A stretch of DNA of 64,000 nt from a virus (lineage: Duplodnaviria; Caudoviricetes), in the IMG/VR virus record IMGVR_UViG_3300028638_000008, positions 10,464 through 74,463 of that record. The stretch is one strand, 5' to 3'. The notes under the pieces are model-generated. The model searched no databases and was not told the origin of the DNA. It saw only the letters and a list, made by a program, of their open reading frames with translations. Shown piece by piece: positions 1-64,000 of the stretch; the stretch's first letter is position 1, and every line of letters begins with the position of its first letter. The position numbers were made by a program, and so were the translations under genes.

Positions 1-190
1 CATCGGAGTTCATTCCATTTTTAATAAGTTCTATAATGGCTGATTCTGGTATTCTCCACGCCTTATGACTTATTTTTGTTCCCCTAAGTAATCCCGACCT
101 CAAAAGACTTCTAATGTGCCAGTCGTTTAATGTTAACCGCTCTGCCGCTTCTTTAACAGTTAAAAATCGCTCGTAATCATTTTTTGTCAT
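1..190 (-). CDS. Excisionase-like/MerR-type HTH (HTH_17) DNA-binding protein, runs off the left edge
   Basis: Manual translation from ATG at 190: MTKNDYERFLTVKEAAERLTLNDWHIRSLLRSGLLRGTKISHKAWRIPESAI; typical 'LTVKEAAERL...G.L.G.K....WRIP' pattern; RBS GGAG upstream. Confidence 0.7.
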   Translation of the reverse strand, partial: MTKNDYERFLTVKEAAERLTLNDWHIRSLLRSGLLRGTKISHKAWRIPESAIIELIKNGMNSD

Positions 191-218
191 ATAAATCTCC
201 TTTTTTGCATTATAAGCT

Positions 219-247
219 ATAATATAACATTGTATAAATAAAGTCAA
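219..247 (-). promoter_or_regulatory. sigma70-type promoter (TTGACT-N17-TATTAT)
   Basis: Read on the - strand upstream of the HTH gene at 190. Confidence 0.55.
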
Positions 248-331
248 CATATTTCTTAAAAATCTTCAAATTAAAATAGGCCACTCACTCAATCTGTGAT
301 AAAATAAAAATATACAATCAATGGGGGTATT

Positions 332-805
332 ATGCGAACTACCGAAGAAAAAAAAGAAATTTTGCAGAAAGTTGTTGACTTTTTGAAACAGGGCTACCCG
401 GTAACGGGCAAAGGTTCAGCCGCAGAGCTTGCAGGCGTGAATTATGTAACGATTTACAACTACTTGCGCGACTTGCCCGAAATGCAGGTTGAGTATCAAA
501 AGGCAAAGAAGATTTTGCAGGCTTCGCGCAAGGCAAGCGAGAAACGCATGGGCGTTGCTCAAAAACGCGATTATCTCAAAAAGATTATCGCCTACATTGC
601 TGATGGTTGCAGCGTTAGAGGCAAACATAGCGCGGTATTACTTGCTGCCAAAGACTTAAACCTGCCGATTGTTCACTGGCAGACTGTTTTCGTTTGGCTC
701 AGGCGCGATTTTAAAGACCTTTACGACACTTACCGGGCTGCAAAAGAAGCGCGTAAAAATTATAAATTGCGCGAAAAAGCCGCCTGTGGTAAAATTACCT
801 CATGA
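332..805 (+). CDS. Tandem HTH protein (two similar halves; small-terminase-like HTH)
   Basis: Internal duplication ILQKVVDFLKQG..AAELAGVNYVTIYNYL..YQKAK / YLKKIIAYIADG..WQTVFVWL..YRAAK; RBS GGGGGT. Confidence 0.5.
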   Translation: MRTTEEKKEILQKVVDFLKQGYPVTGKGSAAELAGVNYVTIYNYLRDLPEMQVEYQKAKKILQASRKASEKRMGVAQKRDYLKKIIAYIADGCSVRGKHSAVLLAAKDLNLPIVHWQTVFVWLRRDFKDLYDTYRAAKEARKNYKLREKAACGKITS

Positions 806-1335
806 ACATAGAATATTTTAAACTTGCCGAAATTAAGCCATACGAGCAAAACCCGCGATTGAACGACGCGGCGGTTGATGCTGTTGCAAAATCTATCGCT
901 GAGTTTGGCTTTGTTCAGCCGATTTGTGTTGATAAAGATATGGTTATCGTTATCGGCCACACTAGATTTCGCGCTGGTAATAAGCTTGGCCTGAAAACCG
1001 TGCCCGTGATTAAGCTCGACCTGCCCGACGATAAAATCAGGCAGTTACGGCTTATCGACAATTCAACTCACGACTTATCGGCATGGGATATTGAAAAGCT
1101 ACTTGCAGAAATGGAAGCAATGCCAGAGGTTGATTTTATCAACTTTGGACTTGATATTGACGCGATAATGGCTGATTCTCAGGGCATTGTGGCCGACCCG
1201 GACGAAGAATCACCCGAAGATGGCCGCAAGCAGAATGATAGGATTACGGTTATTATCGACGATATGACGCAGAAGGCTGAGATAAAAGAAGCCGTGGAAT
1301 CGGCTATATCAGGCTTTTCGGCGCATGTAAAATAA
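802..1335 (+). CDS. ParB N-terminal (ParBc/Srx) domain protein
   Basis: PYEQNPR..SIAEFGFVQPI..VIGHTRFRA..LRLIDN. Confidence 0.85.
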   Translation: MNIEYFKLAEIKPYEQNPRLNDAAVDAVAKSIAEFGFVQPICVDKDMVIVIGHTRFRAGNKLGLKTVPVIKLDLPDDKIRQLRLIDNSTHDLSAWDIEKLLAEMEAMPEVDFINFGLDIDAIMADSQGIVADPDEESPEDGRKQNDRITVIIDDMTQKAEIKEAVESAISGFSAHVK

Positions 1336-1350
1336 TTAAGGCGGTGTGTT

Positions 1351-1842
1351 ATGGCTGGAAAGCCGAAGGAAGGCTCTGGAAAGGGCGAAAAGAATCTTGG
1401 CGGCGCTAAGATTAAGTATAATGATGATTTTCCCTTGCTCGCAGAAGCGTTTGCAAGGCGTGGTTTAAGCGATGAGCAGATTGCAAAGAATCTGAACATC
1501 AGCCTTGAAACATATTATTCTTATCAGAAGCGGTTTCCAGAGTTTTTAGAGGCAATTAAAAAAGGCAAGGGGCCGGTTGATGTAGAGGTTGAAAATGCCC
1601 TACTTAAAAACGCTCTTGGCTTTGAGTATGAAGAAGTGCATACTGAAATAACAAAAAATGGCGATAAGCAAAACGTAAAAAAACGAATTGTTAAAAAATA
1701 TCAGGCTCCGAGTTTGGGCGCTCAGATTTTTTGGCTCATAAATCGCTTGCCCGATATTTGGCAACAGCGCAAAGAAGAACAAAAGAAAGATAACCTTGAA
1801 GAAATCAAGACAACTCTTGCAGAGTTCGTTAAATCGCTTTAA
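1351..1842 (+). CDS. terS: Terminase small subunit (HTH type)
   Basis: ARRGLSDEQIAKNLNIS..TYYSY.KRFPEF.EAIKKGK..VD.EVENALLKNALGFEYEE. Confidence 0.8.
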   Translation: MAGKPKEGSGKGEKNLGGAKIKYNDDFPLLAEAFARRGLSDEQIAKNLNISLETYYSYQKRFPEFLEAIKKGKGPVDVEVENALLKNALGFEYEEVHTEITKNGDKQNVKKRIVKKYQAPSLGAQIFWLINRLPDIWQQRKEEQKKDNLEEIKTTLAEFVKSL

Positions 1843-1853
1843 ATGGGGAGTTT

Positions 1854-2369
1854 ATGAAAGAAACTAAGTTGAAGGTTGAATATAAATCAGTTGATAAGTT
1901 AATACCGTATGTAAATAACGCGAGAACTCACGACGAAAAGCAGGTTACACAAATAGCCGCTTCAATAAAGGAGTTCGGCTTCAACAACCCGATTTTGCTT
2001 GATGGCGATAATGGCGTTGTGGCTGGTCATGGGCGTTTGATGGCAGCAAAGAAATTAGGGCTTAAAGAAGTGCCTTGCATTGAGCTTTCGCATTTAACTG
2101 AAGTGCAGAAAAAGGCGTATATTTTGGCCGATAATAAATTGGCGCTTAATGCAAGTTGGGATAACGAACTACTTGGGTTAGAATTAAAGGCGCTTACAAA
2201 TGCAGATATTGATTTGATAAATCTTGGGTTTGATGAATATGAAATTCAATCATTAACGGGCAATTCAAGCAATGTCGATTTGAATAGTTTTTTTGAAAAT
2301 TCTGAATCAACTTCAAAAAAACCAAAAACTACAAAATGCCCATCATGCGGCGAGGAATTTGAAATATGA
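1854..2369 (+). CDS. ParB N-terminal domain protein with C-terminal CxxC ribbon
   Basis: PYVNNARTH..SIKEFGFNNPIL..AGHGRLMAA..LADNKLALNASWD; ends KCPSCGEEFEI. Confidence 0.85.
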   Translation: MKETKLKVEYKSVDKLIPYVNNARTHDEKQVTQIAASIKEFGFNNPILLDGDNGVVAGHGRLMAAKKLGLKEVPCIELSHLTEVQKKAYILADNKLALNASWDNELLGLELKALTNADIDLINLGFDEYEIQSLTGNSSNVDLNSFFENSESTSKKPKTTKCPSCGEEFEI

Positions 2370-3010
2370 AAAAAAATGGTATAATTATTTTGTCTGGCGG
2401 GATGGACAGCACAACTCTTTTATATGATTTTAAAAAAGATATCGCGTTGGCATTATCTTTTGATTACCAATCAAAGCACAATAAAAAAGAGCTTGCTTTT
2501 GCAAAATACCATTGTCAAAAACTTGGCATTAAACATTTTGTTATTAATCTTGATTTTATTGACAAATTTTTTGCATCTTCTTTGTTAAAATCTGGAACCA
2601 ATATTCCTGACGGACACTACGAGGATGAAAACATGAAATCAACGGTCGTGCCCTTCCGAAATGGCATCATGCTTTCGATTGCAGCGGGAATTGCGGAAAG
2701 CAACGGGTTAAGCAATATTTACATTGGAAATCATGCTGGCGACCATGCTATTTATCCAGATTGTCGGCCGAATTTTATTAATTATATGTCTGATGCAATA
2801 ACTGCGGGAACTTATGTTAAGGTAGAAATAAAAGCACAATATACCAATATTAATAAAAGACAAATCGCATTAATTGGCAAAGAACTTGGTGTCGATTATA
2901 GTAAAACATGGACTTGTTATAAAGGTCGTGACAAACATTGTGGAAAATGTGGCAGTTGTGTGGAGCGACAAGAAGCCCTCAATGGGTTTGATACAACGGA
3001 ATACGAATAA
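2366..3010 (+). CDS. queC: 7-cyano-7-deazaguanine (preQ0) synthase
   Basis: SGGMDS PP-loop, VPFRNGIMLS, HAGDHAIYPDCR, C-x7-CGKCGSC zinc motif. Confidence 0.95.
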   Translation: MKKNGIIILSGGMDSTTLLYDFKKDIALALSFDYQSKHNKKELAFAKYHCQKLGIKHFVINLDFIDKFFASSLLKSGTNIPDGHYEDENMKSTVVPFRNGIMLSIAAGIAESNGLSNIYIGNHAGDHAIYPDCRPNFINYMSDAITAGTYVKVEIKAQYTNINKRQIALIGKELGVDYSKTWTCYKGRDKHCGKCGSCVERQEALNGFDTTEYE

Positions 3011-3744
3011 TGAAAATTTTTTTGGCCGGTTCTGGATGGGAAAAGACGTGTTGGGCTAATAGAGATTTTTTTGATTTTTTTCGTCTTGAAAGTTTTGCAT
3101 ATATTTCAACATACGAACGATCTGTTATAAATAAATATCGTTCTTTTTTATTAGATAGTGGAGCATTTACATATCTTAATAAAAAGACGGGTGATGTGGA
3201 TTGGCTAAAATACATTGAACAATATGCTGATTTTATAAAAAAGTATAATGTTGATTTATTTTTTGAATTAGACATAGACTCTGTTATTGGACTCCCTGCT
3301 GTTGAGCGACTAAGAGATATTCTTGAGGCTCGTTGCAATAAAAAATGTATTCCAGTTTGGCATAAAAGCAGGGGGTTGGATTATTGGAAAATGTTGACTC
3401 AAAAATATGATTATGTGGCTATTGGAGGAATCGTTACAAAAGAAATTAAGCCGAGTGAATACGATGTGTTTTTATCTCTTCTTGCCATTGCCAATTCAAA
3501 TAATTGTAAGGTGCACGCATTAGGATTTACTAATTTAATTGGATTAAAAAAATATCCGTTTTATTCTGTTGATAGCACAAGCTGGCTAAGTGGCAATAGA
3601 TTTGGCTCTGTTTATTTATTTGATGGCAAAAACATGCAAAAACAAAATAAAAAGACAGGACAAAGAGTAATAACAAATAAGACCGCAATACATAATTTTA
3701 ATGAATGGGTGAAATTTCAGCGGTATGCTGAAAAAAATTTATAG
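3010..3744 (+). CDS. dpdA: TGT-fold DNA transglycosylase, DpdA-like
   Basis: FLLDSGAF, ELD, IPVWH, VAIGG, VHALG, SVDSTSW motifs; no tRNA-TGT zinc motif; embedded in the que/fol operon. Confidence 0.7.
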   Translation: MKIFLAGSGWEKTCWANRDFFDFFRLESFAYISTYERSVINKYRSFLLDSGAFTYLNKKTGDVDWLKYIEQYADFIKKYNVDLFFELDIDSVIGLPAVERLRDILEARCNKKCIPVWHKSRGLDYWKMLTQKYDYVAIGGIVTKEIKPSEYDVFLSLLAIANSNNCKVHALGFTNLIGLKKYPFYSVDSTSWLSGNRFGSVYLFDGKNMQKQNKKTGQRVITNKTAIHNFNEWVKFQRYAEKNL

Positions 3745-3753
3745 GAGTATAAA

Positions 3754-4083
3754 ATGTATAAAATACAAAAACGAATGGAAATTTCAGCTAGTCATAAGCT
3801 CAATCTTGACTATGATAGTAAATGTCGGAATTATCACGGACATAACTGGATTGTTATTGTTTATTGTAAGGCAGAAAAATTAAATCATAATGACATGGTA
3901 ATTGATTTTACTCATGTAAAAAGAATAATTCATGATAAACTAGACCATCAGTGTTTAAATGACCAATTAAGTTTTAATCCTACTGCTGAAAATATTGCTA
4001 AGTGGATTGTTGATAACGTAGATAATTGTTATCGCGCAGATGTGCAGGAAAGCGAGGGAAATACGGCTAGTTATGAAATATAA
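3754..4083 (+). CDS. queD: 6-carboxy-5,6,7,8-tetrahydropterin synthase
   Basis: SASH.L....SKC..YHGHNW, IDF, LDH..LN, NPTAENIA, VQESEGN. Confidence 0.92.
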   Translation: MYKIQKRMEISASHKLNLDYDSKCRNYHGHNWIVIVYCKAEKLNHNDMVIDFTHVKRIIHDKLDHQCLNDQLSFNPTAENIAKWIVDNVDNCYRADVQESEGNTASYEI

Positions 4084-4633
4084 AGTTAATGAAATTTTTA
4101 ATAGCTGGCAGGGAGAGGGGTTTTTTACTGGAACTCCGTGTACTTTTATTCGATTATCCGGCTGTAATCTTAATTGTGAATGGTGTGATACTGATTTTTT
4201 AAGCTTTTCCACTCAAAATATTGAACAAATTATGAAAAAAGCTGCTTATCGTTTTGTGGTTATAACGGGTGGAGAGCCTACCATTCAAAATATTCAACCA
4301 TTGATTATTGCGTTGCAAGAAAAAAAACATTTCGTTGCGATTGAAACAAATGGATTGAATGCACCACCGATTTGTGATTGGATTTCGATGTCGCCCAAAA
4401 ACGGACATTATAATAAAAATCATTTGGCCTACGCTAATGAGATTAAGTTGGTTGTTGACAATTCAGACTTAAATCAATTATTAAACGATGTCGCAGAACA
4501 TAAGAAAACTGATTTGGTTTGGTTGCAACCGGAAGGGAACAAGCAAAAATATATTGAACAATGTCAAAAAATAAGCTTGGTGACTGGCTATAGAGTTGGG
4601 CATCAGATACACAAGTTAAGAAATTGGAGATAA
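4073..4633 (+). CDS. queE: 7-carboxy-7-deazaguanine synthase (radical SAM)
   Basis: EIFNSWQGEG, FIRLSGCNLNCEWCDT (CxxxCxxC), VITGGEP, IETNG, SPK, LQPE; ATG 4073 preferred over track start 4040. Confidence 0.92.
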   Translation: MKYKVNEIFNSWQGEGFFTGTPCTFIRLSGCNLNCEWCDTDFLSFSTQNIEQIMKKAAYRFVVITGGEPTIQNIQPLIIALQEKKHFVAIETNGLNAPPICDWISMSPKNGHYNKNHLAYANEIKLVVDNSDLNQLLNDVAEHKKTDLVWLQPEGNKQKYIEQCQKISLVTGYRVGHQIHKLRNWR

Positions 4634-4635
4634 AT

Positions 4636-5175
4636 ATGATAAAAGAAAGCATTAAAAACATATTAAAATCAATTGGCGAAGACCCGAATAGAGAAGGTTT
4701 AATAGATACACCGCGACGAGTAGAAAAGGCTTATGATAAGTTGTTTGGTGGTTATAAACAATGCGCTTGCGATGTATTGAAAACATCTTTTAAAGAAGGC
4801 AGTTGTGATGAGATGGTTATTTTAAAGGATATTGAATTTTATTCAACATGCGAACATCATCTACTTCCCTTTTTTGGGGTTATTTCAGTTGGATATCTGC
4901 CAAATAAAAAAGTCGTAGGAATATCGAAACTTGCTAGACTTGTCGAAGTATTTGCTCGTAGAGCGCAAATTCAGGAAAGATTAACTGCTCAAATCGCAGA
5001 TTCAATTATGCAAGAGCTAGAAGCTAGGGGCGCTATTGTAATTTGCGAAGCGCAGCATTTTTGTATGACTGCTCGCGGTGTTGAAAAACAAAAAAGCAAA
5101 ATGGTGACAAGTGCTTTGCGTGGTATTTTTCGGCAACATATTGTTAGACAAGAGTTTTTACAGTTAATAAAATGA
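4636..5175 (+). CDS. folE: GTP cyclohydrolase I
   Basis: GEDPNREGLIDTPRRV, STCEHHLLPF, GISKLARLV, QIQERLT, HFCMTARGV. Confidence 0.95.
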   Translation: MIKESIKNILKSIGEDPNREGLIDTPRRVEKAYDKLFGGYKQCACDVLKTSFKEGSCDEMVILKDIEFYSTCEHHLLPFFGVISVGYLPNKKVVGISKLARLVEVFARRAQIQERLTAQIADSIMQELEARGAIVICEAQHFCMTARGVEKQKSKMVTSALRGIFRQHIVRQEFLQLIK

Positions 5176-5294
5176 AGACATCAATCCCCAAATGGAAGCG
5201 TCGCCTCTGGAAGATGATAGACAACCCCGAAGGGTTGCGGTTTACTTTATCTGAAAAACGATACGAGGTTGTTGCGGCTGGCCGCCGCAGCGGT
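5172..5294 (+). CDS. terL: Terminase large subunit, 5' coding segment (41 codons, ends at Walker A ...VVAAGRRSG)
   Basis: ATG overlaps the folE stop (ATGA); MKTSIPKWKRRLWKMIDNPEGLRFTLSEKRYEVVAAGRRSG, then continues LRLPLS* to a stop at 5313 if the insert is read. Confidence 0.85.
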
Positions 5295-5346
5295 CTACGT
5301 TTGCCCTTGTCTTAATTGGCAAGGGCAGGCGTAGATAAATAAAGGC
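5295..5346 (+). other. 52-nt non-coding hairpin insert in terL (candidate translational-bypass coding gap or mini-intron)
   Basis: 17-bp stem 5295-5311/5318-5334 with 3 G-U pairs, loop TTAATT, then ATAAATAAA GGC; stops in all three frames (5313, 5332, 5336). Confidence 0.8.
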
Positions 5347-6588
5347 AAATCAGAAAGAGCGAAGAGAAAATTTATAAAAAAAGTATTGCGTGGCTCGAAC
5401 TTTGAAGACCCGCGCTATGCTGTTTGCGCTCCGACACAAGGTCAGTGCGTAAAGATTTACTGGAACGACTTTAAAGCAATGATACCGCCTGAGTTAATGG
5501 CAAAAAAGCCGAACGAATCTGATAAAGAGATTTATTTAATCAACGGCGCGACAATATTTCTTGCAGGGCTTGATAACCCGGCGCGCATTGAAGGCGCTCC
5601 TGTAGACGGATTTCTTTTCGACGAAGTAGATGATATTAAGCGTTCGGCATGGGAAGCTCACGTTTTCCCGTGTTTTATCGACAGGGGCGCTTTTGCGATG
5701 TTTTGCGGCGTGCCCAACGGTTTGCAGTATCTTTATGAATTAAGTCTTAACGCGGCAAAATACCCGGATGAATGGGATTTTTTCACTTGGAAAAGTGCCG
5801 AAGTTATCGACCCGAAAGAGATTGCAAATTTTAAAAGAATTTACGACGAAAGAACTTTTGCACAAGAATTTGAGGGTAGTTTTGTAACTTTCTCAGGTCG
5901 CGTTGCCTATGCCTTTGACCGCGAACACTACAAGCACGAACTTGTTCATAGCTTACAAAAGCCGCTTGAAATCTGTTTTGACTTCAATAATGCTCCCGGT
6001 ATCGCCGCAATCGTTCAAGAACAAGTAATGCCCGGCCAATTTGAATACATCGAAACAGGCAATGGCGTGATAAAATCGCCAGTTATTGGCTCAGGCGTAA
6101 TCGGTGAAGTATGGATTCCTCGCCATTCTAACACGCTTCTTGTGTGCCGCAAGCTTTATGAAGATTGGAAGCACCACAAGGGCGAAATAATCTTCTACGG
6201 CGACCCGGCAGGCGGTAACAAAACTTCGCAGGGCGTGCAAGGTTCAGATTGGGATTTGATAAAAGATTTTTTTGAACAAACAGACTGGAAACACCGAATG
6301 AGCTTCGACGTGCCACGCGCTCACCCGTCAGTAAGGTCGAGAATTAACGCAATGAATTGTAGAATTAAGTCGATTGATGGTATAATAAGATTTATGGTTG
6401 ACCCTGTTGCCGCGCCGCATGTTGTTGAAGATTTTGAGCGGCTAACGGTTCTTGAAGGCTCTAATGGCGAGATTGATAAGAACGCAAATAAGGCAATCGG
6501 GCATTTGTTCGACGCGGTATCGTATCGCGAATGTCAGAAATACCCGGTTGATGAAGCGACCCGCATTATAACGGTAAAAGATTTTTAA
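5347..6588 (+). CDS. terL: Terminase large subunit, 3' coding segment (ATPase remainder plus RNase H-like nuclease)
   Basis: Frame open from KSERAKRKFIKK; CAPT, LAGLDNP..IEG, Walker B LFDEVDD, GVPNG, FDFN, YGDPAG, HLFDAVSY. Confidence 0.9.
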   Translation, partial: KSERAKRKFIKKVLRGSNFEDPRYAVCAPTQGQCVKIYWNDFKAMIPPELMAKKPNESDKEIYLINGATIFLAGLDNPARIEGAPVDGFLFDEVDDIKRSAWEAHVFPCFIDRGAFAMFCGVPNGLQYLYELSLNAAKYPDEWDFFTWKSAEVIDPKEIANFKRIYDERTFAQEFEGSFVTFSGRVAYAFDREHYKHELVHSLQKPLEICFDFNNAPGIAAIVQEQVMPGQFEYIETGNGVIKSPVIGSGVIGEVWIPRHSNTLLVCRKLYEDWKHHKGEIIFYGDPAGGNKTSQGVQGSDWDLIKDFFEQTDWKHRMSFDVPRAHPSVRSRINAMNCRIKSIDGIIRFMVDPVAAPHVVEDFERLTVLEGSNGEIDKNANKAIGHLFDAVSYRECQKYPVDEATRIITVKDF

Positions 6589-6597
6589 GGAGCGAAT

Positions 6598-8055
6598 ATG
6601 TTTAAAACCTTGCCTATGACTATCACAAGTGCCAAAGGCCCGGCTTATAAGCGGCAGGAACTTGAATGGCAGATGATTAACGCGCTGCTCGGTGGCACTG
6701 GCGCAATGCGGGCGCATGGTCAGACTTATTTGCCCGCGCTTGATAATGAAACCGATAAAAGATACAAAAAACGGCTGTCTAAGGCTGTTCTTGCGCCCTT
6801 TTTCAAGCGTGCCGTAGGCTTTTCTGCAGGCAAGGCTTTTTTCAGACCGATTACCGTTAGGGCGGTCGATGAGAAAAACACAATCAGCGAAAAAATGCAA
6901 GCAGTAATTGCAGACGCGAACAGAAAAAGCGATTCACTGAACAAGTTTGCCGCTTCAGGCTTCAAAAACGGGCTTGCTAAGGGGTTAGGTTATATTTACG
7001 TTGAGGCCGACGCTTACGATGCAACCAAAATACGCACAGAAGCAGATTTTAAAGCCGCAAACATCAGGCCGTATTTGCTTTTCATTCCCGCCGAAGATGT
7101 TCTTGATGCTGATATCGACGCAGACGGCAATATCATTTATGCAAAGATTCTTGAAAAATACACACAGTTTAACAATGAAACAAAAGCTACCGAAGAAACT
7201 ACGCGCATACGGCTTGTGACTCAGAATTTTATCGGCATTTATGAAACGCCGCAGGCTGTTACAGCTGCTTATAATAGCAAAGTCGGCACTTTCAGCTATT
7301 CGATGGTTGGTGAACCAATGATTAACGCTCTTGGCAAGGTGCCATTGGTGCCGTTTTACGCTGGTGAAAAAATCACCGAATTTGAAGCGGTCGGGCCGTT
7401 TCTCGATTTGGCTTATACAAACGTGCAGTATTATCAAGACGAAAGCACGCATGAAATGGCAATATCAACCGCTGAATTTCCGATTCTTGCGGGCAAAGGC
7501 AAGGGCTCTGATATTGAAATCGGGCCGCATAAGATTGTAATACTGCCTGCTGATGGTGATTTGAAATACGTCGAGCACTCGGGCGCGGCTCTTGAAGCTG
7601 GTCGAAAAAACCTCGAAGAATTGCGCATTAAGGCGGCTTATTGTGGCCTGAAGGCGCTTTCTGCCGATTCTACCGGCTCAAGCAAAACAAAAACGGCGTC
7701 AGAAGCCGAAATGGATTACATCGACAATAATTCAGATTTGAAGGTTGCCGCTGACGCCTTTGAAGATTCGTTAAACATGGCATTGTGGTATGTTCAGCGA
7801 TATTTGGGCGAAGTTAAAGACGACGAGCCTTCAAAATACATGGCAAAGATGAATGGCATGTTTTCGGTGACTGCAAGCGACGTGCAGGAAATTGGTTATT
7901 TGATGGAACTGAAAAACCTCGGCCAGATGCGCCTTGAGAACTTCTACAAAGAACTTAAACGGCGCGGCACGCTGTCTGATGATTTTGATATTGAGTCAGA
8001 AGTTGCTTTTGCTGATGAAAACGCCGATATTCCGGCGGGGGGCTCAAATGATTGA
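6598..8055 (+). CDS. Portal protein (DUF4055-type)
   Basis: Follows terL; 485 aa; W.MINALLGGT.AMR..G.TYLP....E....YK.RL..A.L, VPLVPFY, PFLDLA..N..YYQ..S. Confidence 0.8.
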   Translation: MFKTLPMTITSAKGPAYKRQELEWQMINALLGGTGAMRAHGQTYLPALDNETDKRYKKRLSKAVLAPFFKRAVGFSAGKAFFRPITVRAVDEKNTISEKMQAVIADANRKSDSLNKFAASGFKNGLAKGLGYIYVEADAYDATKIRTEADFKAANIRPYLLFIPAEDVLDADIDADGNIIYAKILEKYTQFNNETKATEETTRIRLVTQNFIGIYETPQAVTAAYNSKVGTFSYSMVGEPMINALGKVPLVPFYAGEKITEFEAVGPFLDLAYTNVQYYQDESTHEMAISTAEFPILAGKGKGSDIEIGPHKIVILPADGDLKYVEHSGAALEAGRKNLEELRIKAAYCGLKALSADSTGSSKTKTASEAEMDYIDNNSDLKVAADAFEDSLNMALWYVQRYLGEVKDDEPSKYMAKMNGMFSVTASDVQEIGYLMELKNLGQMRLENFYKELKRRGTLSDDFDIESEVAFADENADIPAGGSND

Positions 8056-8236
8056 TTTAAACAAGTATCGTGAAGAAAAGACGCCGCATAAAGTTAGTGA
8101 GGTTATCTGTGTAAAGTGCTTTCACCGTTGGGTTGCGATTAGGCCCGTCGGCACTTTACTGAAAGACTTGCATTGTGAAGGTTGCGGCGCGGGTTTTGTG
8201 ATTGAAACGGGCGAAACAGAAGGATTTAACGATTAG
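8048..8236 (+). CDS. Small zinc-ribbon protein
   Basis: MIDLNKY..ICVKCFHRW..LHCEGCG; ATG overlaps the portal end. Confidence 0.55.
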   Translation: MIDLNKYREEKTPHKVSEVICVKCFHRWVAIRPVGTLLKDLHCEGCGAGFVIETGETEGFND

Positions 8237-8244
8237 GGGTATTT

Positions 8245-9429
8245 ATGGCTAATTTGCAGGAACAGCTCCAAGATATTTACCTTGCGAGGGCTTTCGACCT
8301 CGAAAAGGTGAAAAACGCAAGCGCGAAAGACATCAGCAAGATTCTTGAATCTTTGATAGCCGAAATTATCAGAGAGCTTGAATCTGTTGACCCAACGGGC
8401 GTTCAGCGTTCAGCCTATCAACAAGAGCGATTGAATAAGCTTTTTAATATGGCTGACAAAACGATTAAAAGCCAATACAAGCTGATTGCGGGTAATATGA
8501 CAACCGAACTGATGACGCTTGCCGAAATTGAATCAATGTTTGCGGCAAAGGCTATAAATAGCGTTTTAAAGGTCGATTTGGTTGATTATGCCTTGTCGCG
8601 TGAAGTGCTTGAAGAATTGGCAAAAGATACGCTGATTCAGGGTGCGCCGTCGTCAGAATGGTGGGCAAAGCAAGCCTCGTCATTGCAAGATGAATTTAAG
8701 CGCGTTATGCGTGTATCAGTCGCACGTGGCGAAACTTTGGGGCAGATGACAGCAAGAATCAAGGGCACTCAAGATGTTACAAAGTTGGGTGTGAAGGGTA
8801 AAGTGCCGGGCGTTACTGATGAGATGTTAAGGGCGGCGTTGGGCGAGCCGGGCATGATTAAGAAGGCTAATCGTAACGCTAAGGCGCTTGTGAAAAGCAG
8901 CTATCAGGCGGTTATGGGCAGTGCCAGAATGGAGGTTTATAAGCAAAATAGCGATGTAATTAAGGGTGTCGAGTATATGGCAACTCTCGACAATCGCACA
9001 ACTCTGCTCTGCCGGGCTTATGACGGGTCACAGTGGTCGTCTGATGGGCAACCAATCGGCAAAACAAAGCTACCGTTTAAACAGCCCCCAACCGACACGC
9101 ACTGGGGATGTCGGTCGATTTTACTGCCTATCATGCGAAGCCTTTCAGAGATTCTCAACATCCCCGGAATACCTGATATTCCTAAGTCTAGCCGCTCTGC
9201 ATTCTCTGAAACAGGCATGCGCGGCCAGATTTCAGGAGATATTAACTTTGAAAAGTTTATGCGCAGCATGGCTCCCGAAGAAGGCCGCAAGGTGATAGGC
9301 AAAAAACGATATGAACTTTGGTCGAGCGGTAAAATTACGCTTCAGGACATGCTCAACTCTGAGGGCAACGTAATGACGTTAAAACAGCTCAAAGATAAGA
9401 CCGAAAAGGGTTTATTTTGGGCTGATTAA
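8245..9429 (+). CDS. Minor head / head morphogenesis protein (SPP1 gp7, Mu gpF family)
   Basis: YMATLDNRTTLLCRAYDG..THWGCRSILLP. Confidence 0.85.
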   Translation: MANLQEQLQDIYLARAFDLEKVKNASAKDISKILESLIAEIIRELESVDPTGVQRSAYQQERLNKLFNMADKTIKSQYKLIAGNMTTELMTLAEIESMFAAKAINSVLKVDLVDYALSREVLEELAKDTLIQGAPSSEWWAKQASSLQDEFKRVMRVSVARGETLGQMTARIKGTQDVTKLGVKGKVPGVTDEMLRAALGEPGMIKKANRNAKALVKSSYQAVMGSARMEVYKQNSDVIKGVEYMATLDNRTTLLCRAYDGSQWSSDGQPIGKTKLPFKQPPTDTHWGCRSILLPIMRSLSEILNIPGIPDIPKSSRSAFSETGMRGQISGDINFEKFMRSMAPEEGRKVIGKKRYELWSSGKITLQDMLNSEGNVMTLKQLKDKTEKGLFWAD

Positions 9430-9440
9430 GGGGTTTTACG

Positions 9441-10262
9441 ATGAACTTAACAACCGGCCTGATTCACAATAAAACTAACCCGGTTTTCAATGACCCTATC
9501 GGCGCGGGCCTATTTAAAATGCCTGAAAAGCTGATTGAAGCCATAAAGCCGCGCAATCATCAGGAAGCTTTTATCGTTGGTTGCTCTCCGACTTTGCATA
9601 AACTCACTGACACGCAATTAAACCGCATTAAAGCAGGCTTTTCTATTGGCACAAGCTCTATTGCATTATTCAGCGGCTTAATGGTAGATTTAATGACGGC
9701 AGAATGTGGCCCGTTTGTCGAAACTGATACAAGCAAGGCTGTGTTAGATGCAATAAGTAGCCGATATAACCGCAGCGACCGGCTTTTGCTTGTTAAAGAT
9801 GCCTTTTTCGACAAAACAAGCGATTGTCAAGACCTGATTAACGCTTGTAAGAAAGCCGATAAACTTAACCGCTTTATCACGCCAGACTATTTCATGCCCG
9901 GCCACGATACAGAGCGATTGCAGGCAAATTATGCAGCGTTCTTTAAGGCTTTGGGCGATAACGTGCCGCCGTTCTTCATTCGTCGCCGCGCTTCAATCTC
10001 GATGATGCTTTTTATTCTGCTTTGCGCGGGGTTTAAAAGAGTTCATTTTGTGGCTTACGAGCTTGAAAGTAATGACTACTATTATGGTGCAGAGAACACC
10101 GCAATTCACCTAACTGAAGATGCCCGCTTTGGCTTGCCCGTTTCAGATGTTATCGGCGCGTTGATTCGTGGGTATAATTCAGTTGCAAAAGAACCGGCAG
10201 AGATTTTATCTTATGGCGGGCGATTGGTTAAAAAGGGAATTGCAAAAGATTTTGAATTGTGA
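9441..10262 (+). CDS. Putative glycosyltransferase (GT29/Maf-like Rossmann domain)
   Basis: AFIVGCSPTL..SIGTSS..SISMMLFILLCAGFKRVHFVAYEL. Confidence 0.5.
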   Translation: MNLTTGLIHNKTNPVFNDPIGAGLFKMPEKLIEAIKPRNHQEAFIVGCSPTLHKLTDTQLNRIKAGFSIGTSSIALFSGLMVDLMTAECGPFVETDTSKAVLDAISSRYNRSDRLLLVKDAFFDKTSDCQDLINACKKADKLNRFITPDYFMPGHDTERLQANYAAFFKALGDNVPPFFIRRRASISMMLFILLCAGFKRVHFVAYELESNDYYYGAENTAIHLTEDARFGLPVSDVIGALIRGYNSVAKEPAEILSYGGRLVKKGIAKDFEL

Positions 10263-10283
10263 TAACATGGCGCGGGGGTATTT

Positions 10284-11489
10284 ATGAACTTTCTCTTGAG
10301 CTTTTGGCACGACGAAAACTGGCAATCAAGCTACACCGCCGCCGATGTAGCCCTTTATGCCGATATGATAAGGCGCAACTACAAAAAGCCATGCAAGATT
10401 TATTGCGTGACCGATAAACCTGAAAGCTTGCGTAAAGACATCATACCGCTGCCGATGTATCGCGACTTCTGCGAGTTAGGGCGCTGTTACCGGCGTTTAT
10501 CGGTATTCGCGCCTGATTTCTGCGATGTGATACCGGGTAAGTTTTGTTCAGTTGATCTTGATTGCGTGATAACCGGCGATTTAACCGACTTGCTCGACAA
10601 TTCGCCTGATTTTGCTATCTGCAAAGACTATCAGCCGCCGCAACCGTATAACGGTAGCTTTTTCGTGCTTAAACCGGGCGCAAGGCCGCAGGTTTATGAG
10701 CAATTCAAAGCTGACCCGCAAGGCGTAGCCGATAGAGCGCATAAAATGGGTTTTACGGCCTGTGACCAATCGGTTTTGGCATATATTCTTGATGATGAGC
10801 GCGTATTTTCAGAATCAGACGGCTTCTACAGCTACAAATACAATATCAAGCGCCAATTTAACGGCAACCTACCTGAAAATGCAAGATTTATCGCTTTTCA
10901 CGGGCACCCGAAGCCGTCAGAAGTTAATCTGCCGTGGGTTAAGCGGTATTATCGACCTTCCAAGCGTGCTATCGTTCTAGGCGGTGGCCCCGGCGTTTGG
11001 CAGGAACTTGAAGCCCTTGGCAACGTCAAAGACTCTGCCTCGGTCTTTGCCGTTAATGACTCAATCGCGGCGTATTCGGGCAAGATTGATTATGCAATCA
11101 CGCTGCACCCCGAAAAGATGCCGAAATGGAAACAGGCACGCGAAAATAACGGCTATGACATGGCCCTTAAATCTATCGGCTTCGGCAGGCGCGGCTTTTC
11201 AATTCCCAAAGAAACCGATTATTATCTTGATTATTGGTATCAAGATGGTGTAAAATGTTCAAGTGGTTCTAGTGGGTTGTTTGCGGTTAAGGCGGCCCTT
11301 GAACTTGGCTTTGATGATGTTATTCTCTGCGGCGTGCCGATGGACGGCGGTATTAACATTCACAGGGGCAAAGAATGGACTGATTTTAAGGGCTACCGCG
11401 ACGCGTGGCTTGAGCAGTTGCCACGGCTCAAGGGGCGCGTGTTCTCGCAGAGCGGCTGGACGAAAGACTTGCTTGGTTCATTTATTTAA
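10284..11489 (+). CDS. Two-domain putative glycosyltransferase (GT-A DxD domain plus GT29/Maf-like domain)
   Basis: YCVTD..VDLDCVITGDL..YNGSFF..DQ..FHGHPKP; AIVLGGGP..FAVND..SSGSSGLFAVKAALELGFDDVILCGVPMD. Confidence 0.65.
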   Translation: MNFLLSFWHDENWQSSYTAADVALYADMIRRNYKKPCKIYCVTDKPESLRKDIIPLPMYRDFCELGRCYRRLSVFAPDFCDVIPGKFCSVDLDCVITGDLTDLLDNSPDFAICKDYQPPQPYNGSFFVLKPGARPQVYEQFKADPQGVADRAHKMGFTACDQSVLAYILDDERVFSESDGFYSYKYNIKRQFNGNLPENARFIAFHGHPKPSEVNLPWVKRYYRPSKRAIVLGGGPGVWQELEALGNVKDSASVFAVNDSIAAYSGKIDYAITLHPEKMPKWKQARENNGYDMALKSIGFGRRGFSIPKETDYYLDYWYQDGVKCSSGSSGLFAVKAALELGFDDVILCGVPMDGGINIHRGKEWTDFKGYRDAWLEQLPRLKGRVFSQSGWTKDLLGSFI

Positions 11490-11544
11490 CACGTTCATTT
11501 TTTATGAACAGGCCGGATTTTGAACAATAAAAGGGGATAGTAAT

Positions 11545-11658
11545 ATGTGGCCCGAAAATGACAACGATAAACTCGTGGCAATTATTGCCGTAGCCGCCTT
11601 TTCTTCATTAGCCATTGCGTTGATTTGTGATACTTTGGTTAAGGTTTTCGCGAAATAG
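11545..11658 (+). CDS. Small membrane peptide
   Basis: MWPENDNDKLVAIIAVAAFSSLAIALICDTLVKVFAK; RBS GGGGA. Confidence 0.4.
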   Translation: MWPENDNDKLVAIIAVAAFSSLAIALICDTLVKVFAK

Positions 11659-11668
11659 GGGGGAATTT

Positions 11669-11869
11669 ATGGTTTGCGTTAAAAACATTATTGCCTTTAT
11701 TCTGACCACTATTATACTCGTGGTCATGTTTTTGCCCGGTTATTTTTTGTATTTTACAAGCAAACTGCTTCGGGCGCTTGGCTATCTGATGATTATGCGG
11801 CCGTTGAGTGCAAGGCAAGAGTTGCAGAATTTTTGGTCTATTGAATATGTTTTGGGCGATATAAGATGA
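11669..11869 (+). CDS. Hypothetical membrane protein
   Basis: RBS GGGGGA; hydrophobic N-terminal half. Confidence 0.5.
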   Translation: MVCVKNIIAFILTTIILVVMFLPGYFLYFTSKLLRALGYLMIMRPLSARQELQNFWSIEYVLGDIR

Positions 11870-12138
11870 AATTCCCGTCAAAAAAGATTATCCAGAAGCA
11901 ACGCAAACGCCTTAATATTCAGCTTGGCGTAAACACGCCTTGTATTGTTAAATTTTGGCGTAAGCAAAGAAAAGCATGGCGGCAAAGTTATGTTGAAATG
12001 ACCGCGCTTGAATATTGGAATGGTGCCTATAAAAATTATGTAATTCGAGCGCAAGAGCCTTATACTTGCGTCGTTTATGTTTGCAAGCGCAAAAAGCCGT
12101 TAAGCAAGAAAGGTAAATGGCATGCCAAAAGCACTTGA
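11866..12138 (+). CDS. Hypothetical basic protein
   Basis: ATGA overlap with the previous ORF. Confidence 0.5.
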   Translation: MKFPSKKIIQKQRKRLNIQLGVNTPCIVKFWRKQRKAWRQSYVEMTALEYWNGAYKNYVIRAQEPYTCVVYVCKRKKPLSKKGKWHAKST

Positions 12139-12259
12139 AGAAAAGTTGAAAAAAGAAGCCAAGAAAAAAGGCTTAACCGGGGCTGAATTTGATGCCTATG
12201 TTTACGGGGCGCTCAGAAAAGCCGGGTGGGTGCCGAAGGTTAAACGCTCAAAAAGATAG
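12122..12259 (+). CDS. Small basic phage protein
   Basis: MPKALEEKLKKEAKKKGLTGAEFDAYVYGALRKAGWVPKVKRSKR. Confidence 0.55.
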   Translation: MPKALEEKLKKEAKKKGLTGAEFDAYVYGALRKAGWVPKVKRSKR

Positions 12260-12287
12260 AACAACTTAGTTTTAAACTGGGTTGAAC

Positions 12288-12346
12288 GCCTCGCAGTAAT
12301 GCGGGGCTTTTCTTTTATGGGCAAAGAAAAAGCCCCTTTCGGGGCT
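12288..12346. terminator. Pair of convergent intrinsic terminators
   Basis: GCCTCGC-agtaat-GCGGGGC+TTTT (+ strand) and AAAA+AGCCCC-tttc-GGGGCT (- strand) between convergent genes. Confidence 0.8.
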
Positions 12347-12351
12347 GGTGT

Positions 12352-12531
12352 TTAATTCATTCCTTTATACATATTATTTAAAAGGTCAAGATTTTCTCTT
12401 GCGATTTTAAACTCTTTTTCAAAGCCTTCTTTGGCCTTGGTCATCAGCATATTTGCCGAATAGCACATCAGATTATGAGCTGTCATGTCGATTCTCTTTT
12501 TCATTTCTTCTTTATTTGTCCAGTAATTCAT
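12352..12531 (-). CDS. Hypothetical protein
   Basis: ATG 12531 with RBS GAGGTG, downstream of a promoter. Confidence 0.6.
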   Translation of the reverse strand: MNYWTNKEEMKKRIDMTAHNLMCYSANMLMTKAKEGFEKEFKIARENLDLLNNMYKGMN

Positions 12532-12579
12532 TTTGGCACCTCGTTTTTTATTTTGTAAGTTTGTTTTCCTTACATACCT

Positions 12580-12608
12580 AGTATAATCATTTCGGTTTTG
12601 TTTTGCAA
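12580..12608 (-). promoter_or_regulatory. Early sigma70 promoter (TTGCAA-N17-TATACT)
   Basis: Member of the repeated promoter family. Confidence 0.75.
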
Positions 12609-12675
12609 GCATTATTTTAAATATTTTTTTTGCATGACAAAACGGCCCCTTTCGGAGCCGCTTATAATCAACGTT

Positions 12676-12837
12676 TCAGCCTGTAATTTTTTTTATGATT
12701 TTCTCACAAACTTCATATTTTTTTTGCTCATTTTTATTTTTGTCTGCCATTTCACAAAATCCAGACATGCTTAAATGGCTTTCTAGGATTTCGCGCAATG
12801 CGTTTGCTTCAACGGTGTCTAGGGTGAATTTAATCAT
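12676..12837 (-). CDS. Hypothetical protein (53 aa)
   Basis: MIKFTLDTVEANALREILESHLS...; RBS GAAAGG. Confidence 0.5.
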   Translation of the reverse strand: MIKFTLDTVEANALREILESHLSMSGFCEMADKNKNEQKKYEVCEKIIKKITG

Positions 12838-12870
12838 GGTTTTCCTTTCGGGGCTGGTGTTAGGATTTGA

Positions 12871-13983
12871 TTAGCTTCCAATCACGCTAACATCAACAAC
12901 CTCGCCGAAATTTTCAGCTAGAATCTGCTTCAGGCCATTAGTTGCATCTTCGGCGGTTGCACTTATATCGCAGCAAAGCTTGATTTTGGCAGTCATAAAG
13001 AAAACTTTCGTCTGATGGGGTTTTTCTTTTGGTTCCGGCTTTGCTTCCCGTTCCATTTCAGCAAGTGCAAGCTCGATAGCCTGCTGTCTGCGTTGTTCTT
13101 CTGCTTCTGCGGCACGTTTTTCAGCGGCTTCGATTTCGCGCTTTGCTGCTTCAAGTTCTTCTGCTGCCTTTCTTGCGGCAGCGTTGGCTTCATGTTCAGC
13201 CTTCAGGCGCTCATTTTCTGCTTTCTGTTCTGCTTCTCTGATTGCCCTCGCAGCGGCTTCGGCGGCCTCTCTTTCTTTGCGTTCTGCTTCTGCTTTCATG
13301 CGCGCTTCGATAGCCTTCTGGCGGCTGATTTCGGTATCAATCATGCGGTTCAGCTTATCGGTGTAAATCGCTTCAGGTTCACGAATGAAGGCCATGATTG
13401 CATCAGGATTGATTGCAGGCTCAAGCCCGGCGCGTTTACAGATACTTTCGAGATTCGCGATACGCGAATTAACAGTATCCTGCACGTTTTTGTCTGCCTG
13501 CACCATTTCAAGCACTGCATCAGTGGCTTTCTTTGTCAGCTTCATATTGCCTGTCAGATTACTTGAAATTGCAAGCTTGTCGATGTTTGCGGTTCTATAT
13601 TCCGGCGATACCGCAAGAGCTTCATAGAGCCGCGTTAATTCTTCGGTGAGCAGCTTTTTGCAAAGTTCGCGCACTTTGTTTTCGTAAACTTCGGTCTGCG
13701 CAATAATCTTAGCGCGGCCTTCAAGAATCAGGGTCGTCAGCTCTTTTACTTTTGCCTCAAAAGCAACGACGGGCGCTTTAAATTCGGTTGCTTTGGCCTT
13801 TCTTACATCATCAATCTGCTTTGCCAGTTTGTTAAGGTCTGTTGCCATCTTTTTTGCTTCTGCAAGGTTTTCATCGGTTACGGCAATCTCGAAGGTTTTC
13901 AGGTTCTCGATAAGTTCGGCTTTGATTTCGTCGAAGTTGCCGGTAATGTCGATTGGTGACGCGGTGATGATTAGTTCATTCAT
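12871..13983 (-). CDS. DUF1351-family coiled-coil phage protein
   Basis: NFDEIKAEL..VTDENLAEAKK.ATDLNKL.K.IDDVRK..K.P...FE.KVKEL. Confidence 0.75.
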   Translation of the reverse strand: MNELIITASPIDITGNFDEIKAELIENLKTFEIAVTDENLAEAKKMATDLNKLAKQIDDVRKAKATEFKAPVVAFEAKVKELTTLILEGRAKIIAQTEVYENKVRELCKKLLTEELTRLYEALAVSPEYRTANIDKLAISSNLTGNMKLTKKATDAVLEMVQADKNVQDTVNSRIANLESICKRAGLEPAINPDAIMAFIREPEAIYTDKLNRMIDTEISRQKAIEARMKAEAERKEREAAEAAARAIREAEQKAENERLKAEHEANAAARKAAEELEAAKREIEAAEKRAAEAEEQRRQQAIELALAEMEREAKPEPKEKPHQTKVFFMTAKIKLCCDISATAEDATNGLKQILAENFGEVVDVSVIGS

Positions 13984-14070
13984 AGAAAATACCTCTTTTC
14001 ATAAAGTTAAGTTATTAAAACACAAATTAGGTCAGATTTCAAGCGTTTTTGCACGATAACATCATCAATG

Positions 14071-14277
14071 TTAAAGTGCAGACTTCTTGTTATTCCAGTA
14101 TTCAAAATCCTCAATCTCAGCCGCAAGCACGGCAAAAGCAAAATAAACATCTTGCTGCGTTTCTTGCGCGTGGTTGATAGTATTTACCGCCTTTTCAATT
14201 TCAACGCAATCTTGCCCAGTTTCCGCGCAACGGATTAGTATCGCATGGGCAAGGGTTAGTAGTTCGTCGTTAGTCAT
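14071..14277 (-). CDS. Hypothetical protein
   Basis: ORF track; fits the - strand operon. Confidence 0.55.
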   Translation of the reverse strand: MTNDELLTLAHAILIRCAETGQDCVEIEKAVNTINHAQETQQDVYFAFAVLAAEIEDFEYWNNKKSAL

Positions 14278-14449
14278 TGACTTCTAACTCATGTATGCGA
14301 TATTTACAAGTCGCCGAACTATAAATCAGGCCAAGGCCGTGACTCATAGGCTTATCGGCGCGGGATTCTACCCACAAGATAGCCTCGTCGATGTTTTTAA
14401 AGGCGAAGCTAGAAAGTTTGTCGTTGGCTGTGATTGCATAGATTTTCAT
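14270..14449 (-). CDS. Hypothetical protein (59 aa)
   Basis: MKIYAITANDKLSSFAFKNIDEAILWVESR...; overlaps neighbours at both ends. Confidence 0.55.
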   Translation of the reverse strand: MKIYAITANDKLSSFAFKNIDEAILWVESRADKPMSHGLGLIYSSATCKYRIHELEVND

Positions 14450-14793
14450 TTATCTTCTACCTCTAACATTTTTTCAACTTGTCGCATTTCGTGCGCAAAG
14501 CGCATTGAAAGTTCGTGCAGCATTGCCCGAAGCGCAAGCTTTTTTGTTGAATACATGTAAATTGGTTGTTGCGAGGTGGTTTTATCAGTAATGCCTATCG
14601 CATGACCAACAGAAGAAGAACAAGCAACGCAAACAGTTTTTGAATATGTGTTGAACACGTAGCCGATTGTTAACTTGTTAAAAGAATCAATACTTGTTGT
14701 AGGCGGCGCAACATCTGGCAAAACTTCCGGCCAATGTTTCAGCGCAAGCATTGTTTTAAGTTTTTCAAATTCTTTTTGTTCGGTTTTGTTCAT
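14446..14793 (-). CDS. Hypothetical protein
   Basis: ORF track; coupled overlaps. Confidence 0.6.
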   Translation of the reverse strand: MNKTEQKEFEKLKTMLALKHWPEVLPDVAPPTTSIDSFNKLTIGYVFNTYSKTVCVACSSSVGHAIGITDKTTSQQPIYMYSTKKLALRAMLHELSMRFAHEMRQVEKMLEVEDK

Positions 14794-14903
14794 TTCAATT
14801 TCCCCTTAATCCAATCCTCTAGGTGGTCGCCGCAAAGCTCGACCAGAGTTGAGAACGCGCCTACAAGGGCGATTGCAAGAAGCAGCGCGATGAAGTTAAG
14901 CAT
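14790..14903 (-). CDS. Small membrane peptide
   Basis: MLNFIALLLAIALVGAFSTLVELCGDHLEDWIKGKLK; RBS GAAAGGA. Confidence 0.45.
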   Translation of the reverse strand: MLNFIALLLAIALVGAFSTLVELCGDHLEDWIKGKLK

Positions 14904-15033
14904 GGTTTGTCCTTTCGGTATGCGGGGCTTTCGCCCCGCTTCTGGTTGTTACAGGCTCAGGTAGAGGCCGGTTTCGGTTTCAAATGTGTTTTTCAGCATA
15001 TCGGCATAAAGGCCGCCGAAGCGGGCCTTGTAA

Positions 15034-15216
15034 TCAATCTCTGCCGTGTATTTGATTAAAAACATGCCTTGCATATCGTTCAGTCTGTTCGCGGGTTGTT
15101 AGGTCTGAATGAACTATGAAGGCATCGCCCCTCAAGTCATCAAGCGCCGGGTAAGTAGCGACGCTTCTCTTGAAATCATCATTTGCATCAAAGAAAATCA
15201 CCGCTACTTGCTGCAT
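15034..15216 (-). CDS. Hypothetical protein
   Basis: ORF track; RBS GAGG. Confidence 0.45.
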   Translation of the reverse strand: MQQVAVIFFDANDDFKRSVATYPALDDLRGDAFIVHSDLTTREQTERYARHVFNQIHGRD

Positions 15217-15217
15217 G

Positions 15218-15790
15218 TTAGCCTCTTTTCGTGACTACCGGGCAAATCATGGGCGATGCTTCTGCGACCACTTTCAGAACCGCAAATTTCTGATTGTGCT
15301 TTTTGCAGAGTCTTTCGGCTTCTTTGATTGCCTCAACTTCTGAATAGTGCTGTTTCGGCACGTCGGCGGGCTTCAATCCGTCTAATTCTGAGAGGCAAAC
15401 GATGAATTTATCGGCTTCTTTGAACGGCGAATGTTTTATAATATTGCTTGTTGCCATAAGAATCGAAGCCATTTCTTTTGCTGTAGAATCGCTCCTCTTA
15501 CCGGCCATAAGCGTTTCTGTTGGCGTCGTTCCGCGCGTGGCTTCTACTTTTGCCAGCTTGATTTTTTCAGGCTTCTTTTTCGGCGTGACTTTTTTCAAAA
15601 TCATTTTATAAGAAACGCTACACGTTGGCGCGCCAAATGCCGCTTCAAAAACTTTTGCATTGTCGGTGCTTGCTTTACAAGTTGCAATACCATCTATGCA
15701 AAACGCGCAATCATTGCAATTATATCCCTTCTGCGGCACCGCCACATATTCAACCCCATCAATCACGATCTTTTTACCATAAACGCTCAC
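15218..15790 (-). CDS. Hypothetical protein with CxxC motifs
   Basis: CNDCAFC; C-terminal 'H.SEVEAIKEAERLCKKH..KFAVLKVV'. Confidence 0.6.
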   Translation of the reverse strand: MSVYGKKIVIDGVEYVAVPQKGYNCNDCAFCIDGIATCKASTDNAKVFEAAFGAPTCSVSYKMILKKVTPKKKPEKIKLAKVEATRGTTPTETLMAGKRSDSTAKEMASILMATSNIIKHSPFKEADKFIVCLSELDGLKPADVPKQHYSEVEAIKEAERLCKKHNQKFAVLKVVAEASPMICPVVTKRG

Positions 15791-15912
15791 TTCTTAACCT
15801 CCACGTTTTTCATAAAATTCTTATCAATCAGAACCGCGCCGGTATCAAAATAGTCACCGCGCTCGCAACCAACACAGAATAACATAAGCACAATCAGGAT
15901 TGCAAGCTTCAT
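15787..15912 (-). CDS. Small putative lipoprotein (41 aa)
   Basis: MKLAILIVLMLFCVGC|ERGD...; ATGA/GTGA overlaps. Confidence 0.55.
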   Translation of the reverse strand: MKLAILIVLMLFCVGCERGDYFDTGAVLIDKNFMKNVEVKK

Positions 15913-16145
15913 CTGTAAATACTCATGTAATTCAAGTAATTGATGATTGCATTCAGCTTGCTATCAAGTTCAGCAGTTGTCGAACCGACCTGATTATTTA
16001 TCATTGTTTCGATTTCCTGCTTTGCAACAACCATTTCAGCGGCGATTTCGGCGCGTGTTTCGTCGCCCTCTTTGTCAATCTGGTTTGAAATGGGATTATT
16101 GCACCCGGTTAGCATTAAAAGGCCGATTAATAGCAGTTTTTTTAT
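15909..16145 (-). CDS. Putative lipoprotein; signal peptide begins at ATA (16145), first in-frame ATG at 16115
   Basis: ATA-KKLLLIGLLMLTG|C lipobox; RBS GAGGAG 8 nt upstream of the ATA. Confidence 0.5.
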   Translation of the reverse strand: MKKLLLIGLLMLTGCNNPISNQIDKEGDETRAEIAAEMVVAKQEIETMINNQVGSTTAELDSKLNAIINYLNYMSIYR

Positions 16146-16423
16146 TTTGTTTTCTCCTCTTTGTATTTAATCGTAAAAGTAAATGTTTGGGTTATTTCTG
16201 GTTCATAAAACGTTATCAATAACTTGTCTTTGTAATAAAATCTTGTTTCTTTGACTGTTCTTTCTGCTCTTGCATCTCGCAAAAATTCGTTTTGAGTTAA
16301 ACCGTGATTTTTACAGGCATTAAGCAAGATTTCATCGCGTTTTGAATATAGACTTTTTGCTGCGCCTTTTATGATTTCGGTTATAACATCATTTGCTATG
16401 TATTTTTCAAATTCTGTGTTCAT
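16142..16423 (-). CDS. Hypothetical protein
   Basis: ORF track. Confidence 0.6.
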   Translation of the reverse strand: MNTEFEKYIANDVITEIIKGAAKSLYSKRDEILLNACKNHGLTQNEFLRDARAERTVKETRFYYKDKLLITFYEPEITQTFTFTIKYKEEKTK

Positions 16424-16701
16424 TTTGTTTTCTCCTTCAAATCTTCTTTCAACCGTCTTAAAAACGATTCTTCTCCATCATCGCCGCTGACAAGGTAATC
16501 AATGCGATGCACGTAAACATCGGCTTGTTTCAGCAACTTAACAGCCTTTTTAAACTCTTTGATAACCTCTGGCGGGTAGAACTTGCCTCGTGGCGTCCCC
16601 CATTCGTTTAAATCGGTGTCGTTGTTACTTCTGATTAGTTCTTCGATTTCCCGCGCAATCTCGCCGATGTGATAATTGCCGGGGAAGTGGCCGCCGCTCA
16701 T
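16420..16701 (-). CDS. Hypothetical phage protein (MSGGHF... type)
   Basis: MSGGHF..IGEIAREIE..HRIDYLVSGDDGEESF. Confidence 0.65.
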   Translation of the reverse strand: MSGGHFPGNYHIGEIAREIEELIRSNNDTDLNEWGTPRGKFYPPEVIKEFKKAVKLLKQADVYVHRIDYLVSGDDGEESFLRRLKEDLKEKTK

Positions 16702-16865
16702 TCTGACAACTCCTTTATTTTGTTTTCAAGCTCATCAGCGTTTCTACTTATTTCCTCTGCAAGCTCATAAATCTCAGACAGCCACAACGCTTCATTTTGG
16801 CCGTTATCTTCTATTTTCTTCTGTATCATGTAAGACCAGTCTAATATGTCACCTATTTTGCTCAT
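16698..16865 (-). CDS. Hypothetical protein (55 aa)
   Basis: MSKIGDILDWSYMIQKKIEDNG...; ATGA overlaps at both ends. Confidence 0.55.
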   Translation of the reverse strand: MSKIGDILDWSYMIQKKIEDNGQNEALWLSEIYELAEEISRNADELENKIKELSE

Positions 16866-17113
16866 TCTTTACCACCTTTCAAGTGCTTTTCAATATCTTT
16901 AATCACAATGCCATGCTTGCAAGCGCCGCAATGCTCGCCAACGCCTTCATTTTCACAGTAAAGATGCGCCCGTATTTTGCCCATTGCAGTTCTCAGCCTT
17001 GCCAATTCTTTTATATACCGCTTAACTTCTCTGTCGTGTGCTAATTCTTCTTTGGCGATTCCTTCGGTTATTGAATCAAGTAATTCCATTGCTGCTAGCG
17101 TTTTTGGGTTCAT
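16862..17113 (-). CDS. Hypothetical protein
   Basis: ORF track. Confidence 0.55.
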   Translation of the reverse strand: MNPKTLAAMELLDSITEGIAKEELAHDREVKRYIKELARLRTAMGKIRAHLYCENEGVGEHCGACKHGIVIKDIEKHLKGGKE

Positions 17114-17116
17114 TCT

Positions 17117-17932
17117 CTACCACCTTTCTGCCAGCTCTCGCAGGCTTTTAATCCGCTTATGCCCGACATAATACCGCTGATTATGTTTTGCGTCCATCAA
17201 AAAACAGCAGATGCCTTGTTTTGTGAGTTCTACAAACGTCTGCATATTGTCGTCAACAAACCAATCGAGTTTTAAATCTTTGATAAAATCAGCCTTTTTC
17301 TCGCCGCTTGAAACAGTAATCACCGGCGCAATAGGGAAGCCGTGAAGATTCAACCATTCTTGAGTCCACTCATTAGGTATCAAGCGGCTGGTGATGTATG
17401 CAGCGGGTTCAAATGGCAATTCCTCGGGCTTAATCAGCGGCTCGATATTCAACCAAAAAGCTTTATCTTGCGATAATTCTTTCATTCTTTCGGGAAAAAG
17501 CGGGTCGAAGTTCCAACAATGCGGGGTCGGTATGTTGTAGCGGGTGCAATAGGCCGGAACAAAGCCCGCTATTGTTTCGTCTATATCTAGGCCAATTCGC
17601 GGGATTTTCATATATCGGTGTTGTCGGTCGTCGCCTTGCGGGTAGTAGCGATAAAAGCTCACAAGAGCCAATGCATTCCAAGCCGCATGAATCATGTGTA
17701 GATTGCCACTCTCAGGATCATTATCTTCGCCGCGCTCAAAAGCTGAAATATGCCTTTTAAGGCTTGCTAGAACTGTAGACCATGCCTGACCTTTTGACCA
17801 GTTGTTATCGCCGTATTTTTCAGCGCCCATTGTGTAAACCTTGGCAAGCTCTTGAATTTGCCAAGGGTCTATTAAATCATGGCGTAGTTTTCCAGTGTTG
17901 AATCTCTTGCCTTCGTGTTTTTGTTCGATCAT
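17117..17932 (-). CDS. dATP/dGTP diphosphohydrolase (DUF5664) domain fused to HAD 5'-nucleotidase-like domain
   Basis: G.RFNTGKLRHDLI..MGAEKYGDNNW.KG..LKRH..GED.DPESG..H..HAAWNAL; then IGLDIDET and FVDDN HAD motifs. Confidence 0.8.
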   Translation of the reverse strand: MIEQKHEGKRFNTGKLRHDLIDPWQIQELAKVYTMGAEKYGDNNWSKGQAWSTVLASLKRHISAFERGEDNDPESGNLHMIHAAWNALALVSFYRYYPQGDDRQHRYMKIPRIGLDIDETIAGFVPAYCTRYNIPTPHCWNFDPLFPERMKELSQDKAFWLNIEPLIKPEELPFEPAAYITSRLIPNEWTQEWLNLHGFPIAPVITVSSGEKKADFIKDLKLDWFVDDNMQTFVELTKQGICCFLMDAKHNQRYYVGHKRIKSLRELAERW

Positions 17933-18111
17933 TTCGTCCCTCTATTTTTCAATTCGTCTTTTAATGAATCCTGAAAAGAAAGCTCAACGCCGTTAGATTC
18001 TTTCCATACAAAGGTCAGCGCGTCATAACAGCCATACTCGTGATTTTCTGTATAAACGATAGCATCTTGCGGCATTTTCTGCAATTCTGCAATCAGTTCT
18101 TTAACGGTCAT
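17929..18111 (-). CDS. Hypothetical protein (paralog of the adjacent gene)
   Basis: MTVKELIAELQKMPQDAIVY. Confidence 0.6.
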   Translation of the reverse strand: MTVKELIAELQKMPQDAIVYTENHEYGCYDALTFVWKESNGVELSFQDSLKDELKNRGTK

Positions 18112-18305
18112 TCTTCATGCCCCCAATCTAACAAAACACCGGTCAGGCCATCGCCCTGATAATGCGATTCGCTTCCGGCTATATCAACAACACGGCCAAT
18201 CGGTGCGGCCACATAACCATCATCATCAAAATAAACCTTTGCATCCATCGGGAATTTTTGAAGTTTTTCAATAAGTTCTTTTACCGTTAATTCAATATTT
18301 TTCAT
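18108..18305 (-). CDS. Hypothetical protein (paralog of the adjacent gene)
   Basis: LTVKELIEKLQKFPMDAKVY. Confidence 0.6.
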   Translation of the reverse strand: MKNIELTVKELIEKLQKFPMDAKVYFDDDGYVAAPIGRVVDIAGSESHYQGDGLTGVLLDWGHEE

Positions 18306-18643
18306 CTCATATCCCCACTTCCACCAATAACCCCGCGATTCTGCCGCGAAGCGAGCTTTTCAATATTAGCGTCTGCAATTTCTTCAAGCTCAAAGCCAAG
18401 CGCTTTTCCAAGGCATGAAACATACCAAAGCACGTCGCCGAGTTCTAACTTGATTGCCTGCCGCTTATCTTCTGGTATCGCAGGCATTTCGCCGTTGCCA
18501 TTATCGCGAATAAGTTTTTTGATTTTATCGGCAACCTCGCCCGCCTCTCCTGCAATGCCAAGGGCAAGATAAGGTATCTGCATTGGCGACTTATCAAGCT
18601 TGAATGTAGACCATGCTGCTTTTTCGTAGGTTTTGAAGTTCAT
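18302..18643 (-). CDS. MazG-like NTP pyrophosphohydrolase
   Basis: LALGIAGEAGEVADKIKK..ELGDVLWYV..NIEKLASR..RG.IGGSGD. Confidence 0.9.
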   Translation of the reverse strand: MNFKTYEKAAWSTFKLDKSPMQIPYLALGIAGEAGEVADKIKKLIRDNGNGEMPAIPEDKRQAIKLELGDVLWYVSCLGKALGFELEEIADANIEKLASRQNRGVIGGSGDMR

Positions 18644-18834
18644 TTTTCCCCCTTAAAATACTTGACCAGCTTCCCGCCGTTAGGAAACAAGATAGCACCC
18701 TCAGAATCTTTTTTCAAGTCTTTCGGCAAACTTTTCACAATTTGCCGCCAAAGGTAAGGGCTGCCGATTAGAACTGTTTCGCCACACAGGGCGGCGTGAA
18801 CGCTGTTGAAGGTTGATAGTGAGGTTTTATTCAT
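18640..18834 (-). CDS. Hypothetical protein
   Basis: ORF track. Confidence 0.5.
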   Translation of the reverse strand: MNKTSLSTFNSVHAALCGETVLIGSPYLWRQIVKSLPKDLKKDSEGAILFPNGGKLVKYFKGEK

Positions 18835-19115
18835 TATTTGATTCTTTCTATTAGCGTTTTTGCTTTTATGTTTGATTCAAGTGTCTTAAATTTCGCATGA
18901 CAAAAACGGCAATTTATTCTTGACTCTGCTTTTAAATGACCATTAGAGTCTAGTCTTTGCCAATAATAACGGTCATGATGCCGCCGATAACTGATAATTT
19001 CATTATTTTTGTGGCAAATCGGGCAGTCAAATTCTACACCTAATATAACTACGTCAAATTCATCTGCACAGCCGTCATCCAAAATATCTATAGAAATATT
19101 AAATGTTTCGTTCAT
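18834..19115 (-). CDS. Hypothetical zinc-finger protein
   Basis: CPIC...CRFC. Confidence 0.55.
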   Translation of the reverse strand: MNETFNISIDILDDGCADEFDVVILGVEFDCPICHKNNEIISYRRHHDRYYWQRLDSNGHLKAESRINCRFCHAKFKTLESNIKAKTLIERIK

Positions 19116-19148
19116 ATTACCCTCGCAGTTGCGCGAATATGTTCAATT

Positions 19149-19376
19149 TCATCGCGGCTTAACATGCCAACCATGCTTTGATTTTATGCCTTGCAACCGA
19201 TATTCTATAAATTCAAGTTCTTTTTGGTAAGAATGGTTAGGCGTTGTTTCGCCGTAGCCGCCTCGCATTGTGCCGCTTGCCAAGCACGCGGAAAGCTGTT
19301 TTTTTGAGCTTTCAAGCTGTTCTCTGTCGAGAGAACAGAGAATCTTATAAATATCTTCTCTGATAAACTTAATCAT
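19149..19376 (-). CDS. Hypothetical protein
   Basis: RBS GAGGTG, first gene after a promoter. Confidence 0.55.
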   Translation of the reverse strand: MIKFIREDIYKILCSLDREQLESSKKQLSACLASGTMRGGYGETTPNHSYQKELEFIEYRLQGIKSKHGWHVKPR

Positions 19377-19420
19377 GCTTTATTGCACCTCTTTTTGATT
19401 TCGTAATTGCTTACAAACCA

Positions 19421-19449
19421 AATATAACACCTTCAACCATTACTTGCAA
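19421..19449 (-). promoter_or_regulatory. Early sigma70 promoter (TTGCAA-N17-TATATT)
   Basis: Repeated promoter family. Confidence 0.75.
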
Positions 19450-19506
19450 GTAAATATTTTTTATCTCTTAAAACCGCACCACAAGCGACTTTGCAAAAAA
19501 AATAAA

Positions 19507-19535
19507 TTGACACAACAAAAAAAAAGTTGTAAAAA
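19507..19535 (+). promoter_or_regulatory. Possible promoter for scaffold/capsid operon (TTGACA-N17-TAAAAA)
   Basis: Consensus -35; divergent from the promoter at 19421. Confidence 0.45.
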
Positions 19536-19626
19536 TAGGGTAGTGGTAAAAATACCGCAGGAATGTGGTTATTTTACCGCAAAAATTTACGGTCTGGAAA
19601 GACCAAAAACGGGAGACTGGAAAGTC

Positions 19627-20415
19627 ATGGCTTTTAAACTGAAGATGAACGAACAGGGTCACGCCGTGGTAGTTGATGGCAAGCCGATTTACGTTGACGA
19701 CGAAGGCAAGGAACTGCCGTTCTGCGCTAACGAGGCTTGGAACAAATACCACACGCTGAATGAAGAAAACAAGAAACGTCGAATGCAGGCGGAAGAACTG
19801 AGCGCGAAGCTCAAAAATTACGAAGGCTTCGACCCCGAAGTTATCAAGAGAAATGCTGAGATTGCTGAAAAGTTTAAAGAACATGAAGCAATCAAAAACG
19901 GTGAAATCGAAAAGCTGAAAAACGAACTTGTTACCACTTCTGAGAAGAAAATCAAAGAATGGGAACAGAAATACAATCAGCTTAACGAAGCCGCTAGACA
20001 GCGTGAAGAACGCCTTAACAACGAAATTAACAACAGCATTCTTGATTCAATGTTTTCTGGCAGCGAATACGTGAAGAAGAACGTAGAAATGCCGGTTCGC
20101 GGGCTTAGAGCACTTTTCGCCAATCGTTTCAAGGTAGACCCGGAAACCCGCAAGGTTTACGCGGTAGATGAAGAAGGCAATACGCTTCTGAGTGAAAACA
20201 AAATTGGCGCGGTGGCAAGTTTTGAAGAAGCCCTTGAACTGCTGATTAAACGTGACCCTGACCGTGACAGAATTTTGAAACCGACAGGCGTAGCAGGCGG
20301 CGGTATGCAGAGAAACGGCAAAGGCATTACCAATGCAGACGAAGCATATCTGAATGACCCGAAAGTCAGCCCGGTTGACAAACAGAATTTTTTACGTAAG
20401 CGGCAACTTGCATAA
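19627..20415 (+). CDS. Capsid scaffolding protein (DUF6651-like)
   Basis: MAFKLKMNEQGHAVVVDGKPIYVDDEGKELPF..; coiled-coil; LIKRDPDRDRILK..GGG; directly upstream of the capsid gene; ATG 19627 with RBS. Confidence 0.75.
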   Translation: MAFKLKMNEQGHAVVVDGKPIYVDDEGKELPFCANEAWNKYHTLNEENKKRRMQAEELSAKLKNYEGFDPEVIKRNAEIAEKFKEHEAIKNGEIEKLKNELVTTSEKKIKEWEQKYNQLNEAARQREERLNNEINNSILDSMFSGSEYVKKNVEMPVRGLRALFANRFKVDPETRKVYAVDEEGNTLLSENKIGAVASFEEALELLIKRDPDRDRILKPTGVAGGGMQRNGKGITNADEAYLNDPKVSPVDKQNFLRKRQLA

Positions 20416-20470
20416 GGTGGAAACCGGCGCGGTTGTCAGAGTTGACAACTAATAACAGGAGAATTTTAAA

Positions 20471-21415
20471 ATGGCTCTTACTCTTATCGAATCTGCCAAA
20501 CTGCACCGCATGAATGGCAACCACGTCGAAGCTAACATTGTTGAAATGTTTGCTATGTCGAACAGGCTCATGCAGATTCTGCCGTTCAAAACCATTAACG
20601 GCTCTGCATACAAATACAATCAGGAAGGCGAGCTTCCCGGCGTTGCTTTCCGTGGCGTTAACGGTTCATTCGACGAATCAACTGGCGTCATCAACCCGCA
20701 GGTCGAACCCCTGCACATCTCTGGCGGCGATCTTGACGTAGACGTTTTTATCGTTAAGACCGAAGGCGAAGAAGCCCGCTCGATTCACGAAAACATGAAA
20801 ATCAAAGCCGTTGCTAACGATTTTCAGCGCGTTACCTTCAAGGGCGATTCTTCGACCAACCCGAAAGAACCTGATGGACTTCAGCGCAGACTTACCGGCG
20901 ATCAGGTAATCAGCAACAAGCGTGCTAACTCTCCTGCAGGTGGCGAAGTTCTCAGCCTTGCCAAACTCGACGATGCTATCAATGCCGTTTACAATCCGAC
21001 CCACATTTTCGTCAACAAAAAGATGCACAGCCGCCTTTCTCAGGCCGCCCGCAATACTTCGGTTGGCGGTAACATTCAGTGGGCACCGAATGAATTTGGT
21101 AAGCAGGTTATGATGTATGGCGACCTGCCGATTATCCCGCTTGAAGATGCTTCAGGCCGCGACCTTGTTCTGCCGTTCACCGAAACCTCATCTGACGGCG
21201 CTAGTACTGACTGCACCAGCATCTACGTTGTAAGCGTTGGCGAAGAAGGCTTCACTGCTATTCAGAACAGCGACATGGAAGTGCGCGACCTCGGCGAAAT
21301 CGACAGCAAGCCTGTTTATCGCACCCGCGTTGAATGGTATATCAGCATTTGTCTGAAACATGGCCGCTGTGCTGCCCGCCTGATGGACATCATCGACGGC
21401 GCTGTTGTAGCTTAA
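20471..21415 (+). CDS. Major capsid protein (HK97 fold)
   Basis: MALTLIESAKL..LPFKTING.AYKYNQEGELPGVAFRGVNG..GGDLDVD..FKGDS..DGL..RVEWY; strong RBS; biased codon use. Confidence 0.9.
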   Translation: MALTLIESAKLHRMNGNHVEANIVEMFAMSNRLMQILPFKTINGSAYKYNQEGELPGVAFRGVNGSFDESTGVINPQVEPLHISGGDLDVDVFIVKTEGEEARSIHENMKIKAVANDFQRVTFKGDSSTNPKEPDGLQRRLTGDQVISNKRANSPAGGEVLSLAKLDDAINAVYNPTHIFVNKKMHSRLSQAARNTSVGGNIQWAPNEFGKQVMMYGDLPIIPLEDASGRDLVLPFTETSSDGASTDCTSIYVVSVGEEGFTAIQNSDMEVRDLGEIDSKPVYRTRVEWYISICLKHGRCAARLMDIIDGAVVA

Positions 21416-21421
21416 CCTCAC

Positions 21422-21450
21422 CGGGCGGGGTTAATCCCCCGCCCTTTTAA
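21422..21450 (+). terminator. Intrinsic terminator after the capsid gene
   Basis: GGGCGGGG-ttaat-CCCCGCCC+TTTT. Confidence 0.75.
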
Positions 21451-21474
21451 CCCTTTAAGGAGCAAGATTTAAAA

Positions 21475-21909
21475 ATGTCAAGAAATATTCACCTCGGCAC
21501 TCTCGATGATCTCCGCATTCTGAAAGATGCAGGCGCTATTACCGCTTCTGCCGCTGGCACCGTTGGCGGTTCTGCAAAAGTTATCGACCTTGGCGAAGCT
21601 CGCACCGATGCAAAAGCTATTGTAAACGTAACTGCCGCAGGCACCGGCACCGGCGAAAAACAGGTTATCAATATTCAGGTTTCTGACGACAACTTCGCAG
21701 GCGACATTTACAATGTTGCAGTGCTTGAGCTTGGCGATGCTGGTCAGCTTGTTGGCGATACCGATGTGGGCGTTGGCACTTATGAACTGCCGTTCACCAA
21801 TGTTATCAACGGCGTTGTTAAGCCTTACGTGCGCGTATATGCCACCATTACCGATGTATCGCCTGATACCTCGCTGAACTACGAATGTCATCTTGTGCCG
21901 CTGAAATAA
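21475..21909 (+). CDS. Head decoration/cement protein (Bbp16-like)
   Basis: Position after the capsid gene; beta-rich, IDLG..IQVSDD..PYVRVY. Confidence 0.55.
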   Translation: MSRNIHLGTLDDLRILKDAGAITASAAGTVGGSAKVIDLGEARTDAKAIVNVTAAGTGTGEKQVINIQVSDDNFAGDIYNVAVLELGDAGQLVGDTDVGVGTYELPFTNVINGVVKPYVRVYATITDVSPDTSLNYECHLVPLK

Positions 21910-21919
21910 GGGGTAACGC

Positions 21920-22258
21920 ATGAAAGTTGTTGATGAAATCAAGGAACGTGTCAGCAAGGCGGATAAACCCGGCTCTTATCGCCCTTATATCACTCTGTTT
22001 AACAAAGTGACCGGCGCGACTAAGGTATTCCCGGCTCTTGATGCCGTTGCTGCGCTCAGCTTGCCGAATAGCAAATGGTCAAAAGAGCCTGTCACTGCCG
22101 CCGCTCCGGTTGTGGTTGCAAAACCGCTTTCTGAAGCAGTCGTAGAAAAGGCGCCTGAACCCGTTGCAAACCCTGACGAAGCCATGCCGCTTCCGGTTGC
22201 TGAAGAACAGCCCGAAGAAAGACCGGCAAGGCGCGGCAGACGGCCTGCTGAATACTAA
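21920..22258 (+). CDS. Hypothetical protein, Pro/Ala/Glu-rich C-terminus
   Basis: ORF track; position in the head module. Confidence 0.6.
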   Translation: MKVVDEIKERVSKADKPGSYRPYITLFNKVTGATKVFPALDAVAALSLPNSKWSKEPVTAAAPVVVAKPLSEAVVEKAPEPVANPDEAMPLPVAEEQPEERPARRGRRPAEY

Positions 22259-22319
22259 CAAAGCCGGGGCTGGTTGAGCAATCGGCCAGCCCCTTTCTTT
22301 TGCTTTAAGGGAGCGTAAA

Positions 22320-22862
22320 ATGCCTGTATCGCCTGATTTATTAATCGTTGAGGACGGCTCAATCGTTGCTGATGCTAATTCTTACATTACATACGATTAC
22401 GCCGAAAACTATCACGCATTGCGCGGCAATTCCGCATGGGCGGCGGGCGACCCTTCCGAAAAGCAATACGCAATCATTCGCGCAACTCAGGCAGTTGATT
22501 CAATATACAAAGGCCAATGGGAAGGCTCGCAGACGGAATACGGCACACAAGAGCTTGAATGGCCGCGTCAAGGCGTATGGGTTGGCGATGTTGAAATAGC
22601 CGATGATACCATACCGACTGCGCTGAAAAAAGCCGTTTGTGAAGCCGCATTGCGAGAGCTTGCAAGCCCTAACAGTATGATGCCTGATCTCGATCGGGGC
22701 GGCAAAATCAAAAGAGTTAAAGCCGATACCGTCGAAGTCGAATACTCAGAAGGCGCAAGCTCGACCACTTCATTCACGGCCATTGATGGGCTTCTAGTTG
22801 ATTTAATCGCGGGCGCAAGTGCAGATGGGCTTGCATCTTATGACATTGAGTTAGGCGGCTAA
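22320..22862 (+). CDS. Head-tail adaptor (DnaT-like domain)
   Basis: LIVEDGS.VADANSYI..YHALRGN.AW..Q.LEWPR..VCEAALR. Confidence 0.8.
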   Translation: MPVSPDLLIVEDGSIVADANSYITYDYAENYHALRGNSAWAAGDPSEKQYAIIRATQAVDSIYKGQWEGSQTEYGTQELEWPRQGVWVGDVEIADDTIPTALKKAVCEAALRELASPNSMMPDLDRGGKIKRVKADTVEVEYSEGASSTTSFTAIDGLLVDLIAGASADGLASYDIELGG

Positions 22863-22864
22863 TC

Positions 22865-23224
22865 ATGGGCTTGTTAGACGGTGGCATAAAATCAATCGTT
22901 GGAAATGCCTTACAGGGTATTTTTCTCGATTTTTCTATCATTAAGAAAACTGTAACCCCCGGCGCTGACCCGTGGCAACCTTCAATTACCACTGAAACCG
23001 TCACCGCTTGCAAGGCCATTGTTACCCGCTTCAAATACCACGAAATCGACGGCGAGCGTGTTAAAATGGAAGACCGCAAAATCATTATACTTGCCGAAGG
23101 CTTGGCTGTTGTGCCCGAAATTGGCGATTATATGAAGGGTTCTACTGACTCACGGCGTTATCAGGTTGTCAGCCCGGTTACAAAAGACCCGGCAGGCGCG
23201 ACTTATGTTGTGCAGGCGCGTTAA
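22865..23224 (+). CDS. Head closure / head-tail joining protein
   Basis: Position; DGERVKMEDRKIII..DPAGATYVVQAR. Confidence 0.7.
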   Translation: MGLLDGGIKSIVGNALQGIFLDFSIIKKTVTPGADPWQPSITTETVTACKAIVTRFKYHEIDGERVKMEDRKIIILAEGLAVVPEIGDYMKGSTDSRRYQVVSPVTKDPAGATYVVQAR

Positions 23225-23697
23225 TGGCAAAGAAAAGCTATAAAATCGACGGTTTTATCGCAGAAATGAAGTCTTTTCAAGATAAGATTCTGCCTGAAAC
23301 TTTCGTGGCTTTTCAGAAATGGGTTGCACTTGAAGTTTATAAGCGAATCATGCAAAAAACACCCGTTGATGAAGGCATTTTGCGCGGCTCTTGGACGATA
23401 AGCGTTGGTCAGCAAGATAAGACTGAAGCCAATCGCAAAACAAGCGCAAATCAGGGCGATTCTATGGCCCCCGACGAATTAGCCTTTTTCACATCTGGTG
23501 TTGCGCAAATGAACAATCTTGAAATCGGGCAGATAGTTTGGATTAATAACGCGATGCCGTATGTTTTGCGCATTGAGTTTGATGGGCACTCAAGCGTTAA
23601 AGCGCCGAACGGCATGGTTCGTTTAAGTATTCAGGAAGTTAAAACATACTTTAAATCTATCAAAAACGTGAAAATTACTCCGACAAAAGGCAAATAA
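23224..23697 (+). CDS. Tail completion/neck protein (HK97 gp10-like)
   Basis: TPVDEGILRGSW..INNAMPY..RIEFDGHS.KAPNGMVR. Confidence 0.8.
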   Translation: MAKKSYKIDGFIAEMKSFQDKILPETFVAFQKWVALEVYKRIMQKTPVDEGILRGSWTISVGQQDKTEANRKTSANQGDSMAPDELAFFTSGVAQMNNLEIGQIVWINNAMPYVLRIEFDGHSSVKAPNGMVRLSIQEVKTYFKSIKNVKITPTKGK

Positions 23698-24147
23698 ATG
23701 ACAGCGCCAACAAATTACAAATCAGAATATCAAGCGATAGCCGGTATTTTCAATGCGGGTTGGAAACAAGGCTCGCCCGCTGTTTATATCACGCCTATTT
23801 TGTGGCCCGGTGTTAATTCGGCCATACCAACCGACGCCAACGGTGAGCAGGTTAATCACGTTAGATTTTTCATAACCAACGGCGAGGCACAGCAAATCAG
23901 CGTAGGCGCACCCGGCGCTAATGTTTTTCGGCACCCCGGCATTGTTTCTTGCAAGATTTACACAAAATCAAACCTTGGCGAAATTCCCGCAAAAGAGTTA
24001 GCCGATAAATTTTGTGCAATTTTTCGTAACGCAAACACGCCCGGAATTAGGTTCGACGCGCCCTACAGTGTTATAATAGGGCAGACTGAAAATGGCTTTT
24101 ATCAAATCAACTGTTTTGCCCCGTTTGAGCGGGATTCATTACTTTAA
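23698..24147 (+). CDS. Tail terminator protein
   Basis: Position before the tail tube gene; FRHPGIV..IYT..A..LAD..FR. Confidence 0.7.
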   Translation: MTAPTNYKSEYQAIAGIFNAGWKQGSPAVYITPILWPGVNSAIPTDANGEQVNHVRFFITNGEAQQISVGAPGANVFRHPGIVSCKIYTKSNLGEIPAKELADKFCAIFRNANTPGIRFDAPYSVIIGQTENGFYQINCFAPFERDSLL

Positions 24148-24160
24148 AGGAGATTTTTAA

Positions 24161-25078
24161 ATGAACAGTTCTGAAACCACAATCGGCATTTTGGCCGAAA
24201 CCACATGGGGCGAATTACCATCACCGGCAGTATTTACCCCGGTTCGCTTCACGGGCGAAACTCTGAAAATTGGCCGTGAGTATGTTGAAAGTGAAGAAAT
24301 AGAGCCAAGCGGCAACGTTACTGATTCAATTATGGTTGGTGGCGACGCTTCTGGCGGGTTTGATGCAGAATTTAGCTATGGCACTTTCGACGCCCTTATC
24401 GAGTCAGCACTTAGAAGCACATGGTCAACTAATGTAATCAAAAATGCCGTTACTCAGAAATCTTTTCACATTCAGAAAAAGCAGACTGGCGGCGGCGATG
24501 CAGCGGTATATGAGCTTTACAAGGGCATGGTTGTCAACACAATGGCAATCAATATCAGCGCAAAAGCCAAAACAACCGTATCTTTCACTTTTGCGGGCAA
24601 AAATGGCGTTACGGGCACCGCCCCGACCGGCTCTTTCGGCTCTGCAACTGATACCGCCATTCTCGACGCCTCTAACGCTTTCGTGCTTGATAAAGCTTTC
24701 GGCCCTTCGCCGCTGCCTAAGCTTATGAGTATGACTATCAATATCGACAACGGCCTGACTGGTAGACCCGTAGCCGGTTCAGTAGACCTGCTCAGGATTT
24801 CGCAGAGTAGATGTAGGGTTACTGGTTCTGCAAGTTTCTACTTTCAGAATAAGGCTATGATGGACTTGTTTCTTGCAGGCACCGGCGGCGAGCTTGCTGT
24901 AACTCTCGGCAAGGTTACCGGCGAAAAGTATTCAATCTCTATGCCTTCGGTTAAAATCACTGACGCAGACCATTTCAGCCCGAACAATGAAGATGATGTT
25001 ATGCTGAATATCACTTGGCAGGCGTCAAAAGACACCACCCTTGGCGCAACTATCGAAATCACCCGCGCCGTAGCGTAA
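24161..25078 (+). CDS. Major tail tube protein
   Basis: AETTWGELP..RFTGETL..SEEI..GGF..EFSYG; Siphoviridae tube position. Confidence 0.85.
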   Translation: MNSSETTIGILAETTWGELPSPAVFTPVRFTGETLKIGREYVESEEIEPSGNVTDSIMVGGDASGGFDAEFSYGTFDALIESALRSTWSTNVIKNAVTQKSFHIQKKQTGGGDAAVYELYKGMVVNTMAINISAKAKTTVSFTFAGKNGVTGTAPTGSFGSATDTAILDASNAFVLDKAFGPSPLPKLMSMTINIDNGLTGRPVAGSVDLLRISQSRCRVTGSASFYFQNKAMMDLFLAGTGGELAVTLGKVTGEKYSISMPSVKITDADHFSPNNEDDVMLNITWQASKDTTLGATIEITRAVA

Positions 25079-25134
25079 CGAACTTGAGCGGGGTAGCAAT
25101 ACCCCGCTTTAAATAAAACATAGGAGAAATCAAA

Positions 25135-25563
25135 ATGGCGGATATCAAAAAACTTTTCGGAACCAACAAGCAGAAAGAATCAGAAGGCACTTTCGTTTCA
25201 ATCGGCAACGGCATTGAAGTTAAAGTAAAACGCGCTGGCACGGCCAATAAAGACTTCACTTTTGCTCAGGCAAAGATGCTTAGACCCTATTCAAAGCAGA
25301 TTCAGGCGGGCACCGTAGACCCGGCAGACCTTACCGCGATTAACATTAAGCTATTTGCTGACCACGTTGTCACCGATTGGAAGGGCGTCGAGATTGATTG
25401 CGTCGAGATTCCTTTCAGCAAAAAGGCATTTATCGAACTCTCAAAAGAAATGCCTGATTTTTTCTCTGAAGTATTTAACGCGGCCTATGAAATGCAGAAT
25501 TTCAAAGACGCAGAGGACGATGAACTGTTGGGAAAGCCAGAGAGTTCTACCGATACCGATTAA
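25135..25563 (+). CDS. Tail assembly chaperone (gpG-like)
   Basis: Between tube and tape measure genes; VKRAGTAN..VTDWKGV. Confidence 0.85.
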   Translation: MADIKKLFGTNKQKESEGTFVSIGNGIEVKVKRAGTANKDFTFAQAKMLRPYSKQIQAGTVDPADLTAINIKLFADHVVTDWKGVEIDCVEIPFSKKAFIELSKEMPDFFSEVFNAAYEMQNFKDAEDDELLGKPESSTDTD

Positions 25564-25892
25564 ACTACCGCGAATTATGGGAAGTCTTTCAAAAAGACAC
25601 TGACGAAACGGGGAAACTGCATGAGAAGCTTGCTAATGCGCCATCGTTGCCTCAAGTGTGCGAGCCGTTTTGGAACGCATACGGCGAATTGTCCGGCAGT
25701 AGGGGCTATTCAGAATGTATCCCCGTTTCGGAAGTTAAAGCCTATTGCGAGTTTTACGGTATTAACGATGATTGGTGCAAGTCTTTTCTTATGGCGTTCT
25801 CAGCAGAGTTAAACTGCGAATTACTCGAATACAAAGAACGTCAGCGGGAAATCGAACAAAGTAGAAACAAGATAGGGCGTAAAACTAAGTAA
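25530..25892 (+). CDS. -1 frameshift extension of the chaperone (gpGT-like); slippery site G GGA AAG at 25530-25536
   Basis: Same heptamer as lambda G-T; the -1 frame is open from 25530 to the stop at 25892 (GKAREFYRY...PQVCEPFWNAYGELSGSRG). Confidence 0.85.
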   Translation, partial: GKAREFYRYRLNYRELWEVFQKDTDETGKLHEKLANAPSLPQVCEPFWNAYGELSGSRGYSECIPVSEVKAYCEFYGINDDWCKSFLMAFSAELNCELLEYKERQREIEQSRNKIGRKTK

Positions 25893-25903
25893 GGCGGTGG
25901 CTT

Positions 25904-28900
25904 ATGGCTGAAGTATATCTTGGAGTCGGCATTGATGCCAGCGGTGCGCAACAAGGCGCGGCGCAATATGATAACGCGGCGAAAAAGGTTACTGAAGGCG
26001 CGAAAAAAGCCACAAAAGAAAATGAAGCCTTAACTAAGCAAATCAAAGAAGCTCAGAAGGTTATTCAGCTTCAGCAAAAGCAACTTGATTCAGTCGGCGG
26101 GGCGCTTGACCAGTATAAAATGGCTCTTGGTCAAGCCCGCCTTGCTGTTTCTCAGAAGCAAAAGCAGATTGATTCAATCAAACAGGCTTTGATGCAGTAT
26201 GAAAACGCTTTGAGGGCGTCAGAAAAAGCTGTTCGCGATCAGGGCGAAGAAATCGAATCTTTAAAGCAGAAACTTGAAGATAGTAACAACAAAATAAAAG
26301 AATCTCAAAAAACATGGGACGGCTATAAATCGCAGATTAACAATACTCTGCTGGTGGTTAAAGCCTTCGCTGCCGCTACCGCCGCCCTTGCCGTGCGTGA
26401 AATATCTAATTTTACGCAAGAGCTTTCTAATGCCCGTGCTATGACCGGCGCTTCTGGCGAGGACATGGATAAACTAACAAAAGTTATTCGTGAACTTGGC
26501 GCGTCCACCGTATTTTCTGCTGGTGAAGTTGCAAAAGCTGCCGCAGAGCTTGGCAAGGCTGGTTTTAATACGCAGGAAATTATGACCGCTCTGCCCGCAA
26601 CTCTCGACCTTGCATCAGCGGCAACCATCGGCATCGCAGAGGCTTCAAAAATAACCGCAAACGTTATGAACGGTTTCGGGTTATCTACGGCAGACGTTGG
26701 CAGAGCCGCTGATATTCTTGGCGCAATCGCTATTAACTCAGCTACCGACGTTTCAGGGCTTGGCGATGCGATGAAATTTGCAGGCCCGCCCTCAAAAATG
26801 CTTGGCATTTCGCTTGAAACTACAGCAGCGGCAATGGCTACAATGGCTCAAAATGGCCTTGAGGGTGGTCAGGCAGGTAGAAACTTTGCAAGTATGCTTT
26901 TTGCGCTTTTAAAACCGACTGGCGAGGCTAAAAAGGCCATTAAAGAATTAAAAATAAGCCTTGACGATGTTAACCCTTCAATGAATAAGATTGAAGATAT
27001 TATCAAGCGCTTTACCAAAGCCAATATCGACGCAACGCAAGCGGCTATTATTTTTGGGGCAGAAGGATTCAGAGCTTTCAGCGCCCTTTCCACAAGCCCC
27101 GAAATCTTTGAAAAAATGACTCAGGTTATCGGCAAGGCTGATGGTTCTTTGCGTAAAATTTCGCAGATAAAACTTGATAATATTGCAGGTGATTTTGAAA
27201 AGCTTACCGGCGAGCTTTCAGAATCAGCTTTACAACTTGGCAACCTTGGATTAACAGGCGCAATTAGAAGCTTTTTGCAAGAATCTACAAAATGGGTTGA
27301 ATCGTTAAATCAAACTTTTGAAGCAATCAGCAAAAATAAAGAAGCTGCCGCGTTTTTTTCTGATGTTATGGGCGGCCTTGCTTTAACTATTGGCGGCGTT
27401 ATGGTTTTAAAACTTGCCGAGTGGGCCTATGGTGCCGCCGCCGCCTTTGCTGCCGCTGGCATTGCTGCCGGTGCTTTTACAAGCGCCCTTGTTTTACTTA
27501 CCGGTGGAGCTACAATCGGCGCTCTTGCCTATCTCGCAAAGCTTAGAATGGAAACAATCGACCTTGAAGAAGAAACGCGCAAACAAGAAGAAGCCCTTCT
27601 CGACCTGCCCGGCGCATACGGCACTGCTGCAAGAGCGGGCCGCGTTCACATGCTTGAGTTGCAGCTTGCAACCATGCGAACTACTGCCGAAATTGAAAAA
27701 ATGATTGCAGAATTGCAAGGAAAACAGTTTGCGCCTGATTTAATGGGCATCGGCGGCACCGCTCAATTTGCAATTACTCAGCAAATCGACGCGGCTAATG
27801 CCGAACTTGCAAAACGCGCAAAGATTGAAAAAGAAATTGCAGACCTAAAAAATACTCAGTTTTATTGGGAAACCATGAATAGCAAAGCGGCCCGCGACGG
27901 TTTGCGGGGCGCAACTGATTATGCAGATAAAATCGCCAAAGGCATGCTTGGCCTTGCGGGTGGTTTTTCTGTTGGGCCACTGCCAAGAGGCGAAAGCGCA
28001 ACTACACCGCCCGCTACTGTTTCACAAGCAGCAGGCGCAACAAGAGCAGAAAAGCCGGTAAAATCATCGCCATACGATACTGACGGCATTATGTCTTTCG
28101 CTTTTTCTCAGATGGCTGTTTTAAAGCAAGAATCAGACAAGGCTATTGAAGTTTTTAAACAGCAGGAAATGGCAAAAGAAAAATATATGCAGGGGCTTGA
28201 AAAGCAATCACAAGCAGAACAAAAGCGCCTTGAATTAACCAAACAATACGGCGACAATGTAGCCGAAATTGATACTCAGATGCAGCTTTACAACGCAACC
28301 AGAGAACACGGGCTGGTTGTTGGCAGCGAAGAATATTTACAGGCAGAGCGACTTATTAAGGCGCAAAAAGATTCTGCCGCAAGCACAAAAGAACTTGAAG
28401 AAGCCCGCAGAAAAGAACTTGATGCAACAAAGAAGGCTGAAGAAGCTCACAAGCAATGGGCTAACTCAATGACCTACGCTTTCAAAGACGCGATAATGAA
28501 CAGCAAAAACTTAGGCGACGCTCTGAGTAACCTTGCCAACCGCGTTCAGGATATGCTTGTAAACAAGGCGCTTGATAGTCTGCTTGGCGGCTTTTTCGGT
28601 GGTTTTTCAAAAGGTGCAGCATTTCAGGCAGGCGGCGTTACGGCTTTTGCAAGCGGCGGCGTAGTTTCTCAGCCTTCATTTTTCCCGATGTCAGGCAATA
28701 GAACCGGCTTAATAGGCGAGGCAGGGCCAGAGGCAATCATGCCCCTTACTCGCACAAGCTCAGGCGATTTGGGCGTTAGAGCAATCGGCGGCGGTGGCAC
28801 AACCGTTATCGCGCCCGTGGTTAATATCAGCGTCAGCGGCGGTTCTGAAGAACAGAATCAAGACGCAGCAACCAAGGTCAGCGCGGCTGTTAGAGATGCA

Positions 28901-28963
28901 ATCGACGACGTAGTTATGAATGTTCTTTTGCGCGAAAAGCGCCCCGGAGGTAGTTTAACATGA
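25904..28963 (+). CDS. Tape measure protein (TP901-type core)
   Basis: 1019 aa; ELGASTVFSA.EVA..LGKAGF..LDLA; lambda-type C-terminus FASGGVV..GEAGPEAIMPL. Confidence 0.95.
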   Translation: MAEVYLGVGIDASGAQQGAAQYDNAAKKVTEGAKKATKENEALTKQIKEAQKVIQLQQKQLDSVGGALDQYKMALGQARLAVSQKQKQIDSIKQALMQYENALRASEKAVRDQGEEIESLKQKLEDSNNKIKESQKTWDGYKSQINNTLLVVKAFAAATAALAVREISNFTQELSNARAMTGASGEDMDKLTKVIRELGASTVFSAGEVAKAAAELGKAGFNTQEIMTALPATLDLASAATIGIAEASKITANVMNGFGLSTADVGRAADILGAIAINSATDVSGLGDAMKFAGPPSKMLGISLETTAAAMATMAQNGLEGGQAGRNFASMLFALLKPTGEAKKAIKELKISLDDVNPSMNKIEDIIKRFTKANIDATQAAIIFGAEGFRAFSALSTSPEIFEKMTQVIGKADGSLRKISQIKLDNIAGDFEKLTGELSESALQLGNLGLTGAIRSFLQESTKWVESLNQTFEAISKNKEAAAFFSDVMGGLALTIGGVMVLKLAEWAYGAAAAFAAAGIAAGAFTSALVLLTGGATIGALAYLAKLRMETIDLEEETRKQEEALLDLPGAYGTAARAGRVHMLELQLATMRTTAEIEKMIAELQGKQFAPDLMGIGGTAQFAITQQIDAANAELAKRAKIEKEIADLKNTQFYWETMNSKAARDGLRGATDYADKIAKGMLGLAGGFSVGPLPRGESATTPPATVSQAAGATRAEKPVKSSPYDTDGIMSFAFSQMAVLKQESDKAIEVFKQQEMAKEKYMQGLEKQSQAEQKRLELTKQYGDNVAEIDTQMQLYNATREHGLVVGSEEYLQAERLIKAQKDSAASTKELEEARRKELDATKKAEEAHKQWANSMTYAFKDAIMNSKNLGDALSNLANRVQDMLVNKALDSLLGGFFGGFSKGAAFQAGGVTAFASGGVVSQPSFFPMSGNRTGLIGEAGPEAIMPLTRTSSGDLGVRAIGGGGTTVIAPVVNISVSGGSEEQNQDAATKVSAAVRDAIDDVVMNVLLREKRPGGSLT

Positions 28964-29310
28964 GCTTGCAAACCTTTACGCCTGCCATTCGGCCCGATGT
29001 AGGCTCTGGCGGCTCGCATCAGTTCAGGACTCTGACCGCTAATTTTGGCGACGGTTACGACCAAGAAGCCGCCGATGGCATTAACCCGCTGAAATCAGAT
29101 TATACGCTGAATTGGAGTAATTTAACCGTTGCCGAAGCCGATGCCATTATCGCCTTTTTCGATGCAAGAGGCGGCTATGAGGCGTTCAACTACACAATTC
29201 CGGGTCAGTCAACGGCGTATAAATTCCGATGCAAGCGGTATAGCGATACATGGGCAAAAGGCGATCATAAAGACGTTTCGGCTACCTTAACCCGCGTATA
29301 TGACTTGTAA
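28960..29310 (+). CDS. Distal tail protein (lambda gpM-like)
   Basis: FGDGYDQ..DGIN..FFDARGG..AFNYT. Confidence 0.85.
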   Translation: MSLQTFTPAIRPDVGSGGSHQFRTLTANFGDGYDQEAADGINPLKSDYTLNWSNLTVAEADAIIAFFDARGGYEAFNYTIPGQSTAYKFRCKRYSDTWAKGDHKDVSATLTRVYDL

Positions 29311-29319
29311 GGGGATAAC

Positions 29320-30039
29320 ATGACAAATACGATTAACAGTGCAGTTCAAGAATTTTCACCGGGCAAACTGGTCGAGCTTTTCGTTGTCGATTTAACCGTG
29401 TTAGGCGGCGGTGTGTCGCGTTGGGCTAATACCGCGTTTGCCGATAATGCAATCGTTTTTGATGGCGATACTTATACCCCGATGAAAATGGAAGTCGAAG
29501 GCTTTGAATGGAACGGCAGGGGCGCAATACCGACGCCGCGCATTAGAATATTTCCGAATGATGGTATTAAAGCCGCAATGTTAGCCTATGATGATTTAAT
29601 CGGCGGCAAAATCACCCGCATTAAAACCTTTTCGCGCTTTCTCGATGGGCAACCCGACGCAGACCCGTCGCAGCGCTTTCCCGATGAAGTTTATTATTTT
29701 GAGCAGAAAACTGCATTTAATAAATCGGTGGTTGAATGGACTTTATCATCAACGCTCGACCAAGAAGGCGTTATGCTGCCGAAAAGAATTTTTTTAAAAG
29801 ATATTTGCCAACTTGAATACCGCCGATACAATCCCGCTACGTTAGTTTTTGAATATGTCGCAGAAATTGACGGCGGTTGCCCTTACAACGGCGCTAATTA
29901 TTATGATGTAGACGGAAATAGTGTTACAATAGATAAAGACAAATGCGGCAAGCGTTTAAGCGAATGTAAAAGGCGTTTTGGCGATTATGCAAAATTGCCT
30001 TTTATGGGTTTTCCGGGCATTACCGCATTTAAACGATAA
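29320..30039 (+). CDS. Tail tip protein (lambda gpL-like)
   Basis: VELF.VDL..GA.PTPRI..ITRIKTF..FLD..C..Y..C.Y.G..D.CGKRLSECK.RF..F.GFPG. Confidence 0.9.
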   Translation: MTNTINSAVQEFSPGKLVELFVVDLTVLGGGVSRWANTAFADNAIVFDGDTYTPMKMEVEGFEWNGRGAIPTPRIRIFPNDGIKAAMLAYDDLIGGKITRIKTFSRFLDGQPDADPSQRFPDEVYYFEQKTAFNKSVVEWTLSSTLDQEGVMLPKRIFLKDICQLEYRRYNPATLVFEYVAEIDGGCPYNGANYYDVDGNSVTIDKDKCGKRLSECKRRFGDYAKLPFMGFPGITAFKR

Positions 30040-30056
30040 CTTTGAAAGGTTCTAAT

Positions 30057-30830
30057 ATGTTCTACGAGCGGCAACCGAAAGATTTAACCGAAAAAGATTT
30101 AAAAAAAGCAATCGAACACGCTTTAAAAGAATTTCCGCGTGAGGCTTGCGGCGTGTTTACGCGGTCATGCGGTTATATCGCTTGTAAGAATGTAGCCGAA
30201 AAGCCAGAGCTTGATTTTGTAATGCAGGAATACAAGCAAATTGCAGCCAATGAGGGCGATGTAATTGCAATTTTTCACAGCCACCCTGACGGCACTAATC
30301 ACCCGTCGAAAGCCGATATGAAGGTGCAGATAAGCACTGATTTGCCGTGGGGTATCGCGGTTTTGTCAGATAAAGGCGCTTTAACTGATTTATTCTTTTG
30401 GGGTTCTGATAACATACCCGCCCTGATAGGCCGAAAATACCGCTCAGGCTCAATGGATTGCTTTTCGATTATTCGCGATGCTTATAAGCTTTGGTATAAT
30501 ATCGACCTTCCCGAATTTCCCCGCGATGAGGAATTTTGGAAGCACGGCGAGAATAAGTATATCGACGGCTTTTCAGAAGCGGGCTTTGAGATTATACCCG
30601 TTGAAAAGCTCATGCCCGGCGATGTAATTCTTGGCAACGTGCTAGGCAAAGGTATCGTAAATCATGGCGCGGTTGTTCTCAATCACCGCGAATTGATTCA
30701 CCACCTTTCAGGCCAATTATCTCGCAGAGATAGCCTGTCGAAATGGTTCAGGCATCTTAATATATGTTTGCGGCACAAAGCATTTGAATTGAACGGCGGG
30801 CCGCCTATGCCCCCGGAAATAGGTGTTTAA
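30057..30830 (+). CDS. Tail tip assembly protein (lambda gpK-like; JAB plus NlpC/P60)
   Basis: EACG..HSHPDG..PS..D; DCFSIIRD..NHGAV..HH. Confidence 0.9.
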   Translation: MFYERQPKDLTEKDLKKAIEHALKEFPREACGVFTRSCGYIACKNVAEKPELDFVMQEYKQIAANEGDVIAIFHSHPDGTNHPSKADMKVQISTDLPWGIAVLSDKGALTDLFFWGSDNIPALIGRKYRSGSMDCFSIIRDAYKLWYNIDLPEFPRDEEFWKHGENKYIDGFSEAGFEIIPVEKLMPGDVILGNVLGKGIVNHGAVVLNHRELIHHLSGQLSRRDSLSKWFRHLNICLRHKAFELNGGPPMPPEIGV

Positions 30831-30831
30831 A

Positions 30832-31425
30832 ATGGCAGTAAAACAAATCTATTTACACGGCGTTCTGAAAAAACAATTCGGCGAGGTTTATAATCTCGAC
30901 GTTGCAACGCCAATCGAAGCGGTTAAGGCGCTTTGCCACGTTGTAAAAGGCTTCAGAGAAGAATTTGCAAAGCACTCTTACAGTGTTATCAAAGGCGCGT
31001 TAGAAAAGGGTTGGATTCTCGACGAAAACACTGTCGGTGTGCAGCTTGCAAAAGATGAGCTGCACTTTATACCGGTCGTTTCGGGTTCTAAGGGCGGCGG
31101 TCTTGGTAAGTTAATTACTGGTATCGTATTAATCGGCCTTGCTTTTACTGGGGCGGGTGCAGCCTTTGCGGGCTTTCTTGGCGTAACAACCACAAAACTT
31201 GCAATCATGGGCGGTATTCTTGCCCTTGGTGGCCTTGCGCAAATGAACGCAAAAACGCCGAAATACGCCATGAGCAGCATGGAACCAGCAGAAACAAGAG
31301 CATCGCATATTTTCACGGGTGCGGTTAACACAACCGAACAAGGTAACGCAATTCCGCTTGTATATGGCCGAATCCGCATAGGTTCTCAGGTTGCCGCGCA
31401 AGGCATGGACACCGTAAACATTTAA
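30832..31425 (+). CDS. Tail assembly protein (lambda gpI-like)
   Basis: IYLHGVL.K.FG..EAVKAL..PVVSGS..FTGAVNTTEQGNAIPLVYG...GSQV. Confidence 0.9.
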   Translation: MAVKQIYLHGVLKKQFGEVYNLDVATPIEAVKALCHVVKGFREEFAKHSYSVIKGALEKGWILDENTVGVQLAKDELHFIPVVSGSKGGGLGKLITGIVLIGLAFTGAGAAFAGFLGVTTTKLAIMGGILALGGLAQMNAKTPKYAMSSMEPAETRASHIFTGAVNTTEQGNAIPLVYGRIRIGSQVAAQGMDTVNI

Positions 31426-31437
31426 GGAGCCGTTAAA

Positions 31438-34400
31438 ATGCCAACTGAAGCCCCGAATACACTGCGTTCACGCGCAAGGTATAAGATTGTCGATATTCTT
31501 TCCGAAGGCCCAATCAAGGGGCTTGTTAACGGCGCACAGAGTATCTTTCTCGATGATACACCGATTCAAAACCGTGACGGCACTTATAATTTTCCGAATT
31601 TTGATGTAACTCGCGACGTAACGGAATTGCCAGTTGTTGCGCCAACAGGCTCAAACGCGCCTCTTTTCCACGGCACGTTCCCGGCATCCGAAAATACCGT
31701 TAATGTCGGCGTAAAGGTTACAAACGATAGCCCCGAAGGTAGCGGTAGCGGAGATGGCTCTGTAACTCGCACGATTACAGACTCAAGCCTTGATGCCGCC
31801 CGCGTAACCCTTCGCATTCCGGCTCTTGCAATCACCAACACAACAACCGGCGACATTGCGGGCGGGCAAATAAATTTTAATATCTATGTAAAGCCTAATG
31901 GCGGCGACTTTTCGCCTATAGACGCAGGCGCGGCATGGACTAATTTAACCGTTGGCGGTAACACTCTGCCTGAAAGCTCTGGCGTCGAGCTGACAGTCAG
32001 GCTTAGCGGCGATAGAACAACCGCGAAAAAAATTACATGGCAATATGCTGAAGTTGTTGGCGGCATTGTTGGGGAATGGATAACTTATGCAAGCGTAGAT
32101 ATTCCCGCTACGTCATCATCTCAGCAGGCCGAAGGTTTTTACAACTGGTCTGCTAATCTTGGCGATTTTACCCGCTCTGTTAAATATCTTGGCGCGGGCA
32201 CGTATCGCGTCCGATCTGTGACTACTGGCGGCACCGGCACCGATATTAGCGCAAGGCAATATCAGGTTGTTGGTCTGCAAATATCGGGCAAGACCGTATC
32301 GCCATACGACGTCAGCTATAACGTGCCATTGCCTGACGGTGGTGCACCTTGGGAAATTAAAGTGCAGCGGTGGACAAGCGATAACACTGCCGCAAATTAT
32401 CAAGACGACCTTTATTGGCTTTCTTATACCGAAATCATCAACAACCGTTTTTCGTGGCCTAATATTGCGGGTATGCAGCTTACTTTCGATGCTGAAAGCT
32501 TTGGCGGCAATGTTCCGGCACGCTCGTATGATGTTATGGGCCTTATGGTGCAAATACCGTCGAACTATGACCCATACAACCGGCTTTATACCGGCACATG
32601 GGACGGCACGTTTAAAACAGATTGGACTGACAACCCCGCATGGATTTTTTACGATCTGCTGACAAATAAGCGTTATGGCCTTGGCAGCAATATCGACGCT
32701 GCGCAAATTGATAAATGGGCGCTTTATTCAATCGGGCAATACTGCGATGAGCTTGTAGACGCGCCAAACGGCAAACAGGAGCCGCGTTATACTTGCTCTT
32801 GCGTTATCAACTCGCAGCAGGAAGCCTATGACCTTTTAACCGCGATTGCATCAGCCTTCAGAGGCATGATTTATTGGTCAAATGGCGCAATAACCGCGAC
32901 CGCCGATATGCCCTCAGACCCGGTTATCGACGTTGGGCCTGCAAATGTTATCAACGGCGAATTTACTTATCAGGGCGCAAGCAGAAAAGCCCGCCATACC
33001 GTTGCCCGCGTTAGTTGGAATAACCCTGATGACGGTTATAAGCTCAATGTAGAAATTTACGAAGATACCGAAGCAATCAGAAAATACGGCTACCGCCCGA
33101 TTGATATTAACGCTTTCGGCTGCACCTCGCGCGGCCTTGCCCGTCGTTGGGGCAAGTGGCTTATTTCAAGCGATAATGACGCGCCTGATACCGTTACATA
33201 CAAAGCATCTTTCGACCATTTCGCAATCAGGCCCGGCGATGTTATCCGCATTGCAGACCCGAACTATAGCGCCGAACAGAACTTCGGGCGCATTGTGTCG
33301 ATTGTTGATAATGAAGATACAACACACACAATCACGCTCGACCGTGCCGTAACGCTTATCGGCGGCGATGATTCCGAGCTTGCGCTAACTTTGCCAGACC
33401 AAACTCAGCTTTTGCTTGATGTTTCAGTGCTTGTAACCGCTACAAGCTCCGAAATCACCGTGCCGTCTGCGTCATTAACCACAATGCCGATGATTGGCGC
33501 GGTATGGCTTCTCAAAAAAGAAACCGTAGAGCCGCGTCAGTGGCGCGTATTCAGTGTTGTAGAATCTGAGAAAAATATTTATCAGGTTTCTGCAATGCTT
33601 TACAACCCGAATAAGTATGCAGAAATCGAAACCGGCTTAAACTTTGAAGAAGCCAATTTTTCAGCAATGCCAACGGGCGAAATTCCCGCCCCGACCGGTC
33701 TTGTCGTTTCTGAATTTCTCAAACAGACTGGTTCTGCTATTCTTGAGTGTGCAACTCTTTCATGGACGCGCCCCGATGATGCCCGCGCCGACTTTTTCGA
33801 GGTGCAGTATCAAATCGACGGGCGCGATTGGCAAGCAACTACGCCGAATCTTGTAGGCACTACAAGCGTCGATATACTTAACATCGTGCCCGAAACATAC
33901 AACTTTCGCGTCAGGGCGCAAGATTCTACCGGCCTTTTCAGAAGCTCATGGGCAACGCTTTCTAGCCAAACATTGCTCGGCAAGCAGAAAAAGCCTGAAA
34001 ACGTAACCGGATTTACCGCAACCGTTGAAAAATTCGGTATTTTGCTGAAATGGACACCCGTTTCTGATATTGATATCGACTTTTACGAAATCAGAAGCGG
34101 CGCCTCATGGGCTGCCGGAACTGTCATTGGCAAGCCAAAGGCCGCCGAATTTAAATATGAAGAAAATGTAACCGGCGCATATACGTTTTGGATTGCCGCA
34201 AAAGATACAAGCAAAAACTATTCAGCAACCCCCGCAAGCGCGTCTGCAACCATTTCGGCGCAAGGCACACCAACACTATCAACCGTCGCGGTTAATGGCG
34301 GTATTCAGCTTACAATCGGCGGCACCGTTTCTCGCGGCTTCAAAAACTATGAAATTCAGCGCAAGGAATACCCGTCTGGCGCAGAAACAACAATTAACAA

Positions 34401-37400
34401 CAATGTTCTGACCCGCATTTTCACTGATTCTGACATTGCAACGCTTGGTTATGTAAAATCATGGCAATACCGCGTTAGAGCCGTTGACCAGAACGGTTCA
34501 GCATCGGCTTACACTGCATGGTCGGCACAGCTTACGCCGAAGCAGATTGAAAATAACGACATTACCGCCAATCAGATAATCGCAAAAGACTTCAGAACTG
34601 CTTGCAATGCCGGTAATGGCACTGTATCAGGCGTTCTTTTCAATGCTAACGGTATTCAGGCTTGGAATGGCGCAACGAATACGTTTTGCATCGACGCGGC
34701 AACGGGTAACGTCAGCCTAACCGGCACTATTACCGCGAACATCGGCTGTATCGGTGGGTGGTGCATTGCTACCGGCTGCCTATACGCAACAAACGCAAAA
34801 ATGTATTCGGGCGCGGCCAATACCGCACGCATGGAATTTGGCACGGGTGCATGCTCTGCTGGCATTAACTCAGCAAACGCAGGCACTGACATATCGTTTT
34901 GGGCGGGTTCTACGTTTGCAAACAGGGCGAGTGCGCCTTTCAGGGTTACCGCTGCCGGGGCTATAACTGCAACAAGCGGCTTAATCGGCGGCTTTACAAT
35001 CGACGGCACCGAAGGGCTTTACGCAGGAACCGGCGCAACCCGCGTGCAAATGAAGGCGGGCGCAGGTTTTTGGGCGGGTGCTACTGCGCAAAACGATGCT
35101 TGTTTTAGTGTAACACAAGCTGGTTATTTAAAATCTACAAGCGGCTTGATTGGCGCATGGACTATTTCACAAACAAGACTTTGTAGATTATTTACAAATG
35201 GCTGCTTAGTTCTTGGTATGGGGCAGGGTGAGCAAATACAATGGGCTGAAAATACAGATGGTGCATGGTCAGCTATTACCATCGGCCAATGTGTCTGGAC
35301 TGGCACCTATGTTGCTAGAACCGGCATGGCAATTACATTTAATAATACGCCGTATTTTCAAGTTCATAAACCGATTGGTGGCGGTGCTATTTGTGCAAAC
35401 ATCGCCGGTTGGAACTTCAACGCCACTCAAATCTACTCCACCGGCTGCGGCCTAATCCTCTGCAACACCGGCGCAATCCAAACCGGCAGCTTTGTAACTG
35501 GCAATGCAGGCTGGAAAATCGACTATCTTGGCAACGCAGAGTTTAATAATATTTGCGCTCGTGGTGCTATCAGAACCGCTGTGTTCATCAAAGATGAAAT
35601 CAGTGTTATTGGCGGGCGCACGCTGATTAGACCAGCAGGCGTTTCGACGCTTGATTGCAATCCCGGTGCAGATACATTCAATATTCATCTTGGCTCAAAC
35701 ATCGACCAATTCGCGGTCAATGACCTTATCCGCATTAAAGATGGCGCGGGTGATTTTTGGGCTTGTGTTTGTGCTTGCAATGGTGCTTCTCAGTGTTTAA
35801 CCGTTGTTAAAACAGCGGGAACCCGCTTTGCCTTCACAAAAGGGCAAGCAATCGTAAACTACGGCGCAAAAACAGGCTGTGGTGGTATTTTGCTCGATGG
35901 TCAAGCACCATACATCGACATTTACACACATAATGGCACGCCTTGGAACGGCACCTGTTCACGCGGTAGAATGGGCAATCTTAACGGTTGGGGTAGCTTT
36001 TCTACCGACACCTATGGCCTTGCGCTTGGCTCGCCGACCGGCAATTACATGACTTATGATTCCGTAAGCGGGAATCTGAACATTCTTGGCAATATCAATG
36101 TTTGTTCTACTTTGCCGCTTTCAATGCCGGGTGGCGCGGTGCTTGATATTTCTGCAAAAGGTTCGACTACCGACACTATTGCGCTGACTGGCGGCGTGAA
36201 AGACGTTTCCGGGAATGGCAATAATGGCACCGCTTATAACGGCGTCACCGTGTCTGATAGCAAAATCGGAAAGGTTTTCCAATTTGATGGTGCATCCAAA
36301 TACATCAACATTCCCTCACTTGGGTCTGATGCGCCTTGGACTGTTTCGGCATGGGTTGCAAGAAACGCTTTTGCGAATGCGACGTGGAAAACAATAATAG
36401 CAGTTGCAAGCGGAAACATTCACCATTTGATTCTTACAGACGATTACGGTGTTGGCTTGTGGGATGGCTCACACAAATCGTTCGGCTATGTCGTGCCTAA
36501 TGATGGGAAATTCCATGCCCTGACTGTAATTTATCATAATTCGACAAGCGCATCTTTGTATGCCGACGGCGTTTTTGTCAGAACAATCACAATAAATTTA
36601 AACTTAAACACCTATAAATTTGGTAAAATTGGAAACTGGAGCGGGGGTGGCTATCACGCCGGCCCCATTGGAAATCTTAAAATATATAACCGCGCTCTAA
36701 CCGCTGAAGAAGTAAAAACCCTCTACCTCGTCGGCAATCAACAAGAATCAGGCACAATCACCGCCGACCGCGTTCAGACCGGCACTTTGCAGTCGATAAA
36801 CTGGGGCACTTCTGCGGGGTCGCTGTTTAATCTTAACGACGGCACTTTTGCAATGGGCGGTTCATCTGCACCAAAACTTTGCTGGAACGGAACAACTTTG
36901 AGCGTAACGGGGAATATCACAATCACGGGTGGGTCTGGGATTGGTAATTTCAGCGATGCAGGGGCACTGGCAACAGTAGACAATCTCGATGGAGTAGCCG
37001 ATGGCTCAACTTATAAACGCACAACCACAAACGAAAAAACAGGCGCAGGCCGCGCTTATTCTGGCCTTGATTCAAGCAATCGCCTTGTAACCGCCGTTAT
37101 TCCGGGCACCGCCGTAACGCCTTCAACCGCCGGGCTTTTCATCGGCTCTACCAACATGGGCTATCATAACGGCACCGTATGGAAAACATACATGGATAAC
37201 TGCGGTAATTTCTACCTTGGCGGTTCTGCTGTTGGTGGTTGCGGGCTTGCTTGGAATGCTACGAGCAACTGCCTAACCGTTTGTGGTTGTATTACTTCGG
37301 GTGCTGGCCGTATCGGCGGGTGGAATATAACTGGCTCGCAAATAATACAAACATGTATTGGTGGGGTAAATAATCGCAAGTTAGAGATGAACGCATCGTA

Positions 37401-38967
37401 TGCGTCAATTCATTGGTGGCAAGGTGACGCAAGCAGCGGTGCGTTTTTAGGGCAAATTCATACTACAGGTTGGACTGGTAGATATGGGTTGGCGGTAGTG
37501 CAAAATTCTGTATCTATTTTTGAGGCTAGTTATGACAAGTCAAATAATTTAACGGCCCAAATTGCTGGATGGAATTTTAACGCCGCCTGCCTTTACAAAG
37601 GCAACCTAATCCTGAACTCTGCGGGTTCAATAAGCGGCAACTACAACGGCGATGTTTCCGGTTGGTGCATCGACGCGGCGGGTAATGCTAAGTTTAATAA
37701 TGCGACGGTTAGGGGCACGGTTTGTGCTACAAGTGGTTGTATTGGTCGGTGGACAATATTAGATACCACTATATGCTCTGTAAATTGTGGCGCAATGATG
37801 TTGTTGTCTGGCTACAATGGCGGAAGAATGTATATTACCGCTGGTGATACGGCGCAATGCGGGAGTATTTCTATTGGCAATTATCTCAGATATCCGGGGG
37901 CTTTTTGCACGGGCTATACCGGAATAACAATTCTCGGAAAAGGTGAATCTGTATTATTCCGAGCAACGATGAACTCTACGACTGGAGAAAACTTCTGCGG
38001 AATATTAGCTGGATGGAATTTTAACGCCGCCTGCCTCTACAAAGGCAACCTAATCCTGAACTCAAACGGCGCAATCAGCGGGTGCTACAACGGCACAACG
38101 ACCGGATGGTGTATAAACGCCGCAGGTGACGCGGTGTTTAATAACGCTACGGTTAGGGGCACTGTTTGCGCATCGGCGGGGCGTATTGGTTGCTTTATTC
38201 TTAATTCTGGCAATTTATTCAGTAGAAATTGTAGTGCTAACGACTGTGGTCATTTCGACCTATTCGGTGGAAGTGGCACCCCGCAATTAATGATTTGCCA
38301 TAGATGTTTAACCACCGGATGCACAACCTCTCAATTCAGTATTAATTCATGGTATGATGGTAGCACGTCAGATTGGGCACCGCTACGCGTTTATTCGTTA
38401 GGAACATATACTGCATTTTTTCAAAAGTCCGTCTGCATAGGGGTTTGTGGCGATTCTCCCCTTTTTGATTCTGCCACGTTCCGAATAAAAACCGGAAGTG
38501 GTCAGTCTTGCGGCATTTGGTCTAATGCGTATAATGGCGCTGATGCTTCTACCGCCGCAATGCGAATTTATATGTGTTGCGGCACTGCCTGCTATGCGTT
38601 CTGCACTAACGGTAAAATAAACGCGACTGGTGGTTATACATGTTCTTCAGATCGCAATATGAAAACCGATATTCAAGACGTGAACGTATTGCACCTGCTG
38701 CGACAAATGCCGGTTACAAAATGGCGATTCAAGGATAGCCGCGATTACAGAATTGGCCCGATGGCGCAGGATTTCAATAATCTTTTCAAGCTCAACCACG
38801 ATTGGCAAACTAACCTTACCGTCAGCGGCCTAGACGGTATCGCTCTCAAAGCCGTTAAGGAAGTCGATGAGAACGTGCAAGAGCATGATAAATGTATCGT
38901 AATGCTGAAAGAAAAACTTCAAAAACTTGAATGTGAAATGGCCGCAATCCGCGAAATGATAAACTAA
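31438..38967 (+). CDS. Tail tip/central fibre protein (gpJ/TipJ-like) with FN3 repeats, Cys-rich Gly/beta repeats, LamG domain (about 36200-36730) and C-terminal S74 intramolecular chaperone
   Basis: DILSEGPIKGLV, W.DNPAW..YDL..RYG.G, GCTSRG.A.R.GKW; LamG FQFDG..WTVSAWV..IYNRALT..EV..LY; S74 SSDRNMKTDI..W.F..IGPMAQD. Confidence 0.92.
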   Translation: MPTEAPNTLRSRARYKIVDILSEGPIKGLVNGAQSIFLDDTPIQNRDGTYNFPNFDVTRDVTELPVVAPTGSNAPLFHGTFPASENTVNVGVKVTNDSPEGSGSGDGSVTRTITDSSLDAARVTLRIPALAITNTTTGDIAGGQINFNIYVKPNGGDFSPIDAGAAWTNLTVGGNTLPESSGVELTVRLSGDRTTAKKITWQYAEVVGGIVGEWITYASVDIPATSSSQQAEGFYNWSANLGDFTRSVKYLGAGTYRVRSVTTGGTGTDISARQYQVVGLQISGKTVSPYDVSYNVPLPDGGAPWEIKVQRWTSDNTAANYQDDLYWLSYTEIINNRFSWPNIAGMQLTFDAESFGGNVPARSYDVMGLMVQIPSNYDPYNRLYTGTWDGTFKTDWTDNPAWIFYDLLTNKRYGLGSNIDAAQIDKWALYSIGQYCDELVDAPNGKQEPRYTCSCVINSQQEAYDLLTAIASAFRGMIYWSNGAITATADMPSDPVIDVGPANVINGEFTYQGASRKARHTVARVSWNNPDDGYKLNVEIYEDTEAIRKYGYRPIDINAFGCTSRGLARRWGKWLISSDNDAPDTVTYKASFDHFAIRPGDVIRIADPNYSAEQNFGRIVSIVDNEDTTHTITLDRAVTLIGGDDSELALTLPDQTQLLLDVSVLVTATSSEITVPSASLTTMPMIGAVWLLKKETVEPRQWRVFSVVESEKNIYQVSAMLYNPNKYAEIETGLNFEEANFSAMPTGEIPAPTGLVVSEFLKQTGSAILECATLSWTRPDDARADFFEVQYQIDGRDWQATTPNLVGTTSVDILNIVPETYNFRVRAQDSTGLFRSSWATLSSQTLLGKQKKPENVTGFTATVEKFGILLKWTPVSDIDIDFYEIRSGASWAAGTVIGKPKAAEFKYEENVTGAYTFWIAAKDTSKNYSATPASASATISAQGTPTLSTVAVNGGIQLTIGGTVSRGFKNYEIQRKEYPSGAETTINNNVLTRIFTDSDIATLGYVKSWQYRVRAVDQNGSASAYTAWSAQLTPKQIENNDITANQIIAKDFRTACNAGNGTVSGVLFNANGIQAWNGATNTFCIDAATGNVSLTGTITANIGCIGGWCIATGCLYATNAKMYSGAANTARMEFGTGACSAGINSANAGTDISFWAGSTFANRASAPFRVTAAGAITATSGLIGGFTIDGTEGLYAGTGATRVQMKAGAGFWAGATAQNDACFSVTQAGYLKSTSGLIGAWTISQTRLCRLFTNGCLVLGMGQGEQIQWAENTDGAWSAITIGQCVWTGTYVARTGMAITFNNTPYFQVHKPIGGGAICANIAGWNFNATQIYSTGCGLILCNTGAIQTGSFVTGNAGWKIDYLGNAEFNNICARGAIRTAVFIKDEISVIGGRTLIRPAGVSTLDCNPGADTFNIHLGSNIDQFAVNDLIRIKDGAGDFWACVCACNGASQCLTVVKTAGTRFAFTKGQAIVNYGAKTGCGGILLDGQAPYIDIYTHNGTPWNGTCSRGRMGNLNGWGSFSTDTYGLALGSPTGNYMTYDSVSGNLNILGNINVCSTLPLSMPGGAVLDISAKGSTTDTIALTGGVKDVSGNGNNGTAYNGVTVSDSKIGKVFQFDGASKYINIPSLGSDAPWTVSAWVARNAFANATWKTIIAVASGNIHHLILTDDYGVGLWDGSHKSFGYVVPNDGKFHALTVIYHNSTSASLYADGVFVRTITINLNLNTYKFGKIGNWSGGGYHAGPIGNLKIYNRALTAEEVKTLYLVGNQQESGTITADRVQTGTLQSINWGTSAGSLFNLNDGTFAMGGSSAPKLCWNGTTLSVTGNITITGGSGIGNFSDAGALATVDNLDGVADGSTYKRTTTNEKTGAGRAYSGLDSSNRLVTAVIPGTAVTPSTAGLFIGSTNMGYHNGTVWKTYMDNCGNFYLGGSAVGGCGLAWNATSNCLTVCGCITSGAGRIGGWNITGSQIIQTCIGGVNNRKLEMNASYASIHWWQGDASSGAFLGQIHTTGWTGRYGLAVVQNSVSIFEASYDKSNNLTAQIAGWNFNAACLYKGNLILNSAGSISGNYNGDVSGWCIDAAGNAKFNNATVRGTVCATSGCIGRWTILDTTICSVNCGAMMLLSGYNGGRMYITAGDTAQCGSISIGNYLRYPGAFCTGYTGITILGKGESVLFRATMNSTTGENFCGILAGWNFNAACLYKGNLILNSNGAISGCYNGTTTGWCINAAGDAVFNNATVRGTVCASAGRIGCFILNSGNLFSRNCSANDCGHFDLFGGSGTPQLMICHRCLTTGCTTSQFSINSWYDGSTSDWAPLRVYSLGTYTAFFQKSVCIGVCGDSPLFDSATFRIKTGSGQSCGIWSNAYNGADASTAAMRIYMCCGTACYAFCTNGKINATGGYTCSSDRNMKTDIQDVNVLHLLRQMPVTKWRFKDSRDYRIGPMAQDFNNLFKLNHDWQTNLTVSGLDGIALKAVKEVDENVQEHDKCIVMLKEKLQKLECEMAAIREMIN
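37564..38063 (+). repeat. 56-bp direct repeat in the tail tip gene (37564-37619 and 38008-38063, 1 mismatch), followed by diverged paralogous sequence
   Basis: GCTGGATGGAATTTTAACGCCGCCTGCCT(T/C)TACAAAGGCAACCTAATCCTGAACTC; a third, more diverged AGWNFNA copy near 35401. Confidence 0.9.
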
Positions 38968-38972
38968 AAAAT

Positions 38973-39004
38973 AGGCAGTATGGCGCAACCGTGCTATACT
39001 GCCT
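38973..39004 (+). terminator. Hairpin after the tail tip gene
   Basis: AGGCAGTAT...ATACTGCCT inverted repeat. Confidence 0.55.
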
Positions 39005-39075
39005 TATACACAATTCTCAATGGGGGTTGACAACTAGTTAATGATATGTTAATATCTGTTATAGGAGATTAACAA

Positions 39076-39669
39076 ATGTTTATACCAAGTAGAAAAGCTG
39101 TTAATCATCTGGGTGTTTGTGCTAATACTCTTAGAAAGTGGGCAGATGATGGTAAAATCAGATTTATCAGGAATCCAGCAGGACAAAGATTATACGATGT
39201 TAGTAGCATCGAACAATCAAGTTCTACCTGTAAATCATACTGCTACTGTCGAGTATCAAGCCAGAAACAAGCAGATGATCTTGAAAGACAAAAAGATTTC
39301 ATGCGAAATAGATACCCACAATATGATGTCATCTCTGACATCGGAAGTGGAATCAATTTCAAAAGAAAAAACTTGCTCTACCTTCTGGAACAAGCAAGTC
39401 TTGGAAATGTCAAGGAAATTGTGGTTGCCCATCGTGACCGGCTCTGCCGGTTTGGATTTGAACTCATTGAATGGTACTTCACTAAGTACAATGTTAAACT
39501 CGTGGTACTCGATGATAGTAAGAGTTCCCCTCAACAGGAACTTATTACCGACTTACTCTCAATTATTACCGTGTTCTCCTGCCGTATTCACGGACTCAGG
39601 AAATACCATAATAAGATCAAGGAAGATCAGGTTCTACCCAACGAAACAACAGAAAATTCTTCTGTATAA
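39076..39669 (+). CDS. tnpA: IS607 serine recombinase transposase
   Basis: N-terminal MerR HTH (LGV..NTLRKW..G.I..IR..GQRLY); catalytic YCRVSS..Q..DL.RQ; DIGSG.N.KR; HRDRL.RFGF. Confidence 0.95.
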   Translation: MFIPSRKAVNHLGVCANTLRKWADDGKIRFIRNPAGQRLYDVSSIEQSSSTCKSYCYCRVSSQKQADDLERQKDFMRNRYPQYDVISDIGSGINFKRKNLLYLLEQASLGNVKEIVVAHRDRLCRFGFELIEWYFTKYNVKLVVLDDSKSSPQQELITDLLSIITVFSCRIHGLRKYHNKIKEDQVLPNETTENSSV

Positions 39670-40738
39670 GTGGTTTGGAACCGCTAGATATTCGTTTAAT
39701 AAAGCAGTTGAATATCTGAAAAACCCAGATAATAAAGCAAACTGGATGCAGATAAAAGCTGGTTTAATTCATGAATTACCTGAATGGTCTAAGGAAATTC
39801 CTTACCAGATTAAATCAGTTGCTGTTAGAGATGCTTGTTTAGCTGTTACTAACGCGAAAAAGAAGTTTAATTTAACTGGTAAATTTCAGAAAGTTAAATT
39901 TCGCTCTCGTAAGAAAGCAGATTTTAATCTGTTTATTCCCAAGTCTGCCCTGCGAGAGAATGGTTTTTACCATACTCTAACAGGTACAATAAATTTAAGA
40001 GAAAGTGTAGGTAATGCTGATTATGATTGTAGGGTAATTCTTGAGAATGATCGTTACTTTTTAATTAAGCCGGAAAATAGAGCTGTTAAAAAACCTGATA
40101 ACCAAAGGTACTCTGTCGTAGCTTTAGACCCCGGTGTAAGGACTTTTCAAACTATTTACTCGCCGGAATTAGCTGTTAAAGTAGCTCAGAATGACTTTTC
40201 TAGGATTTATAGACTTTGTTACTTGTTGGATAAACTGTATTCAAACAGGAAGAAACAGATTACTAACAAATACAATGTTAAATTAAAGAAAATTCGCTGG
40301 AAAATTAAAGACTTAATTTCTGAATTACACCACAAATTAGCTTTATTTCTTGTAAAAACTTTTGATAACATTCTAATACCTTCTTTTGAAACATCTAATA
40401 TGGTAACTAAGTTACATTCTAAGGTAGCTAGAGCTATGTTAGGTTGGTCACATTACAAGTTTAAACAATTCCTTAAATACAAGGCAGAAGAATATTCTTG
40501 CAATGTAATAGAAGTTAATGAAAGTTATACCAGTAAAACTTGTGGTAATTGTGGTAAGCAGCAAAATATCGGTAGTAAAGAAGTTTTTAAATGTTCTTGT
40601 GGACTGGTAATAGACAGAGATTTAAACGGAGCAAGAAACATTCTTTTAAAGAACGCTTCTTGCGTAGAAAGATTCTTCCACGGTTTAGCTAACGGCGTAG
40701 ACTGTGAACCTCAATTAGCAAGTATTAATGCTTGTTAA
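39113..40738 (+). CDS. tnpB: IS607 TnpB RNA-guided nuclease, pro-Fanzor-type rearranged RuvC; true start uncertain (e.g. ATG 39323)
   Basis: RSRKIRFYPT..WFGTARY.FN; RuvC-I ALDPGVRTF; RuvC-II site ILIPSFE; VNESYTSKTCGNCG..C.CG; RuvC-III DRDLNGARNI. Confidence 0.9.
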   Translation: MFVLILLESGQMMVKSDLSGIQQDKDYTMLVASNNQVLPVNHTATVEYQARNKQMILKDKKISCEIDTHNMMSSLTSEVESISKEKTCSTFWNKQVLEMSRKLWLPIVTGSAGLDLNSLNGTSLSTMLNSWYSMIVRVPLNRNLLPTYSQLLPCSPAVFTDSGNTIIRSRKIRFYPTKQQKILLYKWFGTARYSFNKAVEYLKNPDNKANWMQIKAGLIHELPEWSKEIPYQIKSVAVRDACLAVTNAKKKFNLTGKFQKVKFRSRKKADFNLFIPKSALRENGFYHTLTGTINLRESVGNADYDCRVILENDRYFLIKPENRAVKKPDNQRYSVVALDPGVRTFQTIYSPELAVKVAQNDFSRIYRLCYLLDKLYSNRKKQITNKYNVKLKKIRWKIKDLISELHHKLALFLVKTFDNILIPSFETSNMVTKLHSKVARAMLGWSHYKFKQFLKYKAEEYSCNVIEVNESYTSKTCGNCGKQQNIGSKEVFKCSCGLVIDRDLNGARNILLKNASCVERFFHGLANGVDCEPQLASINAC

Positions 40739-40760
40739 TGGAAATGAATCGGTAATTCTC

Positions 40761-41804
40761 ATGGCGAAAAAAGAACCGCGTAAGATTGTTTTTCAGGTGC
40801 ATGGTGGCCTTGGCGCAAACATTATGAAAACCGCCGTATTAAAGCAGCTCAGGGCTGAAAATCCCGATGCTGTCATTCACGTAAAGGCGAGTTATCCCGA
40901 TGTTTTCAAAAATCTTGATTTTGTCGATGAATACTTTGCAGGCCCGCCGCAGCAGATTATTCACGGGGCCTATCGCAATTACAAGGATTTTGAGTTTATC
41001 GGCGAGCAGGAGCCTTACCTCGACAAAGAATACCGCGCAAAGAAATGCCATTTCATTGAAGCCGCGTGCAGGCGCTATGAAATCGGCAAGCCCGCATCGT
41101 GTATCGGTGAAATAAAACTTACGCAGAAAGAAAAAAAAGACGTTAAAAAGATTCTCGACCAGATTCTTCAGCAGATGCCGAACGCAAAAGGCAAAAAGCT
41201 AGTTGCTTTTCAATGGACTGGCGGCGTTCCGACTTTCTCGCAGGATTCTGCAAACGAAATCGGGCGCGTTACTCAGGCCCGAAACATGCCGAAAGAAGCC
41301 GCTCAGAAGATTGTCGATGCTCTTGTGAAGAATGACTACGCCGTTTTGCAGGTGTCGCTGCCGAAAGAAGAAAGCCTGAATAACGTGCTTCGGCTTTACA
41401 ACGATAACAATTCAGCACCGCTGCCAATTCGCTATCTTTTCGCGCTTCTCAATGAATGTTTTGGCTTTATCGGTATTGATAGCTTTGCACAGCACGCATG
41501 GGCCGCGCTTGAAAAGAAAAACGGCCTTGTTATGTGGGGTGGCACCTCTCCCGCTCAGTTGGGCTATGATTCAATGCTGAATCTCACGCCAACAAATAAC
41601 CCTTGCGACGACCTGCATTGTGGCCGCCCGTTCAGCTTTGTCGGTGATTTTCTTGGCAATGGTGAGCCGTGGTCATGTCCGTTCAATGAGGGTTGCATGA
41701 ACTATAACCCCGAATTTGTTGTCGGCAAGTTTATCACAATGGTTGCTGAAAATGAGCCAAAGCCTGAAATGGAGCTTGTAGAGACTGAACCAAAGCTGCC
41801 CTAA
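40761..41804 (+). CDS. GT9-like (heptosyltransferase-like) glycosyltransferase
   Basis: GGLGANIM.TAVLKQL..NPDA.I.V..YPDVF..; FIGIDSFAQHAWAAL.K..LVMWGGT. Confidence 0.75.
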   Translation: MAKKEPRKIVFQVHGGLGANIMKTAVLKQLRAENPDAVIHVKASYPDVFKNLDFVDEYFAGPPQQIIHGAYRNYKDFEFIGEQEPYLDKEYRAKKCHFIEAACRRYEIGKPASCIGEIKLTQKEKKDVKKILDQILQQMPNAKGKKLVAFQWTGGVPTFSQDSANEIGRVTQARNMPKEAAQKIVDALVKNDYAVLQVSLPKEESLNNVLRLYNDNNSAPLPIRYLFALLNECFGFIGIDSFAQHAWAALEKKNGLVMWGGTSPAQLGYDSMLNLTPTNNPCDDLHCGRPFSFVGDFLGNGEPWSCPFNEGCMNYNPEFVVGKFITMVAENEPKPEMELVETEPKLP

Positions 41805-41899
41805 TTAAACCATAAAGGATATTGCGTTTTCTCCCCTCCACAATATCCCCATTTTTGCCGGTGCAAACCGGCTTTTTTGGCATAAGAAAGGCGTAAAAT

Positions 41900-42400
41900 A
41901 TGAACATAGTTCTAATGCGCGGCCAGACCGACTGCGAAGTTGCGATGCTTGCAACCGCCCTGCAAATAAGCTATGAAGATGCAAAGGCGGCGCTTGATTG
42001 GCGCAAATTACCGCAGGGGCTTGAGAACCCCATTTTCGGCAACCCCTACAATGTTTATCGGGCGCTAATCAGCCTTGGCTATTGGAAAAAGAATATAACT
42101 TTAACCGATATTTTAACGGGCAAGTATCAACCCGGCAAAACATGTTGCCTGATTCATAACCCGCAAAGCCCGACGCTATCGCAACACTGGATTGTTTTAG
42201 GCGCGAACCGGCCTGAATTTGGCACTATAGAGGTCTTTTGGGGTGATACCGAAAAGCCGCGAATGTTAACGCATAAACAGTTCAAAGATTATTTCATTAA
42301 AGGCTTTCCGAATTGCGCGATGGTGCCTTATAAAGCTAATGTTTGGCGCATTTTATGGGAACGCATGAAAATCTTTTTCGGGGTAAAAAATGACAGTTAA
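41900..42400 (+). CDS. Putative C39-like cysteine peptidase
   Basis: Q.DC.VAMLA..L..SY (Cys), HWIV (His), GD. Confidence 0.5.
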   Translation: MNIVLMRGQTDCEVAMLATALQISYEDAKAALDWRKLPQGLENPIFGNPYNVYRALISLGYWKKNITLTDILTGKYQPGKTCCLIHNPQSPTLSQHWIVLGANRPEFGTIEVFWGDTEKPRMLTHKQFKDYFIKGFPNCAMVPYKANVWRILWERMKIFFGVKNDS

Positions 42401-42682
42401 AGCATGGGAACTGAAAAACGCTATAATAGACACGGTTGAAGTTTACTTGCGCGATAATGCCGGTTATTATGCTTTAAATCACGCTTCGGCGGCATTCTTT
42501 ACCCGTGGCGTATTAGATACCGTGCGTATTTGTTTTCTGGTGACGATGTTGTGCGCTTCAATATTCCGCTAGATATTCCCGAAAAAACCGATATTGAGGT
42601 TAGAGTTATAACGCCGCTAGGTGCAGGTGAAACATCAATGGGTGCTACTTTTGAGGCGTGGTATGAAAGGATAGTAAGCTAA
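42390..42682 (+). pseudogene. Frameshifted or recoded hypothetical gene (0 frame 42390-42479, -1 frame to stop 42682)
   Basis: -1 frame KSRFGGILYPW..IPEKTDIEVRV..TFEAWYE ends in TAA overlapping the next ATG; junction T TTA AAT at 42473-42479. Confidence 0.5.
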
Positions 42683-43092
42683 TGAAAAAACTAGTAATTA
42701 AACGACTTTCAGACGATGGGCGGCAGACTTTGGGCACTGGCACGCTTTACGATTGCGATAAAAAGGTATTTGAGTTTGTAACACTTGAACCGCCTTGGCG
42801 AAATAACGAAAGGCAGGTTAGTTGCATACCGGCAGGCGTTTACAAGGTTACGCCGCGCAAATCGCCGAAATATGGCAATCATTATCACGTGCAAGATGTT
42901 CTTTTGCGCGATTATATTCTGATTCATTTCGGAAACTACGCCAAAGACTCTACTGGCTGCATACTTGTCGGCAAGCGGTTCTCAGACATCAACGGCGACG
43001 GGCAAATCGACATTACATCAAGTAAAGTTACCCTTGAAAAACTTTTGCATTTTGCGCCTGAAGGCTTTACAATGGTTATTGAGGCTGCATAG
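42682..43092 (+). CDS. DUF5675-family protein, probable endolysin
   Basis: TLG..TLEPPW.NN..SCIPAG.Y..ILIH.GN..DS.GCILVG; upstream of the holin. Confidence 0.75.
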   Translation: MKKLVIKRLSDDGRQTLGTGTLYDCDKKVFEFVTLEPPWRNNERQVSCIPAGVYKVTPRKSPKYGNHYHVQDVLLRDYILIHFGNYAKDSTGCILVGKRFSDINGDGQIDITSSKVTLEKLLHFAPEGFTMVIEAA

Positions 43093-43180
43093 TTTTATGG
43101 CCGATATTTGATAAAAAGGGGCGATCAAGCTGAAACATCTTAAACGCGCATCAAAGCACGATATTAAGAAAGAAAGCGGG

Positions 43181-43351
43181 GTGAAACATAACGAAGAACA
43201 AAGAGAAGAAAAGAAAAAATACCTTGCCGAAAGGCTTGTGGTTGCATTGGCCGCAAAACTTGACCTATGCGAGTGCGGTGGCTTAATCTATTTGATAGAT
43301 GGTATTGAATACTGCGGTGATTGCGATAACCCGCGCAAATATAAGGAGTAA
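43181..43351 (+). CDS. Small Cys-containing hypothetical protein
   Basis: GTG start with RBS GCGGG; LCECGG..YCGDCD. Confidence 0.45.
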   Translation: MKHNEEQREEKKKYLAERLVVALAAKLDLCECGGLIYLIDGIEYCGDCDNPRKYKE

Positions 43352-43356
43352 AAATA

Positions 43357-43638
43357 ATGCGAGCATTTTTTAAAAGTATTTTCGGCATGTTTCTTGGCGC
43401 TGATGGGATTCTCAGCAGCACAAAGCTGCTTTCATTCATTGGTTATGCGCTTTTTGTGTTTATTTCAATCTGGACGGCGATTTACAACCCGGAAAAGTTT
43501 AATTATGAGCTTTTCGCCATTCTTTCGGCGGCCTCAAGCTCGTCAATGCGGCTGATTGATAAGTGGCTCAATGTTAAATCATTTACCGGCGCGGCTTCGG
43601 CAATCGTCGAAACAGAAGCAGAGGCAAAAAGTGAATGA
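43357..43638 (+). CDS. Putative holin
   Basis: Two hydrophobic segments, charged C-terminus, lysis-cassette position; LSSTKLLSFIG. Confidence 0.65.
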   Translation: MRAFFKSIFGMFLGADGILSSTKLLSFIGYALFVFISIWTAIYNPEKFNYELFAILSAASSSSMRLIDKWLNVKSFTGAASAIVETEAEAKSE

Positions 43639-43984
43639 AAAAAATACTGATTATTTCGGTGTTTTTGTGGGTATTATCTGCATCGCCGTTGTTTGCGCGG
43701 GAATCATATACTATTACCGGGGCGCAGATAAGCAGCTTGAGCGCGAACTTGACAACGCTCAAAGAATTAACAATCAGCTTGCGTCTGAAACTAGACAGCT
43801 ACAAACAAGCATTGCAAGCCACGGCGCAGGAATTAAAAGTATCAGAAGCCAAGTTGGAAAAAGCAGAAAGCGAATCGAACACGTTTATATTGAGATTGAG
43901 CAATCAGCAAACGATGCTGACAGAGCAATCCAAGTCATTGAGCAATGCGAAAACATCATTGAAGCGGTTAAGGCGCAAAGATAA
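43631..43984 (+). CDS. Inner-membrane spanin-like protein (N-terminal TM plus coiled coil)
   Basis: GTG 43631; YFGVFVGIICIAVVCAGIIYYY then heptad-like region. Confidence 0.5.
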   Translation: MNEKNTDYFGVFVGIICIAVVCAGIIYYYRGADKQLERELDNAQRINNQLASETRQLQTSIASHGAGIKSIRSQVGKSRKRIEHVYIEIEQSANDADRAIQVIEQCENIIEAVKAQR

Positions 43985-44039
43985 GGCAAAAAATATCTTG
44001 TTTATGCTGATTCTTGGCGCGGTTATCGCGAATAAATAA
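43635..44039 (+). CDS. Secreted coiled-coil protein with C-terminal hydrophobic anchor (spanin-like), overlapping the previous gene in another frame
   Basis: Signal peptide MKKILIISVFLWVLSASPLFA; coiled coil; C-terminal NILFMLILGAVIA. Confidence 0.6.
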   Translation: MKKILIISVFLWVLSASPLFARESYTITGAQISSLSANLTTLKELTISLRLKLDSYKQALQATAQELKVSEAKLEKAESESNTFILRLSNQQTMLTEQSKSLSNAKTSLKRLRRKDKAKNILFMLILGAVIANK

Positions 44040-44072
44040 AAAGGCCGGGGTTGTTATGCCCCGGCTCTTTTT
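44040..44072. terminator. Bidirectional intrinsic terminator
   Basis: AAA-GGCCGGGG-ttgttatg-CCCCGGCT-CTTTTTT between convergent genes. Confidence 0.8.
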
Positions 44073-44299
44073 TAATTATCCTCCACCGCTTCAACAAACG
44101 GCAAATCACCCGTTTTCGGCGCGTATTCCTCAACCGTTTTCTGCCAATTTTCAACAACCGCCTGATTTTTCAGGTTTTCCGCAAGGTGCGCGGCAATCTG
44201 CTCTTTCACGGTTGAAACAAGCCCGAAAGCCTGCTGCTGAGAGATTTTATAACCGTTAATCCGGTTAATAAGGTCGCAGAACATTTCGTCGAAAGTCAT
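44072..44299 (-). CDS. Hypothetical protein
   Basis: ORF track; RBS GGGGA. Confidence 0.6.
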   Translation of the reverse strand: MTFDEMFCDLINRINGYKISQQQAFGLVSTVKEQIAAHLAENLKNQAVVENWQKTVEEYAPKTGDLPFVEAVEDN

Positions 44300-44406
44300 A
44301 AATATCCCCTAATTTAATTTAAACGCCGTATAAGCGTTTTAAACACTTCGGGCATAAACATACCCGGTAAAATCAAAACAAACGCAACCACGGGCACGCT
44401 ATTGCA

Positions 44407-45030
44407 TTACATACCCATTTCCAAAAGCAGTATATCGACGTATCTTGCAAAGTCGTTAATTCTTATCTCCTCTCTCGTCATTTTTGCTACATGCCGAATT
44501 TCATTTAAAGCGTTCGGCGCGGTTCTCAACTCAAGAAAGTTAATAAACGACCGCAGGTTAATCGACCATGAAAAGGCTGTGCGTGTCGATTCTGGTAGCA
44601 GATATTTCAGCAAGTCATTCGGAACGCCTTCGGGTTTTAATTCTGCAATAGCATCATAAACAATTCGTTCAATAAGGGCTTTTTTTGCCAAATAACGCGC
44701 CGCCAAATCTATAGAAATGTGACTTGTATCAGGAGTAAAAAAAATCATACCCAAATCATTCTCGAGTATCATTTTGCCAAGACAAAAGCGCGTTGACTTT
44801 ACGGTTGGGCTTGCCATTCGATGCCGCATGTGTTCTTGCAGTTCAGCGCGGCTTGTGCCTTCGATGTGAAAATTAAGCACGATATGTTCGGCGCAAGAAA
44901 GATGTTTTTTAACGCTGATAACCTTGCGTGTTAGCTCGAAACTTGGCTCTGAATCGTAAGGTTGCGCGATTGCCTGATTAACAACTTCTACAGGCGTCAC
45001 GTTAAGCAGTTTTACTTTGATTTTATCCAC
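44407..45030 (-). CDS. thyX: Flavin-dependent thymidylate synthase
   Basis: HLSCAEH, SRA..QE..RHRMASPTVKSTRF (RHRxxSxxxxS), YLLPE, N.RS..NF..LR; GTG start 45030 with RBS AAGGGG. Confidence 0.9.
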   Translation of the reverse strand: MDKIKVKLLNVTPVEVVNQAIAQPYDSEPSFELTRKVISVKKHLSCAEHIVLNFHIEGTSRAELQEHMRHRMASPTVKSTRFCLGKMILENDLGMIFFTPDTSHISIDLAARYLAKKALIERIVYDAIAELKPEGVPNDLLKYLLPESTRTAFSWSINLRSFINFLELRTAPNALNEIRHVAKMTREEIRINDFARYVDILLLEMGM

Positions 45031-45199
45031 AATTTCCCCTTTCAATTTCAGCAGCCTTTTCAACCGCCCATTTAACTTTGCAATCTGCTTTTTTCGGGCA
45101 CTCATCGCAACTTGAAATACCCAAAACTTCAAAGCAGTCTGCAATCTGCAGCATAGCACAACCACAAAGAATATTCAAGATGGCGTTAAGATTCTTCAT
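45023..45199 (-). CDS. Small Cys-rich hypothetical protein
   Basis: ATG 45199 overlapping the upstream ORF. Confidence 0.4.
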   Translation of the reverse strand: MKNLNAILNILCGCAMLQIADCFEVLGISSCDECPKKADCKVKWAVEKAAEIERGNCG

Positions 45200-45491
45200 T
45201 TGCTTGCGCCTCCATTTCTTCAAGAAGGGTATCGGCCTCGTCGAGTGCTTCGGCAATAGTGCGTTCATGCGCCGCATTAGTCAGCTTTTGCAGCATGCCA
45301 TACATTTTCTTTGCATTGGCAAGCAGAACCGCGTCGCCGCGCTGCATAAAACCGACAAGGCCGAAGCCGTCGCCGGTTTGCGGGTTGTAAAAGCCGCCCG
45401 CAGCATGAACGTAAAAATACTTTTTATCGACGCCTTTATCTTTAATATCTGGATTAAAGGCAATCCATTCACCTTCTGTATGCTTAATCAT
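45186..45491 (-). CDS. Hypothetical protein
   Basis: HTEGEW..LLANAKKMYGML. Confidence 0.6.
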   Translation of the reverse strand: MIKHTEGEWIAFNPDIKDKGVDKKYFYVHAAGGFYNPQTGDGFGLVGFMQRGDAVLLANAKKMYGMLQKLTNAAHERTIAEALDEADTLLEEMEAQANEES

Positions 45492-45663
45492 GTTTCAATT
45501 CTCCCTCTGTATAATAAATAATATCGTCTGCCGCGTAGCCCTTCGGTAGTTTAAAATTCAACTTTTCGTGCAGGACACCGTATTTAACAACGCCTTTTTG
45601 ATTCTCTACGGCGACTATTTTACCCTCACCGTGCAGGGTGATAACATGGTCATTCATTTTCAT
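45484..45663 (-). CDS. Hypothetical protein (59 aa)
   Basis: MKMNDHVITLHGEGKIVAVE...; RBS GGAG. Confidence 0.55.
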   Translation of the reverse strand: MKMNDHVITLHGEGKIVAVENQKGVVKYGVLHEKLNFKLPKGYAADDIIYYTEGELKHD

Positions 45664-45714
45664 AAAAACTCCTATGTAAAAAAGCCCGGCTCATTTTCAG
45701 AGCCGGGCGGTTAA

Positions 45715-46032
45715 TCAAAGGCTCAGGCCGTTAGCGCCGATTATTTGGCCGTCGGCATTTCTAACGGGTGCGCCGGGCACCATTACGTCGGCGCGGTCGG
45801 CAACGCGGTCTTTGACCATACGGCTGACGACCAATACAACGCCATCGACTGCGGCGGGCAGGTCGATAACATCGCCGAATACCGACTTGGTAACGGCGAT
45901 ACCGTTTACGTTGCCAACAGTTTCTGTTTTTGCAGAAACACGGGCAACTGTGCCAGAAGGCTGAATGTTGACGGTAGAGCCGTCAACAGAGATAAGATTC
46001 AGAATGTGGGGGGTCAGGTTGCGAATTTCCAT
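45715..46032 (-). CDS. 'NLTPH'-motif protein; candidate Crn4-like cyclic-oligoadenylate ring nuclease
   Basis: IRNLTPH.L..IQPSG.VARV..LP..G..LVVS.MV..RAD.MVPG..R..G.IIG; own promoter and terminator. Confidence 0.5.
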   Translation of the reverse strand: MEIRNLTPHILNLISVDGSTVNIQPSGTVARVSAKTETVGNVNGIAVTKSVFGDVIDLPAAVDGVVLVVSRMVKDRVADRADVMVPGAPVRNADGQIIGANGLSL

Positions 46033-46076
46033 AAAACACCTCTTTTTTTAATTTTGAGCTTCAAGCTCATGTTTTT

Positions 46077-46105
46077 ATATTACCATGCAAGTTTTTAAAT
46101 TGCAA
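46077..46105 (-). promoter_or_regulatory. Early sigma70 promoter (TTGCAA-N17-TAATAT)
   Basis: Repeated promoter family. Confidence 0.7.
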
Positions 46106-46209
46106 GTAATTTTTTAAAATATTTTAAGCCTTTTTAAAACTTGCTCAGGTTTCTATGATTAATCGAGGTCTGCCAGAAAAACATCGCCGCCGCCCATCGG
46201 GGCAACCTT

Positions 46210-46530
46210 TCAAATATCTTCCTGCCATTTACAAGCTTCGGCTTCCCGAACTTCGTCAGCTAGAGTTCTTGGCGCTCTGCTAAGGTTTAGATCGAGTTGA
46301 AGTTTTTCGGCATCGGCAAGAAGTTTGACTGCCGAATCAATACAAGACTGCAAAGACTGTTTTGCAATCACCGGTGCAAGCAGACTTTCATCAAGCTTGC
46401 GGTTTTCAACAAGCCATGCAAGCTCGTTGAGATTGCGAGCAAGACGGCGGGTCTGCTCTGTATCTTTGCCAATTCTTGCGAACTTGGCAAGGGTTTCAAT
46501 CATTTTGTTTAAAGTTTCAAGATTTTTCAT
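46210..46530 (-). CDS. Hypothetical helical protein
   Basis: ATG 46530 with RBS GAGGT. Confidence 0.6.
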   Translation of the reverse strand: MKNLETLNKMIETLAKFARIGKDTEQTRRLARNLNELAWLVENRKLDESLLAPVIAKQSLQSCIDSAVKLLADAEKLQLDLNLSRAPRTLADEVREAEACKWQEDI

Positions 46531-46567
46531 ACTTTTACCTCGTTTTTGAATTTCGCTCACAAGATTA

Positions 46568-46596
46568 AATATAAACTATGTAAAAATAAAAAACAA
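46568..46596 (-). promoter_or_regulatory. Early sigma70 promoter (TTGTTT-N17-TATATT)
   Basis: Repeated promoter family variant. Confidence 0.6.
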
Positions 46597-46635
46597 GCAT
46601 TATTTTTTAATTTTTAGAAAAAAGATTTTTATGCT

Positions 46636-47052
46636 ATGATGAAGGTAGATAAAATAAGGAGTTTGCCAATGAAAGACGCTTTTTCTGTCGAAACCCTCAT
46701 CAAAGTATTATCAAGCTTCGGCGCTTATTTCGCGCTCATGGCATTTCCTGAAAAAGTAGTTGTGATAACATTAGCTTTTATGATTCTTTGCGTGTTTATT
46801 TTTGCAATTTGGGCCTATTTTCAAACGCGCAAGAGCAATAATCAAACTAACCGGGTTGTCGAAGTTTTTGAAAAGCGCTTTTTACTTACAGAATCACGCG
46901 CAAATCTGCTAACAGATATACATATAAAACGCCACTCCGAAGATGGAGCAGCGTTCTTTCAACTTGAGAGATTGCAGGCGCAAGAGCGCTTCGACGAAAT
47001 GCAAGACGGCGCTTTGTGCGGCTCATGCGGCAAACACGACAAAAAAGATTAG
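46636..47052 (+). CDS. Hypothetical membrane protein
   Basis: Two hydrophobic segments; lone + strand gene in the - strand region. Confidence 0.55.
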   Translation: MMKVDKIRSLPMKDAFSVETLIKVLSSFGAYFALMAFPEKVVVITLAFMILCVFIFAIWAYFQTRKSNNQTNRVVEVFEKRFLLTESRANLLTDIHIKRHSEDGAAFFQLERLQAQERFDEMQDGALCGSCGKHDKKD

Positions 47053-47288
47053 TTTTTTGGCATCAGAGAGGCTTTTAAAACCTCTAACAAGCCGATAGCC
47101 TGCACCCGAGTTACATTCGGCGAGTTTATTTCAAGATTATACGCGCCCGTTTTGGCGTCGAAAAAGATAATCATGCAATCATCGGTCTTGCCGTTAAGTT
47201 CATAACGGTATTGCGTTAGTTTGCGCTCGAAAAATTCTTTATTTTGCTGCCATTGCTGATGATTGGCTACTGCTTCGGCTTGGCTCAT
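47049..47288 (-). CDS. Hypothetical protein
   Basis: ORF track. Confidence 0.55.
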   Translation of the reverse strand: MSQAEAVANHQQWQQNKEFFERKLTQYRYELNGKTDDCMIIFFDAKTGAYNLEINSPNVTRVQAIGLLEVLKASLMPKN

Positions 47289-47464
47289 GGCTCAACCCCG
47301 ATTTTAACAAGGCCGTCGTAAATGCCTTGCGCGACCTCTTTCACCTTTGCGCGGCGCTCGTCATCTTCCGGTAGTTCATGGTAAATTTTCCAAAGCTTAA
47401 CTCGCCTTAGTTTCAATTCTTCGACTTGCGCCTGTGCTTTTTTGCTTAGTTTTTCTTTTTTCAC
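47285..47464 (-). CDS. Hypothetical protein (59 aa)
   Basis: GTG start; MKKEKLSKKAQAQVEELKLRRVKLWKIYHELPEDDERR... Confidence 0.45.
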   Translation of the reverse strand: MKKEKLSKKAQAQVEELKLRRVKLWKIYHELPEDDERRAKVKEVAQGIYDGLVKIGVEP

Positions 47465-47876
47465 TTTTTATACCCTTTTCTTTCGGCTTTGTAGGCAATC
47501 TCAGCGTGTCATTAACCTTAAAGCCCGTTATATAACTAACGCCGCCGCGTGTCGCGTAAACAGCCTGAGTTATCAGCAATTCAATACCATGACAAGCATA
47601 CATCAACTTAAATTTCAGCTTAAACGCTGCCGGTATCATGCCTTTAACATCTTCGACAATCGTTTTGCCGCGATGCTCATAAACAAAATCTGCGATATAG
47701 CTGCAAACTTTCAGGCCATTAACGCATAAATCATACTTTTTCTGCAACTCAAGATTTTTTATCAGCCCGGCTTTTTCTTTGCGCCTTAACATCTGATACC
47801 GTGCGCCTTCGGCCTTAGAATCAAACCTTATGCCGTCGATAATACATTTTTTCGCGCCAGTTTTATTCCTGCTCAA
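47397..47876 (-). CDS. DUF1064-family PD-(D/E)xK nuclease
   Basis: IDGIRFDSKAE..RY..L..G.I..LELQ..Y.ADFVY..VEDVKG. Confidence 0.85.
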   Translation of the reverse strand: MSRNKTGAKKCIIDGIRFDSKAEGARYQMLRRKEKAGLIKNLELQKKYDLCVNGLKVCSYIADFVYEHRGKTIVEDVKGMIPAAFKLKFKLMYACHGIELLITQAVYATRGGVSYITGFKVNDTLRLPTKPKEKGIKSEKRKTKQKSTGASRRIETKAS

Positions 47877-48166
47877 AATGGCTCCGTTTCGTTCATAAAT
47901 CGCTCAAATACCGATATTTTGCCCTGTTTGCCGATAAAACGCATAAGGCCATAATGAACCAAATCATTCATAATCTGCATGGCTTCGGCTTTTGGCTTAT
48001 CCAGCAAATCTGCAAGGCGCTTATAAGTCCAGAGGCGCTCTGACATCGTTTTAAACAATTCCAAAGCCGCCTCCGGGGTTATAAGCCGGTAGTCGAGATC
48101 TGAACTGTTCGCAAAAAGCACTTTCTTGAAAGGCTTTGCTTTTTCAGGTCTACCGCGTGAATTCAT
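47873..48166 (-). CDS. Hypothetical HTH-like protein
   Basis: WTYKRLADLLDKPKAEAMQIMNDLV..G. Confidence 0.5.
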   Translation of the reverse strand: MNSRGRPEKAKPFKKVLFANSSDLDYRLITPEAALELFKTMSERLWTYKRLADLLDKPKAEAMQIMNDLVHYGLMRFIGKQGKISVFERFMNETEPF

Positions 48167-48168
48167 GG

Positions 48169-48576
48169 TTAGAAGGGCACCGGACTATCTTCATCGGCTG
48201 TCGGTGCGAAGTCTGAGCCGTTATCATAACCACTATTGCCGCCTTCGCTCTTTCCGCTCAAAAACTGCACATTATCGGCAACAATATCGGTTGCGCTGCG
48301 TTTGGTGCCGTCCTGCGCCTCCCATGAGCGGTTGTTAAGCCTGCCTTCGACAAGCACCGATTTGCCTTTTGTCAGATATTTTGCGCAATTCTCACCCGAT
48401 TTGCCCCATACGACAACATTAAAAAATGCAACTTCTGTTTTCCATTCCTCACCCTGTTTATATTTACGATTAACCGCAATACTGAAATTGCAAACAGAAT
48501 TGCCCTGCCCGGTATGCTTCAACTCCGGGTCGCGGGTTAGATTACCCATCAAAAATACTTTATTCAAACTAGCCAT
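48169..48576 (-). CDS. ssb: Single-stranded DNA-binding protein
   Basis: LNKVFLMGNLTRDPEL..FSIAVNR..VEGRL..acidic tail ending PF. Confidence 0.97.
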   Translation of the reverse strand: MASLNKVFLMGNLTRDPELKHTGQGNSVCNFSIAVNRKYKQGEEWKTEVAFFNVVVWGKSGENCAKYLTKGKSVLVEGRLNNRSWEAQDGTKRSATDIVADNVQFLSGKSEGGNSGYDNGSDFAPTADEDSPVPF

Positions 48577-48587
48577 TTAAACCCCTT

Positions 48588-48815
48588 TCAATTCCAAGTA
48601 TCGGTATTATACTCTTTCAGTTCGTTAATATCAATCAAAATCAATTCAAAATCTGCAATTTCTTTTTGAGTTAGCTGCCGCTTGTAAAACACAACGCCAT
48701 GCCTGATGCGGCTTTTTTCATTTCTATAACTCGTATCAAAACCGCAATAATCACGCGGCACTGTGCCAATATCAAGCGGCCTTGCGCGTAGCCCGTAGGC
48801 GTAAATATTATCCAC
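48588..48815 (-). CDS. Stand-alone DarA C-terminal-like domain protein
   Basis: YAYGLRARPLDIGTVP..HGVVFYKRQLT.KEI.DFEL. Confidence 0.6.
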   Translation of the reverse strand: MDNIYAYGLRARPLDIGTVPRDYCGFDTSYRNEKSRIRHGVVFYKRQLTQKEIADFELILIDINELKEYNTDTWN

Positions 48816-48960
48816 CTTGTTTATCCCATTCTGCCCCCGCAATATCGGCGGCGGCTTTGTTCTCAGCCGTTGGCGCGTCTGCCAACTTGATTAACGCCTG
48901 CAAATATTTATTGCAAACATCGTAAAACGCTTTTGTTTTCGGGTTTATTTCGTCTAGCAT
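48808..48960 (-). CDS. Hypothetical protein (50 aa)
   Basis: MLDEINPKTKAFYDVCNKYLQALIKLADA... Confidence 0.4.
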   Translation of the reverse strand: MLDEINPKTKAFYDVCNKYLQALIKLADAPTAENKAAADIAGAEWDKQGG

Positions 48961-49163
48961 AGTTTCAGGTAAGCAATCTCAGGCTTGCCACAATGCGGCG
49001 TCGCTCTGACTAGCACCGTATCAACCAAATCGGCCTCATGCAGCATATTCAGAGCGCTTTTAATCGCCGTTCTGCCTTTGCCGGTTTTCTGCATAATCAG
49101 ATTTTTCGTCATGTAATGGTCTTCTGAAAGTAAATCAAGTATTTTCTGTTCAAGGTCTGTCAT
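48954..49163 (-). CDS. Winged-HTH-like protein
   Basis: ILDLLSEDHYMTKNLIM..SALNML; similar to 51594-51830. Confidence 0.55.
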   Translation of the reverse strand: MTDLEQKILDLLSEDHYMTKNLIMQKTGKGRTAIKSALNMLHEADLVDTVLVRATPHCGKPEIAYLKLC

Positions 49164-49202
49164 GGTATTAACGGGCGGGTGTTACCCCGCCCTTTTCCTT
49201 TC

Positions 49203-50108
49203 TTATCTTTTCGCTTTTTCTTTGGCTTCAACGATACCCTGCAAGCCTTTTATTACATCATTCAGGCGGCTTTCTGGCAGCGCGGCAAGCAGTTCGGCGG
49301 TTGTCTTTTCTGACGCATCGCCAAGCAGAGTTTTGATAGTTCTTTCGGCAAATTCAGGCTTGAGTCCGGCTTTTGTTTTCAGTTCTTCGATTTCGGCAAG
49401 CAGGGCGGCGCGTGGGTCTGCTGTTTCTTCCGGCTTTTCCGGTTCTGCGTGTTTTTCGGCAAAAGCCGCATCTACCGCATTGTTAATGGCTTCGGTTGTG
49501 ACTTTGGTCGGCGTCACGTTGATAACCTGCATATCTTCAATCTCATCGAGCGAGTTAAGCCCCATAAGGCACTCAGGCGCGTAGGTGCGAATCAGCCAAA
49601 GGCTTGAGCGGTATCTGAACATCTGGTCGGGCATGGTCAGCCACTTTGAGCCGCCCTTTTTGTTCCAACCTTCGGCGTTTACGGTCTGCCAGTCGATTGT
49701 GAGGCTAACCGGCTTTTTACTCTTGGCAAGAATCGCCGTAGCGGTGCAGCTTCGAGTATCGCCCTGCCCGCTGAATTTATGCTCAATCGGGCCTTCAAAA
49801 ACGCCGCGCTGATTGGCGATTGCAATGGCAACCTGAGCTTCAATACCGATTTTGCCGCCGATATTGTAGATTTTCTGAAACAGCATGAATGGGTTCACGC
49901 CCAACTGTGCCGCAAGCTGCAAACCTACAAAGCACGCTGCCGGGTTGTTTTCAAAGTTCTTTGGCACAAGACCGCTTTTGCTAAAAAGCGTTGCCGCCCG
50001 CTGCATCTGCTCAAATACTGGCACATTAAGCAAAGTCTGCATCATGGCATCATTGCCGGTCATGGTCATCATCTGCGTGTTGTTTTCGTTTTTGGTTTCA
50101 GTAGTCAT
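49203..50108 (-). CDS. RecT-like single-strand annealing protein
   Basis: FSKSGLVPK.F..NPA.C..LG.NP...Q.IY.I.G..W..MPDQM..YR..LMG; next to a RecE-like gene. Confidence 0.8.
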   Translation of the reverse strand: MTTETKNENNTQMMTMTGNDAMMQTLLNVPVFEQMQRAATLFSKSGLVPKNFENNPAACFVGLQLAAQLGVNPFMLFQKIYNIGGKIGIEAQVAIAIANQRGVFEGPIEHKFSGQGDTRSCTATAILAKSKKPVSLTIDWQTVNAEGWNKKGGSKWLTMPDQMFRYRSSLWLIRTYAPECLMGLNSLDEIEDMQVINVTPTKVTTEAINNAVDAAFAEKHAEPEKPEETADPRAALLAEIEELKTKAGLKPEFAERTIKTLLGDASEKTTAELLAALPESRLNDVIKGLQGIVEAKEKAKR

Positions 50109-50892
50109 CGTCGTTTTCTCCCTCGTTTATTAGTTTCAAAGCCCAATAGGGCAGTTTCACAGCTTGAATTTTGTCTGAGTAACCCGGCCAGATACCGGAT
50201 TCTGAACATTCTTTATACAATTTAATCAGTTTTTGCCTTTCTTTTTCTCCCGCTTCTATAGATTCATGGTCAATCACGAATACCGCCGTGCAGTATGGCG
50301 GCTCATTCTCAACCGCGATAATGTAAAAGTTTTCAGCCGGTAATTCATTCGCAGCGGCCCCGTAAAGGTAATGCGCGGCCTGAATGTGATAACCAAACTT
50401 GAAAATACTTTTCTCAAACTCTTTCATTTCGGCGCTGGTTGTAGTTTTTAAGTCTAGCACGCCGAAAGGCAAAAGTCCATCTATTTTTCCTTTCATTTGC
50501 AAGTTATTTTCTTGCCATTCGATTTCTTTTTCGGCTTCAAGCATCAAAGCCAGCAGTTTGCTTGCTGCCGGGTGTGCCTTCACGCTTTCGGCCATTGCCT
50601 TAACTGCTTCTGCATCATCGGCACTCAATACTATTTTATCGGCGTTCTCAAGTGCAAAATTGGCCTTAATCAGCTTCGCCGCATTGCTATTACCTTTTGC
50701 CGATTCAGGCAACACAGCAAAAACGGTTTTATTCTCAAGCACAATCGCATGTAAACAGGTTCCTAACTGCATTGCCGCGCTTGGCGATTTTGGGTTGTCC
50801 ATTGCGTATTTTGCATGTGCGGGCGAGCGTCTAAGCAGTTTTAACGTGCTTTGACTGACCGCCTTTTTTGCAAAATATTCTTTATCGCCCAT
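50098..50892 (-). CDS. RecE-like exonuclease (DUF3799 / PD-(D/E)xK)
   Basis: VSQSTLK..SPAH..GT.LH..LE..KGKIDG..DLKTT..YHIQAAHY..AVE.EPPY. Confidence 0.9.
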   Translation of the reverse strand: MGDKEYFAKKAVSQSTLKLLRRSPAHAKYAMDNPKSPSAAMQLGTCLHAIVLENKTVFAVLPESAKGNSNAAKLIKANFALENADKIVLSADDAEAVKAMAESVKAHPAASKLLALMLEAEKEIEWQENNLQMKGKIDGLLPFGVLDLKTTTSAEMKEFEKSIFKFGYHIQAAHYLYGAAANELPAENFYIIAVENEPPYCTAVFVIDHESIEAGEKERQKLIKLYKECSESGIWPGYSDKIQAVKLPYWALKLINEGENDDDY

Positions 50893-50905
50893 TTTTTACC
50901 TCTTT

Positions 50906-51325
50906 TCAATCTTCGGAAAAATCATAATCTCCCGGCCTCGCGCCGAAACGGTTGTGTTTTACATCGTGGCTTGTAAAATCAATGAAATACAGCCCCGGCT
51001 CAACAAGCCCGCTCTGCTCTGCTAATATAAGCGCCTGATTATACGCCTTTTGAGCGGTAAAACTAAGCGTGCCGTATTCTTTGTGTTTCAGACATTCCGC
51101 AACTTCCCAAAAGTTCTGACAAACAAAGCTGCGATTCTTACGGCTACCATCAGCCCAAACACTGACCACATCAACCACGAAGTTTTCTTTATCCGTGTAA
51201 TAAATAAAAAACTCTGTCCAGCGGCCTGCATCGGCATTTACCGGCGATTTACTGCTTTTATGCGCAAGCAAATCACCGTTAAAAATCAAATCAAGGCCGC
51301 GATTTTTCACCGTGTATTTTTGCAT
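50906..51325 (-). CDS. Hypothetical protein
   Basis: RBS GGAGG; F.GDLL..RWTE..IY.T..FVV. Confidence 0.6.
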   Translation of the reverse strand: MQKYTVKNRGLDLIFNGDLLAHKSSKSPVNADAGRWTEFFIYYTDKENFVVDVVSVWADGSRKNRSFVCQNFWEVAECLKHKEYGTLSFTAQKAYNQALILAEQSGLVEPGLYFIDFTSHDVKHNRFGARPGDYDFSED

Positions 51326-51346
51326 GGTTCCTCCTTTCTTGGGTTG

Positions 51347-51375
51347 ATTATAGCCTATTTTAATAGGGATTGCAA
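51347..51375 (-). promoter_or_regulatory. Early sigma70 promoter (TTGCAA-N17-TATAAT)
   Basis: Repeated promoter family. Confidence 0.8.
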
Positions 51376-51381
51376 GTTTAT

Positions 51382-51597
51382 TTATAAATCTTTTTTCCGA
51401 TACTCAAATAACCCGCATTTTGCCACCAACGCCGCAAAAGCAGTATCGCGGCTTTTTTCGGTCTTATATTTCGCGTGCAAGTGCCAATAATTAAACACGC
51501 AACCCATTTCCGGCAATGATATCCAGCCTAATTCGGTTGTGTATTCGCTTGCAAACATCGGCTTTATCAGCTTCTTTTCGATTGCAAACTTTTTCAT
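51382..51597 (-). CDS. Hypothetical protein
   Basis: ORF track. Confidence 0.5.
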   Translation of the reverse strand: MKKFAIEKKLIKPMFASEYTTELGWISLPEMGCVFNYWHLHAKYKTEKSRDTAFAALVAKCGLFEYRKKDL

Positions 51598-51830
51598 AAC
51601 AACCTATAGGCCACCTGTGCGCGACCTTTGCCGGGGTTTATTTTCACCTTGATGATTTCGGCTTCTTCACGGGCCACCAAAAAGCCCATGCAGGCGGCAA
51701 CCGACTCAAGGCTTGTGTCGCTATCTTCGATTAGCACTTTTTTTGTTGTGAAGTGCTCATAAGAAAGCACCTTCAGAATGGATGCCACCGCCTTCTTGGT
51801 TCTTGGATTAACTCTGTTTTGTCGTTTCAT
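51594..51830 (-). CDS. Winged-HTH-like protein (paralog of 48954-49163)
   Basis: ILKVLSYEHFTTKKVLI..GKGRAQVAYRL. Confidence 0.5.
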   Translation of the reverse strand: MKRQNRVNPRTKKAVASILKVLSYEHFTTKKVLIEDSDTSLESVAACMGFLVAREEAEIIKVKINPGKGRAQVAYRLL

Positions 51831-51944
51831 TTCTGCCTCTTTTGTGTTTTTGGGCCATCAGCTCTTAACTTACTTCCCATCTCGAAAGCGTTTGCTTCAG
51901 TTGCCAGCGCAAACAAGCTGCGTCAGAGTGTCGTCTGACTCCAC

Positions 51945-52027
51945 TGCGGCGCGGGGGAATCGAACCCCCATAGCCTTTCGGCTGAGTGATTTTAAGTCAC
52001 TTGTGTATGCCATTTCACCACCGCCGC
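51945..52027 (-). tRNA. tRNA-Leu (anticodon UAA), no encoded CCA
   Basis: GCGGCGG TG GTGAAATGGCATACAC A AGTGA CTTAAAA TCACT, long variable arm AGCCGAAAGGCT, T-arm GGGGG TTCGATT CCCCC, discriminator A; G7:G66 mismatch. Confidence 0.92.
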
Positions 52028-52271
52028 TAGTGCCCCATCGCTAGAATTTGCAGTGAGGGGCTGCACCGCTTCATAACCGCTCTAGCACGTTCTCAATCAG
52101 TAGCTTTCGCCACCTTTTGAGGCTTGCAAGACGCGCCGCGTATGCACAATTACCACGACGCGCCCGTTACTACAACACCGCATGGGTGCTAAGCTCTTAT
52201 TATCTGCTGAGGGCTTGAACCTCACGCGCCGACCGTTAGCCAGCATACTTTCAGGCGGGCAACCTTGCAGG
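52028..52271 (-). ncRNA. Candidate structured RNA between a promoter and tRNA-Leu
   Basis: No ORF of 60 aa or more; several hairpins with GNRA loops, a tRNA-like T-arm (TGAGG TTCAAGC CCTCA), a possible pseudoknot. Confidence 0.4.
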
Positions 52272-52277
52272 CCAGTT

Positions 52278-52306
52278 ATTATACATCATTCCGCGTTATG
52301 AATCAA
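52278..52306 (-). promoter_or_regulatory. sigma70 promoter (TTGATT-N17-TATAAT) for the ncRNA/tRNA transcript
   Basis: Overlaps the 3' end of the upstream CDS. Confidence 0.65.
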
Positions 52307-52957
52307 GCGAATCAGCCAAACAAGCGCATCGACCGGCAGAACCGTCGCGCCTTTCATGGCAACCTTAATCACACCCTTGTCGTTTGCCGTTACATTAGCC
52401 TTGCCAATCGGCATATTCAGCACGCCTGACACCGATTTCAGCTCATGGTTGCGGGCGTCAAGGCAATTATATTCCGAATAAGTATCAAGTTTTCCCGCCA
52501 TGCTAACGGTTTTAACAGGGTTTTCTTTTGGGTTTTTGACTTTAACACTTTTGCAAAGCTCAAAACGGCTCTGAAGATTATGCAAATCTTCAAACTCAAA
52601 GCTAATTCGATTGGCGGTAGCAAAATCGTTGTTAATAAAGCTGCCAAGCAGTTTAATTGCCGAACTTGCGCCCCATGCGAAAAGAAAGCCATTGCTGATT
52701 GCAAATTCTGCCGTTTTAATGCGCTTCTTGGCTTCTGAAACGGTTATGCCGTCAACGATGTTTTCAGTTTCGTAAGGTTCGACAAAGCTAAAATAACCGC
52801 GTGTGATTGTTTCGGAAAATTCATAATCCGAAAAGCCCGGCGTTTCAGTTTCAAGATTAAACTTTTCGGCGTTGTCGATTGCCTCTTTTGCGTTGCCTTC
52901 AAAGTCGAAGGCGGTAACGCTAATTCTGCCTGATGGTAATTCTATTTCGTTTAACAT
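52286..52957 (-). CDS. Hypothetical protein
   Basis: 223-aa ORF, RBS AAGGA. Confidence 0.65.
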   Translation of the reverse strand: MLNEIELPSGRISVTAFDFEGNAKEAIDNAEKFNLETETPGFSDYEFSETITRGYFSFVEPYETENIVDGITVSEAKKRIKTAEFAISNGFLFAWGASSAIKLLGSFINNDFATANRISFEFEDLHNLQSRFELCKSVKVKNPKENPVKTVSMAGKLDTYSEYNCLDARNHELKSVSGVLNMPIGKANVTANDKGVIKVAMKGATVLPVDALVWLIRLIHNAE

Positions 52958-52959
52958 TT

Positions 52960-53145
52960 TTATTCCTTTATTTCTGGTAAGTTTCTAATAACTCCGGCGT
53001 TCATCTGCACGACAACGCCGCTAGCCAGTTTCACAAGAGCGCCTTTGTCTGCAAATGAACGCTCTACGGTGCCAATAATTTCAGCGCCTTGCGGGATTGC
53101 CCCCGCGTAGAGGCGGCCTTCGGTTTTGTTGGTGGTTGTTTTCAT
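52960..53145 (-). CDS. Hypothetical protein
   Basis: LYAGAIPQGAEIIGTV..GAL..G..VQ.NAG..R.L. Confidence 0.6.
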   Translation of the reverse strand: MKTTTNKTEGRLYAGAIPQGAEIIGTVERSFADKGALVKLASGVVVQMNAGVIRNLPEIKE

Positions 53146-53390
53146 GCGTTAAGCGCCTTTAAAGTTGCAGCGCGGCTGCGGTCGTATTCTTTATTGGCTT
53201 TGTCGTTTTCGGTCATTTTGTATTCTGGAGCTTCGTAGCTCCAACTAATCACTTCACCGCGACCTGCGGCCTTAGTGTTTTCGTTAATCTTATCGGCAAG
53301 AGTCTGACTCATGGTGCCAAATTTGGCAGTTACATCAAGAGTTTCAATACTGCCATCAGGTCTTTTGATAGTTACGAGTGCTTTTTTCAT
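53142..53390 (-). CDS. Hypothetical protein
   Basis: ATG 53390 with RBS GAGGTG. Confidence 0.6.
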   Translation of the reverse strand: MKKALVTIKRPDGSIETLDVTAKFGTMSQTLADKINENTKAAGRGEVISWSYEAPEYKMTENDKANKEYDRSRAATLKALNA

Positions 53391-53433
53391 TTTTTCCACC
53401 TCTTTTTAATTTCGCGCCCCTGCGCATGATTTA

Positions 53434-53462
53434 AATATAAACCATTCAAAATAAAATTGCAA
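53434..53462 (-). promoter_or_regulatory. Early sigma70 promoter (TTGCAA-N17-TATATT)
   Basis: Repeated promoter family. Confidence 0.75.
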
Positions 53463-53581
53463 GTATTTTTTTTATTTATTTTTCACATCTTTTAAAAGCC
53501 GCTTCCATGCCCGCCTTGCCTTATCTCTTTCGCCATTCAACCATTCAGTCGTAAGTTTGTTGATTACTTCTTTTGTGTATT

Positions 53582-53785
53582 TCATAGCCCCATCACCTCC
53601 GTTAATTCTTCATCGCTCAAGTTTTCAAGCGCGTTACTCACCACATCATCGGTTATTGCATTGGTTATCGTTTCAATGCGCTCTACGCTCGCCAATTCAG
53701 CCGCCCGCGCATTATGTTCAGCCGTTGCTGCAAGCATCGCCAATGTCATTAAAATCGCCGCCACCACAAGAAAAACATCTTTCAT
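53582..53785 (-). CDS. Hypothetical protein with N-terminal hydrophobic segment
   Basis: MKDVFLVVAAILMTLAMLAA; RBS GAGG. Confidence 0.5.
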   Translation of the reverse strand: MKDVFLVVAAILMTLAMLAATAEHNARAAELASVERIETITNAITDDVVSNALENLSDEELTEVMGL

Positions 53786-53848
53786 TTGTTTGCCTCTTTT
53801 TGTTTTATTTCGTTCCTCAATATATATCTGCATTTTGCCCTAAAAACA

Positions 53849-54370
53849 TTAGCACTTTTTTAAACAAACTTCAATTTGTGCGCTGGCACCCATTCTAGTC
53901 TGGTCTAGCTGCGGGTTTGCCGTATAATCATATTTGTTATCTTCGATTCTGCAAAATTCAATCGTGCAAACATCGCTTAAATCGCTTAAAAGCTCTTGCA
54001 TGGTTTGCATATCGAACCGCGAAATGTGATTTTTATTGAACTTCGACGGCCAGATGCCTTTTTCGTAAAGGTAAAAATCCGGCACGGCGAAATAAACATA
54101 ATTCCGCGCCACTCGCAACCATTCACGCAATACCGTTTTCGGGCTTATGAAATGCTCAAGAACATGCGAGGCATAAATAAAATCGAAAGAGTTATCAGCA
54201 AACGGCAGCTTGTGGCTACTCCCATCGGGCAAAGTATGCTGTGTTATTGGCTTGCCGTCTATAATCAATGGGTCATTCCAGCCGCCAATTTCAAGGCCGT
54301 TGCCAACAAAATACTTATCATAAATACCTAGTTTTATGCGCTTTTCAATCAATTTACTTGTTTCATTCAT
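53849..54370 (-). CDS. Class I SAM-dependent methyltransferase (Methyltransf_11-like)
   Basis: GLEIGG..LPFADNSFDFIYASHVLEH..LREWLRV. Confidence 0.85.
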   Translation of the reverse strand: MNETSKLIEKRIKLGIYDKYFVGNGLEIGGWNDPLIIDGKPITQHTLPDGSSHKLPFADNSFDFIYASHVLEHFISPKTVLREWLRVARNYVYFAVPDFYLYEKGIWPSKFNKNHISRFDMQTMQELLSDLSDVCTIEFCRIEDNKYDYTANPQLDQTRMGASAQIEVCLKKC

Positions 54371-54867
54371 TTGAAAAACCACCAATCTGCAACCTGTTCG
54401 CCCTGATTTTGTGCGTAAGAATACGATATTCCGCGCTCTGTGCAGAACTGAATAATCCCGGCGCTTGCCCTGCCATTGTCGGCCCAGTCGTGACCCGCGA
54501 TAATGCCGCCCGATTTTACTTTGTCATACCATGCCGAAAGCTCTTTATAAACGTGCATCGGGGCATGGTTGTCGTCGATATAAAGATAGTCGATTGAATT
54601 ATTATCAAACAGATTTGCAGCACTAATCGCCTCATGCCTGATGATTTCTACATTTTCGCGGCCTTCAAAACGCCGCTTAGTTTCTTCTAGCCAATCAAGG
54701 CAATTTTCGTTGTATGCTGGGTTCCAGTTATCAATCAGGGCTAGTTTTTTAATATTCAGATTATCAAAAATCTTTTGAGCGTTTGCCCCGGCTGCTACGC
54801 CCAACTCAACCGCTACCACCGGCCTATCTTCAAAAGTTTTAACTGCCATTTTCAGCGATTCACGCAT
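54367..54867 (-). CDS. Class I SAM-dependent methyltransferase (Methyltransf_24-like)
   Basis: VELGV..G.NA..IDNW..DYLYID..H..W..KVK.GG.I.GHDW. Confidence 0.85.
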   Translation of the reverse strand: MRESLKMAVKTFEDRPVVAVELGVAAGANAQKIFDNLNIKKLALIDNWNPAYNENCLDWLEETKRRFEGRENVEIIRHEAISAANLFDNNSIDYLYIDDNHAPMHVYKELSAWYDKVKSGGIIAGHDWADNGRASAGIIQFCTERGISYSYAQNQGEQVADWWFFK

Positions 54868-55507
54868 TATATTTTTCTCCTGTCAGGTTCTTTACAAGCT
54901 TATTTGCAATTAAATCAGAAACTACCACTTCTTCGGTTTCAAAGTCGTGCCCATTGCCGTCTTTCGGGTGCCAAGTTTCGTTTATATTGTGCTTTTTGCT
55001 CTTGAAAAAATCAAAACCCGCAATAGCAAGTTCTGATGGTTGATATCGGATTATATCAAGAATAGCACTCACGCCCGTTGTCGGTATGCTGCCGATTGCA
55101 CAAAAGCTACTGATGAAATTGGCGGGCGTTTGTGCAAAATGCTTTGTATTCTGCAGAATCTCTTTTCTAAGCCGCTGAACATATCGAAAATCACCGCTTT
55201 TGCCAGCTATTTCACGACCTTTTGTGTGTTTATTAAAAATAAAATCGAAAGGGTATTTGAAAAACAAAAAAGCCGGGTTATCGCGCCTGATTTTTTCTTC
55301 AATGCCCTTGATAGATCGCCCAAAGAATGAATAATAAACGTCTACGCGGCGGCAGGCGTTAAAATGGGCGTAGTTATTCACTCTCACAATTACGTCGAAC
55401 TGTTCTAATTCTTCTGCCGACACGTTCAGGACACACGGGGCGCTGCCTAAAATTACAACAGATTTATTATTGAAAAAATCAGCAACACAATCTTCATTTA
55501 AGCGCAT
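54860..55507 (-). CDS. GT29 (sialyltransferase-like) glycosyltransferase
   Basis: KSVVILGSAP..FDVIVRVNN..PTTG..AI..IAGFDFF..H..H. Confidence 0.75.
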   Translation of the reverse strand: MRLNEDCVADFFNNKSVVILGSAPCVLNVSAEELEQFDVIVRVNNYAHFNACRRVDVYYSFFGRSIKGIEEKIRRDNPAFLFFKYPFDFIFNKHTKGREIAGKSGDFRYVQRLRKEILQNTKHFAQTPANFISSFCAIGSIPTTGVSAILDIIRYQPSELAIAGFDFFKSKKHNINETWHPKDGNGHDFETEEVVVSDLIANKLVKNLTGEKYNA

Positions 55508-56174
55508 CTGAAAGTCCTTTGTATTCGTTATCCCAAACGAATCTAGTTGATGATTTGCAGCAGACTTTTGAGGGCGTAATCTGTCTTACGAATTCTATCA
55601 TACATTTTCTGATTTTGTCTGAAAAAAACACCAAACATTTTTTATTCAAGCCTTCAGCCAATGCAGTTCCCCAACCTTGCTGACACACAATTAAATCCGC
55701 ACCTTTAAACAAAGCCACCGTTTCAAAGTAGCTCTGACTTTCAATTTCAATCACATTATCATACTTTTCGATTGATTTGTTGGTGATATGCAGCACGCTA
55801 TACCCGCTTGAGCATAAATCGTCGATAATTCGCTGCATTATGGCCTTGTCGGGTATAAATTCCTTATAGCTTGACATGCCCTTATAACCTGCCGCAAGTA
55901 TCGCAATGGGTTTACATTCGATAGCAAAGTCATCGACGCAACCATACCCCATGTCTGCAAGCTGCGTGGTGTTTTCATTGGCCTTGCCTTCCAGATAAGA
56001 GAAGACCTTGTCGCATTTTCTTTCGCGGTTAAATTTTTCAACCTTTACCGGCAGGTGTGCAAAAATATCAGGGTAGTTTGAAAGCAACGTTATATTGCCT
56101 TTTAATGCTTCTTTTCTGACAAGCGGCTCGATATAAATTGCATCGCCAAAGCCCGATAAGCCTCTTATAACCAC
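55494..56174 (-). CDS. GT9-like glycosyltransferase
   Basis: RGLSGFGDAIY..L..YPDIF..ADLIVCQ..TALAEGL.K.CLVFF. Confidence 0.65.
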   Translation of the reverse strand: MVIRGLSGFGDAIYIEPLVRKEALKGNITLLSNYPDIFAHLPVKVEKFNRERKCDKVFSYLEGKANENTTQLADMGYGCVDDFAIECKPIAILAAGYKGMSSYKEFIPDKAIMQRIIDDLCSSGYSVLHITNKSIEKYDNVIEIESQSYFETVALFKGADLIVCQQGWGTALAEGLNKKCLVFFSDKIRKCMIEFVRQITPSKVCCKSSTRFVWDNEYKGLSDALK

Positions 56175-56341
56175 GGTTCAAACTCCTTTTTTGTCTTTTT
56201 CATAAAGCGCGAAACATAACCCCTACACTTATTAAAAAGTGTAGGTAATTCCTTGCCCTTGCAATAGTTTTTAACCTGATTCTGTGTTGCGCGTTTTCGG
56301 CACTGTTCACGGTTTCCGCAACTGTGGCATGTTGTTAGCAT
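56165..56341 (-). CDS. Small Cys-rich hypothetical protein
   Basis: MLTTCHSCGNREQC... Confidence 0.4.
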   Translation of the reverse strand: MLTTCHSCGNREQCRKRATQNQVKNYCKGKELPTLFNKCRGYVSRFMKKTKKEFEPWL

Positions 56342-56556
56342 TTTCTTAACTCCACCAAAACAGCCGACAAATCAAGACTTGCACGTTTTGCGGCTGCGAA
56401 TTTACGAGAGGGCTTCGGCTCGTCTCTGCGACGATAACCGGGGCCGCTGCGTTCAATTTGCATCTGATGTTCTTTTATCTCATCAACCGATATTTCGGCC
56501 AATTTGATAAATCGGCGGGCTTCTTGAATTGCTTTGTTTAGGGTTTCTTTTCTCAT
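56335..56556 (-). CDS. Hypothetical protein
   Basis: ORF track; AAKRASLDLSAVL. Confidence 0.6.
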   Translation of the reverse strand: MRKETLNKAIQEARRFIKLAEISVDEIKEHQMQIERSGPGYRRRDEPKPSRKFAAAKRASLDLSAVLVELRKC

Positions 56557-58217
56557 TTGTTTTCTCCTGTAAATCCGATTAAAAGCGGGCTATTTTTGCC
56601 AAGTAACTGCAAACTGCCGCCTGTAAACCATTTTTCGGCCTGCTCTTGCGTTACTTCAAACTCACTCACAATATCAGCCGGGTTTTTCAGCCAACCATGC
56701 AGCTTGCCTGCCTCAATATTCAAAGCCTGCTGCAACTCTTTTTTCAGCTTAAAATGCACGTTATTGTTTTGATAGCATTTGTATTCAAAAAGCACTGTGT
56801 CATCGTCTGCATAGCAGTATTTTGCCTTGCCGTCTTTTTCAAAATTACTTACGCCCTTGTTTTTAAAGCCAAGAGTATCGGCAACTACGGCCAAGTCCGC
56901 AATGGCGTTATTCATTTTATCCCATTCGTATTTGCTGAAACGATAGCCAATGCTGACTACAAGCCGGTAGTCAAGCGAATATTTGGAGGGTAGCCCCGTT
57001 TTGCCATAACGCCAATGGTCGTTAATCCATCTATCATTGCTTTTATAGGCCCGCACGCCCTCAAAGTTGGTTAAATCTTCGTAAACCTGCAAAAGCTGGT
57101 CTTTGATGTGCTTATTGCCGTTTTCAATAACCCAAACCATAATCGAATACAAGTTTGCTTCTGAAAAGTCAAGGTCTGCAAACCACTTAATGTCTGTCAG
57201 CATTTTCTCACGGGTTTTGTAAGTCAGGCGACTGTTAATCGGCTTCAGCAAATCAAAAGCTGCCTGCCAATAGCGATTTTTAAGGCTTTTAATATCGCTT
57301 CTGACAACCTCAATAATGCCTTTTTTATCAAGCTTGAGCTGTGCCAATAGTTTAAAATCAATCTTGCCAAGCGCCTGAAAAGTTGTCATCATGTGCTGCA
57401 TATCGGCGCGGTAGTTTTCTACAAGCACTCTAATTTTATCGGCGCTGCGTTCTTCTACGTTATCGCGCTTTTCTTCGGCTTCTTCTGCCATTTCCGGCAC
57501 TTCTTCGGCGACTTCAAATTTGCCTATATTTTCTTCAATCCACGCTTCAAAGCTATCTTTTTTCTCTCTGTTTTTACGGTGGATTCTGATTAAATCAACC
57601 TTTGCGCGGGCCGGTCGGTCGGCGTGCAAAAAGTCAAAGCTGCCGATAATTTCAACATCGCCCTTGCTTTCTGCGAGCTGCTTCAGGGCGCTGTCATCTT
57701 TCCATCTTTCAGGCAAAACAAGGTAGATAACAGCTGCGTTTACCTCTTTCAGCAACTTGATACACCATTCGGTGAAAATAGAATACGGCGGGTTTGAAAA
57801 AACAACCGTGTATTGCTTGTCAATAAGCACGGTTTCAAAGTAATCACGCCCGATAATGCCGATACCGCGCCTGATTAAATCATCTGCCTGTGCCCGCGCA
57901 AGCTCAATACCTAGCTTGTTTTTGATGTTAATTTTCTGGCTGCCGTGGCCGAAAAGGTAGTCAATAACACGACCGTCACCGATGCCCACATCTAGGAAAC
58001 TCTGCACGTTAAGCGTATGAATCGGTTGATTCTTTTCATAATTTGTATTGACTGAAAAGCCTTCGGTGTCATTGCGCCAATAGCGTCCGGCACCGTCAGC
58101 AAGGCCAACTTTCAGCAGGTCTTTTTCAAGGACTGCAAGAATTTCATTGGTTGTGGGGTAAAATTCATAATCCTGACCATCTTCTTTTAACTGCAATAAT
58201 TTTTGTTGAATTGACAT
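56553..58217 (-). CDS. DUF4942-domain DNA methyltransferase (NPPY amino-MTase)
   Basis: DYEFYPT, FLD.G.G.G, FSNPPYS; C-terminal W..ND..YKCY.N.NVH.K. Confidence 0.8.
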   Translation of the reverse strand: MSIQQKLLQLKEDGQDYEFYPTTNEILAVLEKDLLKVGLADGAGRYWRNDTEGFSVNTNYEKNQPIHTLNVQSFLDVGIGDGRVIDYLFGHGSQKINIKNKLGIELARAQADDLIRRGIGIIGRDYFETVLIDKQYTVVFSNPPYSIFTEWCIKLLKEVNAAVIYLVLPERWKDDSALKQLAESKGDVEIIGSFDFLHADRPARAKVDLIRIHRKNREKKDSFEAWIEENIGKFEVAEEVPEMAEEAEEKRDNVEERSADKIRVLVENYRADMQHMMTTFQALGKIDFKLLAQLKLDKKGIIEVVRSDIKSLKNRYWQAAFDLLKPINSRLTYKTREKMLTDIKWFADLDFSEANLYSIMVWVIENGNKHIKDQLLQVYEDLTNFEGVRAYKSNDRWINDHWRYGKTGLPSKYSLDYRLVVSIGYRFSKYEWDKMNNAIADLAVVADTLGFKNKGVSNFEKDGKAKYCYADDDTVLFEYKCYQNNNVHFKLKKELQQALNIEAGKLHGWLKNPADIVSEFEVTQEQAEKWFTGGSLQLLGKNSPLLIGFTGENK

Positions 58218-58244
58218 TTTTAACCTCTTTTGTAAATTTTTGTT

Positions 58245-58273
58245 ATCATAACACCATAAAAAGAAAAAAGCAA
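58245..58273 (-). promoter_or_regulatory. sigma70 promoter (TTGCTT-N17-TATGAT)
   Basis: Repeated promoter family variant upstream of the MTase. Confidence 0.65.
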
Positions 58274-58304
58274 GCAGTTTTTTGCCATGCTCAGGGCGAT
58301 TAAA

Positions 58305-59411
58305 TCAATAACTCATTGGCATAATTATTGTCTTGAAAGGCTCATCATCGCCAACACTTTCAAAAACGCCGGGATAACTTGGGCTCGACATTTTCAGCAA
58401 AACTTCATCGGTTCCGACCACTTCAAGAAACTTAGCAATAAAGCCGGCATTGAAAGCGATATTCAGAGGCACACCGTCGAATTTGCAATCAATTTCGGTT
58501 TCGGCTTTGTTCTGTAGATCGTTATTTGCCCATATTTTCACACTATCATGCGAAAAGTCAAAATGCACAAGATTCGATTTGTCGCGGGCAATCGGCGTAA
58601 CCGATTTAATGGCCTGTGAAAGCTCTTTGCGCATAAACTTTACGGTATTCGGTGAATCCTTCGGCAGAACCCGCTTGTAATCCGGGAAACGCCCGTCAAT
58701 AGCCCTTGAAACAAGCGTTATATTGTCTTTTTTGAAAACAAGCTGCTCTTTAAACGTGCCAAATTCAAAGGCGTCAGAGCCGGTAATCATGGCTGAAACA
58801 TCGTTAGCCGCTTTAATCGGTACAATAAATTGTTTTTTGATTTCTTCGGGCACGGTTAAAGTCATTTCGGCAATAGCAAGGCGCTTGCTGTCGGTAGCAA
58901 CGGCAACGGGCATATCGGTAAAATCAATCAACACGGCACGCTGCACCGGGTTTGCATCTTCAAAAGAAGCGGCGGTTGAGGCGCGTTTAAGTGCTTTTGC
59001 GAACTCAGCCGATTTAATTTTTGTCATATTTTCAGAAAGCACGGGCACCGGCGGGAAATCCTCAGCATTAAGCCCGCGAATCGAAAAACGGCTCTTGCCC
59101 ATCGAAAAATCAATCTCATCTTTCTGCGGGTCTGCCGAAACTTCAACCGGGAAAAGAGAGTCCCCCGGCAGGTTTGAAAGCAATTCCTGAAGCAGTTTCG
59201 CGGGTGCGGTAATTTTACCGCATACTGAAACATCAGCCGGAATCTCAATAATACTCATGGCTTCCATATCGGTCGCCACAAGCCGAATTTTATCGCTTTC
59301 GGCCTCGATAAGAATATTGGCAAGAATGGGCCTAACGCCTTTCTGTGCCGTTGCTTTTGCCGCGATTGTTACGGCGTTGAGAAGTTCACTTCGGTCAAGT
59401 TCAAATTTCAT
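58305..59411 (-). CDS. dnaN: DNA polymerase III beta sliding clamp
   Basis: 368 aa; PILANILIEA..LVATDME..G.I..PAK..AEDFP..VATDSKRLA..IDGRFPDY.RV.P..IAFNA.F..IIMPM. Confidence 0.93.
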   Translation of the reverse strand: MKFELDRSELLNAVTIAAKATAQKGVRPILANILIEAESDKIRLVATDMEAMSIIEIPADVSVCGKITAPAKLLQELLSNLPGDSLFPVEVSADPQKDEIDFSMGKSRFSIRGLNAEDFPPVPVLSENMTKIKSAEFAKALKRASTAASFEDANPVQRAVLIDFTDMPVAVATDSKRLAIAEMTLTVPEEIKKQFIVPIKAANDVSAMITGSDAFEFGTFKEQLVFKKDNITLVSRAIDGRFPDYKRVLPKDSPNTVKFMRKELSQAIKSVTPIARDKSNLVHFDFSHDSVKIWANNDLQNKAETEIDCKFDGVPLNIAFNAGFIAKFLEVVGTDEVLLKMSSPSYPGVFESVGDDEPFKTIIMPMSY

Positions 59412-59518
59412 AAATTATCCTTTTTATTTTTTTCCATTTTTGCAATTAGCACACCAAATACCTTTGGACGCGCTGCATAACGCTAATTTGCCACACCACG
59501 GACACATTATTATAATAC

Positions 59519-59743
59519 TCAAATTAAATGTGAATATCTGGATTTTCTTACTTTAAGGTTTTCGGTAACATAACCAAGCCGCATGGCGTCGTATGCTTCC
59601 ATCGGGCTAATAGTGCCGCCCTCTACGGCATCTGCCAAATGAATCCATTGAGTTGCTTCTGACCCTGCGTTTTTGTTTGCCAACTCCATGCACTTATCAT
59701 AAACCGCTTCATGTTTCGGCCATTCTGGATTTCTTTCGTTCAT
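59519..59743 (-). CDS. Hypothetical protein
   Basis: ORF track; RBS. Confidence 0.55.
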   Translation of the reverse strand: MNERNPEWPKHEAVYDKCMELANKNAGSEATQWIHLADAVEGGTISPMEAYDAMRLGYVTENLKVRKSRYSHLI

Positions 59744-59795
59744 TTTATTTTCCCTTTCTTTCGAGCCTTTTTATGCCGTGCTCAGGGCTGGTTGG

Positions 59796-60008
59796 TTAAG
59801 CCTCGATAATCGGGCACATTGAATAACTACCAAGCGGCTTGCAGTGCTCTACGCCGTTATAAAGATAAATGCCGCGCTTGAAAACCTCGTTATGATATTT
59901 CAAGGTAAGCTGTTTTGCGGTTCTTTTCAGCACCTCAAAGCTGAAAATACATTCGTGGTCGCACACACTGCGGGTCGAGTAGGTTTTGCCAACTTCAAAT
60001 TTACTCAT
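59796..60008 (-). CDS. Hypothetical phage protein
   Basis: FEVGKTYSTRSVCDH.C.F.F.V.KRTAK. Confidence 0.65.
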   Translation of the reverse strand: MSKFEVGKTYSTRSVCDHECIFSFEVLKRTAKQLTLKYHNEVFKRGIYLYNGVEHCKPLGSYSMCPIIEA

Positions 60009-60040
60009 ATTTACACCTCGTTTTAATTTCGCACAAATTT

Positions 60041-60069
60041 AATATAACACCACGGGAAAATAATTGCAA
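60041..60069 (-). promoter_or_regulatory. Early sigma70 promoter (TTGCAA-N17-TATATT)
   Basis: Repeated promoter family. Confidence 0.75.
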
Positions 60070-60075
60070 GCAAAA

Positions 60076-60627
60076 TTATTCCCATGCCTTAGAAAATTCG
60101 TGATCTTTGAAAATAGCCGCAATTCCGGTGTTTTGTTTAAGTCGTAAAACCTCGTCGGCGCTCATTCCAAGATGTTTACCGATTTCACAATCAGTCCAAC
60201 CTAGCATGATTAGCTCTGCAACAATATTACTCATCTGTGTTACATTATGCTCTCCACGCGCCCGGTTATGCCTAATTGTGCTTGCCATTCGGTCTTTTAT
60301 TGCCTTGTTTATCACAACCACAGGCACCATTGGCAGTTTGAACTTTTCTGCCGCATTTTTATATCGGTGGGCACCATCAACAACGATATAAATATCATTT
60401 TCAGCATCATAAATCGTTACAATCGGCTGCGTATAGCCATCTTCTTCAATGCTATGCTGCAAAAGCTTCATTTCTGGCGGTGCAACCGCGTTAGGATTGT
60501 ATTCGTTAAATCTTACCTTTTCAATAGGCACAAGTTGAGCAAAAAGGCATGGAAAAGCAATTCTTTTTTCTTCTTCACTAATTTGAACACCTTTTTTCAT
60601 CAAATCAAAAATTTCAGTAGTTTTCAT
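60076..60627 (-). CDS. ibrB: IbrB-like ParB/Srx-domain protein
   Basis: N.YNPNAVAPPEM.LL..SI.EDGYTQPIV..VDG.HR..RMASTIRHNRARG.H..LGM..DEVLRLKQ. Confidence 0.85.
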   Translation of the reverse strand: MKTTEIFDLMKKGVQISEEEKRIAFPCLFAQLVPIEKVRFNEYNPNAVAPPEMKLLQHSIEEDGYTQPIVTIYDAENDIYIVVDGAHRYKNAAEKFKLPMVPVVVINKAIKDRMASTIRHNRARGEHNVTQMSNIVAELIMLGWTDCEIGKHLGMSADEVLRLKQNTGIAAIFKDHEFSKAWE

Positions 60628-61907
60628 AAATTTTTGTATTTCTCCTTCAATTTTTCTAATTTTTCATATTCTTCTTTATTGGCCGAAAATGTTAGGTTTT
60701 TGCACAAATAATCTCCCTTTATAAGCACCTTTGCAATTCTGCGCCAACTTGGAACCTCTTTTTTAGTATCGTTTTCATGCTCATCATTTATATGGACAAT
60801 GTAAACGCCTTCGCTATCTAATGCCTCATTGATTGCGTATTCTTGGGTATAAACATGCTCAATGTCTTTATAAATCTCTTTTCTCCACCATCTCAAAAAA
60901 ACATTTATTCGCCTTAAATAATGCTCTCTCAAAAATGGCGGCATAGTTTTAAGTATTAGCCGCGCCCATTCTTGCCAAGAAACATTTTCAGGCTTTTCAA
61001 TCCGGCCTTTAATAATGTTTTTACCCTTATACAGTTTTGCGAAATTAGCGCCGTAAACTCTGTTAGTCATTCTTGCCCATGTTTCTGGCTCTATTTTACA
61101 AAATAAATCAATATTATCGCGCTGTTCTTCACCGTATGGTTGGCAAATTCTCATGCTGCACAGCGGATAGCCGGCAAGATACATTTTATCGTAAACTGCA
61201 TTGTATTTTTTATCAGACAGATACTTCCAAACGTCTTTAACATCCCAATCGTAAATAGGGTGAACGCTATAAGTATTATGGCCTGTTGATTTTTGTTTTA
61301 ACATCCATTGCTTGCCGTTGTAAAACTCTCTGAATTTCTGCACCCGCATTTTTAAAAAACGATTAAAACTTTCTTGTGTTCTAATGCCGATTATTTGCGC
61401 AACCTTTTCAAGCCCGTGTTTTTCTATCAGAAACTTCGGAAATTCAATAATAAATTCTTCAAATTCCATGCCTACTCGAAAATGATTACCAAATGGGTTA
61501 TTTTTTTCATTTATAATTAACTGATGTTCCGGCATTGGCCGAATCCATTCTGATTTTTTTTCAGAATCCCATGCTAACCATTTCGGCATGTGAAAACTAC
61601 TAGCATTACTCAAATTAAATGGCAGGCACAACCAATAACCGCGCATTTCAAAATCTTTATCACTTGCCAGTTCAAGCAAAAAATCGTTATGAAGTTTGTA
61701 ATGGCCTTCTAGGTCGATTATAAGCGTGTTAAGATAATTTATTCCGCGACTTAATGCGACTTCGCGCATAAGGTGATAGCAAACGGTGCTATCTTTACCG
61801 CCAGAAAATGAAAGCCATATTTCTTCTGGCTTAAAATTGTCATATAAATAGTTTATGCGCTCTAATGCCGCCTCATAAACATTTTGCATTAAATATTTCT
61901 TGCTCAT
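60624..61907 (-). CDS. ibrA: IbrA-like PAPS-reductase-fold / DUF3440 protein
   Basis: NVYEAA.ERI..SFSGGKDS..IGIRTQES.NR..PIYDW..D.W..MRICQPYG..PSWRRIAK..K.D..C..L.F. Confidence 0.85.
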   Translation of the reverse strand: MSKKYLMQNVYEAALERINYLYDNFKPEEIWLSFSGGKDSTVCYHLMREVALSRGINYLNTLIIDLEGHYKLHNDFLLELASDKDFEMRGYWLCLPFNLSNASSFHMPKWLAWDSEKKSEWIRPMPEHQLIINEKNNPFGNHFRVGMEFEEFIIEFPKFLIEKHGLEKVAQIIGIRTQESFNRFLKMRVQKFREFYNGKQWMLKQKSTGHNTYSVHPIYDWDVKDVWKYLSDKKYNAVYDKMYLAGYPLCSMRICQPYGEEQRDNIDLFCKIEPETWARMTNRVYGANFAKLYKGKNIIKGRIEKPENVSWQEWARLILKTMPPFLREHYLRRINVFLRWWRKEIYKDIEHVYTQEYAINEALDSEGVYIVHINDEHENDTKKEVPSWRRIAKVLIKGDYLCKNLTFSANKEEYEKLEKLKEKYKNL

Positions 61908-63319
61908 AGTTTTTTCAAAACCTCTTTTAACTTCTTATCCGATTTGCCCTTCAATTTCTTAATTTCTTCAATTTCTCGCTGGAATGATAACAGAATATCC
62001 TCCTTTTTTGCAAGTGAATTTTCAATTCTTTCGTCGATACTATTCGTAGCCGTTATTGTCACATAATGCACATTATTTTTTTGCCCTAATCGGTGTTGCC
62101 GATCTTCCGTTTGCAATCTTTCGCCAAATTTAAAACTCTGGGTATAAAAAATGGCATAACTACTGCAAACAAGCTCATTCAATCCATGCCCGCCCGTTGC
62201 CTGTGTGCCAACAAAAAAGCGTCTATCTTTTGTAAAACGTTCGGCTTCGATTGCCCGTTCTTTTTCGCTTTTTCTGCCAGTGTATTCACTTGCACAATCA
62301 TTTCCGTATTCTTTGCGCAACATTGCTATAATGCCGTCTACATCGTGCATATACTTGGCCCAAATCACTATTTTCTGATCTTCCGGTATTTCTTCAATAA
62401 TTTCTTTTAATAGCTCAATCCGGCCATGTTCTGCCTTTATTGTTTCCTTGCCGTCTTGCCAATAACCGCTACAAATCTTCTGCAAATCAGTAAAAAGATT
62501 AAAAATAGCGGTTGAACAAATTTCTTCATAATTTGAAACTAATTCAAAAAACTCTTCTTTTCGTGCCTGATAAACCTGTTTTTGCAACGGCGTTAATGAA
62601 TAATATCTCGTCGAATGACTTTTTACCGGCAATTCTAGGCAATCTTCTTTTTTAATCTGAAAAACATACGGCTTCATTTTTTCAGCAAGTAGCGCGGTAT
62701 CATGCGCCCTACGCACAACGCCGGGATATTTTTCGCTGTATTCAAGATGATTAGCAGCAAAACTAAAAAAGCTGTTATACCCCAAAATCAACGGCGACAA
62801 AAAATACATCTGTGAAAAAATATCTTTAAACCCGTTGCTCATCGGCGTGCCGGTTAAAATCATGCGATATTTTGCTTTTTTACCACACTCTGTTATCCAT
62901 CTAGTCCGGCCTGCGTAATGGTTTTTTATATAGGTCGATTCGTCGCAAACAACCGCTGTTTTATCGTTACATAAGTCTAATGCCGCAAAAATCACCCTCT
63001 TGCTGTCGCTCATGCTTTCGATACCAATGATATAAAAATCAGCCACAGGTATTTTGCCTTGTTTCGTTTTATCATCGAAAATATAACAAGTCGCGGTTGT
63101 ATGTTGTTCAATCTGACTTGCAATCGTTCTTTTCACCGATACCGGACAAAAATATAAAACGCGTTCGATTTTATTGGCCTTTAAGCGCAACCATTCAAAA
63201 GCGGTCAGCGTCTTGCCCGTGCCCATGTCTGCAAATAACGCAGCAACTTTAACGCCTTTGAGCTTTTCAACTGCATCTTTTTGGTGCTGCATTAATTCAG
63301 TCGTTATCGCATAATTCAT
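61904..63319 (-). CDS. SNF2-family helicase/ATPase
   Basis: HQK.AV..DMGTGKT..CDES..IKN..LTGTP..Q.EDR.HRLGQ. Confidence 0.9.
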   Translation of the reverse strand: MNYAITTELMQHQKDAVEKLKGVKVAALFADMGTGKTLTAFEWLRLKANKIERVLYFCPVSVKRTIASQIEQHTTATCYIFDDKTKQGKIPVADFYIIGIESMSDSKRVIFAALDLCNDKTAVVCDESTYIKNHYAGRTRWITECGKKAKYRMILTGTPMSNGFKDIFSQMYFLSPLILGYNSFFSFAANHLEYSEKYPGVVRRAHDTALLAEKMKPYVFQIKKEDCLELPVKSHSTRYYSLTPLQKQVYQARKEEFFELVSNYEEICSTAIFNLFTDLQKICSGYWQDGKETIKAEHGRIELLKEIIEEIPEDQKIVIWAKYMHDVDGIIAMLRKEYGNDCASEYTGRKSEKERAIEAERFTKDRRFFVGTQATGGHGLNELVCSSYAIFYTQSFKFGERLQTEDRQHRLGQKNNVHYVTITATNSIDERIENSLAKKEDILLSFQREIEEIKKLKGKSDKKLKEVLKKL

Positions 63320-63620
63320 CTTGTATTTCCTGATTGTTTAAATACTTTTCTAATTCTCCGAGCCGCTTTAATAGCAATTCGCGCTCTTTTTTTGCATTTT
63401 CTCGCCGCGTTATGCTGTCGGATTTTTTCAGGCCGTTACATTCTCCAAAAAAATCAAGGCAAATTTCAACCACATGGTTTTCTTGCAAAGCCTGAAAACG
63501 CCACTGTTTGCGAGAAGAATCCCACGAGCCACCTAATTTTCTGGCGGCCTCACAAAATTTTGCATGATACGGCGACTGGCAATAACACCAATCGCCGCTT
63601 ATGGTTGTTTTGCAAATCAT
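63297..63620 (-). CDS. Hypothetical phage protein
   Basis: SPYH..F...ARKLGG.WD...QW.F. Confidence 0.6.
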   Translation of the reverse strand: MICKTTISGDWCYCQSPYHAKFCEAARKLGGSWDSSRKQWRFQALQENHVVEICLDFFGECNGLKKSDSITRRENAKKERELLLKRLGELEKYLNNQEIQDELCDND

Positions 63621-63808
63621 GCTCTCATTGTATGAGAAGGACGATTAATATACTCAATCGCGTTATCAGTGGTTTTCTGGCTATCCATTGTCATTTCTCG
63701 TTCGCCTTCTTTTGCAGTCCAAGAAATGCCGCCGTTGAAAATCATCTGACGATTACCAGTAAGGCCAAAAATGTCGCCGTAGTTTTTGCCAATTTCAAGA
63801 TTTTTCAT
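63617..63808 (-). CDS. Hypothetical protein
   Basis: ATG 63808 with RBS GAGGTG. Confidence 0.6.
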   Translation of the reverse strand: MKNLEIGKNYGDIFGLTGNRQMIFNGGISWTAKEGEREMTMDSQKTTDNAIEYINRPSHTMRA

Positions 63809-63850
63809 ATTCGCACCTCTTTTTTTTAATTTCATTCCGCTTACATATTC

Positions 63851-63879
63851 AATATAAATCATCGGTTTAAAAATTGCAA
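63851..63879 (-). promoter_or_regulatory. Early sigma70 promoter (TTGCAA-N17-TATATT)
   Basis: Repeated promoter family. Confidence 0.75.
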
Positions 63880-64000
63880 GCATTATTTTCAGAAAAAATA
63901 CCCGGCCATTGCGACCGGGCAAAAAGAGAGGATTTATGGACAAAACAGCCTAATCAAGCCGAAGCAATCTTTCTGAAGCCCTGCCGCGTCGGTCGTATTC

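Follow-up and report, generated by a model that had tools for sequence, protein, structure and literature searches.

We analyzed a 64-kb stretch (the window) of a 74-kb record from an uncultured wastewater phage. The record is about 75% complete. The window encodes a terminase large-subunit gene (terL) that is split in two on the plus strand. Exon 1 (positions 5172 to 5294) contains 41 codons and encodes M...KWKRRLWKMIDNPEGLRFT...YEVVAAGRRSG, ending in the first half of Walker A. Its start codon, the ATG at 5172, and the stop of folE overlap (ATGA), and the product of exon 1 aligns to residues 4 to 43 of the gapless TerL P0009. Exon 2 (5347 to 6588, plus strand) contains 413 codons and a stop. 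It opens with the Walker A Lys-Ser (KSERAKRK...) and matches the Terminase_6N domain. The Walker A and B equivalents were located by alignment to the P74-26 TerL structure (4zni). The coding gap between the exons (5295 to 5346, plus strand) splits terL between the Gly and the Lys of the P-loop (Walker A). No second terL was found in the record. The neighbors of gap-bearing loci are folE or terS-like genes upstream and the portal gene downstream. Gene callers report exon 2 by itself, as a protein of about 400 aa (P0001 to P0006). A megablast search of the terL region against GenBank phages gave no match.

The gap contains 52 nt including the proposed landing codon, and each of the three frames is closed by a stop: TAA 5313 in the exon-1 frame, TAG 5332 in the exon-2 frame, and TAA 5336 in the third frame. 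The UAA at 5313 to 5315 (plus strand) lies in the loop of a hairpin, and ribosomes that did not bypass the gap would end there and yield a 47-aa peptide. The hairpin (5293 to 5336, plus strand) has 19 bp and the 6-nt loop UUAAUU. The initial annotation gave the exon and gap boundaries, the codons GGT (5292 to 5294) and GGC (5344 to 5346), the three stops, and a 17-bp stem (5295-5311/5318-5334) with the loop TTAATT. The boundaries and codons were recovered base for base, the stops were at the positions given, and the core stem is lengthened to 19 bp by G5293.U5336 and U5294-A5335. The first canonical start in the exon-2 frame of the window is TTG 5386, as had been reported.

The hairpin folds at -39.2 kcal/mol versus -20.4 +/- 2.8 kcal/mol in shuffles (z = -6.7), and none of 200 shuffles matched it. 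Among the 60-nt folds of both strands of the 64-kb window, it ranks as the most stable (-37.6 versus a mean of -10.1, SD 4.6). The minus strand of the gap folds 10 kcal/mol worse. The element is present in a single copy in the 74-kb record; no further copies were found in the window or the whole record, and nothing comparable came up when the window was scanned for inverted repeats with exact seeds. An Rfam scan of the gap at E values up to 10 returned generic hairpin (miRNA precursor) noise only. No group I or II intron or known ribozyme core was recognized in the 52 nt by Rfam covariance models.

The insert was retrieved at the identical site in 11 distinct sequences, the window and ten diverged relatives, from independent metagenomes. 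They come from many samples and years, and their TerL exon-2 identity to the window is 63 to 96%. The gaps are 45, 49, 50, 51, 52, 53, or 54 nt long and so fall in all three phases, and the exon-1 frame runs into a stop within the gap in every one of them. Gap lengths of all phases fit neither a frameshift nor excision over a fixed distance. The base of the hairpin includes the take-off codon in all gap-bearing sequences. The 3' boundary lies 5 to 9 nt past the hairpin (3 nt in L020), with a Gly codon there in 10 of 11, and in these 10 the codon is the earliest accessible one for Gly 3' of an A/U-rich spacer.

Among the gapless relatives, those with the same exon-1 peptide (L027; P0007 to P0011, P0015, and P0021) encode an uninterrupted ...YEVVAAGRRSGK(T/S)ERAKRKF, and about 60 more distant gapless loci are likewise contiguous across the junction. 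They have a single Gly at this point (AAGRRSGK(T/S)ERAK). This contiguous coding fixes the junction as AAGRRSG/K(S/T)ERAK. Gapless and gap-bearing alleles are interleaved in the TerL tree and come from similar habitats. An alignment of terL from relatives had been proposed as a check, and it gave the insert in 11 sequences, its absence from the gapless ones, and a covarying stem.

Stem pairing is kept in 93.5% of cells across the relatives, versus about 43% with the partner columns slid. Compensatory changes on both sides occur in 11 of 20 stem pairs, a count that none of 500 shuffles reached. The stem cells comprise 154 Watson-Crick pairs, 47 G.U pairs, and no A.C pairs. The compensatory changes and the excess of G.U over A.C point to an RNA structure on the sense strand. 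In the window stem, the three non-Watson-Crick pairs are each U(5')-G(3'), which had been read as a sign of selection on mRNA, and the relatives bear this reading out. The apex (5302 to 5327) is conserved in sequence, with 69 to 88% identity between hairpin types. The lower stem is conserved in pairing only, with 15 to 41% identity.

Both terL exons are under purifying selection. Exon 1 of gap-bearing lineages has a pS of 0.5 to 0.9 versus a pN of 0.1 to 0.26. In both exons, pS is near saturation and pN is 0.1 to 0.26 up to the gap on either side, and synonymous changes start at the first codon 3' of the gap. No conserved restart codon for exon 2 was found among the gap-bearing sequences; the first start in the exon-2 frame lies at codon 14, 11, 37, 45, -10, or -26 (45 in L008 and L023). 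The exon-1 peptide (KWKRR and ...GRRSG) is basic. KWKRR had been put forward as a nascent-peptide signal, and this claim is weaker than stated, since the peptide is equally conserved in gapless relatives and no gap-specific signal is visible in it.

The proposed take-off codon is GGU (Gly41; 5292 to 5294, plus strand) and belongs to the basal part of the gap hairpin; all 11 gap-bearing sequences have either GGU or GGC at this point. The would-be A-site codon at take-off is CUA (5295 to 5297, plus strand), as first described, and not a stop as in gene 60. CTA makes up 6% of Leu codons and is among the four rarest codons in window ORFs of at least 150 aa, a rarity computed from phage ORFs that may not mirror the host tRNA pool. 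The type-B relatives have CGU after take-off, which is among the six rarest phage codons, and L020 has GGC there. None of the 11 sequences has a stop directly after the take-off codon.

The hairpin and the landing codon are separated by the A/U-rich unstructured spacer AAAUAAA (5337 to 5343, plus strand). The spacers of the relatives are 5 to 9 nt (3 nt in L020) with an A+U fraction of 0.57 to 1.0, and they vary in both length and sequence. The proposed landing codon is GGC (5344 to 5346, plus strand), whose Gly would not be translated a second time. At the landing position, GGC is present in 8 of the 11 sequences, GGA in 2 (L006 and L037), and GAC in 1 (L020). It had been suggested that one tRNA reads both codons. 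This stands for the window, where the pair GGU/GGC is matched and readable by one tRNA, and for the GGY/GGC pairs found in 8 of 11. It does not extend to L006 and L037 (GGU/GGA) or to L020 (GGU/GAC). No SD-like triplet was found 5 to 7 nt 5' of the landing codon (spacers AAAUAAA, CAUAAAA, UCAUCGAA, and others). The nearest AGG or GGG is 14 to 18 nt upstream of the landing codon, within the stem.

A second structure, the 5' stem-loop (5269 to 5293, plus strand), precedes the gap. It has 10 bp and the loop UGGCC, is built from synonymous codons of VVAAGRRS, and has a 3' arm that runs as far as the second base of the take-off codon. It folds at -15.4 kcal/mol in the window and at -10.8 to -15.4 kcal/mol in 10 of the 11 gap-bearing sequences. 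The structure is specific to gap-bearing alleles: the same region of 8 gapless relatives, which encodes the same peptide, reaches only -3.7 to -8.1 kcal/mol. The strength of the 5' stem-loop is in the top 0.5 to 10% of random synonymous recodings (Mann-Whitney p = 4e-4; 0.004 with one sequence per lineage).

Evidence from other sequencing runs was taken from Logan contigs. Contigs of public runs from other studies span the gap without an indel, and gap-bearing variants are abundant, with a word depth of 62 to 126 in recent runs. No insert-less joint was present in the contigs of four runs, although contigs drop rare variants. Contigs labeled RNA-Seq are probably DNA and are therefore uninformative on splicing. 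Some contigs end at the hairpin (5292, 5321, and 5345); these ends were taken as graph breaks at the palindrome and not as biology. An assembly artifact and insert-less alleles had been named as points to check. Ten other distinct, independent sequences carry the insert and the bridging contigs have no indel, so the insert is real.

A strict pattern scan of IMG/VR retrieved the hairpin in terL of this clade and nowhere else. A loose scan using a self-complementary apex pattern retrieved mostly terminator-like hairpins with T runs in unrelated phages, which were judged to be chance. A search for the exon-1 peptide as a small ORF gave four matches, all near-identical to known loci. Several other readings of single sequences were set aside. 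A break in the exon-2 frame of L027 is not a second gap but an NN in the record. GU...AG gap ends are seen in some sequences, are absent from L006 and L008, and are irrelevant in bacteria. For L020, a hop from UCG to UCG was rejected because its product, AGRRSKDKT, would lose the P-loop Gly.

The insert is kept under selection in ten diverged relatives, so ribosomes most likely hop over the gap. We consider it probable that terL is expressed by a programmed translational bypass like that of gene 60, from Gly codon to Gly codon over the 52-nt gap. The initial annotation had proposed such a bypass, and sequence comparison lends it support through the junction, the anchoring of the gap, the covariation, and the 5' stem-loop, and is difficult to reconcile with the other explanations. 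Exon 1 would be translated first, which is supported by the selection on it. With the GGU of Gly41 in the P site and the rare CUA in the A site, the G+C-rich upper stem would start about 10 to 11 nt downstream, at the mRNA entrance, and the ribosome would pause. The peptidyl-tRNA-Gly would let go of GGU, and the ribosome would slide past the hairpin without decoding, the Gly codons within the 3' arm being hidden by structure. The 5' stem-loop may refold behind the ribosome and favor forward movement. In the region of the A/U-rich spacer, the anticodon would re-pair with the first accessible Gly codon, GGC 5344 to 5346. Decoding would restart at AAA and give ...AAGRRSG-KSERAKRK... with Walker A intact, a junction shown by homology, and the predicted junction peptide of the product is VVAAGRRSGKSE. 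Failed bypass would lead to termination at UAA 5313.

Some features count against bypass. There is no stop after take-off and no SD-like triplet before landing. The GGU/GGA pairs of L006 and L037 are not readable by one tRNA under standard wobble rules. L020 has GAC as its landing position and is left unexplained by the bypass reading. The hairpin (19 bp, 44 nt) far exceeds the take-off stem-loop of gene 60 in size and is too large for the A site to accommodate it in folded form, which would call for mechanics other than those of gene 60.

The gap might instead be a mini-intron, cut from the mRNA and rejoined by some phage or host endonuclease and ligase. A covarying sense-strand hairpin with a sequence-conserved apex could serve as the recognition element of such enzymes. 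We know of no bacterial mRNA splicing system of this kind, and 52 nt is far below the size of self-splicing group I or II introns, with no match to an Rfam family. A nuclease guided by structure would have a constant cutting geometry, whereas the 3' boundary is found 3 to 9 nt past the hairpin, in a spacer whose sequence varies, and deleting the hairpin alone leaves the frame unrestored. The redundant Gly codon at the 3' edge and the rare codon after the 5' edge would serve no splicing role. We judge this explanation improbable, and splicing by an undescribed route is unlikely. TerL could also be made as two polypeptides, with the exon-1 peptide and a separately started or re-initiated exon-2 protein assembling noncovalently, or with the large piece being sufficient. 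The annotation of exon 2 alone (about 400 aa, P0001 to P0006) agrees with this, and selection on both pieces also fits noncovalent complementation. The P-loop of Walker A, however, is one continuous loop, and the split falls between its Gly and its Lys. No start is conserved (the first is at codon 45 in L008 and L023), and the codons right after the gap, including that of the Walker Lys, evolve as coding. Two separate products are thus very improbable.

Loss of the gap from the DNA in part of the population, or supply of TerL by co-infecting gapless relatives, is hardly to be expected. Palindromes are prone to deletion, and the interleaving of gapless and gap-bearing alleles from similar habitats shows that precise loss or gain occurs over evolutionary time. 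The direct repeat that flanks the gap is merely GG, however, and the contigs of the four runs contained no insert-less joint, though they drop rare variants. When one sequence is viewed singly, a stop-filled insert in an essential motif looks broken, and the incomplete record (just about 75%) would suit a decaying element. It is extremely doubtful that terL is such a pseudogene or an assembly artifact. The insert sits at the identical codon in all 11 distinct sequences over many samples and years. Apart from the insert, both exons are intact and purifying selection acts on them, the stem has compensatory changes, and the depth in recent runs is high (62 to 126).

In a sister lineage, the P-loop of TerL is also a site for inteins. 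The relative L005 encodes a true intein with Hint and LAGLIDADG domains in its P-loop. The intein of L005 and L021 is at AGRR/S, 6 nt upstream of the gap site, and L049 and L051 have the same intein site as judged by the C-terminal junction sequence. The gap itself was ruled out as an intein by its stops in all frames. In its behavior the insert resembles a small selfish or protective element, with a patchy distribution in close relatives. With 6 nt between it and the intein site, it may break the target of the homing endonuclease of the P-loop intein. A broader reading is possible, and we offer it only tentatively. The gaps may be an independent, stand-alone bacterial family of ribosome-hop elements of 45 to 54 nt, with a large hairpin and a 5' stem-loop of synonymous codons and with no stop, SD site, or endonuclease cassette. 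They may persist as anti-homing immunity inserts that split the P-loop intein target, and they may be one of a wider, overlooked class of Walker A hairpin gaps in phage terminases.

To our knowledge, T4 gene 60 with its homologues and a single yeast mitochondrial lineage are the only documented cases in which about 50 nt are bypassed efficiently, so the rules of bypass come from what is essentially one sequence family. If the bypass of terL is true, the gene-60 rules could be tested on an unrelated family that sits in an essential packaging gene. Its 11 natural forms vary in the length of the gap, the sequence of the stem, the landing codon, and the spacer. They would show whether matched codons, take-off within a stem, a 5' stem-loop, and an A/U-rich run-up are general, and whether a stop codon, an SD site, a tetraloop, and an imported nascent peptide are dispensable. 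Because such terL genes are annotated as truncated 400-aa proteins, their phages may be taken for defective ones, and the error would carry over to phylogenies or estimates of completeness that are based on terL. The adjacency to an intein homing site suggests a testable idea for the persistence of the insert.

We found no published description of this terL hairpin gap. The closest known system is T4 gene 60, with its 50-nt bypass. Gene-60 homologues have matched codons, a take-off stem-loop, a hungry codon, an AU-rich 3' part, and a 5' stem-loop (10.1101/2022.08.31.505936). The GGU/GGC take-off and landing pair is also found among these homologues, which are Myoviridae topoisomerase genes (10.1101/2022.08.31.505936; PMC5462505), and the Stupor/Abraxas clade has a rare codon in place of the stop (10.1101/2022.08.31.505936). 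The terL gap resembles this family in its length of about 50 nt with stops, its Gly take-off and landing codons, the take-off codon inside a covarying stem-loop, the 5' stem-loop upstream, the A/U-rich stretch before landing, and possibly the rare codon after take-off. Its patchy, mobile-element-like spread, at a site also used by homing elements, is a further likeness. It differs in its host gene, terL at Walker A and not a topoisomerase gene, and no sequence likeness was seen. The terL stem has 19 bp and a 6-nt loop, whereas gene 60 has a short stem and a UUCG or GNRA tetraloop. The terL gap has no stop after take-off and no SD-like triplet 5 to 7 nt before landing, its nascent peptide is the native TerL N terminus and not insert borne, and it has no adjacent free-standing MobA-type HNH gene as in the MobA/gene-60 cassette.

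Another terminase large-subunit gene yields its conserved protein only if noncoding inserts are skipped. There the gaps measure 10 nt, or 7 nt in one prophage, and the trigger is a UUA codon read by a tRNA in developmentally limited supply. Those gaps are located elsewhere in the gene, no long hairpin accompanies them, and the phage group is unrelated. The P-loop inteins share almost the same site as the terL gap and a patchy, selfish distribution, but an intein is translated and removed as protein, while the gap is untranslatable and encodes nothing. The byps of Magnusiomyces capitatus mitochondria are short G+C-rich hairpin inserts in essential genes that are skipped between matched codons (cited in PMC5009743). 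They resemble the terL gap as hairpin inserts in essential protein genes that are tolerated as selfish DNA. Byps are present in many copies per genome and are read by a mitochondrial translation system, whereas the terL element is present once per genome, in terL only, and is read by a bacterial one.

The parent IMG/VR record is 74,463 bp, with a completeness rating of about 75%. Its terL gene is split. Exon 1 (5172-5294, +) contains 41 codons; its ATG overlaps the folE stop (ATGA), and it ends ...YEVVAAGRRSG at GGT 5292-5294, referred to here as the take-off codon. Exon 2 begins with KSERAKRK after the landing codon GGC 5344-5346 and runs to 6588 (+, 413 codons). It encodes a Terminase_6N-type large terminase. 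The coding gap between them is 52 nt, counted through GGC 5344-5346 (+), and has stops in three frames. It contains a 19-bp hairpin (5293-5336, +) with the loop UUAAUU, and the spacer AAAUAAA (+) lies directly 3' of the hairpin and precedes the landing GGC. The hairpin folds at -39.2 kcal/mol (z = -6.7); nowhere in the window, on either strand, is there a stronger local structure. With the gapless homologue P0009 as the comparison, no other terL piece was found in the record; the alignment of P0009 to the record falls into exactly two segments (residues 4-43 and 40-449). The exons, 52-nt gap, stops and hairpin described in the initial annotation were all recovered.

The region directly 5' of terL (2366-5175) contains queC, a DpdA-like gene with no Pfam match, queD, queE and folE. 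These genes are a 7-deazaguanine DNA-modification cluster. The related loci L038 and L039 also encode QueC and GTP cyclohydrolase I, and a terS-like HTH gene lies between. A DUF4055-family gene 3' of exon 2 is taken to be the portal gene.

Gapless close relatives (L027, P0007-P0011, P0015 and P0021; 54-65% identity) read (Y/F)EVVAAGRRSGK(T/S)ERAKRKF in a single frame. About 60 remoter TerL loci contain PAGRRSGKTE. The TerL structure of Thermus phage P74-26 (4zni) has GRQSGKSE at the equivalent position, in an alignment that extends over Walker B. By these alignments the interrupted motif is the P-loop, and the required protein is thus exon 1 plus exon 2, its Ser and Lys separated by one Gly. 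The gapless terL frame of L027 is broken at L027:515-520 by NN, a masked or ambiguous stretch in the record, and a second gap there was rejected.

Relatives were searched for in IMG/VR, JGI metagenomes, GTDB genomes and Logan/ENA assemblies. Ten more distinct sequences carry the insert at the identical codon (L003, L004, L006, L017/L050, L037, L008, L023, L009, L033 and L020), with exon-2 TerL identity to the window of 63-96%. Near-identical DNA was present in runs from 12 studies (2016-2025) of activated sludge, wastewater and digesters. Contigs from three of four runs examined (two studies) cover the gap without an indel, and in two of these runs, with word depths of 62 and 126, contigs cross from exon 1 to exon 2. 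A check for insert-less alleles on these assembled contigs found the insert present and no insert-less joint; the contigs are most likely DNA and bear on the insert, not on RNA processing. Some Logan contigs stop at 5292, 5321 or 5345. A contig of 2,352 bp in an Omnitrophota MAG bin (L030:900-1000) is 99% identical to exon 2. Its likeness begins at TCAGAAAGAG just 3' of the gap, an unrelated ORF lies upstream, and misassembly at the palindrome probably made it a chimera. At L033:936-1016 the exon-2 frame has no stop in the hairpin, and the caller's 439-aa "TerL" (P0013) has a spurious N-terminus read through the hairpin. This is how annotation can mask such gaps.

Gap lengths through the landing codon in the 11 sequences are 52, 53, 52, 50, 54, 52, 51, 51, 51, 49 and 45 nt, with all phases represented. 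In every one, a stop is met in the exon-1 frame 1-8 codons past the Gly codon, and the hairpin starts inside the take-off codon. The spacer is 5-9 nt (3 nt in L020), with an A+U fraction of 0.57-1.0, and varies in sequence and length. The codon at the landing position is GGC in eight sequences, GGA in two (L006 and L037) and GAC in one (L020). The codon 3' of take-off is CUA in six, CGU in four and GGC in one; CTA and CGT both rank among the six least used in the window's long ORFs. The sole tRNA gene in the window encodes tRNA-Leu(UAA) (51945-52027, -), which does not read the CUA after take-off. The L020 gap (L020:1456-1500) is 45 nt and in frame, with TAG inside, GGC as the next codon 3' of the take-off GGU and GAC at landing. 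This variant might reflect decay of the copy, an error in sequencing or another rule.

Pairing was measured at 20 stem pairs in an alignment of the gap sequences (A2). It was 93.5%, versus about 43% with partner columns slid. Both sides have changed in 11 of the 20 pairs, and none of 500 shuffles reached the observed values. Between hairpin types, the upper part is 69-88% identical; the lower stem is 15-41% identical, yet its pairing is kept. The paired cells comprise 154 Watson-Crick, 47 G.U and 0 A.C combinations. By this bias the hairpin is under selection as sense-strand RNA; a DNA palindrome or protein operator would lack it. The wobble argument for mRNA structure, made from the window in the initial annotation, holds across the family, and relatives show both presence or absence of the gap and stem covariation.

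A second structure, the 5' stem-loop, was compared over a 33-nt stretch whose last codon is the take-off codon and where gap-bearing and gapless genes encode the same peptide. Ten of the 11 gap-bearing sequences gave folds of -10.8 to -15.4 kcal/mol (-7.1 in L020), versus -3.7 to -8.1 for eight gapless sequences. The stem is made by synonymous choices, in the register GCGGC...GCCGC (window type) or GGCCGCC...GGCGGUC (L008 type). Against random synonymous recodings, gap-bearing sequences were in the top 0.5-10% and gapless ones at the 33rd-91st percentile (Mann-Whitney p = 4e-4; 0.004 with one sequence per lineage).

A TerL tree built from the initial 200 exon-2 residues intermixes gap-bearing, gapless and intein-bearing genes in one clade (support 100/100). 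The gapped L008, L023 and L009 are nested among the gapless P0007-P0010, and the gapped L033, with the same hairpin type, falls outside. The gapped L020 is sister to the intein-bearing L005. This intermixing implies several gains or precise losses of the insert. The hairpins of the window and L006 are 92-100% identical despite an exon-1 pS of 0.49, which indicates either strong constraint or recent transfer. L005:1768-4239 (= L021, L042) contains a 370-aa intein with N-terminal Hint and LAGLIDADG_3 domains at AGRR|SGK, 6 nt upstream of the gap site, ending ...GLVTSN|S. L049 and L051 have the matching C-terminal junction ...GLVTSN|SGK at the AGRR|S site. Lying 6 nt from the intein site, an insert of 52 nt would interrupt a typical LAGLIDADG target. 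The gap of T4 gene 60 has been proposed to protect against homing (PMC5009743), and by analogy such protection is a plausible reason for the persistence of the terL insert.

The gap-bearing terL at L009:3001-4845 (= L031, L046) has an exon 2 of 614 codons versus about 412, with a weak Intein_splicing match at residues 431-499. It seems to combine the hairpin gap with a distinct intein located within the nuclease half. Mosaic terminases (P0012, P0019, L010, L024, L026 and L047) have a different ATPase N-terminus (...RFRVLASGRRFGKSRLAVAE...) and a C-terminal half nearly identical to the nuclease domain of the window's clade. They point to recombination within terL.

Both exons appear from their substitution patterns to be translated. 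Among gap-bearing lineages, exon 1 has a pS of 0.5-0.9, near saturation, and a pN of 0.1-0.26. The first 14 codons 3' of the gap show a like pattern (e.g., Arg AGA versus CGT). Exon 2 could be initiated independently, but its first canonical start in frame is at codon 14, 11, 37, 45, -10 or -26, by sequence. Because this position is not constant, independent initiation is not a conserved solution, and it would lose the Walker lysine. Hairpin-guided excision of the gap is opposed chiefly by the variable spacer. Excising the hairpin alone restores the frame in no sequence, and the geometry of the 3' boundary is not fixed, a redundant Gly codon being its sole mark. For these reasons we favor programmed translational bypass, which these comparisons make the likelier way of crossing the gap. 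The bypass proposed in the initial annotation thus gains independent comparative support, short of proof. Its use of one tRNA for both Gly codons fits the GGU/GGC of the window, but not the GGU/GGA of the L006/L037 lineage, which is well sampled (P0006 is on eight contigs), or the GAC of L020. A GGA landing could result from two-out-of-three re-pairing within the P site. When GGU occupies the P site, the distance downstream to the start of the conserved G+C-rich upper stem is 10-11 nt (A2). The mRNA enters the ribosome at roughly this distance from the P site. By this geometry, the upper stem may act at the entrance as a pause signal.

Bypass has been described in T4 gene 60 and its homologues, every one in topoisomerase genes (10.1101/2022.08.31.505936), and in Magnusiomyces mitochondria (PMC5009743). 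The 10-nt UUA-triggered inserts in the terminase of Streptomyces phage Hau3 are candidates. No hairpin gap of roughly 50 nt in the terL Walker A motif was found in the literature searched on bypass and terminase gaps. The split terL is a confirmed observation. The traits listed for gene-60 cassettes are matched codons, a covarying take-off stem-loop, an A/U-rich run-up and a 5' stem-loop (10.1101/2022.08.31.505936), and the terL gap matches most of them one for one. It lacks the stop following take-off, an SD-like triplet close to landing and an adjoining endonuclease gene. Its hairpin exceeds the A-site folding room, and its nascent peptide is the native TerL N-terminus. Like gene 60, it has matched Gly take-off and landing codons, a take-off codon within a covarying stem-loop, a putative hungry codon in place of the stop, an A/U-rich stretch ahead of landing and a 5' stem-loop that exceeds in strength those of uninterrupted genes.
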